Below, piece after piece: positions 1 through 64,000 of a stretch of 64,000 nt of DNA. Within the stretch, counting starts at the first letter, position 1; each line of letters opens with the position of its first letter. The stretch spans positions 64,001-128,000 of the forward strand of contig CAVWVI010000004.1 in the NCBI GenBank assembly GCA_963758495.1, read 5' to 3'. The notes beneath the pieces are model-generated. The model searched no databases, was not told the origin of the DNA, and saw nothing but the letters and a program-made list of their open reading frames with translations. The translations under genes were made by a program, and so were the position numbers. Source of the stretch: Oligoflexia bacterium. Lineage in GTDB: Bacteria; Bdellovibrionota; UBA1018.

Positions 1-882
1 AGAATTGAGAGAAGCCAAATCAATTGGAACTTGGTTTATTATTTTTCAGAAATTGCAGCAGCAGGTTCGATTAAAGATGCTGCCGATAAGCTTGAATTGA
101 GTCCATCCACACTCAGCTCCCATCTCTCCCAACTAGAAAAAGACCTCTCTGTACAATTGTTCTATCGACAGCATCGCAAACTCACTCTTACTCCTGAAGG
201 TAACCGACTCTATTTTCGTGCAAAGGAAATGTTCGAGGCAGGACAAAGACTCCTCAATGTCGTTGCTCCTGTACCTCTGGGGTGCTATCCGATCTCAATT
301 GGACTGGTCCCAAGCCCGTCCATTCAGGTTGCTTACCGCATTATCGGCGAATGCTTGCGTCGTCAAAAACACTTGAACATGAAGTTATTCCATTCAGGTT
401 ACAACGATCTTGAGACCGGACTGGTAAGCTCCAAATATGACTTTGGCTTTTCTGACCGTATTCCAGAACGAAAAGATCTGATCTGCCACCGGATTTCCCA
501 CTCTCCCATAAAGTTCTTTGTTTCGGATAAATGGGCAAATACTTCATTTTCAGAACTGCTTTCGCAACTTCCGCTTCTGATCTGTAACGCAGAACCCTCA
601 CAGAGGAGCTTTGCTGAACAGGTCCTCATTGAGGCAGACCTCACACCCTCATCTGTAGTCACATCCGATTATCCAAGCGCACTCCTTGATCTTTGTCAGG
701 ATGGACTAGGGATTGGAGTATTCAGTGAAGCTGAAGGGCTGAAGTCTTTACGAGTACCCAGAGATGCTCCAAAACTACAAGATATTCTGTACATTCTATG
801 GTCAAATGAAGCCGAAAATACTGCGGCCGTTCGACTTCTAAAATCAATAACACCTTTAGAAAAAGCCTTTGGAACCAGTTAA
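1..882 (+). CDS. LysR-family transcriptional regulator (NhaR-like), 5' end probably outside the window
   Basis: Frame is open from base 1 (RIERSQINWNLVYYFSEIA). LysR HTH 'GSIKDAADKLELSPSTLSSHLSQLE...LFYRQHRKLTLTPEG' followed by a substrate-binding domain. Confidence 0.9.
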   Translation, partial: RIERSQINWNLVYYFSEIAAAGSIKDAADKLELSPSTLSSHLSQLEKDLSVQLFYRQHRKLTLTPEGNRLYFRAKEMFEAGQRLLNVVAPVPLGCYPISIGLVPSPSIQVAYRIIGECLRRQKHLNMKLFHSGYNDLETGLVSSKYDFGFSDRIPERKDLICHRISHSPIKFFVSDKWANTSFSELLSQLPLLICNAEPSQRSFAEQVLIEADLTPSSVVTSDYPSALLDLCQDGLGIGVFSEAEGLKSLRVPRDAPKLQDILYILWSNEAENTAAVRLLKSITPLEKAFGTS

Positions 883-1010
883 GTTTTTAGTCATCAGGAA
901 GTTCAACAATGCGGTAGAATTTTGGAGAACCATCCAAGAAAGGGCCCGAATAGCATGAACCAAAAAACAGCCACTTTCATTGTTACGGTGATTACTGGAT
1001 TTAAGTGCAC

Positions 1011-1826
1011 ATGAAACCTCTTTTCCGCAAGATCGTATACCTGCTTTTGATACTTGGAATGGGCGGAGCTTTCTACTATGGGTACAATTACATTCAGCAG
1101 AAAGCTCCGACGATTTCAGAAGTTCAAAAGCAAATTCCTAGTAAGCCTTCAAGGACGATTCAATATCCTGTTCCCTCTGAAAGTGGGCAATCAGGTTTCG
1201 CCAGTCCAACTGTCAATGGTGCGCCGCCCGTAGATAAGAGTGACCCCACCATCGAAAATGCGTTGAGTACTCTTTTAGGAAAGGAACTATTCGCTTCTCT
1301 CTTCCACCTCAATAATATCGTACGAAGAATTGTTGTTACGGTTGATAATGCAACTCAACATGCTCAACCGTCATGGGAAATGTCGCCTCTCAAACCATTG
1401 GAATCAAGCTTTATTGCTACAAGACGGAACAATGACAGAATAATTGCTCCTGCTAATTTTCAGCGTTACACTCCCTATGCAAACCTTGCCCGAACTGTTG
1501 ATCCAAAAAAATTAGTTGAAGTCTATGTGCATTTCTATTCTTTATTCCAAGCAGCCTACCAGGACCTAGGAACAGAGAAGTATTTTAATGACCGTCTAGT
1601 CGAAGTAATCGACAACGTCTTGAAAGCACCTGAAATAAGGGACTCGATCAAAGTAGAAAGACTTACTCCCCACAATAGATATAAGTACGTTGACAACTCG
1701 CTAGAAAGTCTTCCATCCGGCCAAAAGGCATTAGTTCGAATGGGCTACGACAATATTCGCACTATCAAAGAAAAACTGCGCCAAATTCGCGTGCTCCTTA
1801 CTCACCTCGAAGGAACAACACGATGA
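1011..1826 (+). CDS. DUF3014-family membrane-anchored protein
   Basis: N-terminal TM helix and Pro-rich linker, then 'RRIVVTVDN...RYTPY...LFQAAYQDLG..YFNDRLVEVID...GQKALVRMG' typical of DUF3014. ATG at 1011; GTG at 1005 is an alternative. Confidence 0.75.
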   Translation: MKPLFRKIVYLLLILGMGGAFYYGYNYIQQKAPTISEVQKQIPSKPSRTIQYPVPSESGQSGFASPTVNGAPPVDKSDPTIENALSTLLGKELFASLFHLNNIVRRIVVTVDNATQHAQPSWEMSPLKPLESSFIATRRNNDRIIAPANFQRYTPYANLARTVDPKKLVEVYVHFYSLFQAAYQDLGTEKYFNDRLVEVIDNVLKAPEIRDSIKVERLTPHNRYKYVDNSLESLPSGQKALVRMGYDNIRTIKEKLRQIRVLLTHLEGTTR

Positions 1827-1883
1827 ATGTAGTAAGAGCTCTCTTGCTGGAATTATTTTTGTGAGGTTGGAGCACAATTCGTA

Positions 1884-3722
1884 ATGGCCTTGCAGTTTAG
1901 CAGCCTAACTTCTAGATTGTGCAAAATAGTCATAGTTTTGACCTTCCTTTGTGGAGCATGCTCTTCTCGAAGCATTTCTCCAAATCTAGACGACATGATC
2001 AAGCTAACGCCTAGCCAAGGGATTCAAGAAAGTGAAGTAACTGGCTGCAAATCCATGTTGGACTCCTACTGTGACTTACTTTATTCACCTACAAACAATG
2101 GAAACCTGAGTATTAAAAAATCCAACGGATCTTTTTCTATTCTACAAGGTGAAACCAATAATGACTTCTCCATGGTTTATTTTGAGTACGCAAAAGCAAA
2201 GTTAAAAAACCAAGACTCCTTTCCGACCGACTTTCGAGATACTCTGAATAGTCGTAACTATTTCCAAAAGCTCCAGCTTTTCTTATTGCGCAAATCGAAA
2301 GAAAAAATGACATTTTTCGAACGAACTCAATCTATCAGACAAGGACATGACCTCGATAGTATTTGGGCATCGGCAATCGAAGAAACTATCTTAAAGAGGC
2401 TAGAAAAAAAGTATGAAGGCTTTCACAAGCTCAGGGAAGACTACATTCCACTTGAACTCGCTCTTGAGAGGAAGCGCATTCGACGTATCTTGATTTCAGA
2501 AATCTCCCAATCCATATGGAAAAGTCATCCAAATTGGAAAAGAGTTCAAGAAAACTTCGAAACATTAAGAATTCACTTTATTTCCGTTATCAGCAAATTA
2601 GCGATTCCCCAAGAAATCCAGAATGCCTGGATTCAGCGGGTACTTTCAGTCAATCTCGCACTACCTGGAGCCTTGGCTGAAATTTCAGACAATGAGTGTT
2701 CCAGTACCGTGATAAACGCATACTATTATCCTCATCTAAATATTCTCACGGTCTGTGCAGGAGACTTTAATAGCGAAGACATTTTAGAAACCATAGCTCA
2801 CGAATTGGGACATGCTCTTGACTTGGACCGATCTCGGTACATCTTCCAAATTAACTCTCTCTTTGGAAAGGAACTTGCGAATCTGAGAAATCAGATTTGC
2901 TCCAAGGAAACTTTCTCGTGTGCTCACTGGTCTCAATTCAAAAATGATTTTCAAAGAAATCTTACCGAATTGCGGAAATATATTCCGGAACTTCCTCAAT
3001 TCCAGCAATGTTTAAAATACAAATCCACTCCAAATCGTCTGACCGAGAGTGACATTTATCGTCTAGCAACTTCTATAGTCAATAATAAGATTGCCAGCCT
3101 AGCTGACACTGGAACTTTTCTGCGGGTGACTAAAAGTAATATTCCCCTGTCCAATGGGAGAATTCAGGCAAATCCATACTATCTGAACCCTTGCAGCTAC
3201 TATCTCTCTAGTCATGGAAACGAGCCAATCGATGATGAGTTGACAAGTCTCATCTTCTTTACAGCCGAATACCAGTGCAACAACAGTGAGGAGATCGAAA
3301 AATTTAAGCTTGCAATCGAATTGGCCAAAACCATGAGCACCGCCGTTGAAAGCGCAGTGATTAGAATGGAAGGTGAGTTTTCAGGAAAAGAAGAACTTCA
3401 ATCAGGTGGATATGCCGCCTCTCCTTCTGAACGTTTTGCAGATGTAATAGGAAGCTACGCATTTGCTGATTTGTTAAATTCGACACCGTCAGTAAGCGAC
3501 CGAAGGAAGATCTTCCTTGCAAGTAGCTCATGGCAATGCTCTAAACCTTCACTTGCCACTCGATTTCCTGCTGAAAACGCTATTCAAAGTTTGTTCTCAC
3601 TAGATAATCATGCGGACCCAAGTCAAAGAAAAATGGAATTTTTCTCTGCTCCGGTGCGAGATTCATTAAACTGCAGTAGAGACTTTTCATTCAGCTCATG
3701 CGAACTACAATTTCAAAAGTAA
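1884..3722 (+). CDS. Secreted/lipoprotein zinc metallopeptidase, M13 (gluzincin)-like catalytic motifs
   Basis: Lipobox-like LCGAC; NAYYYP, HELGH, ERFAD and DNHADPSQR parallel the M13 motifs NAYY, HExxH, ExxxD and DPH..R. Confidence 0.65.
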   Translation: MALQFSSLTSRLCKIVIVLTFLCGACSSRSISPNLDDMIKLTPSQGIQESEVTGCKSMLDSYCDLLYSPTNNGNLSIKKSNGSFSILQGETNNDFSMVYFEYAKAKLKNQDSFPTDFRDTLNSRNYFQKLQLFLLRKSKEKMTFFERTQSIRQGHDLDSIWASAIEETILKRLEKKYEGFHKLREDYIPLELALERKRIRRILISEISQSIWKSHPNWKRVQENFETLRIHFISVISKLAIPQEIQNAWIQRVLSVNLALPGALAEISDNECSSTVINAYYYPHLNILTVCAGDFNSEDILETIAHELGHALDLDRSRYIFQINSLFGKELANLRNQICSKETFSCAHWSQFKNDFQRNLTELRKYIPELPQFQQCLKYKSTPNRLTESDIYRLATSIVNNKIASLADTGTFLRVTKSNIPLSNGRIQANPYYLNPCSYYLSSHGNEPIDDELTSLIFFTAEYQCNNSEEIEKFKLAIELAKTMSTAVESAVIRMEGEFSGKEELQSGGYAASPSERFADVIGSYAFADLLNSTPSVSDRRKIFLASSSWQCSKPSLATRFPAENAIQSLFSLDNHADPSQRKMEFFSAPVRDSLNCSRDFSFSSCELQFQK

Positions 3723-3757
3723 CTCTTATAAACCCGCGACTATGGCTACACCTCTTT

Positions 3758-4129
3758 TTAATTTTGCACAATGACAACTGAACTCTGGCAAGCCGAACAA
3801 AGATCATGGATTGGCCATTTCAATGAGGCTTTCACAATGGTGAACTCCTTCTCACAATTTGGACAATTTCCAGTGCCGCCTGCAATCGTACTCACTACCT
3901 GATAAATGCGAAAAGCTACAAACGGACCTGCCAATAGAAAGGCTGGGACCAAAATGAAATGTGCGAGTGGAATGAGAACTGACACTATAGCCAATCCCCA
4001 AGAGATCCCGAGAGCTTTCAAAGCCCGTCTCAGTCTCTCTTTTTGATTCCACTCTTGAATCCAAACGATTCCTTGTGTTTTCTTTTCATCTGACGAAATG
4101 AGGGTCACTCGGCAAACATTCTGAATCAT
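3758..4129 (-). CDS. Small membrane protein with C-terminal zinc ribbon
   Basis: Two hydrophobic helices, then CPNC...CSAC. 4-bp ATGA overlap with the ClC gene. Confidence 0.6.
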   Translation of the reverse strand: MIQNVCRVTLISSDEKKTQGIVWIQEWNQKERLRRALKALGISWGLAIVSVLIPLAHFILVPAFLLAGPFVAFRIYQVVSTIAGGTGNCPNCEKEFTIVKASLKWPIHDLCSACQSSVVIVQN

Positions 4130-5394
4130 CCCTCCTCGTGCCTTCCTGCCAGAAAACTATATAATGGTGCCGGCATAATCCATTTACCGATCCCTTGAGC
4201 TAGAAAGGCTGCTATCATGAATGGCAGAATGAGCATGTGTTCATCTGTCATTTCCATCACAATAATAACCGCAGTCAGTGGAGCTTGAACGACCGCCGCA
4301 AAAAAGGCCACCATGCCCATCAAAGCGCAAGCTTGAAAATTCTGAAAATGGGCAAGTTTAGCAATCGAGACGCCCAGCCCTGCACCAATAGAAAGGCAAG
4401 GGGAAAAAATTCCACCTGCCATTCCAGACAGGTAGGAAAGAACCGTAGTACCAAGTTTGTAAACTGGGAAAAGCAGACTCGCATTTTCCGGAGTTGCAGA
4501 TTCGAGAGTTTTTCTCGTAACTTCATAACCGGATCCAATGGTATCCCCATGAGTAAGAAATCCGATGAGTGCACAAAGAAGTCCGCAGATAAGCGCACGA
4601 GGCCACCAATTCTCAGGAAGCCGAGTTAATTTTGGATACGCCAGTAGCTTTGCGAACGCGCCACCGAAAAGACCTCCTATAATCCCGATCAGGAAAGCTT
4701 CAGGAATAACCATTAAATTGGATTTGGAGAATACGGGATGTCCAAAATACAGATAATCCCCAAGAAGTGCCTGAGCTGTAATACCGGAAATAATTACAGC
4801 TAACATCACAGTTTGGCGAAAGGGACCAAAAGCCCCATCCGCGATTTCCTCAAGGGCAAATGTAATTCCAGCAAGAGGCGTATTAAATGCCGCGGCCACA
4901 CCCGAAGCTGCTCCTGCAATCAGATAGGTCTGAAAATCTATATGAGGAACATATTTATTCAGGCGTCTTCCCACCCATGCGAATCCGGAAGATGCAATTT
5001 GTACAGTAGGCCCCTCCCTCCCAATTGATGCACCTCCAAGAATGCCGACAATTGAAGATAGAACTTTAATGGAAGCCGTTTTTATAGAAACTAACTCGGT
5101 ATACCAGACATCTTTTGAATCAGGTGATTCTTTAGCAACCTCAATTGCCTGCAGCACTTGCGGGATTCCACTCCCCTTTGCATCTGGAGCAAATCGGCGA
5201 ACCAGGAAAGTTGCAAAGACAAAAGCCAGAGGGGAATACAATGATACAAAATAGGAATGAGACTGAAACCAATGGAAATAGTACTCCTGAGCAAGAGCAA
5301 CGACTCTCGCATAGAGAACCGCAGCAAGACCCACAATTATGGCTCCTACCCACACTGAAGCATGTTGATATGTCCTACTTTTGATATGATGCAT
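4126..5394 (-). CDS. ClC-family chloride channel / H+/Cl- antiporter
   Basis: Signature motifs GSGIP, GREGP, GGIFSP and AAAFNTPLAG. Confidence 0.93.
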   Translation of the reverse strand: MHHIKSRTYQHASVWVGAIIVGLAAVLYARVVALAQEYYFHWFQSHSYFVSLYSPLAFVFATFLVRRFAPDAKGSGIPQVLQAIEVAKESPDSKDVWYTELVSIKTASIKVLSSIVGILGGASIGREGPTVQIASSGFAWVGRRLNKYVPHIDFQTYLIAGAASGVAAAFNTPLAGITFALEEIADGAFGPFRQTVMLAVIISGITAQALLGDYLYFGHPVFSKSNLMVIPEAFLIGIIGGLFGGAFAKLLAYPKLTRLPENWWPRALICGLLCALIGFLTHGDTIGSGYEVTRKTLESATPENASLLFPVYKLGTTVLSYLSGMAGGIFSPCLSIGAGLGVSIAKLAHFQNFQACALMGMVAFFAAVVQAPLTAVIIVMEMTDEHMLILPFMIAAFLAQGIGKWIMPAPLYSFLAGRHEEG

Positions 5395-5467
5395 AATTTA
5401 AATTCTTAAAAACTAAAATAAAGAGTAACACGTTGATTTGGCTTTTCCAATGTGTAATAGTATTTAT

Positions 5468-6409
5468 ATGGTTTCTCCAATTCGATCAATCTTAGGGACC
5501 TCTTCAAAAAAGAAGAGGGACGAAAAGACCAAAGGTCGTCCTATCAATTGGAACCAGGTATTTTATTTTTCTGAGGTTGCAGCCATCGGTTCGCTTAAAG
5601 ACGCTGCAATTAAGCTCCATCTTCATCCTTCCACTCTCAGTGAACATATCTCTCAACTTGAGACTGACCTCAATACGACGCTTTTCTTACGGCAGCATCG
5701 TAAGCTGGTCCTCACTCCGGAGGGAAACCACCTTTACTTGCGTGCAAAGGAAATGTTCGAAGCCGGCCAGAGACTCGTAGATATTGTTTCCCCGGTTCCC
5801 CTTGGCTGTTACCCCGTATCCATCGGACTAGTACCTACTCCTTCAATTCAGCTTGCCTATCAGGTCATTGGAGACTTTCTTGAGAAAAATGGACCTGTCA
5901 ACATGAAGCTCTTTCACGCTGGCTATTCTGAATTGGATAGCGGTATATCCAAGGGGCACTTTGATTTTGGCTTTTCAGATCGCGTGTCGGATCTCAAGAA
6001 CCTTTCACATCGGCTCATTTCCGCTTCGTATATTAAATTTTATGTATCTGGGAAATGGGCGGAAAAGCGATTTTCTGCGCTGCTACAATCCCTCCCTCTT
6101 CTCATTTGTAATGCAGAACCTTCAACTCGAACCTTGGCTGAACAAGCGTTATCTGACACGGGCTTAGTTGCACCAGCAATCATTACTTCAGACTACCCGA
6201 GTGTCTTGGTTGAACTCTGCAAAAGAGGAATTGGAATTGGGGTTTTTAGTGAAGAAACCATAAAAAAAGAAACAGAAGTTCTGAAGGCATTTCGAGTTCC
6301 GAAAGGTGCTCCAAGGCTTCAAGATAAGTTCTATGCAATTTGGGCAAAGGAAAGTGAAAATCGGGAAGCAGTAAAACTACTTATAAAATTGATTCCGTTA
6401 GAAAATTAA
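5468..6409 (+). CDS. LysR-family transcriptional regulator, paralog of 1..882
   Basis: LysR HTH; shares PVPLGCYP.SIGLVP, LPLLICNAEPS and TSDYPS with the first LysR. Divergent from ClC. Start uncertain (ATG 5468 chosen). Confidence 0.9.
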   Translation: MVSPIRSILGTSSKKKRDEKTKGRPINWNQVFYFSEVAAIGSLKDAAIKLHLHPSTLSEHISQLETDLNTTLFLRQHRKLVLTPEGNHLYLRAKEMFEAGQRLVDIVSPVPLGCYPVSIGLVPTPSIQLAYQVIGDFLEKNGPVNMKLFHAGYSELDSGISKGHFDFGFSDRVSDLKNLSHRLISASYIKFYVSGKWAEKRFSALLQSLPLLICNAEPSTRTLAEQALSDTGLVAPAIITSDYPSVLVELCKRGIGIGVFSEETIKKETEVLKAFRVPKGAPRLQDKFYAIWAKESENREAVKLLIKLIPLEN

Positions 6410-6439
6410 AATTGAAATCACTCGAAAGGGACCTGTTCT

Positions 6440-6946
6440 ATGAAAATTAGAGAATTAAATAAAAACCAATATTGTGCATTTGCTGTTTTATTAACTCTGA
6501 TTGCAATCACCGGCTGTGCGAAAAAGACGAAGCCAGAAGAGTCCGTCATTTCTACTGCCCCTTCAATTGAGGAAAATGCACTAGGAGACTCGGACTCAGG
6601 CAGGGCACTCGGTCTCAATACCATTCACTTTCCATTTGATTCAGCTCTACTAGATGAGAAAGCAAAAGCAGAAATAAACTCAAATTACCAAATTCTAAAG
6701 GAGAAGCCCAGTCTCAAAGTCCAAATAGAAGGGCACTGTGATCAACGTGGAGGAATACAATACAATATTGCGTTGGGTGAGAGACGAGCCAAATCCGTAT
6801 TGCACTACCTAACGAATCTAGGAATTCCTTCAGACCGCATCAACATCATCAGCTATGGAAAGGAAAGACCCATAGATCGGGCTAATACCGAAGAAGCTTA
6901 TGCTAAGAATCGGAGAGCAAATTTCGCTATTACCTCCAGAATGTAG
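6440..6946 (+). CDS. pal: Peptidoglycan-associated lipoprotein (OmpA-like domain)
   Basis: Lipobox ITGC; IHFPFDS, IEGHCDQRG, YNIALGERRA, SYGKERP, KNRRA. Confidence 0.85.
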   Translation: MKIRELNKNQYCAFAVLLTLIAITGCAKKTKPEESVISTAPSIEENALGDSDSGRALGLNTIHFPFDSALLDEKAKAEINSNYQILKEKPSLKVQIEGHCDQRGGIQYNIALGERRAKSVLHYLTNLGIPSDRINIISYGKERPIDRANTEEAYAKNRRANFAITSRM

Positions 6947-7096
6947 AACTTATGCTTGTCATTTTTCTGCTCCTACTTTTATCACCTATAGCGTTAGCGG
7001 ATAATTTTTGGGGTAGTTCTACCTATCAAAGCCATTCTCCTTATCAAGGGTATTCCTCCTCTAAAATTATGCACTTACTTCATCGACATCAGAAGG

Positions 7097-8872
7097 TCAT
7101 AGTTTCTCGCCATTCTCTAGCGGATTTCTTCCCAAGATGGGAAATCGGAGAATTGAAAATCGAAAAGTGACCCCTTGACCAAGTGCGCTTTCAGCCCAAA
7201 TACGACCACCATGTGCCAGGATGATGTGTCGGCAAATATAGAGTCCAAGGCCGTGACCTTTTTTTTCGGAATGTTTAGCTTGCCAGAATCGATCAAAGAG
7301 ATACTGCATCGCTTCAGGAGAAATCCCAGGCCCAGTATCTTTTACGAAAAATATAGCTTCCTTATCTGAACTGTTAAAACCAATGCTAATATGACCGCCC
7401 TCAGGCGTAAACTTGAGGGCGTTTCCGATCAGGTTTGACATGACTTGAAAAATTCGCGCTCGATCGCAAGCTACAAGAACTTGTCCTGGTGAAGCTTCGA
7501 TATCCAGAGAAATTGACTTTTCCAACGCTAAATCCTGAAAACATTTGGCCGCCTCCTGGATAATAGAATGAGCATCCTCCGGCTTTCTCTCAATAGATAG
7601 ATTACCGGCCTCCATTTTCGCTGAGTCCAGTAGATCCGTAATCAAATTCTGCATCTGCTGACAACTACTCAAGACCTTTCTTGCCCGATCAAGAATCTTG
7701 ACTTTAGATTCCGTGATCCCTTGTTCCGATGTCAGGAGTTTCTCAATAAAACCAGCACAGAGCTTAATATTTGCTATCGGATTTTTAAGATCATGAGAAA
7801 CAATGGCCAGAAATTCCTCTTGGTCCCGGATCATCTTATTTAAGGCAGCTGCCATAGACGCGAAAGTTCTGGCAAATTGCTGAATTTCAAAGGGCCCCTG
7901 AACTGGCACAGGACTGTCCATATCTCCAGCCTCAAGAGCATAAACACGTTTTGCCAAAACGTTTATGGGTGAAAGCACTCTATTCGACAAAAAGTAGGCT
8001 AATAGTGCAGCGAGAAGCAAAAAAATAAGGATCAAGCTAAAGACTTCAAGCTTCATAGTGCTCAGAGGTGCCAGAAGCTGGGACTCAGGGACAAAAGCCT
8101 TGATGCAGCCGCCTCCAATTTCCGGAACATAACGGAATGCATGAATCGCTGGAACACCATGGTAATCGAGTGCAATCATCGATCCACTCTTTCCAGAGAG
8201 ACATTCCCGTGTAGCTTGACTCAGATTCGCATTATGCGTCTCCTCAAACTGCTCTGGAGTTATAAACTCACCTTGAGAATTGATAAGAAAAGTCTCTCCC
8301 TGTTCTCCAAGTTCGGGAGGTTGTTTAAAAATTTTCTTCAAAGTTGTGAAATTATAAGACACGGTAAGTTCAGCATCATCTGTTTTTACCTGAATCACAT
8401 AGTAAGACTGTCCTCTATCATCAAATCGAAACGTAGCAAGGGAGTTCGCCCCAGAAGGCTGCTCCAAAAGCGAAAGTTTTCTATTCCATGAAACGATTGA
8501 TTGTAAATTTTTATATTTGAGCACTGCAGAACGTGCGAGATCTGATGCCACGAAATTTTGAAATAAATTTAATACACATTTTTTATCTATTTTATTTGTC
8601 GATTTACAGACTAGGTTGAGCCTAGAGAGAAGACCTCGGGCACGTTCTTGATGTCCTTTCAGAGCGCGAATGAGCATAGTTTGACGTGTCTCCGCAGTCA
8701 TGCTAACTAGCCGACTGCCGTCTCGCTGAAGAACTGCCCCAAGCCTTTGGAGTGTTGCAAATCCAATCGCTGTAGCAGTAAGGATGACAACTCCTAAAGC
8801 AAGAACCAAAATTTGTGCACGCAGAGTCCTTAACACGAGCAAATCTATACCATATTGCGACCCAGACTCCAT
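7097..8872 (-). CDS. Membrane sensor histidine kinase (Cache-like sensor, HAMP, HisKA, HATPase)
   Basis: Two TMs; H-box SHDLKNP, N-box NLIGNALKF, DTGPG, GHGLGL. Start uncertain. Confidence 0.9.
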   Translation of the reverse strand: MESGSQYGIDLLVLRTLRAQILVLALGVVILTATAIGFATLQRLGAVLQRDGSRLVSMTAETRQTMLIRALKGHQERARGLLSRLNLVCKSTNKIDKKCVLNLFQNFVASDLARSAVLKYKNLQSIVSWNRKLSLLEQPSGANSLATFRFDDRGQSYYVIQVKTDDAELTVSYNFTTLKKIFKQPPELGEQGETFLINSQGEFITPEQFEETHNANLSQATRECLSGKSGSMIALDYHGVPAIHAFRYVPEIGGGCIKAFVPESQLLAPLSTMKLEVFSLILIFLLLAALLAYFLSNRVLSPINVLAKRVYALEAGDMDSPVPVQGPFEIQQFARTFASMAAALNKMIRDQEEFLAIVSHDLKNPIANIKLCAGFIEKLLTSEQGITESKVKILDRARKVLSSCQQMQNLITDLLDSAKMEAGNLSIERKPEDAHSIIQEAAKCFQDLALEKSISLDIEASPGQVLVACDRARIFQVMSNLIGNALKFTPEGGHISIGFNSSDKEAIFFVKDTGPGISPEAMQYLFDRFWQAKHSEKKGHGLGLYICRHIILAHGGRIWAESALGQGVTFRFSILRFPILGRNPLENGEKL

Positions 8873-8955
8873 GCGCCAACAAACAGTATTGAATCTCTTG
8901 CACTCAGTGCAGTAAAAGGGGCTTTTGATGGCTTGTAAAGAGGATAGCAATACCC

Positions 8956-9852
8956 ATGTACTTTAGACAAGTTTCGGTTTCTTTCTATGGACTCCTTTTG
9001 TTCTTCTTGAACTCCCTCTTGAGCGGCTCTGGCTTTTGCTTCGATGAAAAACCGGAGATCCGATTTGCCGCTATTGGTGATTTCGGGACTTCCGATAAGA
9101 ATGAAGCAGCCGTTGCCGGACTCGTCCAGAGCTGGAATCCCGATTTTATTATTACCCTAGGGGACAATAACTATCCGAATGGGGAATTAAAGACGATTGA
9201 TCAGAATATAGGAAAGTACTTCCACAATTATATCCAAAATTATCACGGGGCCTTTGGCAAAGGTTCTCTCAGCAATCGGTTCTTTCCCTCTTTAGGTAAC
9301 CATGATTGGAACTGTGAGAGCTGTATTACTTCCCCAAAACCTTACTTGGATTATTTTAGCCTGCAAAACTCCCAACGATACTATGATTTTGTGAAGGGTC
9401 CAGTACACTTTTTTGCCTTAGATAGCGACTCCCGCGAACCCGATGGAAACCAAGCTTCATCGATCCAAGGGCAATGGCTCAAAGGAAAACTCAAGGCCTC
9501 ACAATCCCCTTTTCGATTTGTCTACTTCCATCATACACCTTACTCAAGCGGAAACCATGGAGAGACTCAGAACATGCAATGGCCTTTTAAGGAGTGGGGA
9601 GCCAGCGCTGTCTTCGCGGGCCATGAACACATTTACGAACGATACGACATTCAGGGTGTTCCCTATTTCGTAAATGGAATGGGAGGAAGAACGATCACCC
9701 CCCTGGGAAAATGTAAGGGCGCTTGTAAAATGCAGTATAATAAGGACTTTGGAGCCATGTTGGTATCAGCATCCAGAAGTATCGCCCGTTTTGAATTCTA
9801 TACGAAAGGGAATGTTAAAATAGATCAACTTCTACTAGCCGCCCCTAGATGA
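8956..9852 (+). CDS. Secreted calcineurin-like metallophosphoesterase (purple-acid-phosphatase-like)
   Basis: Signal peptide; GDFG, GDNNY, GNHD, HH and GHEH motifs. Confidence 0.88.
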   Translation: MYFRQVSVSFYGLLLFFLNSLLSGSGFCFDEKPEIRFAAIGDFGTSDKNEAAVAGLVQSWNPDFIITLGDNNYPNGELKTIDQNIGKYFHNYIQNYHGAFGKGSLSNRFFPSLGNHDWNCESCITSPKPYLDYFSLQNSQRYYDFVKGPVHFFALDSDSREPDGNQASSIQGQWLKGKLKASQSPFRFVYFHHTPYSSGNHGETQNMQWPFKEWGASAVFAGHEHIYERYDIQGVPYFVNGMGGRTITPLGKCKGACKMQYNKDFGAMLVSASRSIARFEFYTKGNVKIDQLLLAAPR

Positions 9853-10110
9853 CTTTGAAAAAGTCGACTGAGATCGTCTATAAAAGTCCTGTAAAATAAC
9901 AACGAGCACCCATAAATCATAGATTGTGCGCCTGCCACGAAGGATGAACTCAAGCTAAGTCATCATGATGACATCGCCTTTATTAATGACTGTATGGTGA
10001 GTGGGCTCATATCGTCATTTTGCTTGGATGAGTATTTGAATTTTTTATGGATTTTCGCAATTCATCCTTCGTGACAGGCGCACAATGAAATCATACCAGT
10101 CTTGGCTCAT

Positions 10111-13100
10111 TCATTGCCGTATGGAACCGTTTTTAGCCAGTCGAGCGATCACACGAGCAAACTTCTCACTATCGACTGGTTTGGCCATGTGTTCTTGAAA
10201 TCCGGCTGCAACGGCAAGCTCGATGTCATGATGTGCCGCATACGCAGTCAGTGCTATGGCTGGGACGAGTCCCCCTTTCTCGATGGGAAGAGCACGGATC
10301 TGCCGAATGAGCCCGTAGCCATCCTCAAAAGGCATCGCTATATCACTTACAACTACGTCAGGTCGGAACCTGCCAAATGCAGTCATGGCATCGTGGACTG
10401 AACTACATTGAATTGGCTTTCCTCCAAAGGATTTTATGATTGCAGCAAATGCTTCTAAAGAACCAGGTTCGTCATCAACTATAAGTATTCGCAAGCCAGA
10501 GAGATCCGGTGGTGCCGGTTTGGCAGTTTGCTTGGATCCCTCCAATGGGAGCGCTGCTCGTAGCTCTCCTTCGCGGACCATAGGAAGAAGCACAGTAAAA
10601 GTCGCACCTTGTCCCGGTCCTTGACTTTCCGCCTTAACGCTCCCGCTGTGAGACCTAACTAGATCTCGCACAAGGGCTAATCCAATCCCAAGTCCACCAT
10701 GAATGCGTGTGCTCGTGCTGTCTTGTTGGCTAAAGCGCGTGAAAATATCGGGCAGAAAAGCCAGATCAATGCCTTTGCCATGATCGACCACACGAATTGA
10801 CACATACATATGACCGTACTCTTGAACCTTGGCGATATGAACTTCGACTTTGCTACCCTCGGGTGAGAATTTGAGCGCATTCGTGAGCAGATTCCAAATA
10901 ATTTGCTGTAACCTTGCAGGATCACCCTGAACCTTCCCGTTAGCGCCATCAAACATTTGGATGACGATTTTCTTACTTTCAGATCGAGGGCGAAGCGACT
11001 CGATCGCTGCGCGCACAATGTCATCTGGACTCACTTCAACTAATGTGAGGGATAGTTTTCCAGACTGGATTCTGGAAATATCCAATAAATCGTTGATCAG
11101 TTGTTCTTGAGCAAGTGCGTTCTGTTCGATAATCTCCAAACCGTGCCCAGCCTTTTCAGGACTCACTTGCCTGCGCTGTAGAAGCTGTGACCAAGAGAGG
11201 ATTGAAGTCAAAGGAGTGCGTAGCTCGTGTGATAAGGTTGCGAGAAACAAGTCCTTGGCCTGGTTGGCGCACTCGGCCTCTGCTTTGGAATTTTCGGCCT
11301 CTGCTTTGGCGTGTTCAGCCTCTGCACGAGCTTCCTTTTCCTGTTTCAAAAGCCTCTTACTCTCCGTGACGTCTTCGATCGACAACAGCATTGCTTTCGG
11401 CATCGTATCTTGCCACCTGATCTGTTGGGCATTCATGAGCATGATTCGATTTCCCATTTCAGGGAAATCATATTCGATCTCGAAGTTCTTGAGTTCCCGA
11501 TCTTCAGTGATGACCTCGACCAAGAGCTGGCGAAGATGAGAAATTTCCCATCCCTTACCTCCGAGAACACTCATCAAATCTGATCCAATGTCCTTGTCAG
11601 GCTCAATTCCAAACATTCGGATAGAACCTTGGTTCGCCGACAGAAGATGCAATTGTCTATCGAGGACCACCAGCGGCAGTGGAAGCGTGTCTGCGACAGC
11701 TGTCGCATATTTCAGCGCGGTTTGGCTTTCGGTGAGATGCTCCTTTAAAAGAGTAATATCGATCAACGAAATGACTGCGCCATCGATTCTGTTATCTATC
11801 GTCTTGTAGGGACGTGCCTGGAGGCGATACCATTGTACCTCGCGACTGCAGACCTCCTGCTCTTTAACTGTGATTGTTTCCATCACATCGGAGACGAGGG
11901 TTTGCAAATCAGGTCCTTCAAAATCGGGTCTAATATCTCCAATGGGACGTCCCACATCGCTTGGACGCAGGTTCAGCAACTTTCCCGCCGTGGGTGTGAA
12001 ACGTCGGATTCGGCCATCGGCTCCTACCATGATAATAGGGAAATCGACGGCTCCTAGAAGATTAATAAGATCGTTGTTGACCTGCATGAGATCGATGTTG
12101 CGATTCTGTAATTCGTCGTTGACCGTGGTCAACTCCTCATTCATGGACTGAAGCTCTTCTTTGGCTGTCTCCAGCTCTTCATTCGTGCTCTGGAGTTCCT
12201 CATTGGTGCTTTGCAGCTCTTCGTTCGCGGATGTGATCTCATCCTGGGTGGCTTCGTGATCTTCCGCCAGTGCTTGCTGATAGGCCCTGGTCTCGGCCAG
12301 TTCTCGTTCAAGTTCCTTAATTCGCCGGTCTTTCACATCAGAGATTTTCCTCACAGAGCGTTTCCCTCGTCCGTATGTGGCTTTCGACTCTGGTGACTCT
12401 AGAGATTCAAGGGATAGCAGTTCTGAAGCTTGCTCGAAGAGAATCCAAAAGTGGCGTTCTCTGTCCCCGGGTTCTATTCTAATAGGAATCACGCTGATAT
12501 TAAGAAACCTCTGCTGGTCTCCATCGAGAATGCTCAATCCCTCCTTTTTAACGCGGATATTTTTCTTTTTTGCTGCCTGTATTGCCATGCGAAGATCTGG
12601 GACAAGCTCCGACCTCGCCATCTTGAAGAGGTTGAGGCTAACCTGTCCCATCGGCAGTTTGAAATAAGGTGAGGTATCTCCTCTGGCCAGAATGATCTCC
12701 ATGTTACTGTTGACCACCACACCCGGTGGCGCGTACTCAGAGATTAGGACTTGTTCGGTTTTACTTTGAAAGTCGGGCAATCCCAGTGTTTTTCGCGACG
12801 ACTTCGATGCTGTGGATTCTAGGTTTTCGAGCAAATAGGAACTAGCCCCGAACTGCACTCGGGGCAGGACTGGAGCGGTGCCGCGCAAGTAGAATTTTTT
12901 GGCCTTGTCGATAACCTGGAACAACACCGAGAGGTCACCCACCGACTCCGAAGTACCCAGCCAGAGAAAGCCACCGGGATTGAGAGCGTAATTTAAAATT
13001 GGGAGGACTCGCTTTTGCAAAGCAGAGTCGAAATAGATGAAAAGATTTCGGCAGCAAATAAGATCAAGCTTCGCAAATGGGGGATCGCTCGTTACATCAT

Positions 13101-13785
13101 GCCGTGAGAAAAGACACATTTCCCGGATGAACTTATTGATCTTATACCCAGTCTCAGTTTTGACAAAAAATCGCTTCAGCCGTTCCTCAGAAACATTCTT
13201 CCGAATGCTCTCTGAGTATACACCCGCCCGAGCTTTTTGGATGGCTTTTTCACTGATATCCGTAGCAAAAATCTGAATTGCCCTCTTTTGAGCAGTGTCT
13301 CCAAGAAGTTCCAGTAAAGCGATCGCTACAGAATAGGCTTCTTCTCCGGTGGCGCAACCGATGACCCAGATCCGGATGGGTGAACCGGCCGCTCTATTCT
13401 TGATGATTTCTGGCAAAACCCGCTTCTTCAGAGCCACGAAAATATCCGGATCGCGAAAAAATTCCGTTACATTGATGAGAATGTCAGCAAAGAGATCTCG
13501 TACTTCCTGCGGGTTCGATTGCAAATAGCTGACGTAATCTTCGAGTTTCTTCTTTTTCTGAAGAACCATTCTCCGAGCAATACGCCTTTTGACAGTTGTG
13601 TGCTTGTAGTGGGTGAAATCAACATGAGATTGGTTTCGTAGTAGCGCGAAGATCTTGGTCAGACTGTCGCCTTCGACTTTGGCAAGTCCTTCGAATGAAG
13701 GCGTTTTTGTTTTCCCCTGACGAGCCAGGAGTGGATGGCGTCCAAAAGTGGATTTACTAACATTTCTTTTTTTCAATTTAGCCAT
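10111..13785 (-). CDS. CheR methyltransferase-PAS-histidine kinase-receiver hybrid
   Basis: CheR motifs (INVTEFFRD, GCATGEEAYS, CRNLFIY), EELQSTNEEL coiled coil, PAS domains, SHELRTPL, GGLGIGL, C-terminal REC (SDIAMP, KP). Start taken at MAKLKK. Confidence 0.92.
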   Translation of the reverse strand: MAKLKKRNVSKSTFGRHPLLARQGKTKTPSFEGLAKVEGDSLTKIFALLRNQSHVDFTHYKHTTVKRRIARRMVLQKKKKLEDYVSYLQSNPQEVRDLFADILINVTEFFRDPDIFVALKKRVLPEIIKNRAAGSPIRIWVIGCATGEEAYSVAIALLELLGDTAQKRAIQIFATDISEKAIQKARAGVYSESIRKNVSEERLKRFFVKTETGYKINKFIREMCLFSRHDVTSDPPFAKLDLICCRNLFIYFDSALQKRVLPILNYALNPGGFLWLGTSESVGDLSVLFQVIDKAKKFYLRGTAPVLPRVQFGASSYLLENLESTASKSSRKTLGLPDFQSKTEQVLISEYAPPGVVVNSNMEIILARGDTSPYFKLPMGQVSLNLFKMARSELVPDLRMAIQAAKKKNIRVKKEGLSILDGDQQRFLNISVIPIRIEPGDRERHFWILFEQASELLSLESLESPESKATYGRGKRSVRKISDVKDRRIKELERELAETRAYQQALAEDHEATQDEITSANEELQSTNEELQSTNEELETAKEELQSMNEELTTVNDELQNRNIDLMQVNNDLINLLGAVDFPIIMVGADGRIRRFTPTAGKLLNLRPSDVGRPIGDIRPDFEGPDLQTLVSDVMETITVKEQEVCSREVQWYRLQARPYKTIDNRIDGAVISLIDITLLKEHLTESQTALKYATAVADTLPLPLVVLDRQLHLLSANQGSIRMFGIEPDKDIGSDLMSVLGGKGWEISHLRQLLVEVITEDRELKNFEIEYDFPEMGNRIMLMNAQQIRWQDTMPKAMLLSIEDVTESKRLLKQEKEARAEAEHAKAEAENSKAEAECANQAKDLFLATLSHELRTPLTSILSWSQLLQRRQVSPEKAGHGLEIIEQNALAQEQLINDLLDISRIQSGKLSLTLVEVSPDDIVRAAIESLRPRSESKKIVIQMFDGANGKVQGDPARLQQIIWNLLTNALKFSPEGSKVEVHIAKVQEYGHMYVSIRVVDHGKGIDLAFLPDIFTRFSQQDSTSTRIHGGLGIGLALVRDLVRSHSGSVKAESQGPGQGATFTVLLPMVREGELRAALPLEGSKQTAKPAPPDLSGLRILIVDDEPGSLEAFAAIIKSFGGKPIQCSSVHDAMTAFGRFRPDVVVSDIAMPFEDGYGLIRQIRALPIEKGGLVPAIALTAYAAHHDIELAVAAGFQEHMAKPVDSEKFARVIARLAKNGSIRQ

Positions 13786-13877
13786 AGAATTTCTCAAAAC
13801 AAAGAGTATCACGTAGGAGATGAACCTCAGTGAACTTTTCTGGTTTGTCTCCAAAAATACGCGTATACTTGACTCTT

Positions 13878-15710
13878 ATGAAACTCTTGCGTAAGTGCCT
13901 GATAAATGTGGAGATAGCCGCAGGGATATTTTTTATTCTTCAGCTCTCTCTTTTCTCGCTTTCACCACCTGCAACGCTCAATTCCTTACATTTCATGGGG
14001 CCTTTGTTGATCGGCATCAACCTGATCGTGATTCATCTCATTCTCACTTTTTTTCGATTTCTTTCAGGAAAAGCATGGTTTGCGAACATGATGGGCTTTT
14101 TGCTGAGTCTGATATTTTGCCTTGTGAATTATAAAAAAATCTCATTGACTGGGCTGGCACTTTCTCTCACTGATCTGTTCGCGTTTGGACGCATGGGCAT
14201 CCTACTCCGTTATATCGACCTCAAGGATATCCTGATTGTATCGGTATCGTTGATGGCCATATCCGTAGTATTTTTTATCTATTCTCAGTTGCATAGAAAT
14301 AAAGTGACCTCCATTGAAAACCCAGGAAAGCGTGGATCTATTTTCATCGCAGTGATGAGCGTTGCTCTCATTCTTTGCATTGTATTTGCTAGAAACCTTG
14401 GCCTGGAAAACCGCATTAACGCTCTAGGGCTCGGTAATTTGAGCTATTCAGACCATCTTGGCAATTATAAAAAGAATGGGGTGCTACTCAGTAGTCTGCT
14501 ATCCCTAACCTATAGTTTCGTTGTCCCGCCTCAAGAATACAGCCGTGAACACGTTCTGAATCTATTCGATCAGTCCTGGGCTAGTTCCCAAAGTACGCAC
14601 CCAAATGAAGACCAGGAGGCTATCAGCGTTATTGTTTATATGATGGAGGCATTCTGGGACCCTCAGAGGCTGGGGGTATCATTCAATCAAGATCCGACTC
14701 CCATTTTTCACCAAATCCAACAGGAAGGTGAGAAAGGCAATCTAGTGGTTCCTGTATATGGAGGTGGGACAGCAAATACCGAATTTGAAGTCCTGACGGG
14801 ACTGTCTAATTATTTCATCTCGTCCGACCGGGTCCCTTATGCTCAGATGGAAAAACCGGTACCCAGTCTGGCTGAATTTTTAGGGCGCAAGGGATACAGG
14901 TCCATTGCTGTCCATAATTACAACCCAATTTTCTATCAACGTTATCAAGCTTATCCTTTTCTTGGATTTGAACATTTCTATTCGCTAGATGAGATGGGGC
15001 CGTACCAGGAGCGACGAGGATACCCTACTGATGAAATTCTGGTTCAGAAACTGACTCAACTCATCTCAGAAGCTCACTCTCCGCTTTTTATTCACGCGGT
15101 AACGATGGAAGCCCATGGTCCTTACGACATGCCTAAAGAGGGACCGATTCGCACCCTCGAATCTCATCTCCCCCAGGATCTTAAAAACCAACTTGAGACC
15201 TATACGAATACCCTATGGTATGCTGATCAGTCACTTGGAAGATTAATTAAAACTCTCTCCGGACTAAAAAGAAAGGTAGTCTTAGTTGCTTTTGGAGACC
15301 ATCTCCCCGCGCTAGGGCCAGATTATAATACCTATGTGGATTCAGGATACATTTCAGAGACTGACTCAGACTATTGGTCTCCTGAAGAATGGAAAAAAAT
15401 GAGGTCAACTCCATTGGTGATCTGGAACAACTTCAAAACTGAACATCGTGACCTCGGTTTTCTAAGTACGAACTGCATGACTCCCCTAATCCTAGAACGA
15501 GCTGGCATCAAGCTGAGTGGTTTTTATCATTTCTGCTCAGAGTTCTGCAAAAAAATCCCTGTCTTTTCACCCAATCTTATAATAGATCAAAGTTCCAATT
15601 TTATTCAAGCTGGAAAGCGACTCCCAAATGCGCAACCTCAAATGGTTCTCAACTATCACGAACTTATTTATGATCGATTTTTTGGAGCAGGATATTCAGC
15701 GCAGAACTGA
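13878..15710 (+). CDS. LTA-synthase/MdoB-like phosphoglycerol transferase family (sulfatase superfamily)
   Basis: About five N-terminal TMs; MMEAFWD, GGGTANTEFEVLTG (catalytic Thr), TMEAHGPY, FGDHLP. Confidence 0.85.
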   Translation: MKLLRKCLINVEIAAGIFFILQLSLFSLSPPATLNSLHFMGPLLIGINLIVIHLILTFFRFLSGKAWFANMMGFLLSLIFCLVNYKKISLTGLALSLTDLFAFGRMGILLRYIDLKDILIVSVSLMAISVVFFIYSQLHRNKVTSIENPGKRGSIFIAVMSVALILCIVFARNLGLENRINALGLGNLSYSDHLGNYKKNGVLLSSLLSLTYSFVVPPQEYSREHVLNLFDQSWASSQSTHPNEDQEAISVIVYMMEAFWDPQRLGVSFNQDPTPIFHQIQQEGEKGNLVVPVYGGGTANTEFEVLTGLSNYFISSDRVPYAQMEKPVPSLAEFLGRKGYRSIAVHNYNPIFYQRYQAYPFLGFEHFYSLDEMGPYQERRGYPTDEILVQKLTQLISEAHSPLFIHAVTMEAHGPYDMPKEGPIRTLESHLPQDLKNQLETYTNTLWYADQSLGRLIKTLSGLKRKVVLVAFGDHLPALGPDYNTYVDSGYISETDSDYWSPEEWKKMRSTPLVIWNNFKTEHRDLGFLSTNCMTPLILERAGIKLSGFYHFCSEFCKKIPVFSPNLIIDQSSNFIQAGKRLPNAQPQMVLNYHELIYDRFFGAGYSAQN

Positions 15711-15910
15711 GAATCCTACATCAAAAAAACCAGCCAACTGTTTAATTCTAAATCAGCCACTCACCCCCTCCTTTAATCACTCATCACAAGCCCTGCGATG
15801 AACAAGTCAAGTTTTAAAAAGAAAAAGACTTTGAAATACCAGTCCGAATAAATCCCTTTACCAGGCATTGATCTGTGCTATGACTTCCCCTACTAGCGAG
15901 GACGAAAACA

Positions 15911-17497
15911 ATGGCATCAAAGGAAATGGAATTAATGGGAAAGGTGATTCATTCTGAAGTTGCTCCTTCAAAAATATTATCACAATACTTGTTTTTTTAT
16001 AAAACATCCTGGGTTTTTATTTCGGTGCGTTTATTAGCCTCTTACATCGCTATACCTAGCTTTTTGTTTGCAGCATTAGGCAAACATTTTTACATGATCC
16101 ACCCGCTCGTGAATGCAGACTATATCCTATTGGGAGTAGTTTCTCCGTGGCTCCCGTTTCCGGCTCTGTTGGGTAGTTACTTCTTGCTCCTTCTAAATGA
16201 GATTATTGTCAACGTCGCGCCGATGTACAACTTCAGCATTGGAGAGTTCATTTTGTCATTCCGCTATATTGGACTTCTCAATCATAAAATCATTGGAGAG
16301 TATGAAATCTCCATTCTAATCGGTTCTGTTCTGATGAGTTACTTTGCCGTTAAAATCAGTAAAATTAATGTAAAAAAGATTTCACTTAGATCACTACTCC
16401 CAGCCGTTTTGGTTCTTTTTATTTCTGGAGTGGGTATTTGTGCCCTGGATGTCCTAAATGGTACGTCTTTTATTCCTATAAAAGAATCACGAGCATTTGC
16501 TAACGTGAACTTTGCCTACTCAGGACTTCGTAGAACAATTCTATCTTTGAATGCAGCCCTTCAAAACAATCAAGCGGTTTTTCGCCCTCTAGGCCCAAGT
16601 GAGATTGCTACAGGATCTCTCTTTGATGAGATCAGTCACTCCGAAAGTGTCCGACAGGAAAACATTGTTCTCATTGTGATTGAATCGATGGGCAAGTATT
16701 TAGACCCTCAAAGCCAAAGCCTCATGCTTCAACCCATTGAAAATTCTGCTGTCAAACAAAGATATTCAGTCCATATTAGAGAGGTTCCGTTTCATGGTTC
16801 GACAATTCACGGCGAATTTCGTGAGCTTTGCGGTGTGCGTTTAGAACTCTATGGCGATAAGCTTCCGACTCATTGCTTGCCAGATCTTTATAAAGAGAAA
16901 CACTTTGAAACGCTTGCATTTCATGGCTTTAGCAATCAATTTAATGCCCGCTATCAATGGTATCCCAAACTCGGTTTTGATCAGATTTTTTTTGCTGAGG
17001 ACCTCCAAAAACTAGGAATCTCAAAATCTTGCGGGGCAAGCTTTACAGGCATTTGCGATACAGACGTGTTGGCTCAGATTCGGAGTAGTCTCATCGAACA
17101 TAACGAAAATAATCCTAAATTCCTCTACTGGATGACCTTGAATTCGCACCTTCCTGTGAGCACTAGCGAAGGATTAGATAGCCAACTGGATTGTTCAAAG
17201 AGCAAGGTCATGAGCGAAAGTCCGACCCTTTGCACCTATGCACATCTCATTGATCAAGTCATTTCCGGCGTTGCGGAGCTGGCGATGGACCCGGCACTTC
17301 TTCCCACTCGATTTATCTTGGTGGGTGATCATGCCCCTCCTTTCAAGAGTCTGGAACATAGAGGCCATTTTTCCAATGAAACAGTCACGTCTATTGAATT
17401 AGCTCCGCGTGATCTATCGAAATTCCGTTCTTTTAAGCTGAGTAAAGGAACTTTAACTCCAGACAATTCACCCGGTAACATAGTGGCAGTTCATTGA
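15911..17497 (+). CDS. Membrane-bound sulfatase/alkaline-phosphatase-superfamily transferase
   Basis: N-terminal TMs; VIESMG, GSTIHGEFRELC, TLNSHLP, VGDHAPP. Confidence 0.75.
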   Translation: MASKEMELMGKVIHSEVAPSKILSQYLFFYKTSWVFISVRLLASYIAIPSFLFAALGKHFYMIHPLVNADYILLGVVSPWLPFPALLGSYFLLLLNEIIVNVAPMYNFSIGEFILSFRYIGLLNHKIIGEYEISILIGSVLMSYFAVKISKINVKKISLRSLLPAVLVLFISGVGICALDVLNGTSFIPIKESRAFANVNFAYSGLRRTILSLNAALQNNQAVFRPLGPSEIATGSLFDEISHSESVRQENIVLIVIESMGKYLDPQSQSLMLQPIENSAVKQRYSVHIREVPFHGSTIHGEFRELCGVRLELYGDKLPTHCLPDLYKEKHFETLAFHGFSNQFNARYQWYPKLGFDQIFFAEDLQKLGISKSCGASFTGICDTDVLAQIRSSLIEHNENNPKFLYWMTLNSHLPVSTSEGLDSQLDCSKSKVMSESPTLCTYAHLIDQVISGVAELAMDPALLPTRFILVGDHAPPFKSLEHRGHFSNETVTSIELAPRDLSKFRSFKLSKGTLTPDNSPGNIVAVH

Positions 17498-17686
17498 ACC
17501 CCCAATGACTCCGCAAAACCTTTTCTAGAAAATCCACCGAACGAAAAACAAATGTGCTAATTCAATTTGCTGATCTTTTTATTTTATAGATTTCTATATT
17601 TTTTAAACGGTATTGGCTATAGAGTGACCATAATAGTTTACTTAGATATGGATAGAGGCTAACTGGCCTGCTCGGGGGAGTGAAAA

Positions 17687-18391
17687 ATGAAAATAGTTAA
17701 AGAATATATTATTAAGAAGCAAACAGAATTTAGAGCCCACTCTTTCTTTCATGAGGTAGCTAGTGAATCAGAATACTCGCGGACTCTCGCTTTTGCGTCG
17801 GGTCTGACATTTTGGATTATGGCGTTCCAAGATGTTTTACGACTCAATGAAAAGCTTATTCAGGATCAGGAACTGAAGAAACTTGCCAAGCACCATAAGA
17901 TTGAAGATACAGGCCATGATCGTTGGTTCTTGGAAGATTTAAAACTTATAGGCCAAGCCGAGTTGTCCTTGAGCGACCTTTTTTCAAAAAAAATGCAAAA
18001 CTGTCGTGATGCAACCTACATGCTGATGTCTGAGATTTTCCGCACAAATGATGACATCATACGGATCATTCTTGTTCTTGTCCTTGAATCGTCTGCGGGT
18101 GTTTTTTTTGAACAGGTAGCAAACCGCGGTTCAAAATTCAAGGCCGCCTCACCCCTCAAGTATTTCTCTCATCACCATTTGGATGTGGAGAAGGGGCATG
18201 AACTTTTCGAAAATGAATTAGAAGAGCAAATCTATTCTAGAATTCTTACGGAAAAACAACGTGAGGAGGCATTTGCGATGGCTGATCGAGCCTATGAAGC
18301 ATTTAGCCTTTTACTTAAAAGTGTCTTACCAGAACAAATTCAGCTAGGTCAAAAAAATGCGTCCACTTATGATCTGAACTCACTGAAATAA
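17687..18391 (+). CDS. Heme-oxygenase-like helical di-metal (iron-containing redox) protein
   Basis: Helical protein with H...EDTGH..W..DL, E and YF.HH..VE..H ligand pattern. RBS GGGGGAG upstream. Confidence 0.6.
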   Translation: MKIVKEYIIKKQTEFRAHSFFHEVASESEYSRTLAFASGLTFWIMAFQDVLRLNEKLIQDQELKKLAKHHKIEDTGHDRWFLEDLKLIGQAELSLSDLFSKKMQNCRDATYMLMSEIFRTNDDIIRIILVLVLESSAGVFFEQVANRGSKFKAASPLKYFSHHHLDVEKGHELFENELEEQIYSRILTEKQREEAFAMADRAYEAFSLLLKSVLPEQIQLGQKNASTYDLNSLK

Positions 18392-18518
18392 TCATAGAAG
18401 CTGAACTTGGCAAGCTTATAGATGACTTCATTTGACATTCAAGAAGCATGCAAATTTGAGAAAATTGCCACAGCATTTTAGATGATTAAATGAACTAAAA
18501 GAGACACATTAAATTCAT

Positions 18519-21161
18519 ATGGTGGGTAAGAAAAAGGATCTTGTCTATCGGCACACTGAACTATTGTTCCAATTCGCTCAGGCTCCGACCGAGACCATAC
18601 CCCGGTTCCTGAGGACCAGTAGAAGGGGCTTGACCGATATCGAGGCCGAAAGACGACTCAAAGAGTATGGAACGAATGAAATCGCCCGCGAGAAAAGTGA
18701 TTCAGTTTTTAGTCTCATTTTCAAAGCGCTTTGGAATCCCTTTAATCTCCTAGTTTCTTCACTGGCCCTAGTTTCCTATCTTACTGGAGATTTAAGGGCC
18801 GCAATTTTAATGAGCGCCATGGTTGTACTGAGCGCTGGAATCACTCTATTTCAAGGATTTCGTTCTGGCCGTGCTGTCGACTCATTACGTGCGATGGTGA
18901 CTTCCAGCGCTACGGCAATACGTCGTACCGTCAGTTCAGAAAGTGATTCGCACCTCCCTGGAAGTCAACGTGAAATCCCAATGTCTCAGCTTGTTCCGGG
19001 AGATATTATACGTCTATCCGCCGGCGATATGATCCCAGCAGACGTTAGACTCCTCACAGCAAAGCACCTTTTCGTAAGCCAAGCTGGAGTTACAGGTGAA
19101 TCTCTTCCAGTCGAAAAATCTGCCGAGCCCTTTAAAACCATCACTCAAGATCTCGCTGAAATTCGCAATATCTGCTTCATGGGAACCAATATCGTAAGTG
19201 GTTCAGCAACGGCAGCTATCATCAAAACCGGAAGTGAGACCTTTGTCGGCTCACTTGCAAAGAGTGTAGTTGGACAGTCTGTCGTAACAAGCTTCGATCG
19301 TGGTATCCGCCGCTTTGTCAACCTCATGCTTATTTTTATGGCGGTTATGGTTCCACTCGTCTTTCTGATCAACGGTTTCACCAAGCACAATTGGTCTGAC
19401 GCCTTCCTTTTTGCGATTGCAGTTGCAGTCGGACTCACTCCAGAAATGCTGCCTATGATCTTGACCGTCAACCTTGCCAAAGGTGCGATGGCAATGGCAC
19501 GGAAGAAAGTGGTCGTCAAGAAACTGAATGCCATCCAGAACTTTGGTGCGATGAATATCTTATGCACGGATAAGACTGGGACACTCACACAGCATGAAGT
19601 CATCGTGGGTGGTTCAGTAGATGCGATGGGAAAAGATGATGCTACGGTCATGCATCTTGCCTATTTAAATAGTTTCTTTCAGACAGGACTCAGGAACTTC
19701 ATGGATGAGGCGGTTGTGCTGCACGTTCGGAACACGGCCCAAAATCTCACAGAGGGGCGCACTCTGCCTTATACTCTTATCGACGAGGTCCCTTTCGACT
19801 TCGAGAGAAAGTGCATGTCAGTACTTATCGAGCACAAAGATGGACTACGTCAACTCATTTGCAAGGGTGCGGTTGAGGAAGTACTTCAACACTGTGTGGC
19901 GTTTCAAACTCTTGGGACGCGTATACCCATGTGCACCGAGAAGCGAAATCATATCTATGAAACGGCGAAGGAATTGAACCGAAAAGGGCTACGAATTCTC
20001 GCAGTCGCGGTAAAGGAAATGCCATCGACTCAGGATGACTGCTCAGCCTCAGACGAGACCCATCTCACGCTTCTTGGCTATATCAGTTTCCTTGATCCAC
20101 CTACCAAAGATTCAGCACTTCTGGCAATACGTGCCTTATCGAACTACGGCATCGCCGTTAAGATTCTCACAGGTGACAATGAACGGGTAACCGCTCGAGT
20201 GGCAGCAGAAGTTGGACTTCCATCAGAAAAATTCCTTCTGGGTCATCAGATCGAAGGGATGTCTAACGACGAATTACGTCATGCCGTCGAAGAGATCACG
20301 ATCTTTGCAAAACTAAATCCTGCTCACAAACAGCGCATCGTTCAGGTACTACGAAAAGCTGGGTACGTCGTGGGTTTCTTAGGAGATGGGATCAACGATG
20401 CGCCTGCGCTTCGGGCTGCAGATGTAGGGATCTCGGTTAACAACGCAGTGGATGTGGCAAAGGAATCAGCCGATATTATCCTGCTCGAAAAAGACCTACT
20501 TGTCCTCGAAGAAGGGGTCGTGGAGGGAAGAAAGGTTTTTGGCAACATCATCAAATATATTAAAATGGGAGCAAGTTCAAACTTTGGAAATGTCTTTAGC
20601 GTTCTTGGTGCCAGCTGCTTCCTTCCATTTTTACCTATGATGCCAGTACAGCTTCTCACACAAAACTTCCTTTATGATATTTCTCAAGCCGGTATTCCGT
20701 TCGATCAAGTCGATCGAGAATATCTTGAAAAACCAAGACGCTGGGAAATCGGTGACATAGGACGCTTCATGCTCTTCATGGGTCCTATTAGCTCCCTCTT
20801 TGATTACGCTACCTTCTCACTCATGTGGTTCTACTTTGGTGCAAATCATCCCGAAATACAGAATCTATTTCAATCAGGGTGGTTCATCGAAGGGCTGCTT
20901 TCGCAAACTCTTATAGTACACATCATACGGACGAGAAAAATTCCATTCTTCCAAAGCAGGGCTTCCATTGCGTTAAGTCTGACCACTGCCTCCGTAATGA
21001 CAGCCGGCATCTGGATCCCTTTTTCTCAGTTCGGACGATCTCTCGGTTTTGTCCCACTTCCATGGGCTTATTTCCCTTGGCTCATCGTTATTCTCATGTC
21101 GTACTGCGTGTTAGCACAATTAGCGAAGACCTGGTTCATTCGAAAATTTGGATATAATTGA
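18519..21161 (+). CDS. mgtA: Magnesium-translocating P-type ATPase
   Basis: TGES, PEMLP, DKTGT, TGDN, GDGINDAP and ASSNFGN; MgtC gene immediately downstream. Confidence 0.93.
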   Translation: MVGKKKDLVYRHTELLFQFAQAPTETIPRFLRTSRRGLTDIEAERRLKEYGTNEIAREKSDSVFSLIFKALWNPFNLLVSSLALVSYLTGDLRAAILMSAMVVLSAGITLFQGFRSGRAVDSLRAMVTSSATAIRRTVSSESDSHLPGSQREIPMSQLVPGDIIRLSAGDMIPADVRLLTAKHLFVSQAGVTGESLPVEKSAEPFKTITQDLAEIRNICFMGTNIVSGSATAAIIKTGSETFVGSLAKSVVGQSVVTSFDRGIRRFVNLMLIFMAVMVPLVFLINGFTKHNWSDAFLFAIAVAVGLTPEMLPMILTVNLAKGAMAMARKKVVVKKLNAIQNFGAMNILCTDKTGTLTQHEVIVGGSVDAMGKDDATVMHLAYLNSFFQTGLRNFMDEAVVLHVRNTAQNLTEGRTLPYTLIDEVPFDFERKCMSVLIEHKDGLRQLICKGAVEEVLQHCVAFQTLGTRIPMCTEKRNHIYETAKELNRKGLRILAVAVKEMPSTQDDCSASDETHLTLLGYISFLDPPTKDSALLAIRALSNYGIAVKILTGDNERVTARVAAEVGLPSEKFLLGHQIEGMSNDELRHAVEEITIFAKLNPAHKQRIVQVLRKAGYVVGFLGDGINDAPALRAADVGISVNNAVDVAKESADIILLEKDLLVLEEGVVEGRKVFGNIIKYIKMGASSNFGNVFSVLGASCFLPFLPMMPVQLLTQNFLYDISQAGIPFDQVDREYLEKPRRWEIGDIGRFMLFMGPISSLFDYATFSLMWFYFGANHPEIQNLFQSGWFIEGLLSQTLIVHIIRTRKIPFFQSRASIALSLTTASVMTAGIWIPFSQFGRSLGFVPLPWAYFPWLIVILMSYCVLAQLAKTWFIRKFGYN

Positions 21162-21182
21162 CGGTGTTAGAAAGGATCATAA

Positions 21183-21884
21183 ATGAACGAAGACGTTACC
21201 TTTATAGTTGACCTTCTCCTTTCCATGCTACTGGGCTCTCTCATTGGATTTGAGCGACAGTGGCATCAACGCTTGGCTGGGCTCAGAACCAATGCCCTCG
21301 TTTGCACGGGAGCCTGTCTTTTTACCTGCTTTTCGAAAGTTGCTCAGACTTCAGATGAGTTGCGCGTGGCCGCTCAGGTTGTAACCGGAATCGGTTTTTT
21401 GGGAGCAGGAGTCATTATACGTGAAGGGTCCTCTGTTCGCGGACTCAATACGGCGGCTACTCTCTGGTGCTCGGCGTCCATCGGCACTCTTGCAGGGTTC
21501 GGTTACAGAAAATGGGCTTTAATCGGCACACTGAGTATCCTCACTTGCAATATTCTCCTTCGCCCACTTGCACTCAAGCTCTCTCGGCAAAATGTTGAAA
21601 CCGAGTCAGAGTTCCTTTACGTCATTCGGATCACTTGCGAGTCTAACGTGGAGGAGACTTTAGTGCGCACCCTCCTCCTTCAGGCGATCAGCACCAGTAA
21701 TTTAGTCTTAAAATCAATTGAGAGTGACAGAAATCTCTTGAATCATCCCGGACTGGAGATCCGCGCCGAGCTTTTTAGTGACTCCAAGCGTGATAGTGTG
21801 GTGGAGCAGGTCGTAAATCGCCTCAGCGTTGAAAAGGGCGTAAATAGCGTCAGGTGGAAAGTGGAGCGAGGGGAAAATGTTTGA
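21183..21884 (+). CDS. mgtC: MgtC/SapB family protein
   Basis: GFERQW...AGLRTNALV, RVAAQVVTGIGFLGAG, GLNTAATLW; C-terminal ACT-like domain. Confidence 0.92.
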   Translation: MNEDVTFIVDLLLSMLLGSLIGFERQWHQRLAGLRTNALVCTGACLFTCFSKVAQTSDELRVAAQVVTGIGFLGAGVIIREGSSVRGLNTAATLWCSASIGTLAGFGYRKWALIGTLSILTCNILLRPLALKLSRQNVETESEFLYVIRITCESNVEETLVRTLLLQAISTSNLVLKSIESDRNLLNHPGLEIRAELFSDSKRDSVVEQVVNRLSVEKGVNSVRWKVERGENV

Positions 21885-21989
21885 AAGAATCGACGCGCCG
21901 ACGCGATAGACTACTCGCCAAATGAGTACTGCATTGGATTAGCCTTTGGTGAGCCTTTTGCAATATATTGCGCCAAATGGAGCTTCACC

Positions 21990-23702
21990 ATGCATTATTT
22001 GGCTCTTGCCACTGATTATGATGGTACTTTGGCTACAAACGGCCAAGTTGAAAAAACTACAATCAAAGCACTTCAAAACTTCCGTCAATCTGGACGGAAG
22101 TTGATCCTCGTCACGGGCCGCCTCTTGGATGATCTCCTTCATATTTTTTCGAAGTATAATCTTTATGAGCTATTTGACCAAGTCGTCGCTGAAAATGGAG
22201 CTGTGCTTTATAGTCCCATCACAAAAAAAGAACGGCTCCTCACAGAAAGGGCGAACAAAGACTTTATTCGTGCGCTTGAAAAACAAAAACTGAAGCCATT
22301 GTCTGTGGGGCGTTCAATCGTCGCGACCTGTGAGCCAAATGAAGTGAATATTCTCGAGACCATTCGTAAGCTCGGCCTCGAACTCGAGGTCATCTTTAAT
22401 AAGGGAGCTATTATGGTTCTTCCTGCCGGCATTAACAAGGAAACGGGACTGAAGTCTGCGCTCTCTGAAATGGGCCTTTCTCTTCAAAACGTGGTGGCTG
22501 TAGGTGACGCCGAAAATGATCATGCATTCCTCAAGCATTCGGGATGCTCCGTAGTGGTAGCAAATGCTATTGATTCACTCAAGGCAGAGGCCGACTTCTG
22601 CACAGCGAAATCAGAAGGTCCAGGTGTTATTGAACTCATTGAAATGATCTTAAAAGATGATCTTCAAAAAATCTCTCGAAAGATCAACCGACATCAAGTG
22701 TTGATTGGCAAAAATAGCGAAGGTAAAAAAATTCGTTTTAATCCCCATTATTCCTGTGCTCTCTTAGCGGGTCCTTCAGGAAGCGGTAAGACCACTGCGA
22801 CCACAGCAATTCTGGAACGAGTGTTCGAAAAGGGTAATCAATTCTGTGTAATCGATCCAGAGGGAGATTATCAAAATTACCCATTTTCCGTTCCCTTAGG
22901 GGGGCCCCACGATGTTCCTAGAATTGATGAAATCATTAACTTACTTGAACACTTTGAAAATCCAGTCGTGAATCTTCTAGGTATCTCCTTGATGGATAGG
23001 CCCGCCTTTTTTGCGAGTCTGCTCATAAAACTTCAAGAGTTTAAAATGCGAACTGGACGCCCACATTGGATCGTAATTGATGAAGCTCATCACCTTTTTC
23101 CTAAAAAGTCTGATCTATTTTCTACTATCCCTTCCAATCTATTTTCTGGTTCTTTACTGGTGACCGTTCATCCTGATAAGGTCTCAAGCGCCATCCTTTC
23201 AAAAGTGAATTTGATCTTAACTCTAGGAGATTCGCCTCGTGAGACTATTGGACAGTTTGTCGAAGCACGAGGAGGTCAAACCCCATTCATACCTCAACGC
23301 AAAATGAAAACGCTGAATGCTGTAGCTTGGTTTTGTAATGAAGGTGAAAACCCTTTTTACCTTCGAGTTGAGCCAGGAACATTCGAACATGACCGTCATC
23401 GACGAAAATATGCTCATGGCAATCTTGAGGAAGATTCATTTTATTTTCGAGGTCCAGAAAATAAACTCAATCTTCGTGTGCCAAATTTAGAACTCTTCAT
23501 TTTGATTGGAAAAGGCGTTGACGATGATACTTGGCTTTTTCACTTAAAGAGACATGATTACTCACGGTGGATAGGTAAAGCAATTCAGGACAATGACCTA
23601 GCTAGTAAAATAGAATGGATTGAAAGTAAGAAATTTTCACCCCAAAAAAGCCGAGACGAAATTTTTACACTCATAGAAAAGACTTACACGGCTAATTCTT
23701 GA
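21990..23702 (+). CDS. HAD-IIB hydrolase fused to a P-loop ATPase domain
   Basis: DYDGT, VTGR and GDAEND (HAD); GPSGSGKT, IDPEGDY and IDEAHH (HerA/DUF87-like ATPase). Confidence 0.82.
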   Translation: MHYLALATDYDGTLATNGQVEKTTIKALQNFRQSGRKLILVTGRLLDDLLHIFSKYNLYELFDQVVAENGAVLYSPITKKERLLTERANKDFIRALEKQKLKPLSVGRSIVATCEPNEVNILETIRKLGLELEVIFNKGAIMVLPAGINKETGLKSALSEMGLSLQNVVAVGDAENDHAFLKHSGCSVVVANAIDSLKAEADFCTAKSEGPGVIELIEMILKDDLQKISRKINRHQVLIGKNSEGKKIRFNPHYSCALLAGPSGSGKTTATTAILERVFEKGNQFCVIDPEGDYQNYPFSVPLGGPHDVPRIDEIINLLEHFENPVVNLLGISLMDRPAFFASLLIKLQEFKMRTGRPHWIVIDEAHHLFPKKSDLFSTIPSNLFSGSLLVTVHPDKVSSAILSKVNLILTLGDSPRETIGQFVEARGGQTPFIPQRKMKTLNAVAWFCNEGENPFYLRVEPGTFEHDRHRRKYAHGNLEEDSFYFRGPENKLNLRVPNLELFILIGKGVDDDTWLFHLKRHDYSRWIGKAIQDNDLASKIEWIESKKFSPQKSRDEIFTLIEKTYTANS

Positions 23703-24055
23703 GGTTCATTTCGCGACAAGTTCAGCGAGTGAAAGGCCGTGGTCCCATTGCTTTGTAATCAGATCCTATAGAAGGGAGCTATGGCAACGGCTGCCTCCTC
23801 GCTCTACTGTAGGACCTGTGCAATTAAAGGGAGAACCAATTCAACGTCTCAGTACCCCAATCCTTCTCAAAGGAAACCAAACGAGGCTCTCCTTCCCTAT
23901 TGAGGATCCCGATCCCGATCCCGATTTATTGCAAAGGCGGTTCTTGAAATGTCTCACCCGCAGCGAAGCCTAAGCCCCGCCATGACTGCTCTCGAAGTGC
24001 GCAGAGTTGAGCTTGATTGCAGTCTGGGCCACACTGAGTCTTGGCTTGTCTGGAG

Positions 24056-24787
24056 CTAAGTGCGGCCACAGATCTCCTGATAAGCTGGAGGTTCAGTCCG
24101 GGCATCGTCTTGCCGATAGCCAATTAGCCTGAGCTTTCTAAGGAGTGGAAACGTCTTGCTATAATTTTTATCGTATTTGACCCGAGCTCTGATTTTAGGA
24201 AAAAATTTTCCGCCATCTGAATACACGGCTTCTACAGTTCCATCGCCACCATATTCGTGGAAAACTCTGGAACCCTTTTCGTAGGAACCAAAAGAAGGAA
24301 TCTCTTTAAATAATTTATTAATTCTTGAATATCCAGTACTACCGTCAGTTAATCGAACCGAGGCCCATCCTCCTGAATAAATATTTTTTATTGATCCAAA
24401 ACTGGTGACCTTTAAAAGTGTATAATCGCGCGGCCCACAATTCATGTCCGTCCATGATGTAAAACCAGTGCTGAAATTCCCATGGACTTGGTTATTCACT
24501 TTAAATCCATTATAAGACGGGATCAGTTTGTGCAATTGCCGCATATTTATTATGCGTATTTTACCATTTCTGAGGGTGATCTTGGCTTTTCCGTTAGAGT
24601 ATGCTTCTAACACCGTTGATTCAGCCCGGTAGCGTTCATAACGGTAGAAGTAGCTCACCGTACGATCAATTAACACGCTGTCCGTAAAATCATAGAACAC
24701 TTTATCGCCTGTCTTCACCTTGCCCGCAAAGGCCGTGGACGCCATCACAAAAAATGCTAAAATAATTCCAAAGTTAAATTTATTCAT
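24056..24787 (-). CDS. Secreted protein with three SH3/Tudor-like beta repeats
   Basis: Signal peptide; three units of G.(K/R)V...(G/S)T(V/I)..(A/I)YS.G...V.....L.K.IPS. Confidence 0.55.
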   Translation of the reverse strand: MNKFNFGIILAFFVMASTAFAGKVKTGDKVFYDFTDSVLIDRTVSYFYRYERYRAESTVLEAYSNGKAKITLRNGKIRIINMRQLHKLIPSYNGFKVNNQVHGNFSTGFTSWTDMNCGPRDYTLLKVTSFGSIKNIYSGGWASVRLTDGSTGYSRINKLFKEIPSFGSYEKGSRVFHEYGGDGTVEAVYSDGGKFFPKIRARVKYDKNYSKTFPLLRKLRLIGYRQDDARTEPPAYQEICGRT

Positions 24788-24986
24788 ATTTTATTTCTAG
24801 TAAAACCGTCTATTTTGATTACATGCGTTATACGCCATTTGTTCCAAATATTATATTTAATGTCAAGCATGTATTTAAAATTTGCCAACGACTCCAGTGG
24901 GGTTGCTCACTCAGCTTCTTGCCTGGAAGTTCGTGCGAATCATCTAAACAGGAAAGCCTTACTTAATCACAAGCGGAGCTATGGAT

Positions 24987-25802
24987 TCACCGAAGCAGAT
25001 TGGCTTTGACCACGCGGTCAAACACCTTTTGATAGGCCCTGGCCGAAAGTAGGCGTTTGAACGCCCATGCCAGTTTTCCTTCTGAGTGAGTCAGAATAAG
25101 AAAATCGCGCTTTTGAACTCCCCTGTAAATCAGGTCGGCAACTTCCGAGGAACTTTTCTTCGCTTGGGTCACGAGTCTTTTCGCAAGCTGCTCATTTATG
25201 GCATCGGATGAACGCAGATTTTCGGTCAAGTGCGTCCGGAAAAAACTAGGACAGGATACGGAAATACCGATTCCGTCTTTCTTTAATTCAAAAGCCAGTG
25301 TTTCAGAGAGAGCAACGACTCCTGCCTTGGTCGCGTTATAGGGAGCCATGAATGGAGGGTGTACAAGTCCGGCCATCGAGGCGATGTTTACGATGTGACC
25401 ATGACCTTGGCGTTTGAAAATGGGGATGAAGGCTTTGCATCCTCTTACGACTCCCAGAAGATTGATATCAATAATCCACTGCCAATCCGCAAGAGGGGTG
25501 TCAGCAACCCAGCCACTCACTGCGACTCCAGCATTGTTAATGATCACATCAACACCATTCCAATTCTCTTCGAGCCACTTTGAGGCGGAAACCAAATCTG
25601 ATTCCTGGGTCACGTCACAGAGAAGAAAATGTGAGTGAACACCCAAGACCGAAAGATCCTCACAGATTCTTCGCCCGCGCTCCTCTTGAATATCTCCGAC
25701 ACAAACCTTCCAACCCGCCTTTGCGTATCTTAATGCGAGAGCCTGCCCAAGCCCGCTGGCTCCTCCCGTGATAAATATCCGTCGAACCTCATTGTGTGAC
25801 AT
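24987..25802 (-). CDS. Short-chain dehydrogenase/reductase
   Basis: TGGASGLG, NNAG, YNATK. True start MSHNEV overlaps the monooxygenase stop codon. Confidence 0.9.
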   Translation of the reverse strand: MSHNEVRRIFITGGASGLGQALALRYAKAGWKVCVGDIQEERGRRICEDLSVLGVHSHFLLCDVTQESDLVSASKWLEENWNGVDVIINNAGVAVSGWVADTPLADWQWIIDINLLGVVRGCKAFIPIFKRQGHGHIVNIASMAGLVHPPFMAPYNATKAGVVALSETLAFELKKDGIGISVSCPSFFRTHLTENLRSSDAINEQLAKRLVTQAKKSSSEVADLIYRGVQKRDFLILTHSEGKLAWAFKRLLSARAYQKVFDRVVKANLLR

Positions 25803-27252
25803 GATAATTTCCCTTTCGAAAGGACAATACGGTACGCCTGAAGCTACCCACCGAACCTGGCCAAAGCGACGAGTTGCGACCCGTCCTATCCAAGTACCAG
25901 CTCTTGCATCCACCCGAAAGCCACACGGTTTCCCTCGAGCTTCGATCCACTTCCTGAATGAATTGCTTTTCGGCTCCCGCGCGCACCTCAATCGACCGAA
26001 AGTTATTTTCAGTTGCGTAGCGTAGCGATTGAATCATGTGCTCAATCTGCGCTTCGATCATCAGAACCACCGAGTTGTGACCCAAGCCCGTGTTGGGTCC
26101 AAGGAGAAAAAATAAATTCGGAAAACCGCTGCAGGAAGCTCCTAAAAAAGCTTGAGGGCTCCCACCCCACTTCTTCTCGAGAGAGGTCCCCGACTTTCCG
26201 TAAACCTGTTTCGCAAAGGCGCACTCAGTGACTTTAAATCCCGTTCCAAGGATAATGGCGTCGACCGTTCGTTCAACCCCATCAGAGCCGATGATAGACG
26301 TCGCTTTCACTTCACGAATCCGCTCAGTAACGACCTCTACGTTCTTTTTCGCCAGGGCCGGGTAATAATCATTGGAGAGAAGCACCCTCTTACAGCCGAT
26401 GGTATAGTTCGGAATGAGTTTATTCTGAAGCTCTGGATCATAAATGGCCTTTTTCAGATGCCTGACAGCAAATAGTCTCCCTAGCCCGATCCATCTTTTG
26501 TTCCGAAAGGTCACCCCAAATAGCTCACGAATCCAATAGTAGCGAATTCTCGAAAGCTTCTGCAAAGCAGGAAACATCTCAAATAGTTTACGTTCGTATT
26601 TTCGGATCGGACGATCCCCCTTCGGCAAGACCCATGGAGCCGTTCTTTGAAAAATGTGAAGACTTTTTACCTTAGGTTGAATTTCCGGAATAAATTGAAT
26701 GGCGGACGCTCCCGTGCCGACCACCGCAACTCGACGATCCTTCAGATCGTACTCATGGTCCCACCACGCGGAGTGAAACACCTTGCCTTGAAATCCGCTC
26801 AAACCGGGAATATCTTTGTCACCAGGGACCAAAGGCTCACTAAATGCTCCCAGTCCCATGATTAAAAAACGAGATGTCAGCATTCCCTTTGAAGTCTTGA
26901 TTTTCCATATCTGGTTTTGCTGATCCCAATACGCCTGCTGAAAGTCATGCCCAAAACAAACTTTGCGCCTGATGTCGAACTGATCCGCACAGCTCCTCAG
27001 ATACTTCCAGATCTCCTTTTGTCCCGAGAAGACCTGACTCCATTGCGGATTGGGCGCAAATGAAAAGGAGTAGAGATGCGATTCTACGTCACAAGCGCAG
27101 CCTGGGTAGGAGTTATCCCGCCAAACGCCGCCCAAGTCCATCGCACGCTCCAGAATGACAAAATCCTGAAAGCCATTTTGCTTGAGCCGGATCGCCATCC
27201 CAATCCCACTAAAGCCTGCTCCGACGATCACGATTTGATAGTCGGGGTTCAT
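25789..27252 (-). CDS. Flavin-containing (Baeyer-Villiger-type) monooxygenase
   Basis: GAGFSG, GGVWRDNSYPGCACD, FQGKVFHSAWWDH, GTGASA. Confidence 0.92.
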   Translation of the reverse strand: MNPDYQIVIVGAGFSGIGMAIRLKQNGFQDFVILERAMDLGGVWRDNSYPGCACDVESHLYSFSFAPNPQWSQVFSGQKEIWKYLRSCADQFDIRRKVCFGHDFQQAYWDQQNQIWKIKTSKGMLTSRFLIMGLGAFSEPLVPGDKDIPGLSGFQGKVFHSAWWDHEYDLKDRRVAVVGTGASAIQFIPEIQPKVKSLHIFQRTAPWVLPKGDRPIRKYERKLFEMFPALQKLSRIRYYWIRELFGVTFRNKRWIGLGRLFAVRHLKKAIYDPELQNKLIPNYTIGCKRVLLSNDYYPALAKKNVEVVTERIREVKATSIIGSDGVERTVDAIILGTGFKVTECAFAKQVYGKSGTSLEKKWGGSPQAFLGASCSGFPNLFFLLGPNTGLGHNSVVLMIEAQIEHMIQSLRYATENNFRSIEVRAGAEKQFIQEVDRSSRETVWLSGGCKSWYLDRTGRNSSLWPGSVGSFRRTVLSFRKGNYHVTQ

Positions 27253-27911
27253 ACGGATACTGCTATTCCAGCTAGAGCTTTAAGCTTCGTTAAGACGGAT
27301 CTGGCTACACCCTTCAAAATACCTGAGCCGCTAAACGCGAAGACAAGCTGCCGCAAGATTAATTTTCCCAATTCTTCACGGGAAATATTCCTACCCACGA
27401 GCCAGTCCTGACACGCACCCTCCGCAAAACCAATCCAGCCACGCAACGCGATTTTTTGATAATCAGTCGGGTGGTCGAGTCCCAGGGCATCCCAAAATAG
27501 TTGCATGATGCGCTCCCGAACAGACTCGATGATTCTCGAGACTTCGGGATCGACTCCCACACCGCTCTTGAAGAGGCTCAGATAAGCTTTTGAGTTCTCT
27601 TCCGCATATGTAAGATATTGATCAACGCTACCGCTTAGCTTCAGGATCGGGGAGACATTCTGCAGATTTTTTTCGAGCTTCTCGATCAGCTCCTCCGCGC
27701 CGGCACGTACAGTCGCTACATAGAAATCCTTTTTCGTGGGAAAATAATGATACAAAAGCCCCTTTGAAATTCCTGCTCTCTCCGCAATATCGGAAATCAA
27801 AAGAGCATCGTAACTGCACTCTCCGAACAGTTTTTTCCCGAGCTTTAACAAGTCTTCTCGTCTGGTATCGTTTTCAAGCCTAAGGCGAGGTTTGGGGTTA
27901 CTATTGACCAT
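27249..27911 (-). CDS. TetR/AcrR-family transcriptional regulator
   Basis: N-terminal HTH 'IAERAGISKGLLYHYFPTKKD'. Confidence 0.92.
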   Translation of the reverse strand: MVNSNPKPRLRLENDTRREDLLKLGKKLFGECSYDALLISDIAERAGISKGLLYHYFPTKKDFYVATVRAGAEELIEKLEKNLQNVSPILKLSGSVDQYLTYAEENSKAYLSLFKSGVGVDPEVSRIIESVRERIMQLFWDALGLDHPTDYQKIALRGWIGFAEGACQDWLVGRNISREELGKLILRQLVFAFSGSGILKGVARSVLTKLKALAGIAVSV

Positions 27912-27949
27912 AAGTCAATAGTATGCCATTATTGACTTATGGTCAATAG
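27901..27949. promoter_or_regulatory. Twin TetR operator sites (TATTGAC-N5-GTCAATA x2) in the divergent promoter
   Basis: CTATTGACCATAAGTCAATA (27901-27920) and TATTGACTTATGGTCAATAG (27930-27949) are exact reverse complements, and each is itself palindromic. Confidence 0.8.
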
Positions 27950-27961
27950 GAGTTCCTTATA

Positions 27962-28780
27962 ATGAATAAGCCCACGCCACGTAATATCAAGTTTCCGTTT
28001 CAAGAGGACGAGATCCCATGCCACTGGCTTGCGGAATCCGCCGTGGCCACTCACATGGCAAACTCATTGAATCTGCTTTTTCCAAAGGGCGAACGCTACT
28101 TTGTTCGAAGCGTAAGAGCGTACCTCACACAGATCAAGGACCCCGAGCTGAGAGAAGCTGTAAAAGCCTTCATGACTCAGGAGCACTTGCATGGCCGCGA
28201 GCACGAGCGTTTTTTCGAGCTTTTGGAAAAGCGAGGCTTTGAGCTGAAGCGCTATTTCGACTGGTATGAGCGTTTCGCATTCGGGCTCATTGAACCCCTT
28301 GTGTCGCCCAAGGTGCGACTCGCCACCACTGCGGCATTCGAGCACTACACGGCCATGTTCGCGGAAGCCATGCTTCAGGAAAGCGCCGTCATCAGACAAT
28401 CGCCACAGGTGATGAATGACCTTTTCAGATGGCATGCCTGCGAGGAGCTTGAACATAAAGCAGTTGCTTTCGACGTGCTTCAAGCCGTTGCACCCGGATA
28501 CCTGCTTCGTATCTTCGGACTGCTGATAGCAACAACCCTTTTAAGCACCCTCTGGATCACGGGCTCCATCATGTTATTCAGACAAGATCCGGCTGTGACG
28601 TGGCGGAGGATTTTCAACGATCTTAAGAGAGGCTTGAGGGAGGGACATTTTAAAACCTATCCCATTGTACGTACATTTGTGAGCTACCTTCGACCAGGCT
28701 TTCACCCCAACGATCGATCCCATAACGAGCCCCTAAAAAGAACGATCGCAGAAATCGAAGAACGATACGTGATAGCATGA
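27962..28780 (+). CDS. Predicted metal-dependent hydrolase (ferritin-like fold)
   Basis: FPKGERYF, QEHLHGREH, EHYTA, WHACEELEHKAVAFDV, YLRPGFHP. Confidence 0.85.
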   Translation: MNKPTPRNIKFPFQEDEIPCHWLAESAVATHMANSLNLLFPKGERYFVRSVRAYLTQIKDPELREAVKAFMTQEHLHGREHERFFELLEKRGFELKRYFDWYERFAFGLIEPLVSPKVRLATTAAFEHYTAMFAEAMLQESAVIRQSPQVMNDLFRWHACEELEHKAVAFDVLQAVAPGYLLRIFGLLIATTLLSTLWITGSIMLFRQDPAVTWRRIFNDLKRGLREGHFKTYPIVRTFVSYLRPGFHPNDRSHNEPLKRTIAEIEERYVIA

Positions 28781-28791
28781 GCAAGACACAC

Positions 28792-30039
28792 TCAGAGACG
28801 ATGGGCTGCGATGTCCTTGAGTACATCCAGAACCGCATCCACTTCCTCATAACTATTTAAAATACCCATAGCAAGCCGGGCATGGGCATTTACATAAGGT
28901 GTCGTAGATGCAATCATTCGCTTCTGTAAAAGCAAATTCACCACTTCCTTAGGATCGCGTCGGGAGAGATCAAAACAAACCATTCCAGACGAAAGTTCCT
29001 GAGACAGCGGAGTATAGAGCGTTAATCCAGGAATCCGAGCCATCTCCCGTTTGCAGTAATGATTGAGGGCGTGAATTCGATCGGTAATGCGTTGTTTTCC
29101 AATTTCAGACTGAAAGTGGAAAGCTTCGGGAAGAGCCCAACGGTGCTCAAAAGCTTGATAACCTCCAGGAGTGCAAAATCGAGCTTGAGTTTCAGGGCGG
29201 CCATCTTCTGGTGTTTTGCCCTCAAGCCAAGATGAAAAAGCGATCATATCATAAGTGGGAATGACGGGAGTAACCCTCGCCCAACCTTCCTGACTGCCCC
29301 AAATCAGCCCAGTTCCACGCGGGCCAAAGAGCCACTTATGACAGCTTGTAAAAAAGAAATCACATCCTAATTCTTCCATCTTAAAATTTTCGATCCCTGT
29401 CGCGTGAACGCCATCCACACAGAGCAGGATTTTCTCTTCAGTACGACGGACTTGATTCACTTCAGATAGGGCTTTAGAAATGGCTGCAATTGGGATCTTG
29501 ACTCCCGTACCAGAATGAACCCAAGTCAGAGCAATCACGCGAGTGGCATGTGAAATACTTTCGATGATCCTCTGACAAATCTGATCTGCATCAGCTTCGC
29601 GAGGGTGATCATAAAGGGCAATTTGCTTCAAGGTAGCACCCGTCTTGCGGGTCGAGAATCTCAATGCCTCTGCGGTGGAGTAGTGATCATGAGTGGTTGT
29701 GAGAACCTCCTCACCAGGCTTCAAATCCAAGCCTGAGTAAATAATACCGAGCCCCTCCGTCGCGCTTTGGGTCAGTGCGATCAAATTGGGATCCGTACCG
29801 AAGAAGAAGGCAGCACTTTGATGGACCCGTATATTGAAAGCATGATCGGGGTTCTGATAAAGATTTACTTGAGTGTAGAGGGCTGGGTTCGAATCCAGAC
29901 CCTTTCGGTGAAGATCGATGGCCCGACGGACCCGTGCGGGATGGGGAGCAATTAAAAAAAGAGCGAAATGAGCATAGTTACGATCCAACTCAAACTCGTC
30001 GCGAAGTTTTTCCCAATCATAGCTGTTCGGAGTGTCCAT
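28792..30039 (-). CDS. Class V PLP-dependent aminotransferase (PvdN/isopenicillin-epimerase-like)
   Basis: TTHDHYS, TWVHSGTGVK, VDGVH, SCHKWLFGPRGTG (PLP Lys). Confidence 0.85.
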   Translation of the reverse strand: MDTPNSYDWEKLRDEFELDRNYAHFALFLIAPHPARVRRAIDLHRKGLDSNPALYTQVNLYQNPDHAFNIRVHQSAAFFFGTDPNLIALTQSATEGLGIIYSGLDLKPGEEVLTTTHDHYSTAEALRFSTRKTGATLKQIALYDHPREADADQICQRIIESISHATRVIALTWVHSGTGVKIPIAAISKALSEVNQVRRTEEKILLCVDGVHATGIENFKMEELGCDFFFTSCHKWLFGPRGTGLIWGSQEGWARVTPVIPTYDMIAFSSWLEGKTPEDGRPETQARFCTPGGYQAFEHRWALPEAFHFQSEIGKQRITDRIHALNHYCKREMARIPGLTLYTPLSQELSSGMVCFDLSRRDPKEVVNLLLQKRMIASTTPYVNAHARLAMGILNSYEEVDAVLDVLKDIAAHRL

Positions 30040-30100
30040 GGACAAACTTATATATCCACCACACGCGATCCGCAACTTTAAGAGTAAAAACCAGTATCCT

Positions 30101-32287
30101 TTATATTTTTATTTTTTTTAATCTCAATGCATTCCCTATCACGGAAATAGAGCTAAAGCTCATCGCAGCGCTTGCGATCATCGGACTTAGAAGCAATCCA
30201 ATCACTGGATAAAGAATTCCAGCCGCAAGGGGGACGCCCAGAAGATTGTAGATCGATGCAAAGAATAAATTCTGCTTGATGTTTTTTAGAGTGATCCGGC
30301 TGAGATGAATGGCTCTGACAATACCTCTGAGATCTCCATGGACCAGCGTAATTGCCGCACTTTGCATTGCAACATCGGAACCCGTTCCCATTGCGATCCC
30401 GACGTGTGCTTGAGCTAATGCAGGAGCATCGTTCACACCATCGCCTGCCATAGCAACGAACTTACCTTGAGATTGGAGAGATTTTATCATCTGGATCTTC
30501 TGATCGGGTGAAACTCCAGCTATAACCTGTTCAATTTCTAGCTCGCGAGCAACAGCACGGGCCGTATCAGTGTGGTCACCCGTAAGCATTACAATTTCGA
30601 TTCCTTCCTTTTTCAGAAGCTTTACCGCTTCATAAGACGTAGCTTTAACTGGGTCGGTGATTCCTAATAAGCCAACTGGCTTTCGGTCAAACGCAATCAT
30701 CACCACGGTCTGACCTTTCTCGCGAAGCTGATGGGCTCTTTCTTTGAGTGAATCATAGACAATGTGCATACTTTCAAAAAGATTCTGATTCCCCAAGAAC
30801 ACAGCAACATGATCCACTCGTCCTGTGACGCCTTGACCTGTAATCGATTGAAAGTTCTCCACATTTTCAGAGAATTGCACGCCCCTCTCTTTCGCTCCCT
30901 GAATAATCGCGGTAGCCAGAGGATGTTCACTCCCTTTTTCCAAGGTGGCTGCCTTGATCAAGATTTCATTCTCATCAAAACCAGGCAACGCCATAATTGA
31001 AACCAATTTGGACTTACCCACAGTTAAAGTTCCAGTCTTGTCCACAACCAGGGTGTTCACTTTTTCGAGAGCTTCAAGCGCTTCCGCATTCTGAATTAAA
31101 ATTCCAGCTCGAGCTCCACGACCCATACCCACCATAATGGACATAGGAGTGGCCAATCCGAGGGCACATGGACACGCAATAATCAAAACAGCGACTGCGT
31201 TGACTAAAGCATGCGCATATCGAGGCTCAGGCCCAAAATAACCCCATACAATTGCAGTGATCAAAGCCGCGAGAAGGACAGCAGGCACAAAGTACCCTGC
31301 GACCTGGTCTACAACTCGTTGAATGGGTGCGCGACTCCGCTGAGCTTCACTCACTTGACGAACCATTTGCGCAAGCAGAGTTTCCGACCCAACTCGCTCA
31401 GCTTTCATGATAAAGCTTCCAATATCGTTTAGTGTTCCAGCCTTGACTGAATCACCGACATCTTTCTCAACTGGAATAGATTCTCCCGTCATCATGGATT
31501 CATCAATCGAACTTTTTCCTTCCAAGATTTTTCCATCTACCGGGATTTTTTCGCCTGGCCGCACACGAAGACGATCTTCCTTTTTAATCAACTCAACTGA
31601 GATATCCTCCTCGCCTCCCCCTTCGCGTACAATTCTGGCCGTTTTTGGAGCAAGATTAAGAAGAGAGCGGATTGCTTCACTGGTTTGACCTCTCGCACGA
31701 AGCTCAAGAACTTGTCCCAGTAAAACGAGTGTAACAATCATCGCGGCGGATTCGAAGTATACCGGAATACTCCCACTAGGACCGTAAAAAGACGAGGGAA
31801 AAATCCCAGGAAAAAAGATTGCAACAACACTGTATAAATAAGCGACTCCTGTACCTAGGGCAATCAGTGTGAACATATTCAAATTTCGGTTCACGATTGA
31901 TTTCCATCCTCTGTAAAAAAGAGGCCACCCACACCCGAGTACAACGGGCGTACTGAACACAAGCTGAATCCAAGGGAGCCACTTGCGAGAGATTCCCGTT
32001 TCAAATAACATTCCGCGTATTTCGGGTATCATATCGAACATCGCTATAAGGAAAAGTGGCAATGAAGCGACTACCGCAACCTTAAGACGTTTAGACATAT
32101 CCGAAAGTTCTGGATTTTGTGATTCCTCTAGAGTCACTTCGACAGGTTCCAATGCCATTCCGCAATTTGAGCAATGACCCGGCCCTACCTGCCTGATCTC
32201 AAGGTGCATAGGACAGATATAAACCGCATTTGGATCCTGAGACATCGTCTGGGGTTCATGTGATACGCAGTGACTGCACTTTTCCAT
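30101..32287 (-). CDS. copA: Copper/silver-translocating P1B-type ATPase
   Basis: N-terminal YICPMH...CGMAL domain; CPC, DKTGT, SEHPL, GDGVND, YN...P and MSFSS motifs. Confidence 0.9.
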
Positions 32288-32328
32288 AGTAGCAAGGAAG
32301 AAGGTAAATCCTCCGTTCTCCGTTCAAT

Positions 32329-32994
32329 TTAGGAGCGCTTAACTTTTCGATTTTTCAAAATTGGAAAATCAAAAAAATCCACCACTCCAGTTTCTATATC
32401 GTACTCGGCTCCCACGATCATCAACTCATTGTAGCGAACCATGTCTTCGAGAAATCGACTTGCATGGCGAAGATGGTTCGCGGACGCGAGAACGTTGGCC
32501 CGAACAGCATCACGGAGGATCTCTTCCCGTTTATATAAGCCTTTTTTACGTGAAACCAGGCGATGAATATGGGGCTGGATCCGTTCGACAATATCGTGAA
32601 TATTCTCAGAGAGAACCGGTTTTTTGCCTTCGACCGCATCGAAAGTAGCCCGAATAGCTCCGCATTGCGTATGACCCATGACAACCACCAGTCGAGCCTG
32701 CGTTGTCGCCGCTGCAAACTCCACGCTTCCAATCAACGAGGGTGCAACCACATTTCCTGCAACACGAATCACAAACAAATCTCCCAGGCCCTGATCAAAT
32801 AGTATTTCGGCGGGTGCGCGTGCATCTGAGCACGACAGAATGATCGCAAAAGGACCCCGAGATTTGAGCATAAGATTGCGAACATTGCGGTGCACAGCCA
32901 GGAGTCCAGTACTACGGTTTTTGACGAAACGTCTGTTTCCCTGTCTTAGACGGAGTAATGCTTGAGGAGCTAGGATCGACCTTGATTTTGTCAT
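32329..32994 (-). CDS. Beta-class carbonic anhydrase
   Basis: L..GN.RF, CSDAR, FDQGLGDLFVIRVAGN, HTQCGA. Confidence 0.9.
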   Translation of the reverse strand: MTKSRSILAPQALLRLRQGNRRFVKNRSTGLLAVHRNVRNLMLKSRGPFAIILSCSDARAPAEILFDQGLGDLFVIRVAGNVVAPSLIGSVEFAAATTQARLVVVMGHTQCGAIRATFDAVEGKKPVLSENIHDIVERIQPHIHRLVSRKKGLYKREEILRDAVRANVLASANHLRHASRFLEDMVRYNELMIVGAEYDIETGVVDFFDFPILKNRKVKRS

Positions 32995-33154
32995 CTTGAG
33001 CAGGAATCTGCCATGAAATCGTAGGGATTCCAAGAACGCTTTTAATTTGGTTTGTAAAATGCCATCAATAACTCACTCTCCGCACCTCCTGCTAGAAACG
33101 CATGAAGGCACGGAGATGAGCAGAATAAAAGAATATTTGTACCGCTACCGCTAC

Positions 33155-34807
33155 TTATTGAACCATAAATACTTGATCAGTCCCGCCTGTACAATCTGAC
33201 TGAATGACTGGAATACTGCCTGATGAGTACGCAGATGATATATCTAGGCATTTTCCGCTATTTTTCGCAACTATCTCATAAGTCCCATCGAGATTTGTCT
33301 TCAAATCAAAGTTCTGGTTTGTACTTCCATTACATTCACTGCCCACTAAACTAGCTCCGTTATAAACAGACGCTCGGTAAACACTTAAACAAAGCCCTGA
33401 GCTAGCATTTGTAATCATGTAAGAAGTATCTGCATTTTGAATCAGCTGATATTTTTGCATCAAACTTCCTGTACACTGAGTCAGGTACAGGGTCGAAACT
33501 CTCGAGGACCTGCCCGAGCTAGACAGACTCATACAAGCTTGATTCATTCCATTTATAATTTGATAAGTTTGATTAGGATTAAAGGTCGGTACTGGAGTTG
33601 GAACTGAACTGGGCACAGGAGAAGGCGACGGAATAGGAGATGGCAGTGAGGAAGGTGATGCCGTAGGCACCGGTGCCGGCGATGGACCATTTAAATAGCT
33701 TGCACCCTTTACATAAGTCACTTCGTTAGCTATGCCGCAAGTATTGCCTCCCATCTGGAGTTGAATATATCCTTGAACTCCCCAATCCGTACCCCACTGA
33801 TTTCTGACAAGCCAATAAGGACTCCCGCTGGATGGAGTTCCATAACCTACTAATTGAGCACAGTGATTCATAGAGTTCCAATCCGAAGAACAATTAGCAG
33901 GAGCGATCACTCCGCCGGTGTAGTACTGCCAGGTACTTGCAACTATACATACAGAAGCCGGACCTGATGTTGCGATTTGTTGCTGAATTGAAGCTTCTTG
34001 GGCTGCTTGATTGCTGCAACTGAGATCCTCAGAGTCTCCGCAAGATGGGATAGCAAACCGATAACCCGTAAGATGACCAACCACAGCTGAAGAATTGTAA
34101 TTACAACTTCCTGTTTGGCCGCTTGATCCAGAAGTATAAGGATAACTCGATTCTAGCTGAACTCCTTGACTCACCAGGTACTCATAGGCACTTACTGGAT
34201 CCCCACCGTTACAGCCGCTATCACTTGTCGAGCAGCTATTAACCTGCTGCACAGAAAGAAGCGGAAGCTGTCCAGTACTGAGAAAAATAGCTGTCTCTAA
34301 TTCTTCAGTCACAGTGAATGCCCAACAGGACCCGCATTGCCCTTGGTTTTTAACCGCAGAAACTGCGCCTTGCTGTCTCCAATCAACATTAGCCGGAACT
34401 GATTTTTTGCCCACAGCACCTAAAATAGATGGACCTACGGTTTCAATTTGAGCGTCGCTTATTCCGTGTCGAAAATTCAAATAAGTATTTGAAAATTCGA
34501 CCGGTGTAAGATCAGAAAACTGATTAATTCCAAACGGAGTATCACCATTCATATCTTTATTTTTCGAGTTTAATTCTTCAATCTTAGCTAGATTTCTTTT
34601 GAAAGCATTGTATCGTGAATTGTCTTCGCCTCCACCGTAGCGTCTATTATATTTATATTTAAATTCGCTCCACTTTTGTTTTGCGACTTCATCAGAGACC
34701 TCCCAAGAGCGATTTGCATTTGTGACATTTGCTGCAAAAACGTCTGTGAAACTGACGATTAGACTAAGACAAATTATTGAAAAATAATAATTTTTTGATC
34801 TTTTCAT
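33155..34807 (-). CDS. Secreted papain-family (C1A) cysteine protease: I29 prodomain, Pro/Ser linker, C-terminal ricin-B lectin
   Basis: Signal peptide; RYNAFKRN and GINQFSDLT prodomain; QGQCGSCWAF, NHCAQLVGYG, RNQWG; ricin repeats (SGLCL..NQNF, SGKCLDI..DQVF). Confidence 0.9.
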   Translation of the reverse strand: MKRSKNYYFSIICLSLIVSFTDVFAANVTNANRSWEVSDEVAKQKWSEFKYKYNRRYGGGEDNSRYNAFKRNLAKIEELNSKNKDMNGDTPFGINQFSDLTPVEFSNTYLNFRHGISDAQIETVGPSILGAVGKKSVPANVDWRQQGAVSAVKNQGQCGSCWAFTVTEELETAIFLSTGQLPLLSVQQVNSCSTSDSGCNGGDPVSAYEYLVSQGVQLESSYPYTSGSSGQTGSCNYNSSAVVGHLTGYRFAIPSCGDSEDLSCSNQAAQEASIQQQIATSGPASVCIVASTWQYYTGGVIAPANCSSDWNSMNHCAQLVGYGTPSSGSPYWLVRNQWGTDWGVQGYIQLQMGGNTCGIANEVTYVKGASYLNGPSPAPVPTASPSSLPSPIPSPSPVPSSVPTPVPTFNPNQTYQIINGMNQACMSLSSSGRSSRVSTLYLTQCTGSLMQKYQLIQNADTSYMITNASSGLCLSVYRASVYNGASLVGSECNGSTNQNFDLKTNLDGTYEIVAKNSGKCLDISSAYSSGSIPVIQSDCTGGTDQVFMVQ

Positions 34808-35334
34808 ATCTATCCATCCTCTATTGGCCCTGTATTGATTTTTTATTTTTGACAACATTATTAGATTATAAAAAAATCATAACTTAGAAAGTTATTCTTT
34901 AAGTAATACTTTTTAATTATTATTTTTAAAATAAATCGACATAAAACAGACAAGCGGCCAACACTTTATCAATAGTGCTGAAAATTATTCAATAAAATTT
35001 AATCCCTAAGGCTCCTCAAGAGTAACCCCTGTAAGGAGCCCTAAAGGAACTGTTCGCCCTCAAGAGCACTACATATAGATGACTGAGTCGTTCTTAACTT
35101 GATTATTTTTGCACTTTTCTCGAACTTGCTTTCCCATGAGCTCTTTCAAAAACATCCCTATATTTATTGATCGCAACTTGAATAATCCTAAATGCCTCTT
35201 TTTGATCTCCAAAACCTTCAACCTTTACACGTTTCTTCTCTAGTACCAACTATACTTAGCTTATTTTATCTAAGTATCAAATGTGAGGAGAAGTGAATGC
35301 CCAACTAAAAAATAGATAAAAATCTTTATAACCC

Positions 35335-37079
35335 CTAATTATAAACATAAGAATAAGAGGAAGAGTTATACCCTGCTCCGTTATAAAAATAAGTAAAAGA
35401 ATAGGTTATAACGGCACCAGCATTCAGCCCTGGAATTTGCTGCTCCCAAGTTGCAGCTGATAACTGCATCCTGTAGTTCATCTGAAGACCTCCATTCACC
35501 TGATAGTGAATATCTACCCAGTCGAATGGAGAAGTAGGTGTCAAATTAACCTGAACCACTCCACCTCCTACCACTTGAACCGACTGCTTAAAAGCGGTAC
35601 TAGGTGGGACCGGTGTTGGTGTTGGTGTTGGTGTTGGTGTTGGTGTTGGTGTTGGTGTTGGTGTTGGTGTTGGTGTTGGTGTTGGTGTTGGTGTTGGTGT
35701 TGGTGTTGGTGTTGGTGTTGGTGTTGGTGTTGGTGTTGGTGTCGGCGTCGTGGTGTCGGCGTTGGTGTTGGTGTCGGTGTCGGCGTTGGTGTTGGTGTTG
35801 GCGTTGGCGTTGGTTGACTGGAATTTGGACAATAGGTAATTACATAGTTCACAGAATTCACACTATTTTGCATGCTTGTACAAGTGAATGTACTACTCAT
35901 ATCATCAAAGGGGTAAGTATAAGCTGTCGGACAACCCTTTTTAAGCCATTCTAATGTTGGTTTTACAAAGGTTAACCATGTAGAATTCTGATTCTGACAT
36001 TGTTGCGTTAACGGAAAAGATGGTGCCATTAAGCCATCTTGATCCCAATTTACACAACCGCAACAATTGGCTGCAGCTCCATTTTGATAACAAGAAGGAA
36101 TTCCAGCATCGCAGGCATATAAATCTTTTAAAGCTAAATCCCCCAAAGTTCCTGCTGACCAAGTTTGCGTGCAATTAAAAGGTAATCCATAGTCAGATTG
36201 AACTCCACAAACCTCGTCAGCAGTCCAATAACCGAGTAGAGAACCACAAGTTTTTTGTAAGAGTGAGCTCATACCTGGATTAAAGCTAAGTCCACAAACT
36301 TGAGAAGTAGGACAATCACTATTCAGGGAACAGGTTGTGCCACCTTGGGTTACCCATTGATAGTCATTGCTAGGCGGAGTAAAGGTCCAAGAGCAAGAAC
36401 CCAAAAGTGCTGACGATGGGGTCACGGCTCCTGGGCTTCCACAATTATAAGGATTTGCCGAAGGACTACTCGTAGCTAGAACTGGCGACATCTGAATAGG
36501 AATATTAAACCCATTAATAATTTCTACGTCGTAAAAATCAGAGGCCCCTGTTTGCAAAGTAAACTCTGCTTGAGTGGCAGGCTGTTGAAATCCCTGACCG
36601 GGTTTACACTCTGACAGACCATTGTCGCCACAGTCTGCCGTTTGACATGTACCTCCAGAACAATTTGTACGACCACTCACAGCTCCGCTCCAAATCAGGC
36701 CTGATCCGGTATTATAGTTGGTCAAGGTAACGGAGTTAGTTCCCCCATTAGGGGCCAACTCATAGGTACCATCACTCGGCTGAGGATTATTCCAAAAACA
36801 CTGTTGAATAGCTCCCGTTTGAATACACGTTGACCCTGGATAACAATCGTTACTGGAATTACAAAGGGTACCTCCTATTTTACTTTGAACTGATCCGCCC
36901 GCAAAACCAAACCACACAGGATAGGAGCAGCTATTAACAAAAGTAACAGTTCTCGAACCCGCTACATTTGTCTTTACTGCTAAATCTGTCTTTACTTTAG
37001 AATATACAAAATGAGTAGAGAAGCACGACAGAAAAAATAAACTAGAAAGACCATAATAAAATACTCTATTGTACTTCAT
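35335..37079 (-). CDS. Secreted thaumatin-like protein + PT linker + CBM56-like beta-1,3-glucan-binding module, frameshifted inside the linker
   Basis: TFVNSCSYPVW, GRTNC, PATQAEFTL, DFYDVEIINGFNIP, CPTAYTYPFDD. After the frame change near 35750 the PT linker continues into 'WVDIHYQVNGGLQMNYRM...ITYSFTY' ending at 35335. Confidence 0.8.
35612..35814. repeat. Hexamer tandem repeat (GGTGTT)n encoding the Pro-Thr linker
   Basis: About 21 perfect GGTGTT units from 35612, then degenerate GGYGTY units, with a 2-bp out-of-register GT at 35750-35751. Confidence 0.95.
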
Positions 37080-37594
37080 GATTTCATGATCCTTTTAAGT
37101 TATATTTAATTATTAACCTCAGTAACTATCCCCGAATCCGAACTAAGGTTATTAAAGTATATAATATTTCACTAAATTCATTATAAAAAATTTAATTAAA
37201 ACCAAGACTCTCAACTGCCCACAGAAAACTACTCAAATTTTATTTAACTATTATTATCACGCGATTTTGACGGCACTTAATTACCAATGAACGTTGACAA
37301 CACGAATACGTTATCCATCCGGAATCAAAGAGATTTAGCAGTTTGCTTTTAGGGAAGGCAAAAAAATGCCGTATATGAATACAAAGCAGCAATTAACTGA
37401 GCATCAGAAAGCAATGTGTCATTGACAGGTAATGTCAAGATAACAAACTGCGATAGAGATTTGGGTTTTTATAGCTGCGTCGACGCACAATCGTGGTCAA
37501 ACCCAGTTATTAGCTCTTGCGATGCCTGTGACTCTCAATCAAATTAAGACTATTAATTCCGATCAACGAGTCGATCGACCCAAGGAGAATTCTT

Positions 37595-38296
37595 ATGATG
37601 CAAATCAGAAAATCAGAAGAACGAGGACACACTCAACAGGGGTGGCTAGACAGCCACCATACGTTTTCATTTGCGAATTACTACGATTCACACTTTACGG
37701 GGTTTCATGACCTCACTGTGATTAATGAAGACCGTGTAATTCCAGGTGCAGGGTTTGGAACCCACGGCCATAAAGATATGGAAATTATTTCTTATATAAT
37801 CGAAGGAGCCTTAGAGCACAAGGACAGTCTGGGAACTGGCTCAGTTTTAAAACCGGGCTATGTGCAACGAATGAGCGCTGGAACGGGAGTGCGTCACAGC
37901 GAGTTTAATCATTCTAAAACAAAACCTTTGCATTTCTTACAGATTTGGATTCATCCTGAGAAGAAAGGGCTCAAACCGAGTTACGAAGAGAAAAGCTTTT
38001 CAGCAGATGAGAAAAAGAACCAGCTCAGATTGATTGTATCGCCTAAAGGAACTCAAAGCTCATTAAAAATCAATCAAGACACCTTAGTGTACGCGACGCT
38101 TTTAGATCCAGGTAAAACCGTTTCTCATATTCTTAAACCAGGACGCCATGCTTGGGTTCAAATCGTTCGAGGAATTTTAAAGATCAATGGCAAGACTCTG
38201 AGCGCAGGGGATGGGGCTGCATTTGAAGAGGAGCAGAAGATCGACCTGATAGCTCAAAAGCAAGCCTCTGAAGCGTTGGTTTTTGATCTTCCTTAA
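37595..38296 (+). CDS. Pirin-family protein (YhhW-like)
   Basis: GWLDSHHTFSF, GFGTHGHKDMEI, MSAGTGVRHSEFN, LQIWI. RBS AAGGAG. Confidence 0.92.
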   Translation: MMQIRKSEERGHTQQGWLDSHHTFSFANYYDSHFTGFHDLTVINEDRVIPGAGFGTHGHKDMEIISYIIEGALEHKDSLGTGSVLKPGYVQRMSAGTGVRHSEFNHSKTKPLHFLQIWIHPEKKGLKPSYEEKSFSADEKKNQLRLIVSPKGTQSSLKINQDTLVYATLLDPGKTVSHILKPGRHAWVQIVRGILKINGKTLSAGDGAAFEEEQKIDLIAQKQASEALVFDLP

Positions 38297-38393
38297 GAGG
38301 AGGGGACCAGTACGGTGCTCCTATAATTTTATAGTGCATTTTGAATAACAATTCAATTGTATTAGTATATTTCTAATGATTAAATAAATACTT

Positions 38394-39479
38394 ATGAACA
38401 AGCTCTCTCCATTCATAATACTCTCTACAATATTCTGCATAGGCATATGTTTCGACGCTCAAATGAGTATTGCAGGATTAACAAAGCAACAAAGAAAATC
38501 TCAAATTTTTTTGAAAGCCTTTATGGAAATCAACGGACTTGCCGTGGAACCTGGAACGTTTTATAACGAAATAAAACCTTTCATCGGAAATGCTAGCTAC
38601 ATTTATGAACAAGGCCATCGCGAAAATCGCGAATGTCTCAATAAAGACTTTAAACGAACTTTAACGACCTATTATAACGGCCTACAAGCGAGGAGAAGTG
38701 AACTAGAAAAACTTAAAGAAGAGACAGCTCAATTTCTTGCCAAAAACAAAAAAAGCTTTTTCTTTAAGAAAAAACAAACTTCATATTCAACAGATCAGAA
38801 TTCGGCAGAGTACTTGACAAAGCTCACAAAAGAGAAAAAAAAAGTTCTTAATGAATTGAACTTTAATCCCGTTATTTCTGAAGATAATGATAAAAATCTA
38901 AAGCAAGTTAAGATTTTAATGGATGCAATCCAAAAAAAATCTAAAAAGTTTTTTTCATTAATGGATAACCTTATTAAATTAAACAATCAACGCGCAACTC
39001 AACGCTCCAATTTCATAAATGAAAAAAATATGAAAAAGAAAAAAGCGTTTTTAGCTAAATACTTTAAAATTCAAAATGAATTAAATTTAGCCATTCTTAA
39101 AATTAACGAGAACGATGATTTTGGTAGAAGAATAGATAAAACCCCACTCCTTGGGGATAGTAGTCGATCCTATTTTATTACATACCCATCAAAAGCAAAT
39201 TTTAAATCTACCTTTGACACTACAGAAGCTGAGATGAAAAAAGGAACTCTCACTTTTAAAGATTGTAAAAAGCAATTTCAGAACTATTTTAATGAACTGA
39301 CTCAATCTTTGATTGTACCACCAACTCCGATAGCTTCTGGGACCGAAGATTCCAGAAGCTCAATGAGCTCTGCTTCATGCCCTCCCAATACAGTCAGTCC
39401 ACTAAAGACCTCAAATACAAATGAAATTAAAAAAACATTAGATACTATCAACTCTCAGATCAAGATTGAAGGAAGATAG
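38394..39479 (+). CDS. Secreted Lys/Asn-rich helical hypothetical protein
   Basis: 361-aa ORF with signal peptide and coiled-coil-like composition; AT-rich. Confidence 0.55.
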   Translation: MNKLSPFIILSTIFCIGICFDAQMSIAGLTKQQRKSQIFLKAFMEINGLAVEPGTFYNEIKPFIGNASYIYEQGHRENRECLNKDFKRTLTTYYNGLQARRSELEKLKEETAQFLAKNKKSFFFKKKQTSYSTDQNSAEYLTKLTKEKKKVLNELNFNPVISEDNDKNLKQVKILMDAIQKKSKKFFSLMDNLIKLNNQRATQRSNFINEKNMKKKKAFLAKYFKIQNELNLAILKINENDDFGRRIDKTPLLGDSSRSYFITYPSKANFKSTFDTTEAEMKKGTLTFKDCKKQFQNYFNELTQSLIVPPTPIASGTEDSRSSMSSASCPPNTVSPLKTSNTNEIKKTLDTINSQIKIEGR

Positions 39480-39484
39480 GCAAA

Positions 39485-40807
39485 ATGCGGAAAACAAAAA
39501 ACGTACGTCAAAACTTCAAAACTTTACTATTGTTAGGAATTTTCTTTCTCTTTTCTCGAACTGCATTTTCCAATCCAAATGAACTCTTGTTAAGAGCTGT
39601 CATGAATGGAAACCTTCAACAAGTAAGTGAGCTATTAAATCAAGGTGCAAATCCAAATTACCCCTCTACTGATGGATTTGAGACAACCCCTCTCTTCATT
39701 GCCGCAAGCCATGGCTGTACAGATATCTTTAATCTTTTAGTCAGTAAGGGTGCGGATCTAAATCATATTGACCGTACAGGATATACAGCACTCATCTATG
39801 CCGCAGGGAGTGGTCAATTAGAACTGGTCAAAACGATTCTCAATCATCCGGAAGTAAACATAAACCATACTAATAAAACCGGTATGACTGCATTGGATTA
39901 TTCATTGGCTGATAGCATCTATACTCCAACAAGCAAGCCTGCTGAAACTAGAGAATTCTTGATCTCCAGGAAAGCAAAAACACAATTCCAAATACCCATT
40001 CCTTGCTCAAAATCATCGAAAGATTCACCCTGTATTAAACCTGGCTCACCTTCTTTCTCCCAAGAGCATTTTCTGATGGACCCTTCCCTACTACAAACAG
40101 CCGAATCTTTGAATCAGCACTCATTAACCTCAGAGCAAGACACCCATCATCAAGACACCAACTATAATAATTTAACTAAAAGTCTTAAAGAAAATTTGAA
40201 ATTACTGAGCCCATTATCTCAAACCATTAATCAAACCCAATTACGACTAGAATATATTCCTGACTCAAAGCCAAACTCTAGACGGGTAGTAAATGTGATT
40301 TATAATTATTTATCTGACCGCAAGCTTAGGGAAGCAGACGGTGCCATTTTAGAAAAATGTCAATTTGATACATTGCTTCATGGAAAACAATATAATTTCA
40401 TTATATTGCCTTCAGGACAAATTGTATGTGGCCTTGTTGAAAATTCGTGGGAAATTGGAGTAAAACATATAAGCTTAGCCAATAAAAATCTCGTGCTGAT
40501 CGCTGGCGAAGTGCTCATTGATGACCAAGGTAAAATTATCTTCAATCTCAGCAGCGGGGCTTTTACTATGTCTAGGATCGAGCATCAGTCTGAAGCGCAA
40601 AAAAATCAATTTATCGTTGAAAACAGTGAGCTTATTTTAGCTAGTTTAAAGGAATTTTCAAAACCGAATACCTATATTACGTTTGTCCGATATGGATTTC
40701 ATCGAAACCCTCCGGATGCGTCAGAAATTAAAGCTCTTTGCAATAAAGGTGATTTCCGATTCACTAATAGATCCCTATGTAGAGAGATCGCATTTAATGC
40801 ACCTTGA
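39485..40807 (+). CDS. Secreted ankyrin-repeat protein with putative C-terminal effector domain
   Basis: Signal peptide; ankyrin repeats (TPLFIAA, TALIYAA, TALDYS); C-terminal KH.SLA...AGE...FN.SSG motif. Confidence 0.75.
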   Translation: MRKTKNVRQNFKTLLLLGIFFLFSRTAFSNPNELLLRAVMNGNLQQVSELLNQGANPNYPSTDGFETTPLFIAASHGCTDIFNLLVSKGADLNHIDRTGYTALIYAAGSGQLELVKTILNHPEVNINHTNKTGMTALDYSLADSIYTPTSKPAETREFLISRKAKTQFQIPIPCSKSSKDSPCIKPGSPSFSQEHFLMDPSLLQTAESLNQHSLTSEQDTHHQDTNYNNLTKSLKENLKLLSPLSQTINQTQLRLEYIPDSKPNSRRVVNVIYNYLSDRKLREADGAILEKCQFDTLLHGKQYNFIILPSGQIVCGLVENSWEIGVKHISLANKNLVLIAGEVLIDDQGKIIFNLSSGAFTMSRIEHQSEAQKNQFIVENSELILASLKEFSKPNTYITFVRYGFHRNPPDASEIKALCNKGDFRFTNRSLCREIAFNAP

Positions 40808-40876
40808 ATTTCACCCCTAAGTCACTTAAACTGCTTGCATCAAACCAACCCATTGCATCAAAAAATGACGATTTTT

Positions 40877-41425
40877 ATGAATATCAAGAAAAATATAAAT
40901 TCCTTAACTCCACTTTTATTTATGTTAAATCTACTATCACAACTTTATGCCGAAGGAGCACAAATGAATCACTATGAAAAACCCCCTCAAGATAAAATTA
41001 AAAAAATGCTCACCCCCGAACAATACAATGTAACTCAAAATGAAGGAACCGAAAAACCCTTTGAGAATCAATACTGGAATAACCATGAAGATGGAATTTA
41101 CGTCGATATCATTACCGGAGAGCCTCTCTTTAGCTCTCTCGACAAATTTGAATCAGGTACAGGATGGCCGAGCTTTACAAAGCCTATAGAAAAAGAGAAT
41201 ATCAGTGAAAAAACGGAACGAGACTTTACCCTGGGAGAAAGAACGGAAGTTCGCTCCAAGCACGGAGATTCCCATTTAGGACATGTTTTTCCCGATGGAC
41301 CTCGTGACAAAGGTGGATTACGTTACTGCATTAACTCGGCTTCGCTCAGATTCATCCCTGTTTCAAAACTGAAAGAAAACGGTTACGAAAGATTTCTTCC
41401 TTTATTTAACATTAAAAAGAAATAA
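40877..41425 (+). CDS. msrB: Peptide-methionine (R)-S-oxide reductase
   Basis: [42 protein letters not shown]. Possible signal peptide; start uncertain. Confidence 0.93.
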
Positions 41426-41451
41426 GAAATCTCAAGAACTTAAACAAAGAA

Positions 41452-43536
41452 TCACCATATCACGCAACGATTGACAGGAGCCATTGCCGTCCCAGGCTTA
41501 CATTGAAATGCATCTCCAAACCTGGAGAACTGGGAAAGCGTTCCGTTCACACGAAAACGTGCAGGAGAATGCGGATCCGTTGTCACTAGCATTCGAGTCA
41601 ATTGTTCCTGCTTTTTAGAGCACCAGGACTGAGCAAATGCTAAGAAAAATCGTTGATCCTCCGTAAAACTAGAATTGACGCTACTCGTTTTTTGATGGGT
41701 TTTTAAGTTGTAATTTTGCAAAGCTCGGTAAGCTAGTCGGATTCCGCCATGGTCCGCAATATTCTCTCCTAAGGTCAATTTTCCGTTCAAATGCAAGCCT
41801 GGCAAGCTTTCAAATCCATCGTATTCATGAATGACGCATTCAGCTCGAGTATCAAAGGCCTTTGCAACTGCAGGCGTCCACCAATCCACCAAATTCCCCA
41901 CAGCATCGTAATGTCGCCCCTGATCATCGAAACCATGAGTCAATTCGTGCCCCATAACCATCCCGATCCCACCGTAGTTTGCATCCATACTAAAGTTTCG
42001 ATTAAAGAAAGGTGGCTGTAAAATCCCCGCAGGAAAAACCATCTCATTCATAGAAGGATCGTAATAGGCATTTACGGTAGGAGGCGACATCTCCCAGTCT
42101 TTTCGATCCACTGGTTTACCAATTTTATTTAAATGATAACGAGAGTTAAAGACACCACCCTCAAATAAAGTCTTCAGATAAGATTTTCGATTTACTTCAA
42201 AAGAATCATAATTTCGCCAAACATCTGGGTAACCCACTTTATTCACAATAGCGTGAAGTTTTTTGAGAGCTTGCTTCTTCGTTGCCTCATCCATCCAAGT
42301 CAAATCTTTCAACTCTTCTTGAAAGGAGTTTTCCACATTTTGTATCATTTCCTCAGTAAGCACTTTGCCCTCCGGGCCGTAACTCACTTCAACAAATGAC
42401 CTTCCTAAAGCAAACCCCATTTGCCGATCAATAACACTCACACATCGTTTCCATCTCGCTTCAAGTTTCTTTTGACCTGATAAGGCTTGGGATACAAAAT
42501 GAAAATTTTCATTTACAAACTTCTCTGGCAAAGCAGGTATTGCAGAACTAATCACATGCCACTTGAGATAAAGCTTCAGATCTGAAAGTGTTGCAATAGC
42601 AGGCTGAGTTGCATGCTCTTCCGTTGAGGCAAAGAGTTGATTTAGCCCTACAAAAAACTCTGGGACAGCGACGTTAATAGCGTCGACTTCAGGGGTACCA
42701 CTCTCTTTAAAATATTGATCCCAATTCAATAATGGCACTCTCTCTTTTAAACCTTGCCGCTCGAGCCGGTGATAGATATTAAAAGGGCTCCGACGATCGG
42801 CGCGTGCCATTGAATTTTTTGCAAGAAAAGTCTCGATCTTTAAAATTTTCTGAGCATCTTCTTTTGCCAATTTTGGAGGAGTTCCTAAATATTCCAAAAT
42901 AGTCTGAACATATTTTAAGTAAAGATTTCTAATTTCTAAAGTTTTTGCATCATCCTTCAAATAATAATCTCGATCTGGCAAACTCAGTCCTGCTTGATCC
43001 ACGACCCCAATCACTTGTGTAGCATCTTTAAAGTCTTGTTGATCTCCAAAATCGAAGAGCGCATTTATACCCTTTAAATGAAGCTGAGCCATTAGACTTG
43101 CGATCTGATTTTTAAAATTTAACGAGCTTAATGAGTCTAATTTTCTGAGTTCTTCATTTAACTCAGAAATAGAATTCGTCTCGATGCTTTTCTCATTCAT
43201 ACATGCGGAGTAATAATCTCCTAATTTTTTCGCATAGGGATTTTTGGGCTCTTTAACTTTTCCAGATGAATAATTTTCTAAAATATTTCGGAGAGTACTT
43301 CGATTTTTTTCTCGCATAGCCATAAAACTTCTATCCCAGGCTGGCAAATCGGATGGAATTTCTGCTTCTGCAAGCCATTTTCCACAGGCAAATTGATAAA
43401 AATCATTACAAGGCTGAATAGATCGGTCAATAATAGACTCATCTATTCCTTCAAGGACAGGAACTTTTTCTTTAGCTTGAACAATACCCAAACCCAAAGA
43501 AAACCCAACAATGATTAAAACAGCTTCAGCCCTCAT
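41452..43536 (-). CDS. M13 (neprilysin/PepO-like) metallopeptidase
   Basis: PCNDFYQFACG, VNAYY, HELTH, GENIAD, DPHSP. RBS GGAGG before MRAEAV. Confidence 0.95.
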   Translation of the reverse strand: MRAEAVLIIVGFSLGLGIVQAKEKVPVLEGIDESIIDRSIQPCNDFYQFACGKWLAEAEIPSDLPAWDRSFMAMREKNRSTLRNILENYSSGKVKEPKNPYAKKLGDYYSACMNEKSIETNSISELNEELRKLDSLSSLNFKNQIASLMAQLHLKGINALFDFGDQQDFKDATQVIGVVDQAGLSLPDRDYYLKDDAKTLEIRNLYLKYVQTILEYLGTPPKLAKEDAQKILKIETFLAKNSMARADRRSPFNIYHRLERQGLKERVPLLNWDQYFKESGTPEVDAINVAVPEFFVGLNQLFASTEEHATQPAIATLSDLKLYLKWHVISSAIPALPEKFVNENFHFVSQALSGQKKLEARWKRCVSVIDRQMGFALGRSFVEVSYGPEGKVLTEEMIQNVENSFQEELKDLTWMDEATKKQALKKLHAIVNKVGYPDVWRNYDSFEVNRKSYLKTLFEGGVFNSRYHLNKIGKPVDRKDWEMSPPTVNAYYDPSMNEMVFPAGILQPPFFNRNFSMDANYGGIGMVMGHELTHGFDDQGRHYDAVGNLVDWWTPAVAKAFDTRAECVIHEYDGFESLPGLHLNGKLTLGENIADHGGIRLAYRALQNYNLKTHQKTSSVNSSFTEDQRFFLAFAQSWCSKKQEQLTRMLVTTDPHSPARFRVNGTLSQFSRFGDAFQCKPGTAMAPVNRCVIW

Positions 43537-43791
43537 AACGATTCCTCCATGTAACTGGGGCATCTTATGCGTTCTTGACATTTCCGACAATCCTAAACCT
43601 AATGATTTTTAATAAAAAAATTGACAAGACGCGTCTACGTTTATGCTAAATTATTACATTTTAATTATGTTAATACTTCACATTAATTACCACTAGTTGT
43701 GTAATTATTTTAATTCTTAAACCAATTTAACCCGCTCGAATGACTGGCACTAAACTTGTTAAGTAATTTATCATCAAAACATGAATAACAT

Positions 43792-43841
43792 CCCATGTTA
43801 ACGGGACCTTACTATTTTGACCCCGTTAACATGGGTTTTTT
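43792..43841 (+). promoter_or_regulatory. Terminator-like leader hairpin directly upstream of an RBS
   Basis: Perfect 14-bp stem CCCATGTTAACGGG/CCCGTTAACATGGG with a 16-nt loop and T6, then AAGGAGG. Confidence 0.6.
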
Positions 43842-43857
43842 AAGGAGGCTTATTTAT

Positions 43858-44451
43858 ATGAGAAGAATTTTACTTTTGAGTTTAGCAATGTCCGCTTTTG
43901 CAGCACCCTTAGCTTTTGCGCAGAATCTAGGTGTTCTGAGTAATGAAAAAACACCTCAAAATCTTCTTCCCGCAAGTGAGTTCTTAAAACAACTGGCAGA
44001 ACCTAATGCTATGGAGTCTCGAAATACCGTGACAACACAAGGTAACCACCATGCACTCGATGCTAATCGCGCCCATAATCAAGAGTCAGATTTTTGGGAT
44101 TGGGGAAGCATGTATGGAGCTTATTCATACTTTCCCTATTATTACCCTTCTTATTATTATCCTTACTACAATTATTCTTCCTATTATTATCCAGGTTATT
44201 ATGGATGGGGTTGGCTTGATGATCAGTCCTCAACCACTCATACTCCAACAACGAACGCTCGTTTGCAAACTCCTACCGATCGTGCACATACACCAGTCGT
44301 TTGCTTCTCGTCCGACTCTGCTGGCGCTTGGTTTGCGAGTGCTGATATTGCTTCGAATGTTGCTAACACTCAAGAAGCGGCTAACAACGAATGCCTTGCA
44401 TCCGGTGCAAACTGCTCTCAGAGTTTAGGCTGTGCAGTCGCTCACAGATAA
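43858..44451 (+). CDS. Secreted protein with Tyr-rich segment and Cys-containing (DUF4189-like) C-terminus
   Basis: RBS AGGAGG and signal peptide MRRILLLS...AFA; YFPYYYPSYYYPYYNYSSYYYPGYY; C..S...GAW...EAANNEC...C....GC. Confidence 0.65.
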   Translation: MRRILLLSLAMSAFAAPLAFAQNLGVLSNEKTPQNLLPASEFLKQLAEPNAMESRNTVTTQGNHHALDANRAHNQESDFWDWGSMYGAYSYFPYYYPSYYYPYYNYSSYYYPGYYGWGWLDDQSSTTHTPTTNARLQTPTDRAHTPVVCFSSDSAGAWFASADIASNVANTQEAANNECLASGANCSQSLGCAVAHR

Positions 44452-44473
44452 TAAGAAATTCTATTGTTCTACC

Positions 44474-44518
44474 AATCGCCTACTCGTCTCGACGGGTAGG
44501 CGATTTTATTTCATTTTT
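44474..44518 (+). terminator. Intrinsic terminator
   Basis: AATCGCCTACTCGTC / GACGGGTAGGCGATT stem followed by a T-rich tract, just after the 44451 stop. Confidence 0.8.
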
Positions 44519-44586
44519 ATTATTTTTCTACTGATCTCGTTCGATAGTTCCTAGATAAAGTCGAAGTGCTTCAACAAACTTATGCG

Positions 44587-44936
44587 TTATATCCTGTCCT
44601 TATTATTGGAAATTGAAATAATCACAACGGTACCTCTTCATTCAAATGTAATTCCCGAATTTGCATAAGAACATCCGAACCTCGTGCGTCTGGCAATGAT
44701 AGGTCAAAAGTAATAACACCAAATGAGTGAAAACGACAAAGATCGACTGCTTGAATCCCTGTTGCAGCCGCTTTCACTAAATAACCTGCCTTCTTTAGTA
44801 CATGAACCATCCAACCTCGATCTTTCTCATGATCTTTAACTACCAATACTGTAGCCTTATGACTAGAAGCCCCATAAATTTTTAGAAGTCGAGGATGAGT
44901 GGAAAGAGCGTAAATACATACACCCATTCCACTCAA
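44587..44936 (-). pseudogene. Degenerate response-regulator receiver domain
   Basis: VLVVKD...AATG.QAV...ITFDLSLPD..G. The frame stops at EVPL* but continues in another frame as VVIISISNNKDRI*; no KP motif. Confidence 0.6.
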
Positions 44937-44951
44937 ACATTAGCTCAAACA

Positions 44952-45527
44952 TTAGGATGCTATTTTTTGAGGTTTCCCTTCTTTTTCTATTTCTTTTTCC
45001 TGTCCCAGTAGACGACTCAAAACTCCACCTTTACCTTCTTTAATTTCTATAGTTTTACCTTTTGCCACTTCACCTTTAGGGACGGCAATCCAGAGGACAC
45101 CATCTTTATAGCTGGCCTCTACTTGATCTACATTAATACCGATAGGTAAGGTAAACGACCGCTGAAAGACTCCATAAAATCTTTCACTGTTTAATCGACT
45201 TACTTTTTCCTCTTTGCGGTACCCAGAAACAATAAGTTGACTGTCCCTCACATCAATTTTTACGTCATCTTTAGATATTCCAGGTAGATCAAAACTGAGG
45301 AGGTAGTGAGTATCTGTCTCTTCTATGTCGCATGCTGGCACAGAAACTAAATCTTCTCCACCCCATAAATATGAAGTTGAAAAAGGTGTAAGAAAATCAT
45401 CAAACAATCGTTCCATGCCTCGTTGAAGTCTCGTAATTTCTCGTAAAGGGCTTTGCCCTCCCCATGAACCCAATCGACTTAATCCCGTCTCTTTTTTTCC
45501 CTCAGACAAGCTTCTTTTATTAGCCAT
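44952..45527 (-). CDS. Hsp20/alpha-crystallin small heat-shock protein
   Basis: PACDIEET, DLPG, ERFYGVFQRSFTLP, ASYKDGVL.I.VPK. RBS AGGAG. Confidence 0.93.
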   Translation of the reverse strand: MANKRSLSEGKKETGLSRLGSWGGQSPLREITRLQRGMERLFDDFLTPFSTSYLWGGEDLVSVPACDIEETDTHYLLSFDLPGISKDDVKIDVRDSQLIVSGYRKEEKVSRLNSERFYGVFQRSFTLPIGINVDQVEASYKDGVLWIAVPKGEVAKGKTIEIKEGKGGVLSRLLGQEKEIEKEGKPQKIAS

Positions 45528-45671
45528 AAATGCTCCTTTCCAAAGTCTTTATATACTTAAATCATGCAAAAATTAGACTCGGCTATTTTCTGCCGTTCCT
45601 TTTTGTTATCGACTTGCTATCAATATTGGCCAGACGTTTGCACTCTTCTGAGGAAGGAGAGTTAAATAAAC

Positions 45672-46196
45672 TTGAACCAGTCAAAAACTATACAATCTCT
45701 CGATTCCATAGAATCTCAATTAAAAGAAGAGAAAAATAAGTATCTTTATCTCTATGCTGATTTTCAAAATTTTAAAAAACAGATGATAAAAGAGCGAAGC
45801 GAACTAATTCGTTTTGGATGGCGTCCCATTGCTGAAGAACTACTTCAGATTATCGACAACTTAGAACGTGCAGTTTCTCACTCATCAAAAGAGACTAGCA
45901 ATGCCATGCTTGATGGAATTCAAATGGTACTCAAGCAATTCAAAGCTCTCTTTGAAAAATATGGTATTCAGCCCATTGATACTTTCCAAAAACCTTTTGA
46001 TCCTCATCTTCACGAAGTCATTGGAAAAGAAAACTCAACTCTACCTAAAGACACTATCGTAAAGGAACATATTCGTGGTTATACAATGAATGGGAGCTTG
46101 CTTCGACCTGCAGAAGTTATTGTAAGCGATGGAAATGTAGGCGGTGACCATAAAAAAGACGAAAGTAAAAAAAATCTACAAAATAATACGACTTAA
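45672..46196 (+). CDS. grpE: Nucleotide exchange factor GrpE
   Basis: ADFQNFKK, IDNLERA, FDPHLHE, GY.M...LLRPAEVIV. TTG start after GGAGAG. Confidence 0.88.
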   Translation: MNQSKTIQSLDSIESQLKEEKNKYLYLYADFQNFKKQMIKERSELIRFGWRPIAEELLQIIDNLERAVSHSSKETSNAMLDGIQMVLKQFKALFEKYGIQPIDTFQKPFDPHLHEVIGKENSTLPKDTIVKEHIRGYTMNGSLLRPAEVIVSDGNVGGDHKKDESKKNLQNNTT

Positions 46197-46278
46197 GATT
46201 TCTAATCAAATCATTCGCTGAGCGATCTAATAATTAAGATAAGCAGAAATATCAAGTGACTCTTTCAGTTTAAACCGC

Positions 46279-49200
46279 TTGCCAACTCCACCAAAATCGC
46301 GTATCCGATCGACAGCGATGACCCAGCTCATCACACGCTATTACATAAGAAGTGGGGCAATCTTGACATTCAAAAAAATATCCAAAAAATTTACCTTTTT
46401 TATTTTAGGAGCCGCGCTGCTCAAGCTTGGAGTTCCGACTGAAAGTCAGGCGCACTTGCTCCGAGTAGGAACTCTCCCCTTATCTAATGAAAAAAAACTC
46501 ATTGTTTTGGGAATCGCTCAGCCACAAGGTTCTAAATCTAGCTTTAACTTCAATCACCTTGGATTTGAAGGAGTAGAAATTGATTCTATTAACCCCCAAT
46601 TCTTAATTGAAGCCGATAGAACAGGGGTCCAAAAGGTTCGCTCTTTTGAAATCGAGGACCCTCAGCGTAAAAAACTATTGCCCCCTCTCCTTTTAGATGT
46701 GACCCATGCCAAGAGAACTGAATGGGGCCATTATTTAGGAAATTCTGTTTTTGGCACTGGAAAATCTCTGGGGTTCCCTATTGCTCCGATTTTCATTAAG
46801 CTTGGAGAATATAAAAAGTATCATGAAGATATCCGAAAACTCGAAGCTAACTACCTTTTGACGCTCATTGATCTATCATTAGAGGGCAAATTTCCTGAGT
46901 TTAGAAACTCACTGATTCTAGACCCCCAGAAAGATCCAAATCAAATGGATCTTTTTTTAAGAAAACTAGGTGAAGCTCTCTTAATCCGTTACAATCCAAT
47001 CTCGAATTTGGCAGGATTAATCATTCCCGAAGGCAGAGAAGGTCAATTTTACGAAAATTGGCGTATCACTAAAAGAAAAGACCGAAAACAAAACAGAGGT
47101 GATTTTTTTAGAGATATAGGCAAAGAAGGATTAAAGGCAGCACCCTTCGGTGCAAATTTTGCTTTGGTCTATATTAATCCAAGCGATATTAAAGAGTCAG
47201 TTCGAACTGAAAACTTTATCAACGAGTTTAAGGGATTTGGGACGATTGACGAAAACTATGAAAAAACTCTTAAAGTAATCGGATCTCATTTAAAAGAGGG
47301 CAACCTCATCCCTTCACACCTCATTTCATTTATTAATCCAGCGGGCGAAGTCGATGTCGTGAATTTTATTTCGCCTGCCTTTTTTGAGCAAAGTCTCAAG
47401 ACCTTTGCACAATGGAAAATAAGAAGAGAGTACCTAGGCGGTATGATTCCCTTCACCAATTACCTATTTATAAAACCCATCCAGTACGCCATTGAAAATG
47501 CAACTTACACCAACCGCAAAACAAAATACCTCAATCGACTTGAGTCCTATGGAAATATTCTTGCGCTTTCCGAAACTCATATTCATGATGAAAATGACGC
47601 TCGCTTCCCAAAGGAACTTTCTTTTGAATACCTCTATCAAGTACTTACTGAGCTCAAAGGGCACTCCCTCTCCCGACTTCTAAGACCTACGGAAATCTTA
47701 AATGAACTGATCGCGGTCTTCACAAAAGAAGAAGAAAAGCAAGGAAGACTTCGAGAGTCACTGTCTCCCAGTGAAATAGAAAAAGCTAAATTCTCGCAAT
47801 TTGAACGGCTTAAAAATTTACTTTTTTCCCCCCAAAAAATATCTCGAGGTCCCGCAAGTGGAAGTGCGAAAAAACCTCATTTAGAAGAGAAAACTAACGA
47901 GAGAAATCCAATTATTCTGCTTTTAGTGGATGGCTTACGTTATGATCGATTGATTCAGGCTGCCGACAAAGGGTACTTTCCCCACTTAAAAAAATATTTT
48001 ATTGACCGAGGCACACAGATGGAATCCTATGCTTCTCGGTCACTCACTTTGCCCTCTTGGTCAACCATAATGACAGGCTTTGAACTAGACGTGCATGGCA
48101 TTCGAAGCAATACGCCCACTTCTCGCCTTGAACATAGAATTGCTGAAAATTATCAAGAGCCACCTAAAGATCTCAAGGAATTCACAAGTGGCGCTAAGAA
48201 TCCAGCTTTTAAAAGAATTGAAAATGATAAAACAGGAGAAGAAGGTAAAGTTTGGCTACCAGGTTATTTCACGCCTGAACAAACATTCATAAGTTTTATG
48301 CCCGTTGTTAATGGAGCAAGATCTTCCGTAGTTGGGCTGATCAGTTACTTTTTCGAACACCTATCCGAATTTGCAAATGGATCTCTTTATTTCCCAAGCA
48401 TGCTCGATATCGAAACTGCTGAAACTACCGCAAACGCGATCAAAAATGATCATGAGGGAAAACTCCGACTCATTGTCAATTGGTACTCTGCAGTAGATGA
48501 AGCCTCACATTTTGACAATGATCTTCTTCCCATTGTTTATCAAACGATTGACCAAGGTATTCACTCTATCCTCACCGCCGCTCAACACCACCCTAGTCTT
48601 AAAAATGCGACTGTTTTTTTAATATCAGACCATGGACATACGGCAGGCTATGGGCCGTTTGATGAAAAGATCTTTCAAACAAATACCTCTTCTCAAAATA
48701 GGGAGGTACCGTTATTGGAAAACACGGGGTTTAATATCACCGAATTTCTAGCAGGAGATTATCATGACTACGAACGATATCAATTCGTGGTAGGTGCGGC
48801 TACGGCTCCTGAGCCTAAATACAAACTAGCATTGCTAGATGAGTTTCATCTACAGTCTTTTAAATACATTCACCCCAAAGGAAAAGGACACCCTAACGCG
48901 TTGGTTGATAGCGCAGGAGATAATTTAGTTCAAGTTTACCTCAGAGGAAAAGCAGACGTAGAGAAAAAAGGACACCGAGCAAAATCTAGCTGGAAAAATA
49001 GACTCAGTTTTTATGAGTTATCTCACTTCGAAGGAGCGCGCTGCCTATTAGACATTCCAAGTGATTTACTCGACTTTAGACTCCCTTTTACTCGGCTCAG
49101 CAATGAAACTTTAGCGCAAAACATCTTTAAGCTTACAAATCACCACCCAGTGGATCTATTTGCAATGGCCTTAACTGGAGATGCAGTCGCTCAATCCACT

Positions 49201-49926
49201 ACACGATTTGTGGGCGATCAGGATAGCTCTGGAGCCTGGTTACGCGAGCCTGTTCTTGTCATGACAAGAGGCGATCTACCTGGACAGCATCGGACAGGAT
49301 TGATTTTTATTCGAAGCTTTCCAAATGGTACTGATGAATTCAAATATGTCGTTGTCACACATTTCGATCAACTATCTGACGGACAAATCCTCGGAGAAAC
49401 TTCTGAGGATCCAAAACAAGATCCTTTGGAATATTTAGACACTGTAGGTCATTCTTCATTACTTGCCCAATGGCACACAGATCGAGAATGGCTTCAACTC
49501 GCCCGTCATCATTTTAAACCCACTGCTATCTTTGCGCTTGCGAGAATCCTTACTTTGTCGTCTAAATACATGGATCCACACTCTCCGCTTCTAAGCGAAA
49601 AAATTAAGACTGAGCGCCAAGGAGAGATCCCCGATTTTATTTTAACTGCCAATCCGGGTTACGCATTTCACTCAGACTCTTCATTAGAAAGTGATCACGG
49701 CGGAATCCTACGCGATGAAACGAGGAACTGCTTCTTAGTGAGTTCACTCAATGAAGAAAAATATAAAAAGCATATAGAATCAGAGATCCAGATGTTAAGT
49801 CGAGACTTTATGCCCACGATCCTAGATTATGCTCGAATCAGAGAAGAAGGAAACGATCTCCAAATTTTACCTCAAACCCAAGGCATGAGCTTCAAAGAGG
49901 AGATCGAAAAGTTACAAAAACCTTAA
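46279..49926 (+). CDS. Large alkaline-phosphatase/nucleotide-pyrophosphatase superfamily protein with long unknown N-terminal region
   Basis: LLVDGLR, SLTLPSWSTIMTG, DEASH, ISDHG and SDHGG in the C-terminal half. Start uncertain. Confidence 0.75.
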   Translation: MPTPPKSRIRSTAMTQLITRYYIRSGAILTFKKISKKFTFFILGAALLKLGVPTESQAHLLRVGTLPLSNEKKLIVLGIAQPQGSKSSFNFNHLGFEGVEIDSINPQFLIEADRTGVQKVRSFEIEDPQRKKLLPPLLLDVTHAKRTEWGHYLGNSVFGTGKSLGFPIAPIFIKLGEYKKYHEDIRKLEANYLLTLIDLSLEGKFPEFRNSLILDPQKDPNQMDLFLRKLGEALLIRYNPISNLAGLIIPEGREGQFYENWRITKRKDRKQNRGDFFRDIGKEGLKAAPFGANFALVYINPSDIKESVRTENFINEFKGFGTIDENYEKTLKVIGSHLKEGNLIPSHLISFINPAGEVDVVNFISPAFFEQSLKTFAQWKIRREYLGGMIPFTNYLFIKPIQYAIENATYTNRKTKYLNRLESYGNILALSETHIHDENDARFPKELSFEYLYQVLTELKGHSLSRLLRPTEILNELIAVFTKEEEKQGRLRESLSPSEIEKAKFSQFERLKNLLFSPQKISRGPASGSAKKPHLEEKTNERNPIILLLVDGLRYDRLIQAADKGYFPHLKKYFIDRGTQMESYASRSLTLPSWSTIMTGFELDVHGIRSNTPTSRLEHRIAENYQEPPKDLKEFTSGAKNPAFKRIENDKTGEEGKVWLPGYFTPEQTFISFMPVVNGARSSVVGLISYFFEHLSEFANGSLYFPSMLDIETAETTANAIKNDHEGKLRLIVNWYSAVDEASHFDNDLLPIVYQTIDQGIHSILTAAQHHPSLKNATVFLISDHGHTAGYGPFDEKIFQTNTSSQNREVPLLENTGFNITEFLAGDYHDYERYQFVVGAATAPEPKYKLALLDEFHLQSFKYIHPKGKGHPNALVDSAGDNLVQVYLRGKADVEKKGHRAKSSWKNRLSFYELSHFEGARCLLDIPSDLLDFRLPFTRLSNETLAQNIFKLTNHHPVDLFAMALTGDAVAQSTTRFVGDQDSSGAWLREPVLVMTRGDLPGQHRTGLIFIRSFPNGTDEFKYVVVTHFDQLSDGQILGETSEDPKQDPLEYLDTVGHSSLLAQWHTDREWLQLARHHFKPTAIFALARILTLSSKYMDPHSPLLSEKIKTERQGEIPDFILTANPGYAFHSDSSLESDHGGILRDETRNCFLVSSLNEEKYKKHIESEIQMLSRDFMPTILDYARIREEGNDLQILPQTQGMSFKEEIEKLQKP

Positions 49927-51452
49927 ACTGCTGAACCTGAGCCTTTACTTTCCACGCTATGATTCTGCACCACTAAACCTCGAGCCGGTAGGGATAGCTC
50001 TCCCGCAGGAGGAGAAATGAGACCTCGACTTACGATTCTTTCTTGCGGTAATCGAATAATCAACGTCACACTCATCCCAGCTACACCTGCAGCCATGATC
50101 GCGCCCCCATGGGCTTTGATAATTTTATGAGAAAGCGCCATACTCAAACCATTTTCACTAATCCAGTGTTTGAGAATATCTTGCTCAGGGCCTGCAGCTG
50201 CCGCACGGCCATTTTTAAAGCGCTCTGCATCCTGAATTAAAATCTCAACTCCTCTAAAACTACTCTGAATCGCTTGAGAGACAGAAATAGAGAGATTTCC
50301 ACCTTTAGGAAGAGTCCCGATTACTTTCGATAAAACTTGAATCATCACTCGCTCAAAGCGCCGAGCATCAATCGTCACCCAAACTGGAATCGGTGGGACA
50401 GAAACCAAAATCCGCTTACCTGCATCGGGACCTAAAATAGTTTTAGATACATCCGAAAGAAGCTCAGAGAGATCCACTGTAGACTCATCTAAACGAGACT
50501 CTAACCGATTAATATCAACGATATCATTGAGGTCATCTAGACTGCCCGCAAAAATAGCGAGCCCACGTCTCACAGACTCAGCTGCCTGTACTTGTTGATC
50601 CGCAGGAATTTCTTCTCCTACACCCCCCAATAAGTATTTCCCTGCCTGAAGTAAAGTCAAAGGACTCTTTAAATCAGCTACAATATCCAGAATAAACTTA
50701 TGTCGATCCCTCATATGCTCTTCAACTTCTGAACCTAATTGATTCAAAGCACTTTGAATTTCACTAAATAATCCGGGAAGACGAGGAGGGTTTTTGGGAA
50801 TAGGTTTCCCTTTTTTTAAATCATTTGCATATTGATAAAGTCGATTGAGCGGTTTTGCATACACTATATAATTCTTAAGTATGATACTACAAATGAGCAC
50901 AAGAATTCCTAAGCCCACTCCAATCAAAAGAATCACCGAAGATGACTCAGATCGAGAATTATCAGATTGCATCGTCATCATTCGAGAATCCGCACTTTTT
51001 TCCAAATCTATTAAAGTCTTGAAAATTTTATCATGAAGCTCTTGAACTTCAGAACGTACATAGGCATCCTTGGAGAAAAGCATAGGTTCAATTTGGGCAC
51101 TCAGAGTGATTAATTCAGAGATTTCATCGTTCAGTGCACGCTCACTTGAACGCTCTTCATTGGTTGAATCCAATTGAGATAATTTAGCGACTCCATGAGT
51201 AAAGGACTGCTTGAGTTTACTTTTGATATCCGCCATTTCATCCGGAGAAAGCTTTCGAAAGCCTGAACTCATTCGCCGATATCTTTCAAGATTCAAGCTC
51301 AATGAGTTAATGATCTTTTGTCGCTGATAAAGCGGCTGTAAATAAGCGGTTCTTTCGTGAAGCTGCTGCAATGATTTCCAATGAATCAAAACCACTGACC
51401 CAAGCGAAGCGATTAAAACCAACACAATCCAAAATGAGAATTTTTTAATCAC
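49923..51452 (-). CDS. Degenerate (pseudo) sensor histidine kinase
   Basis: TM-periplasmic-TM-HAMP-HisKA-HATPase layout, but the H-box reads IVADLKSPL (no His) and the N and G1 boxes are lost. Confidence 0.75.
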   Translation of the reverse strand: MIKKFSFWIVLVLIASLGSVVLIHWKSLQQLHERTAYLQPLYQRQKIINSLSLNLERYRRMSSGFRKLSPDEMADIKSKLKQSFTHGVAKLSQLDSTNEERSSERALNDEISELITLSAQIEPMLFSKDAYVRSEVQELHDKIFKTLIDLEKSADSRMMTMQSDNSRSESSSVILLIGVGLGILVLICSIILKNYIVYAKPLNRLYQYANDLKKGKPIPKNPPRLPGLFSEIQSALNQLGSEVEEHMRDRHKFILDIVADLKSPLTLLQAGKYLLGGVGEEIPADQQVQAAESVRRGLAIFAGSLDDLNDIVDINRLESRLDESTVDLSELLSDVSKTILGPDAGKRILVSVPPIPVWVTIDARRFERVMIQVLSKVIGTLPKGGNLSISVSQAIQSSFRGVEILIQDAERFKNGRAAAAGPEQDILKHWISENGLSMALSHKIIKAHGGAIMAAGVAGMSVTLIIRLPQERIVSRGLISPPAGELSLPARGLVVQNHSVESKGSGSAV

Positions 51453-51599
51453 GGGACTCCTTTTCCATGTTTTGGGACTGTCATTGTTACCTAAAATAGT
51501 ATGCCTGAAAAGGCGTTTAGCTCATTTTTTGCAATCCACTAAAAAGAATTTAAAAACAATAGAAAAATCGAGCGTCCCATTTATAATTTAAGTAAGCGC

Positions 51600-51641
51600 T
51601 CAGGCTACAGCCAATCGTATCCACTCATGACTGTAGCCTGA
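51600..51641. terminator. Stem-loop downstream of the cyclophilin gene (possible terminator)
   Basis: TCAGGCTACAG / CTGTAGCCTGA 11-bp stem with a 20-nt loop; no clear U-tract. Confidence 0.4.
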
Positions 51642-51650
51642 AACCCATTA

Positions 51651-52268
51651 TTACGAAGTAATCTTAATCTTTTTGATCTTAATTTCTTTTACAGGCATGT
51701 TATTAGGGCCTGTTTCTGCTGTTGAAATTTTATTGACGATATCCATACCTTGGGTCACCTCGCCAAAAATAGTGTGCTTGCCATTAAGCCAAGGGGTCGG
51801 CTTAACCGTAATAAAAAATTGAGAACCATTCGTATTGGGTCCTGAGTTAGCCATTGCTAAAATCCCTACATGATCAAATTGATCCAAGGAACTCACTTCA
51901 TCCTCAAACTGGTATCCAGGTCCACCGGTACCGTTTCCCAGGGGGTCTCCACCTTGAATCATGAAATCTGGAATCACACGATGAAAGACCGTCCCAGCAT
52001 AAAGAGATTTTCCCTTCACCATTTTATCGCTCTTAGGATCTTTCCATTCCTTTTTTCCAGTTGCTAAACCGATGAAATTTTCCACAGTCTTTGGAGCTTT
52101 ATCAGCAAAAAGTTTCACCTTAATGACACCCTCTGTCGTTTCAATAGTAGCGATTTTTTCGTGTTTTGCGGCTGTACCTTTTTTCTCTACTTTTGCAAAC
52201 GACTGAGATGTCGTAAACAGAAATGGTAAAATAAAAAACAAAGAAGCTTTCTGAAAAGATAATTTCAT
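51651..52268 (-). CDS. Cyclophilin-type peptidyl-prolyl cis-trans isomerase (exported)
   Basis: [48 protein letters not shown]; signal peptide. Confidence 0.95.
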
Positions 52269-52292
52269 AGAAATATTCCCCTTAAATTGTTG

Positions 52293-53012
52293 TTACTTTA
52301 ATGCCGTATAGATTCGATGTACATCATCATGATCATCAATGGCATTTAAAAATTCAGAAACTTCTTTTTTCTGCTCTTCTGGGACTTCTACCAAATTCTT
52401 AGCAATATAATTCATTTCAGAAAGAGTTACGATCCAACCATTTTTAACTAAATACTTACTGACCGAATCTAAATCGGTCGTATCGCAGAAAAATCGCCCT
52501 CCCGCATGACCGGCAGGAATTTCAAAAGCTTCCAAAGTTTCTACATTTTGAGCACCGGCTTCAATCGCCACTGTCTCAAGATCTTGTAATGAAGGGTGAG
52601 TTGCTTCAACTACCCCTAATCGATCAAACATCCAAGTGACACTGCCTATGGCTCCCAACATCCCTTTTCGAAAAAGAACTCGGATATCTGCTGCCGTGCG
52701 ATTCTTATTTTCTGTCAGGCACTCGACCACAACAGGGATTTTATGGGGAGCAAATCCTTCATAAGTAACCAGCTCAAATTGGATTGGGTCGTCTAAAAGA
52801 CCAGCACCCTTTTTAATCGCTCGTTCTATATTGTCCCGCGGAACGGAAGCCTTCCTTGCAGCCTCCACAGCCGCCCTTAATCGAGCATTATTATCAGGAT
52901 TTGGATCCCCGACTTTTGCAGCAACTAAGATTTCCTTCACTAATTTACTGATCAAAGCCCCTCGTTTTGAGGAGTTCTCAATTCTTCCTGCATGTTTCCA
53001 TTGTGCGCCCAT
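52293..53012 (-). CDS. yebC: YebC/PmpR family protein
   Basis: MGAQWK, NARLR, NIERAIKKG, YEGFAP, TENKNRT, DDHDDV. Confidence 0.9.
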   Translation of the reverse strand: MGAQWKHAGRIENSSKRGALISKLVKEILVAAKVGDPNPDNNARLRAAVEAARKASVPRDNIERAIKKGAGLLDDPIQFELVTYEGFAPHKIPVVVECLTENKNRTAADIRVLFRKGMLGAIGSVTWMFDRLGVVEATHPSLQDLETVAIEAGAQNVETLEAFEIPAGHAGGRFFCDTTDLDSVSKYLVKNGWIVTLSEMNYIAKNLVEVPEEQKKEVSEFLNAIDDHDDVHRIYTALK

Positions 53013-53085
53013 AGGGTTCTTTTCCCATATCCTGAGGCCGCGCTCAACGGAGAACTTTAAGGAGTATATTAAAAGTACCAATCCA

Positions 53086-53270
53086 GTGTGTGCTTTCAAA
53101 AAGCCCCGGCAGAGTTATGAGATGAGATCAAGGTTACCACCAGACGCACTCCGAAACACGGAAAGGAGCTAGAATCGTATCGGGTGAGGCACGCGCGACA
53201 GACGAATCGTGTATGAAAACGGGAGCGAATGCAGGCTGTCAAGGGAAGGCGCTTCGCTTGAGTGTCAGGA
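53086..53270 (-). repeat. Left copy of the long inverted repeat flanking the HNH gene
   Basis: Reverse complement of 54642-54856. 53180-53220 matches 54692-54732 perfectly (41 bp); similarity weakens beyond 53237. Confidence 0.95.
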
Positions 53271-53527
53271 GAATAATTTGGCAAACTGAGAACAACTTCT
53301 TGACAAGGTATTTTTATTTTTTCTGAATTTTTTTCAATACTACTGACTTCATTTTAAATACTTGCTACGAGTGCAGTAGCAACTAGCAGAAGAGTCAATG
53401 ACTAAGAGCTGATCCCTAGTACCACTTGTTCATTCTAGGGCCTGTATTGGCTCTCTAAACACAAAAAATCGACCTCAGAAAACTATGTTAAGGTGTTTCC
53501 CAGTCTCAAGCAATAGGAGAAAAGAGA

Positions 53528-54562
53528 ATGGAAATTTTAAGAAAGTTACCTGACCAAGTACTACTCGATCAAACCTCTGCACTGGTCAAAGTTGAACGAG
53601 AAACAACAACTCAAATTTTACATCATTTACAAGAACTGGAAAGAAGACGGTTATTTGCAGTTCTTGGATTTTCCAGTTTATTTTCTTATTGCGTTGAGAG
53701 TTTAGGTTATTCGGAGTCGAGTGCTCAAAGACGCATATCGAGTATGCGGTTGCTGAAAAGTTTGGAGCCAGAAGTTTCCAAAGAAGTAGAAATCAAAATA
53801 CAAGAAGGCAGTCTCTCCCTATCCGTTTTGGCTCAAGCACAATCTTTCTTTCAAGAGGAGGCTAAGGCAAATCATGCTCTTAGTCCTTTAGAAAAAAAGG
53901 AGGTGCTCGGCATGCTTGACGGGAAGTCCGCACGAGCGGCCACGCAAGAATTGAAAAATCTATCCTCTCAAGAAGTCCCTCCTATTCGAGAATATGCTCG
54001 ATCAGCCAGTCATGACAGAACAGAGATCCACCTTGTAGTGAATCAACAAACAATGGAGACACTGGAAAAAATTAAAGGACTTCTAGCTCATTCGCATCCA
54101 AATATTGGATGGGGTGATCTAATTGGAAAAATTTCAGAAATTGCATGGCAGAAGCTTGACCCGAGCCGAGAACCACTCAGCAGGAAAAAAAATACCACAC
54201 CACTTCAGGAGCCATCCGCAGAAGGCACTACGGAATCTTCCTTAATGACAAAGAGTGACATACACCTGGTAGAGCAAACAGCAGTGCCGACATCGGCAGT
54301 AAAAAGAGAGAGAATTTCAACAGCACTCAAACGAGACGTCTGGAGAAAAAGCGAAGGCAAATGTACCTATGTCGATTCTGTGACTGGCAAGGCTTGCAAC
54401 TCAAGACGGTTTCTACAGATTGAGCATCTTCGTCCGGTAGCACTGGGTGGAAAAAATGAACTTTCAAACTGCACCCTTCGCTGCTCCGTTCATAATCAAC
54501 TCTCCGCCATTCAAATTTTCAGTCAGAAGAAAATGGAAAAATATGTACCCAGTTTGAGGTAG
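53528..54562 (+). CDS. HNH endonuclease with N-terminal helical (DUF222-like) region
   Basis: N-terminal 'ERETTTQILHHLQELERRRLF..LGFSSLF.Y....LGYSE.SAQRRI'; C-terminal CTY...C...LQIEHLRPVALGG...N...RCSVHN. RBS GGAG. Confidence 0.88.
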   Translation: MEILRKLPDQVLLDQTSALVKVERETTTQILHHLQELERRRLFAVLGFSSLFSYCVESLGYSESSAQRRISSMRLLKSLEPEVSKEVEIKIQEGSLSLSVLAQAQSFFQEEAKANHALSPLEKKEVLGMLDGKSARAATQELKNLSSQEVPPIREYARSASHDRTEIHLVVNQQTMETLEKIKGLLAHSHPNIGWGDLIGKISEIAWQKLDPSREPLSRKKNTTPLQEPSAEGTTESSLMTKSDIHLVEQTAVPTSAVKRERISTALKRDVWRKSEGKCTYVDSVTGKACNSRRFLQIEHLRPVALGGKNELSNCTLRCSVHNQLSAIQIFSQKKMEKYVPSLR

Positions 54563-54641
54563 CTGAGAAACCATTAAGAATGAATAACGGGTATCGTATT
54601 TGGAGTTTGAAGATGTCTCAACATATCAAATAAACCTCCGT

Positions 54642-54856
54642 TCCTTCACTTTAATCAAAGCCCCCTCCCTCATTAGCCTGCACCCGATCCTGTTTTCATA
54701 CACGATTCGTCTGTCGCGCGTGCCTCACCCGACACGAGTCTAGCACCTTCCCGTGTCTCGGAGTGCGTAGAGTAGCAATCTTGATCTCGGCGGTGCCCCG
54801 ACTTATCATTGATCTCACCTCATAACTCCGACGGGGCTTTTGAAAAAACACACACT
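54642..54856 (+). repeat. Right copy of the inverted repeat, with a 28-bp insertion (20 nt + duplicated TTGATCTC)
   Basis: Aligns to the reverse complement of the left copy. TTGATCTC occurs at both 54781 and 54809, around GGCGGTGCCCCGACTTATCA. Confidence 0.95.
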
Positions 54857-54913
54857 TTACAAAAAAGGTTACACTTTAAATTTCAACCTTTGAATCGCAT
54901 TAATATACTGTTT

Positions 54914-55792
54914 TTACATCCACTGGTAGGAGTAAGTTTCCTGCTTGGGCCAATCTTCAGCCGTTGCTAAGTCCTCACAGAGGGGTCTAATCATATCTTT
55001 AATGTGGCGGGGATAAAAGTCGGTCCTATCCAATCCAGAATGACTAGCCATGATGCTCCAAGGAAATGTTTCCTGAGAAACAAAAGGTCTATCGGGGCAG
55101 TTTTTGTCAAGGTACTCATCTGGTCCACCTAAAATATGCCCTATTTCATGAGTAATGACTTCGCAGTACCTAGGATTGATTTTACCATCTATTTTTGCGC
55201 CATTGTGAACATACCAAACATGAGAAGAGAAGGGGTAAAGATCTGTAGGACTACCATCATTCAGAATAATAGCTTCATCAAAATCGTCTAACCACATGGT
55301 ACTCAGGTATCTTCGCAACGTAAGATCGAGATGAATCCCTGATCTTTCAAAATATTCTTTTACTGTCGGAATACACTCAGAAACTACGCCGATCATTTCA
55401 GCTTCTCGTTGTACAGAACTGTTACCTGCCGCAACACCTAAATGCAGTCGGATATTTGCAAGGCCATCGGAAGCGGGACTCACACGATAGTGGACATCTC
55501 CTCCTTGTGGTCTACCGCCAATCTTGCAAACCGAAAGTGACTCATAATCAACCTTAACCACTCCAGAGCGATTCCCACTAGATACACACCTTCGAACTAA
55601 ATCTTGATTAGCTGTTCTATGCCCTTGAATTTTAGCAATCTCATCAGGAGTGAGAGGTCTTGTTTGATCAGAGACAGGAGGGGGTGTATACGGAGGAATC
55701 ATTCTTTGTCCTCCACAGAAACAGAAGAGAAAAGGCAAAGAGACTAAAGTGAATGCTCTTTGTAAACCGATGAGCTTCATAGCGGGCTCCAT
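54914..55792 (-). CDS. Secreted/lipoprotein zinc metalloprotease (HExxHxxGxxD)
   Basis: HEIGHILGGPDEY plus downstream SIM Met-turn; hydrophobic N-terminus with Cys. Overlaps the upstream gene's stop. Confidence 0.8.
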   Translation of the reverse strand: MEPAMKLIGLQRAFTLVSLPFLFCFCGGQRMIPPYTPPPVSDQTRPLTPDEIAKIQGHRTANQDLVRRCVSSGNRSGVVKVDYESLSVCKIGGRPQGGDVHYRVSPASDGLANIRLHLGVAAGNSSVQREAEMIGVVSECIPTVKEYFERSGIHLDLTLRRYLSTMWLDDFDEAIILNDGSPTDLYPFSSHVWYVHNGAKIDGKINPRYCEVITHEIGHILGGPDEYLDKNCPDRPFVSQETFPWSIMASHSGLDRTDFYPRHIKDMIRPLCEDLATAEDWPKQETYSYQWM

Positions 55793-57864
55793 GCTTTATT
55801 AGTAGGGTCGCAACATCTATTTTCTGTCTTGCTTTTCTTGCCTTCGATCTTGCATTCATCCGTTCTAAATGTCTCAACATCGCCATTTCTAAAATAGAGA
55901 TGTCCAATGATATAAAAATTCCAGTTATTATTTCCAGCCGGATACATATGAAGGAGGAGTTGGCATTGATTGCCTGAGACAATGTCGTTCATCACACTAC
56001 TCAAATCAATTTCTGCAATATTAGTCGTCCAATCTTCCCATTTTTTTCCGTGATCCTCATGGAGTCCCCACTGCCCAAGGTAGTTTCTATCTGACTTTCT
56101 TACGATCTCGATATCCAGCATAGAATTGTGGTCAAGTTCTTGGTTGGTTGTGTGAAACTCTAACTGAACTTTGACTAGATTTTTGTCGTCAATCAACTCC
56201 TCTCGCGTTTTTTCTCTAGGGAGTTTTCCCTGTGGCCACCCAAGATGAAGAGCAGTACAGTCTTTTGGGTTATCGAAGCAAGCTTGTGCTTTTTCATCGA
56301 TTTGTCTGATGATGGCATCGGTCTGACGTTTGTATTCAGAGATTTCAGACTTAGCCACTTTACCCAGCTCAAATTTGTAAGCGCTTATATTTTCCATAAT
56401 CGATTCACACATCTGTGATTTAGCCCAAGCCCGATCACTCGCTTCAGCAAGCTGGAATAACGCTCGTCTTTGTTTTTCTAAAGTAGGCGTCAGAATTGGC
56501 ATGTCTGCCACAACGCTATAAGGGAGTGCGGTCAGTGAAATCAATGAAGGAGATTGATTACTTTGAACATGGATTGCAAGTGCATTTGCATACGAGAGAT
56601 TTGCTCCTAAATCCTCATGATCTGGCAAAACTCCAAGTCCACCTTTTTTAAAAGTTTGTGACTGAACTCTGGATTTGGATTTAATCTCATCCAAAGTTGA
56701 CTTGATAGCGGCGCTGGCACTCCAAGTCAGTCCTGTTGCTGTGAGTTTTGAGTTGAAATCTGATTTTTGTGAAGATGAGCTGGTCTCGATTTTCAGAACA
56801 TGCCAGAACTCACCTCCTGTCGTACGACCTGCGATGAACGAATCACCGCAGCGTCTATAAAACTCCATGGGACTTTGCGCTAATAAATCCTTGCCTGTTT
56901 GGGTGAGTCGATATTGATTCATCAACTCACTTTCGTTCGTAATTCGTGCGTAAATCACAACATAGAGGCTATTTGAGTTCTTTTTAGATTCGTTAAAGTA
57001 ATGAGTGGTCGTGTCTACCCCTACACCGAAAAAACCAAAGGAAGCTTGTGCGTCGATCCCCAGTGAGGACCTCAGTTCTGAAGAATCTTTGGCAATGGAT
57101 ATCTTTCGATACAATACTTGCCCGTGAGGCAATCTGACTCCGCCTTCTGCGAAAGGATCGTTTTGTCCTATTGAATGAAGATTCGCTACTTCAACACACT
57201 CAGAACCTGCAGCTCCGCTTACGGAGTTGTAGCCTCTACCTAGAGTGTGGGGAGAACCTTCTTCTATGGGTAATAGGATTCTACCTCCCACCATGGATTG
57301 TCCTCGGTGCTCTGATTCTCCTTTCTGCGAATGCTTCTCTACAATTCGCAATTCCCAAACTTGATTAGGATGGGTTTCAGGACCATAGCAAGTCCATTGT
57401 TGAACTCGGGTCCCGTTCGAAGCGATGGATGAGATGTCAGCATCCAAGCATTTTCCAGAATGCAGGGCCTTGATGTGAAATCCTCCCCCTTTCGCTGGAA
57501 GTAAATTCCAAAGTTGATTGAATTGTTTATCGCCTCGTGCTTCCCAAATATGAGCTACTGATCCATTGTCTTGGGATTTGCGCGCAATATCTAGGGCTTT
57601 ACCACTGCTTTTAGTTATAATTTGAAAGAAGCCATTTGGACGGACTACTAACTTCCAAAGCTGATGAGCTGATCCATTTCCATGGATGCAATCCCAAAGA
57701 TGAACCTTTCCGCCATTGATCTGCGTTTCTGAACGCTCTACATCTAAGCATCGCCCAGGGGCACTTTTGGATACAATCTGATATTCTAATGCCTCATTTT
57801 GGGTAGCTTGCGCAGAGGTTTGCATCGATAAAAAAACCAACAAACTCAAAAAAGAGTGAATCAT
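55777..57864 (-). CDS. Secreted ricin-B lectin + MACPF-like pore-forming domain protein
   Basis: Signal peptide; three QxW ricin repeats (HQLW, NQLW, NQVW); LGRGYN and FYRRCGDSFIAGRTTGG resemble MACPF signatures. Start uncertain. Confidence 0.7.
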   Translation of the reverse strand: MIHSFLSLLVFLSMQTSAQATQNEALEYQIVSKSAPGRCLDVERSETQINGGKVHLWDCIHGNGSAHQLWKLVVRPNGFFQIITKSSGKALDIARKSQDNGSVAHIWEARGDKQFNQLWNLLPAKGGGFHIKALHSGKCLDADISSIASNGTRVQQWTCYGPETHPNQVWELRIVEKHSQKGESEHRGQSMVGGRILLPIEEGSPHTLGRGYNSVSGAAGSECVEVANLHSIGQNDPFAEGGVRLPHGQVLYRKISIAKDSSELRSSLGIDAQASFGFFGVGVDTTTHYFNESKKNSNSLYVVIYARITNESELMNQYRLTQTGKDLLAQSPMEFYRRCGDSFIAGRTTGGEFWHVLKIETSSSSQKSDFNSKLTATGLTWSASAAIKSTLDEIKSKSRVQSQTFKKGGLGVLPDHEDLGANLSYANALAIHVQSNQSPSLISLTALPYSVVADMPILTPTLEKQRRALFQLAEASDRAWAKSQMCESIMENISAYKFELGKVAKSEISEYKRQTDAIIRQIDEKAQACFDNPKDCTALHLGWPQGKLPREKTREELIDDKNLVKVQLEFHTTNQELDHNSMLDIEIVRKSDRNYLGQWGLHEDHGKKWEDWTTNIAEIDLSSVMNDIVSGNQCQLLLHMYPAGNNNWNFYIIGHLYFRNGDVETFRTDECKIEGKKSKTENRCCDPTNKAWSPL

Positions 57865-58053
57865 GACAATAGGAATTGATTTATATAAATTTTTCACCAC
57901 AGAAACACCTACCCATTTAAACTGAAGTAATTGTTGCGTAGTCTGATAATCAGCCACTACAAAGGGTTTTAGGGTATGTGACGCATGATGTAAATAGTGA
58001 TTTTACATTGCTAATATTAATTTTAGAATCTGTTACTGGTTAAGAAAACTTAA

Positions 58054-58098
58054 TTGATCTCGTCTCATAACTCCGCCGGGGCTTTTTAAAAGCACACT
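58054..58098 (+). repeat. Third, partial copy (terminal ~45-bp module) of the HNH-flanking repeat
   Basis: TTGATCTCGTCTCATAACTCCGCCGGGGCTTTTTAAAAGCACACT versus the left-copy reverse complement TTGATCTCATCTCATAACTCTGCCGGGGCTTTTTGAAAGCACACACT. Confidence 0.92.
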
Positions 58099-58211
58099 CC
58101 ACACCATTGAATCTTTTTTCATGCGTCGAAAGTGTGCTCATCAGCTGACTGATGGTACATATTTTCGGAAAGATAACCGCGGCCATGTTGTTGATGGTAG
58201 GATCGACATTT

Positions 58212-58526
58212 ATGAAAGAGCGAAAAAGAAAAAGCCAACCAGATAATATTGAAAAGTACTGGGAAGAATCTGCTCGCTTTTACGAAAGTGATGCAAGCCT
58301 TAAAGTATTAGAACAAGGAGTTCCCCTTTCTGCTGTTGAAAAGAGAAAACTTCTCGGACCAGGAAAAAAGAAACTCATTTCCGTTTGATTGCCGGAAGAT
58401 GACCTGGAAGCCTTAAGAACCATTGCCAAACGCCATGAACGCTCTTACCAGCAGCTTTTTATTTTAGCCGTAGAACATTTTTTGGACGAATACCATCGAA
58501 GTGGAATTTCTAAAAAACGCTATTAA
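58212..58526 (+). pseudogene. CopG/BrnA-like RHH antitoxin interrupted by an in-frame TGA
   Basis: KKLISV*LPEDDLEALRTIAKRHERSYQQLF reads through TGA 58386-58388; the family consensus is ISxRL...YQ.L. Confidence 0.75.
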
Positions 58527-58610
58527 TTTGCGTCTTGCACATCACACTTGTGATTGGAATATATTCTATTTTTACGGACAACTTTACAACAAAGAACTTT
58601 AAGGAGAACT

Positions 58611-61121
58611 TTACAAGGATTTTGTAAAACGTAAGAAAAACTGTCGTCCAGCCGCATAATGAGAGCCATTAAACCCATTTGCGACTGTGATCGGGTAGCG
58701 ATTATCAAAAATATTTAAAATATCTCCAGATACTTTAAAGCGAGAGAGCCAGCTATCACCTCTAAATTCATAGCCCACAGTCGTGTCCATCGTTAAATGA
58801 TCAGGAAGGCCAGCTCGATTCATGTAGCCAGTGCGTAATCCGCTTCCATAAAGCCCTTGCACAGTCCACCAAAAGAAGTTTTTAGCATAAGTCAGTCCAG
58901 CATTTGCCGTATGGAGCTGAACATGATCTAAGTACTCATACCCTCCACTCCCGCCGTGAGATCCGCCCTGATCTAACGCCCACAACCCTCCACTAATCCC
59001 TTTCCCTTTTGCAACGCTATAAGAATAGTTGAAGTAATCAGACCAATCTTCAGTCAGTTGCCCTCGGAGGGACAGCTCAAGACCATAAGTAAATCCAGTA
59101 GCCAAATTAAAAGGCTGAGAAATCGATGTATTGAATAGCTGAGCATCATCCAACATGTTTGTCGCATCTTTATAGTAAATATTCAGAGACGCTACATGCT
59201 TAGCAAAAACTTGCTGGTCCACGCCCATTTCGTAATAATCATCCTTTTCTGCCTTGATATCGTAAGTAGTCAGAGTGGAAGTATCACCAAAAGCCAGCCT
59301 TAAGTTTTCAATCGGGGCAGGTTGGAAAAGTTTACCGTAAAAAATATGAAGCTTCGTCGTGTCCGCTGGAAAATAGCTCAATCCAATTCGAGGTTGCAGT
59401 AAAGAATCCGGGTGGGAAATGTCAGAAAAAATAAATTGAGTTGCATCGTATCTTAATCCCGCATTCAGAATTAAAGACTTAAAGATTGTGTAATCATCCT
59501 GGAGATACACCCCCTCAAAATAGCCGGTTTGAGGACTATCATAAACTTGAGGAGCCACATTTAAATCTTGTTGAACAGAGATCAATCCCTCTGAACGAGA
59601 AGCTTGAAGTTGAAAACCCATTTTGACCCAATGCTGATCGTGGGGCCGAATAGAATAATCAGCTTTGAGTCCCAGATTATTCACATTTCGATTTTCCGCA
59701 AACGAAGTAGGTTTCGCATCGTCTATGGGAGTCGCACCCGAAGGACTGGATGCCAAGTCGTTGATAGGATCAGGATTCACCAAAATAGAGGAATACTTAT
59801 AATAGGGCGCTAACTGTAAAAAAGATTTGGGTGTAAAAGTATGCTTCCAAACGACCTGTCCAAACGTATTGAGCTCAGACTGAGTGTCATCCGTATTCGA
59901 AGGAACATAATTAAAGGTAGGAGGCTCATCATGATCATGATGATCGGGGGCTCCTACATCTTCACCAAAAGCGCTCTGAAAGCCTGGCTGAAAGATCACA
60001 TATCCGGGATTACCGTAATCAAAATAAGAAGAATAATTGGGAATTTGGTAGTGACTATAGGAATTAAAAAGAATAAAAGAAATTTTATTGCTGTTATTGA
60101 CTTGCCAGTCAATTTTCGCAAACTCACTGTTTCCATTGGCGGTGTTATGAACAGAATCTTTACCCCCTTGACTCTGATTATTTTCAGATTCAGGCTCAGG
60201 CGTATCCAATCCTCGGTCAGTCCGATTATAATTTAAAGAAAGAAAGTAATGGAGATCTCCAGACTCATTCGATCCGCCATATAAAAGATGCGGAGAAATC
60301 GTGTTATAGGAGCCATAATTCAATTCAAGCTCTCCACTTGGAACTTCAGGACCTGACAAGGTGACGATATTCATTACTGCATTGAGTCTTTGGCCGTACT
60401 CAGCGGGAACACCTCCTGTAATGACCTCCAAATGATCAATATTTCTAGGACTAAATGCCTGTCCAAAAGTATTTGAGGAAGAATCGGGCAACTGAACCCC
60501 ATCAATTTGATATTGAATACTTCCATGATTACCCCGGAAGTACATTTGTCCGAACGACCCCAGAACTACCCCTGGTGTCGTTGATGTAATCAATTTAGGA
60601 AGGGAAATCTCACTCCCTTGCGGCAAATGCCGAATTTCATTCTGACTGACCTCGCTACTACTCAGAGAAGATGTGTGCTGGATAAGGCGCTTTTTGGCTT
60701 TTACCTCTACAATCATTTCGGGGTGCGATGACGCTGGAATGGCAGAATCACGCACCAGATGGATATCTACTTCAGTATTTGCACCCGAGTGCACATGAAC
60801 ATCTTCTTGATAACGTCCAGATGTTGATTCAGATCCTGCCCCAGATGCTGACAATGAAGCCGGTAATTGAACGATAATTCGGTAATCACCCGATTCAATC
60901 GGAAAAAATTCAAATTTCCCACTCTCAGTAGACTCTGTTTTATTGATGACCTTACCTTTTTGATCCAAAACCTGAATCAAAGCATGAGAAACTACTCCAC
61001 CCTGGAAATCCAATACACTTCCTGAAATAGACCCCTCAGTACCAGCAAAAGCGGCCTGAATAAAAAAAAGAGAGCAGAGCATCATGATCATAATGTGCTC
61101 TTTATTGCGAACATTTCGCAA
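58611..61121 (-). CDS. TonB-dependent outer-membrane receptor with N-terminal carboxypeptidase-regulatory-like domain
   Basis: GSISGSV.D..G N-domain; plug (FRG...YQIDGV, EVITGG.PAEYG); barrel motifs NAGLRYD, PRIGLSY, NIFD. Confidence 0.9.
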   Translation of the reverse strand: MRNVRNKEHIMIMMLCSLFFIQAAFAGTEGSISGSVLDFQGGVVSHALIQVLDQKGKVINKTESTESGKFEFFPIESGDYRIIVQLPASLSASGAGSESTSGRYQEDVHVHSGANTEVDIHLVRDSAIPASSHPEMIVEVKAKKRLIQHTSSLSSSEVSQNEIRHLPQGSEISLPKLITSTTPGVVLGSFGQMYFRGNHGSIQYQIDGVQLPDSSSNTFGQAFSPRNIDHLEVITGGVPAEYGQRLNAVMNIVTLSGPEVPSGELELNYGSYNTISPHLLYGGSNESGDLHYFLSLNYNRTDRGLDTPEPESENNQSQGGKDSVHNTANGNSEFAKIDWQVNNSNKISFILFNSYSHYQIPNYSSYFDYGNPGYVIFQPGFQSAFGEDVGAPDHHDHDEPPTFNYVPSNTDDTQSELNTFGQVVWKHTFTPKSFLQLAPYYKYSSILVNPDPINDLASSPSGATPIDDAKPTSFAENRNVNNLGLKADYSIRPHDQHWVKMGFQLQASRSEGLISVQQDLNVAPQVYDSPQTGYFEGVYLQDDYTIFKSLILNAGLRYDATQFIFSDISHPDSLLQPRIGLSYFPADTTKLHIFYGKLFQPAPIENLRLAFGDTSTLTTYDIKAEKDDYYEMGVDQQVFAKHVASLNIYYKDATNMLDDAQLFNTSISQPFNLATGFTYGLELSLRGQLTEDWSDYFNYSYSVAKGKGISGGLWALDQGGSHGGSGGYEYLDHVQLHTANAGLTYAKNFFWWTVQGLYGSGLRTGYMNRAGLPDHLTMDTTVGYEFRGDSWLSRFKVSGDILNIFDNRYPITVANGFNGSHYAAGRQFFLRFTKSL

Positions 61122-61153
61122 TAAGTCAATTTTATTCGACGCGTTATAATATT

Positions 61154-61978
61154 TTAAACTTTTTCTACCGCTCGATTCATGGTTTTAAAAGCGAGAAACA
61201 GTCCAAGATTTCTTGGCAATAACCTCGGGAAAAAACAGGCTAATTTATTCAAAATACCGGGTACAAAGACAGTTTTTCCTTTAAACATCGCCTGCAAGGA
61301 CAATCGGACGACTCTTTCAGCACTCATCATCGTTGCATGACCAGAGGAAGTGATCTTTTGACCGGAATGTTCAAAAAACTCAGTATAAGTACCTCCGGGG
61401 CACAAGCACATCACCTGGATCGAGGTATTCTTCAGTTCAAAAGCCAGAGTTTCAGAAAAATAACGTAAATAGCCTTTGGTCCCTGAATAAACCGAAAAAT
61501 TTCCAACAGGCTGAAAGGCTGCGATTGATGCAACTTGGGTAATGTAACTTTTCAGACCATGCGCCAGCATATGGCTCACAAAAAGATAGGTGATTTCCGT
61601 CGGAGCAACCGTATTTACGGTCAGAGTTGCCTGATGGTCCTCTAATGGAAAATCCATAAATAATCCATATTTACCGACTCCTGCATTATTAATTAAAAGG
61701 TTCACCTTTTGAGAATTCGCAGTGGCTTTTTCAAAAAGCTCCTTCGCTGCACCGATCACTGAAAGATCGATTTGAATACATTGAACCTGGATTCGATATT
61801 TTTCCTTGAGCTCCTTCGCAAGTTCCTCAAGGCGATCCAATCTCCGCGCTGCCAAAACTAGGTCAGAACCTAATGCAGCAAGTTGCCGAGCGTACTCCTT
61901 ACCGATTCCACTCGAGGCCCCTGTAATCACTGCTCGGCTTCCAACTAAGGTGCCACCTAAATTTCTCGATGCATCCAT
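61154..61978 (-). CDS. Short-chain dehydrogenase/reductase
   Basis: TGASSGIG, ARR..RL, NNAG, YSGTK. Confidence 0.92.
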   Translation of the reverse strand: MDASRNLGGTLVGSRAVITGASSGIGKEYARQLAALGSDLVLAARRLDRLEELAKELKEKYRIQVQCIQIDLSVIGAAKELFEKATANSQKVNLLINNAGVGKYGLFMDFPLEDHQATLTVNTVAPTEITYLFVSHMLAHGLKSYITQVASIAAFQPVGNFSVYSGTKGYLRYFSETLAFELKNTSIQVMCLCPGGTYTEFFEHSGQKITSSGHATMMSAERVVRLSLQAMFKGKTVFVPGILNKLACFFPRLLPRNLGLFLAFKTMNRAVEKV

Positions 61979-62109
61979 AATAAAACATCCTCTCAGCTAT
62001 CCTCTCAGTAACCTGAATAGAGGACTTACTTTAAATACATCCTTTACCACTTAAAAGAAATAAAGGAATGAATAGTGACAGATACTTTCTATTTTATTAG
62101 AATATAACA

Positions 62110-63735
62110 ATGTACTCTCAACTCGAAAAACCCTTATTCACGATTTTAGTAATCTCTTTTCTTTTATTTACGTTTCCAGCTTATTCCCAACCTAATGACC
62201 TGGCATTGACCAAAAGTATTCCGATTACGGAAGAAATCGAAAAAATTCAATCAGAGATCGCTGAAATAAGAGATAGGGATGAGCTTCATCGGGGTGAACT
62301 TCAAAGGATCCTCTTCCTTGAAAAATATGTCGCTCTATTAGACCATATGAACGAAAGCGATTCCAATCCGCACTCTCACGCATTAGTCTCTGACGAAACT
62401 CAATCAACGAAAAATATCACTGAATTGAGAGCATCCGATCGAAAAGCAATTTTGACAATACTCGAAGAATTAGACGAATTTAAAAATCTGAACATTCCGC
62501 CCAAGTCCATTCTAGACCTCATCAAGTATATCGAAAAGAATAAAAATCACTGGCGAGCGCATTCCAAGCCTAATCCTTTTATCTTTCGCGATCAGCAAGA
62601 CTTACCTCTGAAAGATTCGGACGGGAATCTCCTACAAGTAGGTTTTGATGTCGATAACAAATCAAACATTTATCTTAATTTTAAAAACAAAATGCTAGGT
62701 GAAGGAACCGCCAAAGTAGTAGAGAGAGTCGTCCACCTGAAGGACTGGTCGAGATTGAAACGTTCTAAATTCAAAAAGATCGATCCATTTCACATCACTC
62801 ACACCAGCTCTACGGATCCAGAAAAACAGCGCCATGAGATCGAATTCGAAAAAGAAATGGAATTTCTGACTACCATTTCCCATGTACCCCTCAGCGAGCG
62901 AATGGGACTGGTAGATATGATTGGATTCGGTAATAACAAAATCTTTCAAGTCATGTATGATAAGGAACTTTTTGACCTGATAATCGAAAATGAAGGAAAC
63001 TCAGAACGATTGAATTTGGATATGAGGTTGGATATTTTAAGGCAACTCAGCTTGGGTTTAAAACAACTGGCAAGTTTAGGAATCTGCCATAGTGATATCA
63101 AACCGGAGAACGTATTAGTGAACGAACCTCAAGTAGGAAGCGCCTATACAGCCGTACTTTCTGACTATGGAATGGCTTATTTTCCAGAAAAATTGATCCG
63201 CAATAGAGAAGTCCGTCCAGCGAAAGGTTCTCGTCACTATGCAGCTCCAGAGGTTTTTAAATTCCATACTCAAGAAGCACCTGGTTGGACCGGGGCCACT
63301 CCACAAGAAGCAGCAACGAACGCCTTAAAAGCAGATGTTTTCTCTCTTGGCGTCGTTGCTTACAATCTTCTCTACTCCATATACAATCCTCCCATTTATG
63401 CGCCATGGATGAACTGCGATGAAACAAGAGGTGACTATCTTCTGTGCCGAAAAACCTTTTTCAATGACTTCATCAATAAGTTGAAAGTCAAAAAGGACCC
63501 CATCAATCACCTTCTCTACTCTGCGATGAACCCGAACGCCACTGAAAGAATCTCGGCTGAAGGGTTTTATCATGAAATTCTAAAAATAATTGAGGCACGA
63601 AAAAAACCTCATCGCGCAGCCGCACAACCAGTCGAGCACGAAGACCCACTCGTTCATGCCTATCGTCAGCAAAACCGTAAGCAACCCTCTCCTAAACAAA
63701 AAGAGGAGCATGAGCCTTTGCATTTTAAATATTAA
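62110..63735 (+). CDS. Hanks-type Ser/Thr protein kinase with N-terminal signal peptide
   Basis: LGEGT, HSDIKPENVL, SDYG, YAAPE, DVFSLG, RISA; N-terminal hydrophobic leader ending AYS. Confidence 0.85.
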   Translation: MYSQLEKPLFTILVISFLLFTFPAYSQPNDLALTKSIPITEEIEKIQSEIAEIRDRDELHRGELQRILFLEKYVALLDHMNESDSNPHSHALVSDETQSTKNITELRASDRKAILTILEELDEFKNLNIPPKSILDLIKYIEKNKNHWRAHSKPNPFIFRDQQDLPLKDSDGNLLQVGFDVDNKSNIYLNFKNKMLGEGTAKVVERVVHLKDWSRLKRSKFKKIDPFHITHTSSTDPEKQRHEIEFEKEMEFLTTISHVPLSERMGLVDMIGFGNNKIFQVMYDKELFDLIIENEGNSERLNLDMRLDILRQLSLGLKQLASLGICHSDIKPENVLVNEPQVGSAYTAVLSDYGMAYFPEKLIRNREVRPAKGSRHYAAPEVFKFHTQEAPGWTGATPQEAATNALKADVFSLGVVAYNLLYSIYNPPIYAPWMNCDETRGDYLLCRKTFFNDFINKLKVKKDPINHLLYSAMNPNATERISAEGFYHEILKIIEARKKPHRAAAQPVEHEDPLVHAYRQQNRKQPSPKQKEEHEPLHFKY

Positions 63736-63766
63736 CCTCAATTCGACATAAGAATCGGAGGCAGTT

Positions 63767-64000
63767 TCAGTTCGAGTTTCGGTTCTTGTACTGTACAGTT
63801 ACTTTTGGGCAACTATTTTTTTCAACTTCCTTAAGTTCCGTTTCTAATTCCTCAATAGAAGGCAAAATCTCAGTTAACTGTTTAGGAAGTTTCCTTACCA
63901 ATTCATACTCAGATATTCGAATTGGGCTTGATAGATTTTTTAATGAATATTCAGCAATGACACGATTCCTTGTCTTGCAGAGTAAGAGCCCAATTGTAGG
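63767..64000 (-). CDS. YhcG/DUF1016 PDDEXK-like nuclease, C-terminal part (gene runs off the window)
   Basis: Minus-strand frame PTIGLLLCK...AEYSL...PI.ISEY.L...LP.....LPSIEELE, stop at 63767. Not listed in the ORF track. Confidence 0.8.
   Translation of the reverse strand, partial: PTIGLLLCKTRNRVIAEYSLKNLSSPIRISEYELVRKLPKQLTEILPSIEELETELKEVEKNSCPKVTVQYKNRNSN

Follow-up and report, generated by a model that had tools for sequence, protein, structure and literature searches.

What is an HNH nuclease gene doing between two long inverted repeats with no transposase gene beside it? The question is raised by a locus in a 64,000-nt stretch of DNA (hereafter, the window) from Oligoflexia bacterium GCA_963758495.1, contig CAVWVI010000004.1; the same genome is called G000 below and its contigs are labelled C1, C3 and C4. 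We propose that the locus is an ageing copy of a transposase-free selfish HNH nuclease element, which would spread itself by nicking and by the copying activity of host repair; to this reading we give about an even chance. The features of the locus are collected in Table 1, where X denotes the ~120-nt core of the arms, which is the upstream end module of the lineage to which the window element belongs.

Table 1 The HNH element, its parts and related sequences in the window
Feature	Position	Strand	Remarks
Solo X copy	23906..24016	-	No HNH gene nearby; ~80 nt outward, a tip like that of the C1 IS4-like element
yebC/TACO1 gene	52293..53012	-	Pfam; neighbour only, outside the element
Putative 4-bp target duplication	left 53066..53069, right 54903-54906		Flanks symmetrical about the left copy
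Decayed left IS4-like tip	53070..53083	+	3-nt start, 3-nt insert, then 8 nt common with the sister's right tip
Left inverted-repeat arm	53085..53299	+	Upstream end module of the HNH unit; last base directly before the TTGAC box
X core, ~120 nt	53125..53246	+	Also at 20 other places in G000 and at homolog loci in four other organisms
TTGAC box, conserved in the family	53300..53304	+	228 nt ahead of the start codon
Extended -10-like box	53486..53491	+	186 nt past TTGAC; one of three preferred spacings
DUF222-like/HNH nuclease gene	53528..54562	+	344 aa; only ORF between the arms
Right inverted-repeat arm	54609..54856	-	Upstream module, inverted; begins 47 nt past the stop codon
Right-arm X core	54665-54787	-	Contains the perfect core 54692-54732
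Outer right end	54857..54902	-	Finishes in an IS4-subgroup-like tip, 54891-54902; tip kept by the broken C3 sister
Left-end fragment of the same element	57980..58197	-	~45 nt of arm and 110 nt common with the left flank of the C3 sister

The inverted copies that the earlier note had placed around 53086-~53270 and ~54642-54856 are real, as confirmed by alignment and blastn (E 1e-34 for the arm pair). Between 53124-53259 and 54653-54788, 113 of 136 nt are identical, and a second, outer pair (53094-53136 and 54804-54846) shares 84% identity over 43 nt. By local alignment the arm match continues inward to 53299 and 54609, the right end continues outward to 54902, and the left arm has a 28-nt deletion relative to the right arm, located between two short direct repeats. 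The 41-bp perfect core, also described earlier, lies at 53180-53220 and 54692-54732; a run this long within the block has a P of ~0.002 by shuffling, i.e. its placement is unlikely if mismatches fell at random. By inspection of the six-frame output, no consistently conserved reading frame was seen inside X. Neither the repeat nor the protein had a match in plasmid or phage collections, one X pattern had none in viral contigs, and blastn found the exact repeat in 0 of 40 genomes of relatives.

As the same note had stated, the arms enclose one intact HNH gene and no transposase: 53528-54562 is the sole ORF and its HNH and zinc residues are intact. The deduced protein has a helical ParB/KorB-like domain (22-150), a ribbon-helix-helix-like part (165-212), a disordered linker and a zinc-HNH domain (260-335). 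Pfam returns a weak HNH match and no DUF222 match on it. A protein search retrieved 118 relatives, labelled, where a label was given, Bdellovibrionota or Oligoflexia. Among the 110 that were aligned, H300 is present in all and N314 in 109, and the three zinc cysteines are nearly invariant; C279, C290, H300, N314, C319, H322 and N323 are conserved and all present in the window protein. Compared with the sister copy on C3, the window gene shows a dS of 0.138 and a dN of 0.017 over 130 codons, therefore the protein is under purifying selection. The two arms differ from each other by 12-19 positions per 120 nt, which is about this synonymous rate, and are drifting near neutrally.

The structure model of the window protein (pLDDT 90) has its helical domain similar to the DNA-binding domains of ParB/KorB (Z 5.7-6.3), its middle part to the ribbon-helix-helix of TraM (Z 5.0) and its HNH domain to a McrA-like fold (Z 8.0, rmsd 2.3, 67 aligned residues), all of these Z values being middling; Foldseek found no match to the model at E <= 0.001. 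Homodimer prediction scored 0.79 (best control 0.00; 69% contact agreement between runs; pLDDT at least 75), a mark attained by 20 of 30 solved pairs and by 1 of 23 single chains, with the predicted interface formed by helix 9-40 and the antiparallel strand 165-171. The protein is thus predicted to be a dimer that combines ParB/KorB-like and ribbon-helix-helix-like DNA-binding parts with two tethered HNH domains. Binding of the repeat by such a protein is plausible.

The earlier note had also considered that the nuclease might be guided by the repeat. In such a case the repeat would give rise to a structured RNA acting as guide or partner of the enzyme, as known from IscB/HEARO. The likeness to those systems is confined to the HNH domain: the NCBIfam IscB match is weak (E 1.7e-4; 20.9 bits against a cut-off of 175) and covers the HNH part only, as do the structural neighbours that include the HNH domains of IscB and Cas9. 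Conservation of the 41-bp core above chance would suit an RNA; however, the repeat matches no Rfam family at the gathering score, its single-strand fold has z values of -1.19 and -1.76, and the consensus fold has 0 pairs on the 21 X copies and likewise on both strands of 17 copies. The repeat is absent from most homologs, and the window system differs from IscB/HEARO in that it has neither a RuvC-like part in the protein model nor a structured RNA, its score being far under the family cut-off. Since no RNA structure was found on either strand, guidance by repeat RNA is unsupported, and we consider it very improbable.

The family to which the window protein belongs is, as judged by sequence, multi-copy in Bdellovibrionota and distant kin of DUF222/REP13E12. 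It is present in 27 of 41 relatives, with 0 to 72 matches per genome, and in 47 of the 121 genomes searched, these being the genomes at least 97% complete plus G000 itself. Paralogs cluster by genome in quick trees, many copies carry internal stops and the neighbours are not fixed. What the copies share lies upstream. Among the 45 closest paralog pairs listed, 43 have no common DNA beyond +35 nt past the stop codon, and most share 200-350 nt ahead of the gene. The upstream modules are lineage-specific, have a sharp left boundary and each end in TTGAC. Of 47 homolog leaders, 26 have this box at a distance of 170-260 nt ahead of the gene, compared with 175 of 1859 control ORFs, and an extended -10-like box (TGnTAT) was found near the start in 86 of 168 compared with 14 of 168. 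The distance from TTGAC to the -10-like box falls into three classes about 10 nt apart (166-169 nt in 26, 175-179 in 14 and 185-188 in 11 of 57 loci, many of which come from the same genomes and are not independent). In the window, the -10-like box is the likely promoter of the gene; a standard sigma-70 scan missed it. The copied unit comprises the sharply bounded upstream module, the TTGAC box, a leader of fixed length and the ORF, with its end near the stop codon.

In G244, eleven diverged paralogs (L279-L290) have in common an upstream module of 70 nt that begins sharply on the left and has two direct 6-nt boxes ahead of TTGAC; several of the genes are followed by microsatellites.

Two 1590-bp HNH units of G000, at C1:198998-200587 and C1:255246-253657 (L054 and L055), are 99.3% identical and have sharp ends, without IS tips and with unequal flanking repeats (8 and 5 nt). 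Their genes differ at 0 synonymous and 4 non-synonymous sites; of the copying events of the family in G000, the one behind this pair is the latest. The C3 sister of the window copy is broken, its 5' piece being fused to the right tip while its 3' piece lies 11 kb away; the left-end fragment in the window is joined to the 80 nt that precede this 3' piece. Another HNH element, at C1:323241-328996 (L063) and bounded by the second end family Y (see below), is interrupted, according to the ORFs read, by an IS200/IS605 TnpA gene, a group II intron reverse transcriptase gene and a TnpB remnant.

Whether the repeat is tied to the HNH gene, as had been supposed, was answered in part. The X profile matches 21 places in G000 and 0 in the reversed genome, most of the 21 being seeds picked from both HNH-near and HNH-free places, and 8 of the 21 are less than 1 kb from a family gene, compared with an expectation of 1.4%. 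The other 13 are more than 1 kb from any family gene and occur as empty doublets, beside a PIN toxin-antitoxin pair, a Fic gene or an IS4-like (DDE) transposase gene, or as solo copies. A repeat found at many loci with no enrichment next to HNH genes, combined with HNH homologs that lack flanking copies, had been named as the finding that would speak against a link; many loci do lack the gene, yet the enrichment is there. It extends to four other organisms, in which X sits directly upstream of family genes: in 2 of the 4 closest metagenome homologs (L039 and L040, whose genes were found by protein search alone), in 2 of 2 copies in G011 and in 4 of 5 in G037, while the L038 homolog, 70% identical, has no X. 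With a sequence-only X model and strict filters, the sole non-seed match in 115 other genomes was upstream of a family gene. In quick trees a single clade of X-bearing genes is rejected (p-AU 2.8e-6), therefore X has been swapped or often lost. The second end family, Y, has 8 matches, 3 of them non-seed, and each has a family gene no more than 400 nt away. If split genes are counted once and four pieces with the HNH domain only are excluded, G000 has 13 family loci, of which 5 lie between inverted arms and 10 are accompanied by X or Y on one side or both.

The part of the earlier claim that did not stand is the generality of the pair. Outside G000, a flanking inverted match was found at 6 of 161 homolog loci with full flanks (3/82 and 3/79) and at 0 of 100 mismatched controls; four of the six are shorter than 50 nt, one is a generic repeat and only that of L040 is long (252 nt, 92%). 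The 161 exclude loci with short flanks, among them L029 and L042, which have inverted arms. Being so rare elsewhere, the mirrored arm cannot be a requirement for spread. The rarity is not explained by inverted repeats lost in the assembly of fragmented genomes, since in single-contig genomes only 1 of 41 loci has a flanking inverted repeat. In all seven HNH elements tested, the best match of the right arm is the left arm of the same element or of its sister; mirrored arms therefore arose more than once, each from the element's own upstream module. The inverted repeat is the upstream module X of the lineage plus an optional mirrored copy past the stop codon, and it is not the defining feature that it had seemed. 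Long mirrored arms are a habit of G000: inverted arms of 192 nt enclose a two-gene defence-like pair at C4:714429-717061 and arms of 55 nt a nucleotidyltransferase-HEPN-like pair at C3:229880-231097 (both labels from sequence reading), and 57-nt arms enclose the genes of a PIN toxin-antitoxin pair at C1:113889-115127.

This habit, by which several unrelated genes of G000 lie between long inverted pairs, is compatible with the module being nothing other than the operator/promoter of a nuclease useful to the host, in defence or repair, in which case host rearrangement would make the copies and the mirrored arm would be an incidental scar. Purifying selection on the protein and near-neutral drift of the arms speak for this view, and regulatory constraint would also leave conservation upstream and none downstream. 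We nevertheless regard this explanation as quite unlikely, given the patchy presence and genome-specific bursts of the family, the many copies with internal stops and no fixed neighbours, the precise recent 1590-bp duplicate and the independent origin of the mirror arms.

Under the selfish-nuclease reading that we favour, the dimer would bind the upstream end module, X in this lineage, and repress its own promoter across the fixed, helically phased spacing of 167, 177 or 187 nt. Once expressed, the protein would nick DNA, and host repair would copy the unit from its fixed upstream end through the gene, stopping anywhere past it, so that a new copy is inserted. Fold-back during copying may occasionally add the mirrored module, and the IS4-like tips may be a later addition, by means of which this sub-lineage could once have been moved by a DDE transposase. 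We regard the unit boundaries, the multiplicity, the selection and the ancestry of the arms as shown, and we infer binding, nicking and copying; a ragged 3' end could also be mimicked by loss of unselected 3' DNA. The location of 13 of the 21 X copies far from family genes counts against the model, as do the scatter of X over more than one clade and the divergence of the arms at about the synonymous rate. More tentatively, and with some doubt, the scheme may extend to DUF222-like HNH genes at large, which would then be a class of mobile elements with an HNH nickase, a helically phased upstream end, one-ended copying and fold-back arms that spread as gene-less doublets and capture cargo; such cargo would include toxins, Fic genes and insertion sequences.

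A further difficulty for self-spreading is posed by the outermost ends. The right-tip 12-mer is identical at 10/12 and 9/12 positions to the two ends of E. coli IS4, and three other copies of the tip in G000 match these ends at 10-11/12 positions, the comparison being based on the E. coli element alone. Compared with the tips at C3:276673, C1:315315 and C3:556964, the decayed left tip is interrupted and has lost part of its sequence. At the termini, a 10-nt inverted match (53063-53072 and 54900-54909) has a chance of 0.006, and no duplication longer than 4 bp was found in register. Another element, at C1:532941-535279 (L058), bears X, has a gene for an IS4-like transposase with one internal stop and shows 230-nt arms that are 99% identical and a perfect 10-bp duplication, which is typical of DDE transposition; DDE transposition can therefore move X-containing DNA in G000. 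Its tip is like those of 1775-bp transposase relatives in G242, which lack X and have only 12-nt ends. In G274, a relative of the same transposase is enclosed by inverted arms of 301 nt, in which the starts of four-helix-bundle genes are found. X as the normal end of this C1 transposase family was ruled out, as it is found at 0 of 8 loci of the relatives.

The HNH gene may accordingly be a passenger in a non-autonomous, IS4-ended cassette that is moved in trans by a DDE transposase, X being internal cassette DNA. The E. coli-like tips, the right tip retained in the broken sister, the occurrence of X inside L058 and the X doublets around unrelated cargo all suit a passenger, and known IS4 elements make duplications of ~10 bp and in some cases carry passengers (PMC2266710). 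This alternative is strongest for the window copy in particular; as an account of the locus we nevertheless consider it unlikely. No intact transposase with this tip was found among the 7 DDE loci of the 92% complete G000, and the tip pattern gave only 2 stray matches, with no cognate transposase, in 400 other genomes. The C1 transposase relatives do not carry X, and the window copy has a duplication of only 4 bp, even though an old copy could have lost a longer one. Elements B1/B2, C, D, L040 and L029 have neither IS tips nor a constant duplication, and the family multiplies in genomes without any inverted repeats.

Mobile insertion cassettes and MITEs of the IS4 type (MIC231; PMC2266710 and PMC6542083) resemble the window element in having IS4-like tips around a gene that does not encode a transposase, and G000 also has empty doublets and other cargo. 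They differ in arm length (10-40 nt, compared with 215-290 nt in the window) and in duplication (~10 bp, compared with 4 bp), and the HNH cargo gene multiplies alone elsewhere without such ends.

RAYT-REP/REPIN systems have an HUH (Y1) enzyme and short palindromic hairpin REPs in hundreds of copies. The window element shares with them a nuclease gene between inverted repeats and gene-less doublets elsewhere in the genome; however, its enzyme is an HNH and not an HUH nuclease, and its repeat is 120-250 nt long, has no consensus hairpin and is present in only 21 copies. The passages searched of PMC3733652, on RAYT, make no mention of HNH.

The closest counterpart is REP13E12 of Mycobacterium tuberculosis (Gordon et al. 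1999, as cited in PMC10589994), repeats without defined function that are gene-conversion hotspots according to PMC13061034. The resemblance lies in a dispersed, multi-copy, single-gene unit that has no transposase and encodes a helical N-terminal domain and a C-terminal zinc HNH. HNH is matched by 100 of the 110 aligned family members and DUF222 by 11, in the latter case over the N-terminal part (best E 6e-9); with one of these 11, the family profile can be aligned over its whole length. Unlike these, the window protein itself has no DUF222 match, the host is of the Bdellovibrionota type and the unit has a fixed TTGAC/-10 leader and, in the window copy, long inverted arms with IS4-like tips. 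Membership of the window family in the REP13E12/DUF222-HNH kind is likely, with the DUF222 match itself seen in some relatives only. Mycobacterial DUF222-HNH members are under DNA-damage (LexA) control.

The earlier note had spoken of an undescribed selfish or mobile element. The element is indeed dispersed, multi-copy and selfish-looking, with no transposase inside, but "undescribed" does not hold for the protein family, which is kin of DUF222/REP13E12, nor for the outermost ends, which look like ordinary IS4 ends. Any novelty would lie in the mechanism only: the literature searched, seen in part, gave no account of how DUF222-HNH genes move or of the family in Bdellovibrionota, and in those papers the multiplication of REP13E12/DUF222-HNH genes is unexplained, a question for which G000 offers well-defined ends. 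Side by side, G000 has intact, split, internally deleted and gene-less forms of two end families, together with the 99.3% identical pair, so that both the ends (X, Y and the TTGAC box) and the enzyme are defined for testing. Should movement prove to require the HNH active site, the chemistry of transposition would be new, in a family that 47 of the 121 genomes searched in the phylum contain; should it not, the element would be a passenger cassette of the ordinary sort and its long repeat a local curiosity.

A link to the neighbouring yebC, which had also been suggested, did not hold. The HNH gene is absent from all 27 other yebC loci, of which 25 have 900 nt or more of upstream sequence, and yebC as a conserved target is thereby ruled out. 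The window copy is therefore a lineage-specific insertion, and its adjacency to yebC is incidental.

On the other side of the element, the 3' end of an M6-like metallopeptidase gene (window 54912-55200) is duplicated at C1:383094-383382 with 96.5% identity, and this duplication ceases within a few bases of the right tip of the element. Further on, the product of window 55777-57957 (726 aa) looks secreted and has ricin-B lectin domains and a central region without family assignment; 58100-58527 holds a broken small toxin-antitoxin-like pair, BrnT/BrnA-like by eye and with internal stops, the start of which is common to the left flank of the C3 sister element. Elsewhere in G000, at C3:402036-405433, a DDE transposase gene that is IS1380-like by eye has been duplicated in tandem, the two 1.7-kb copies being perfect.
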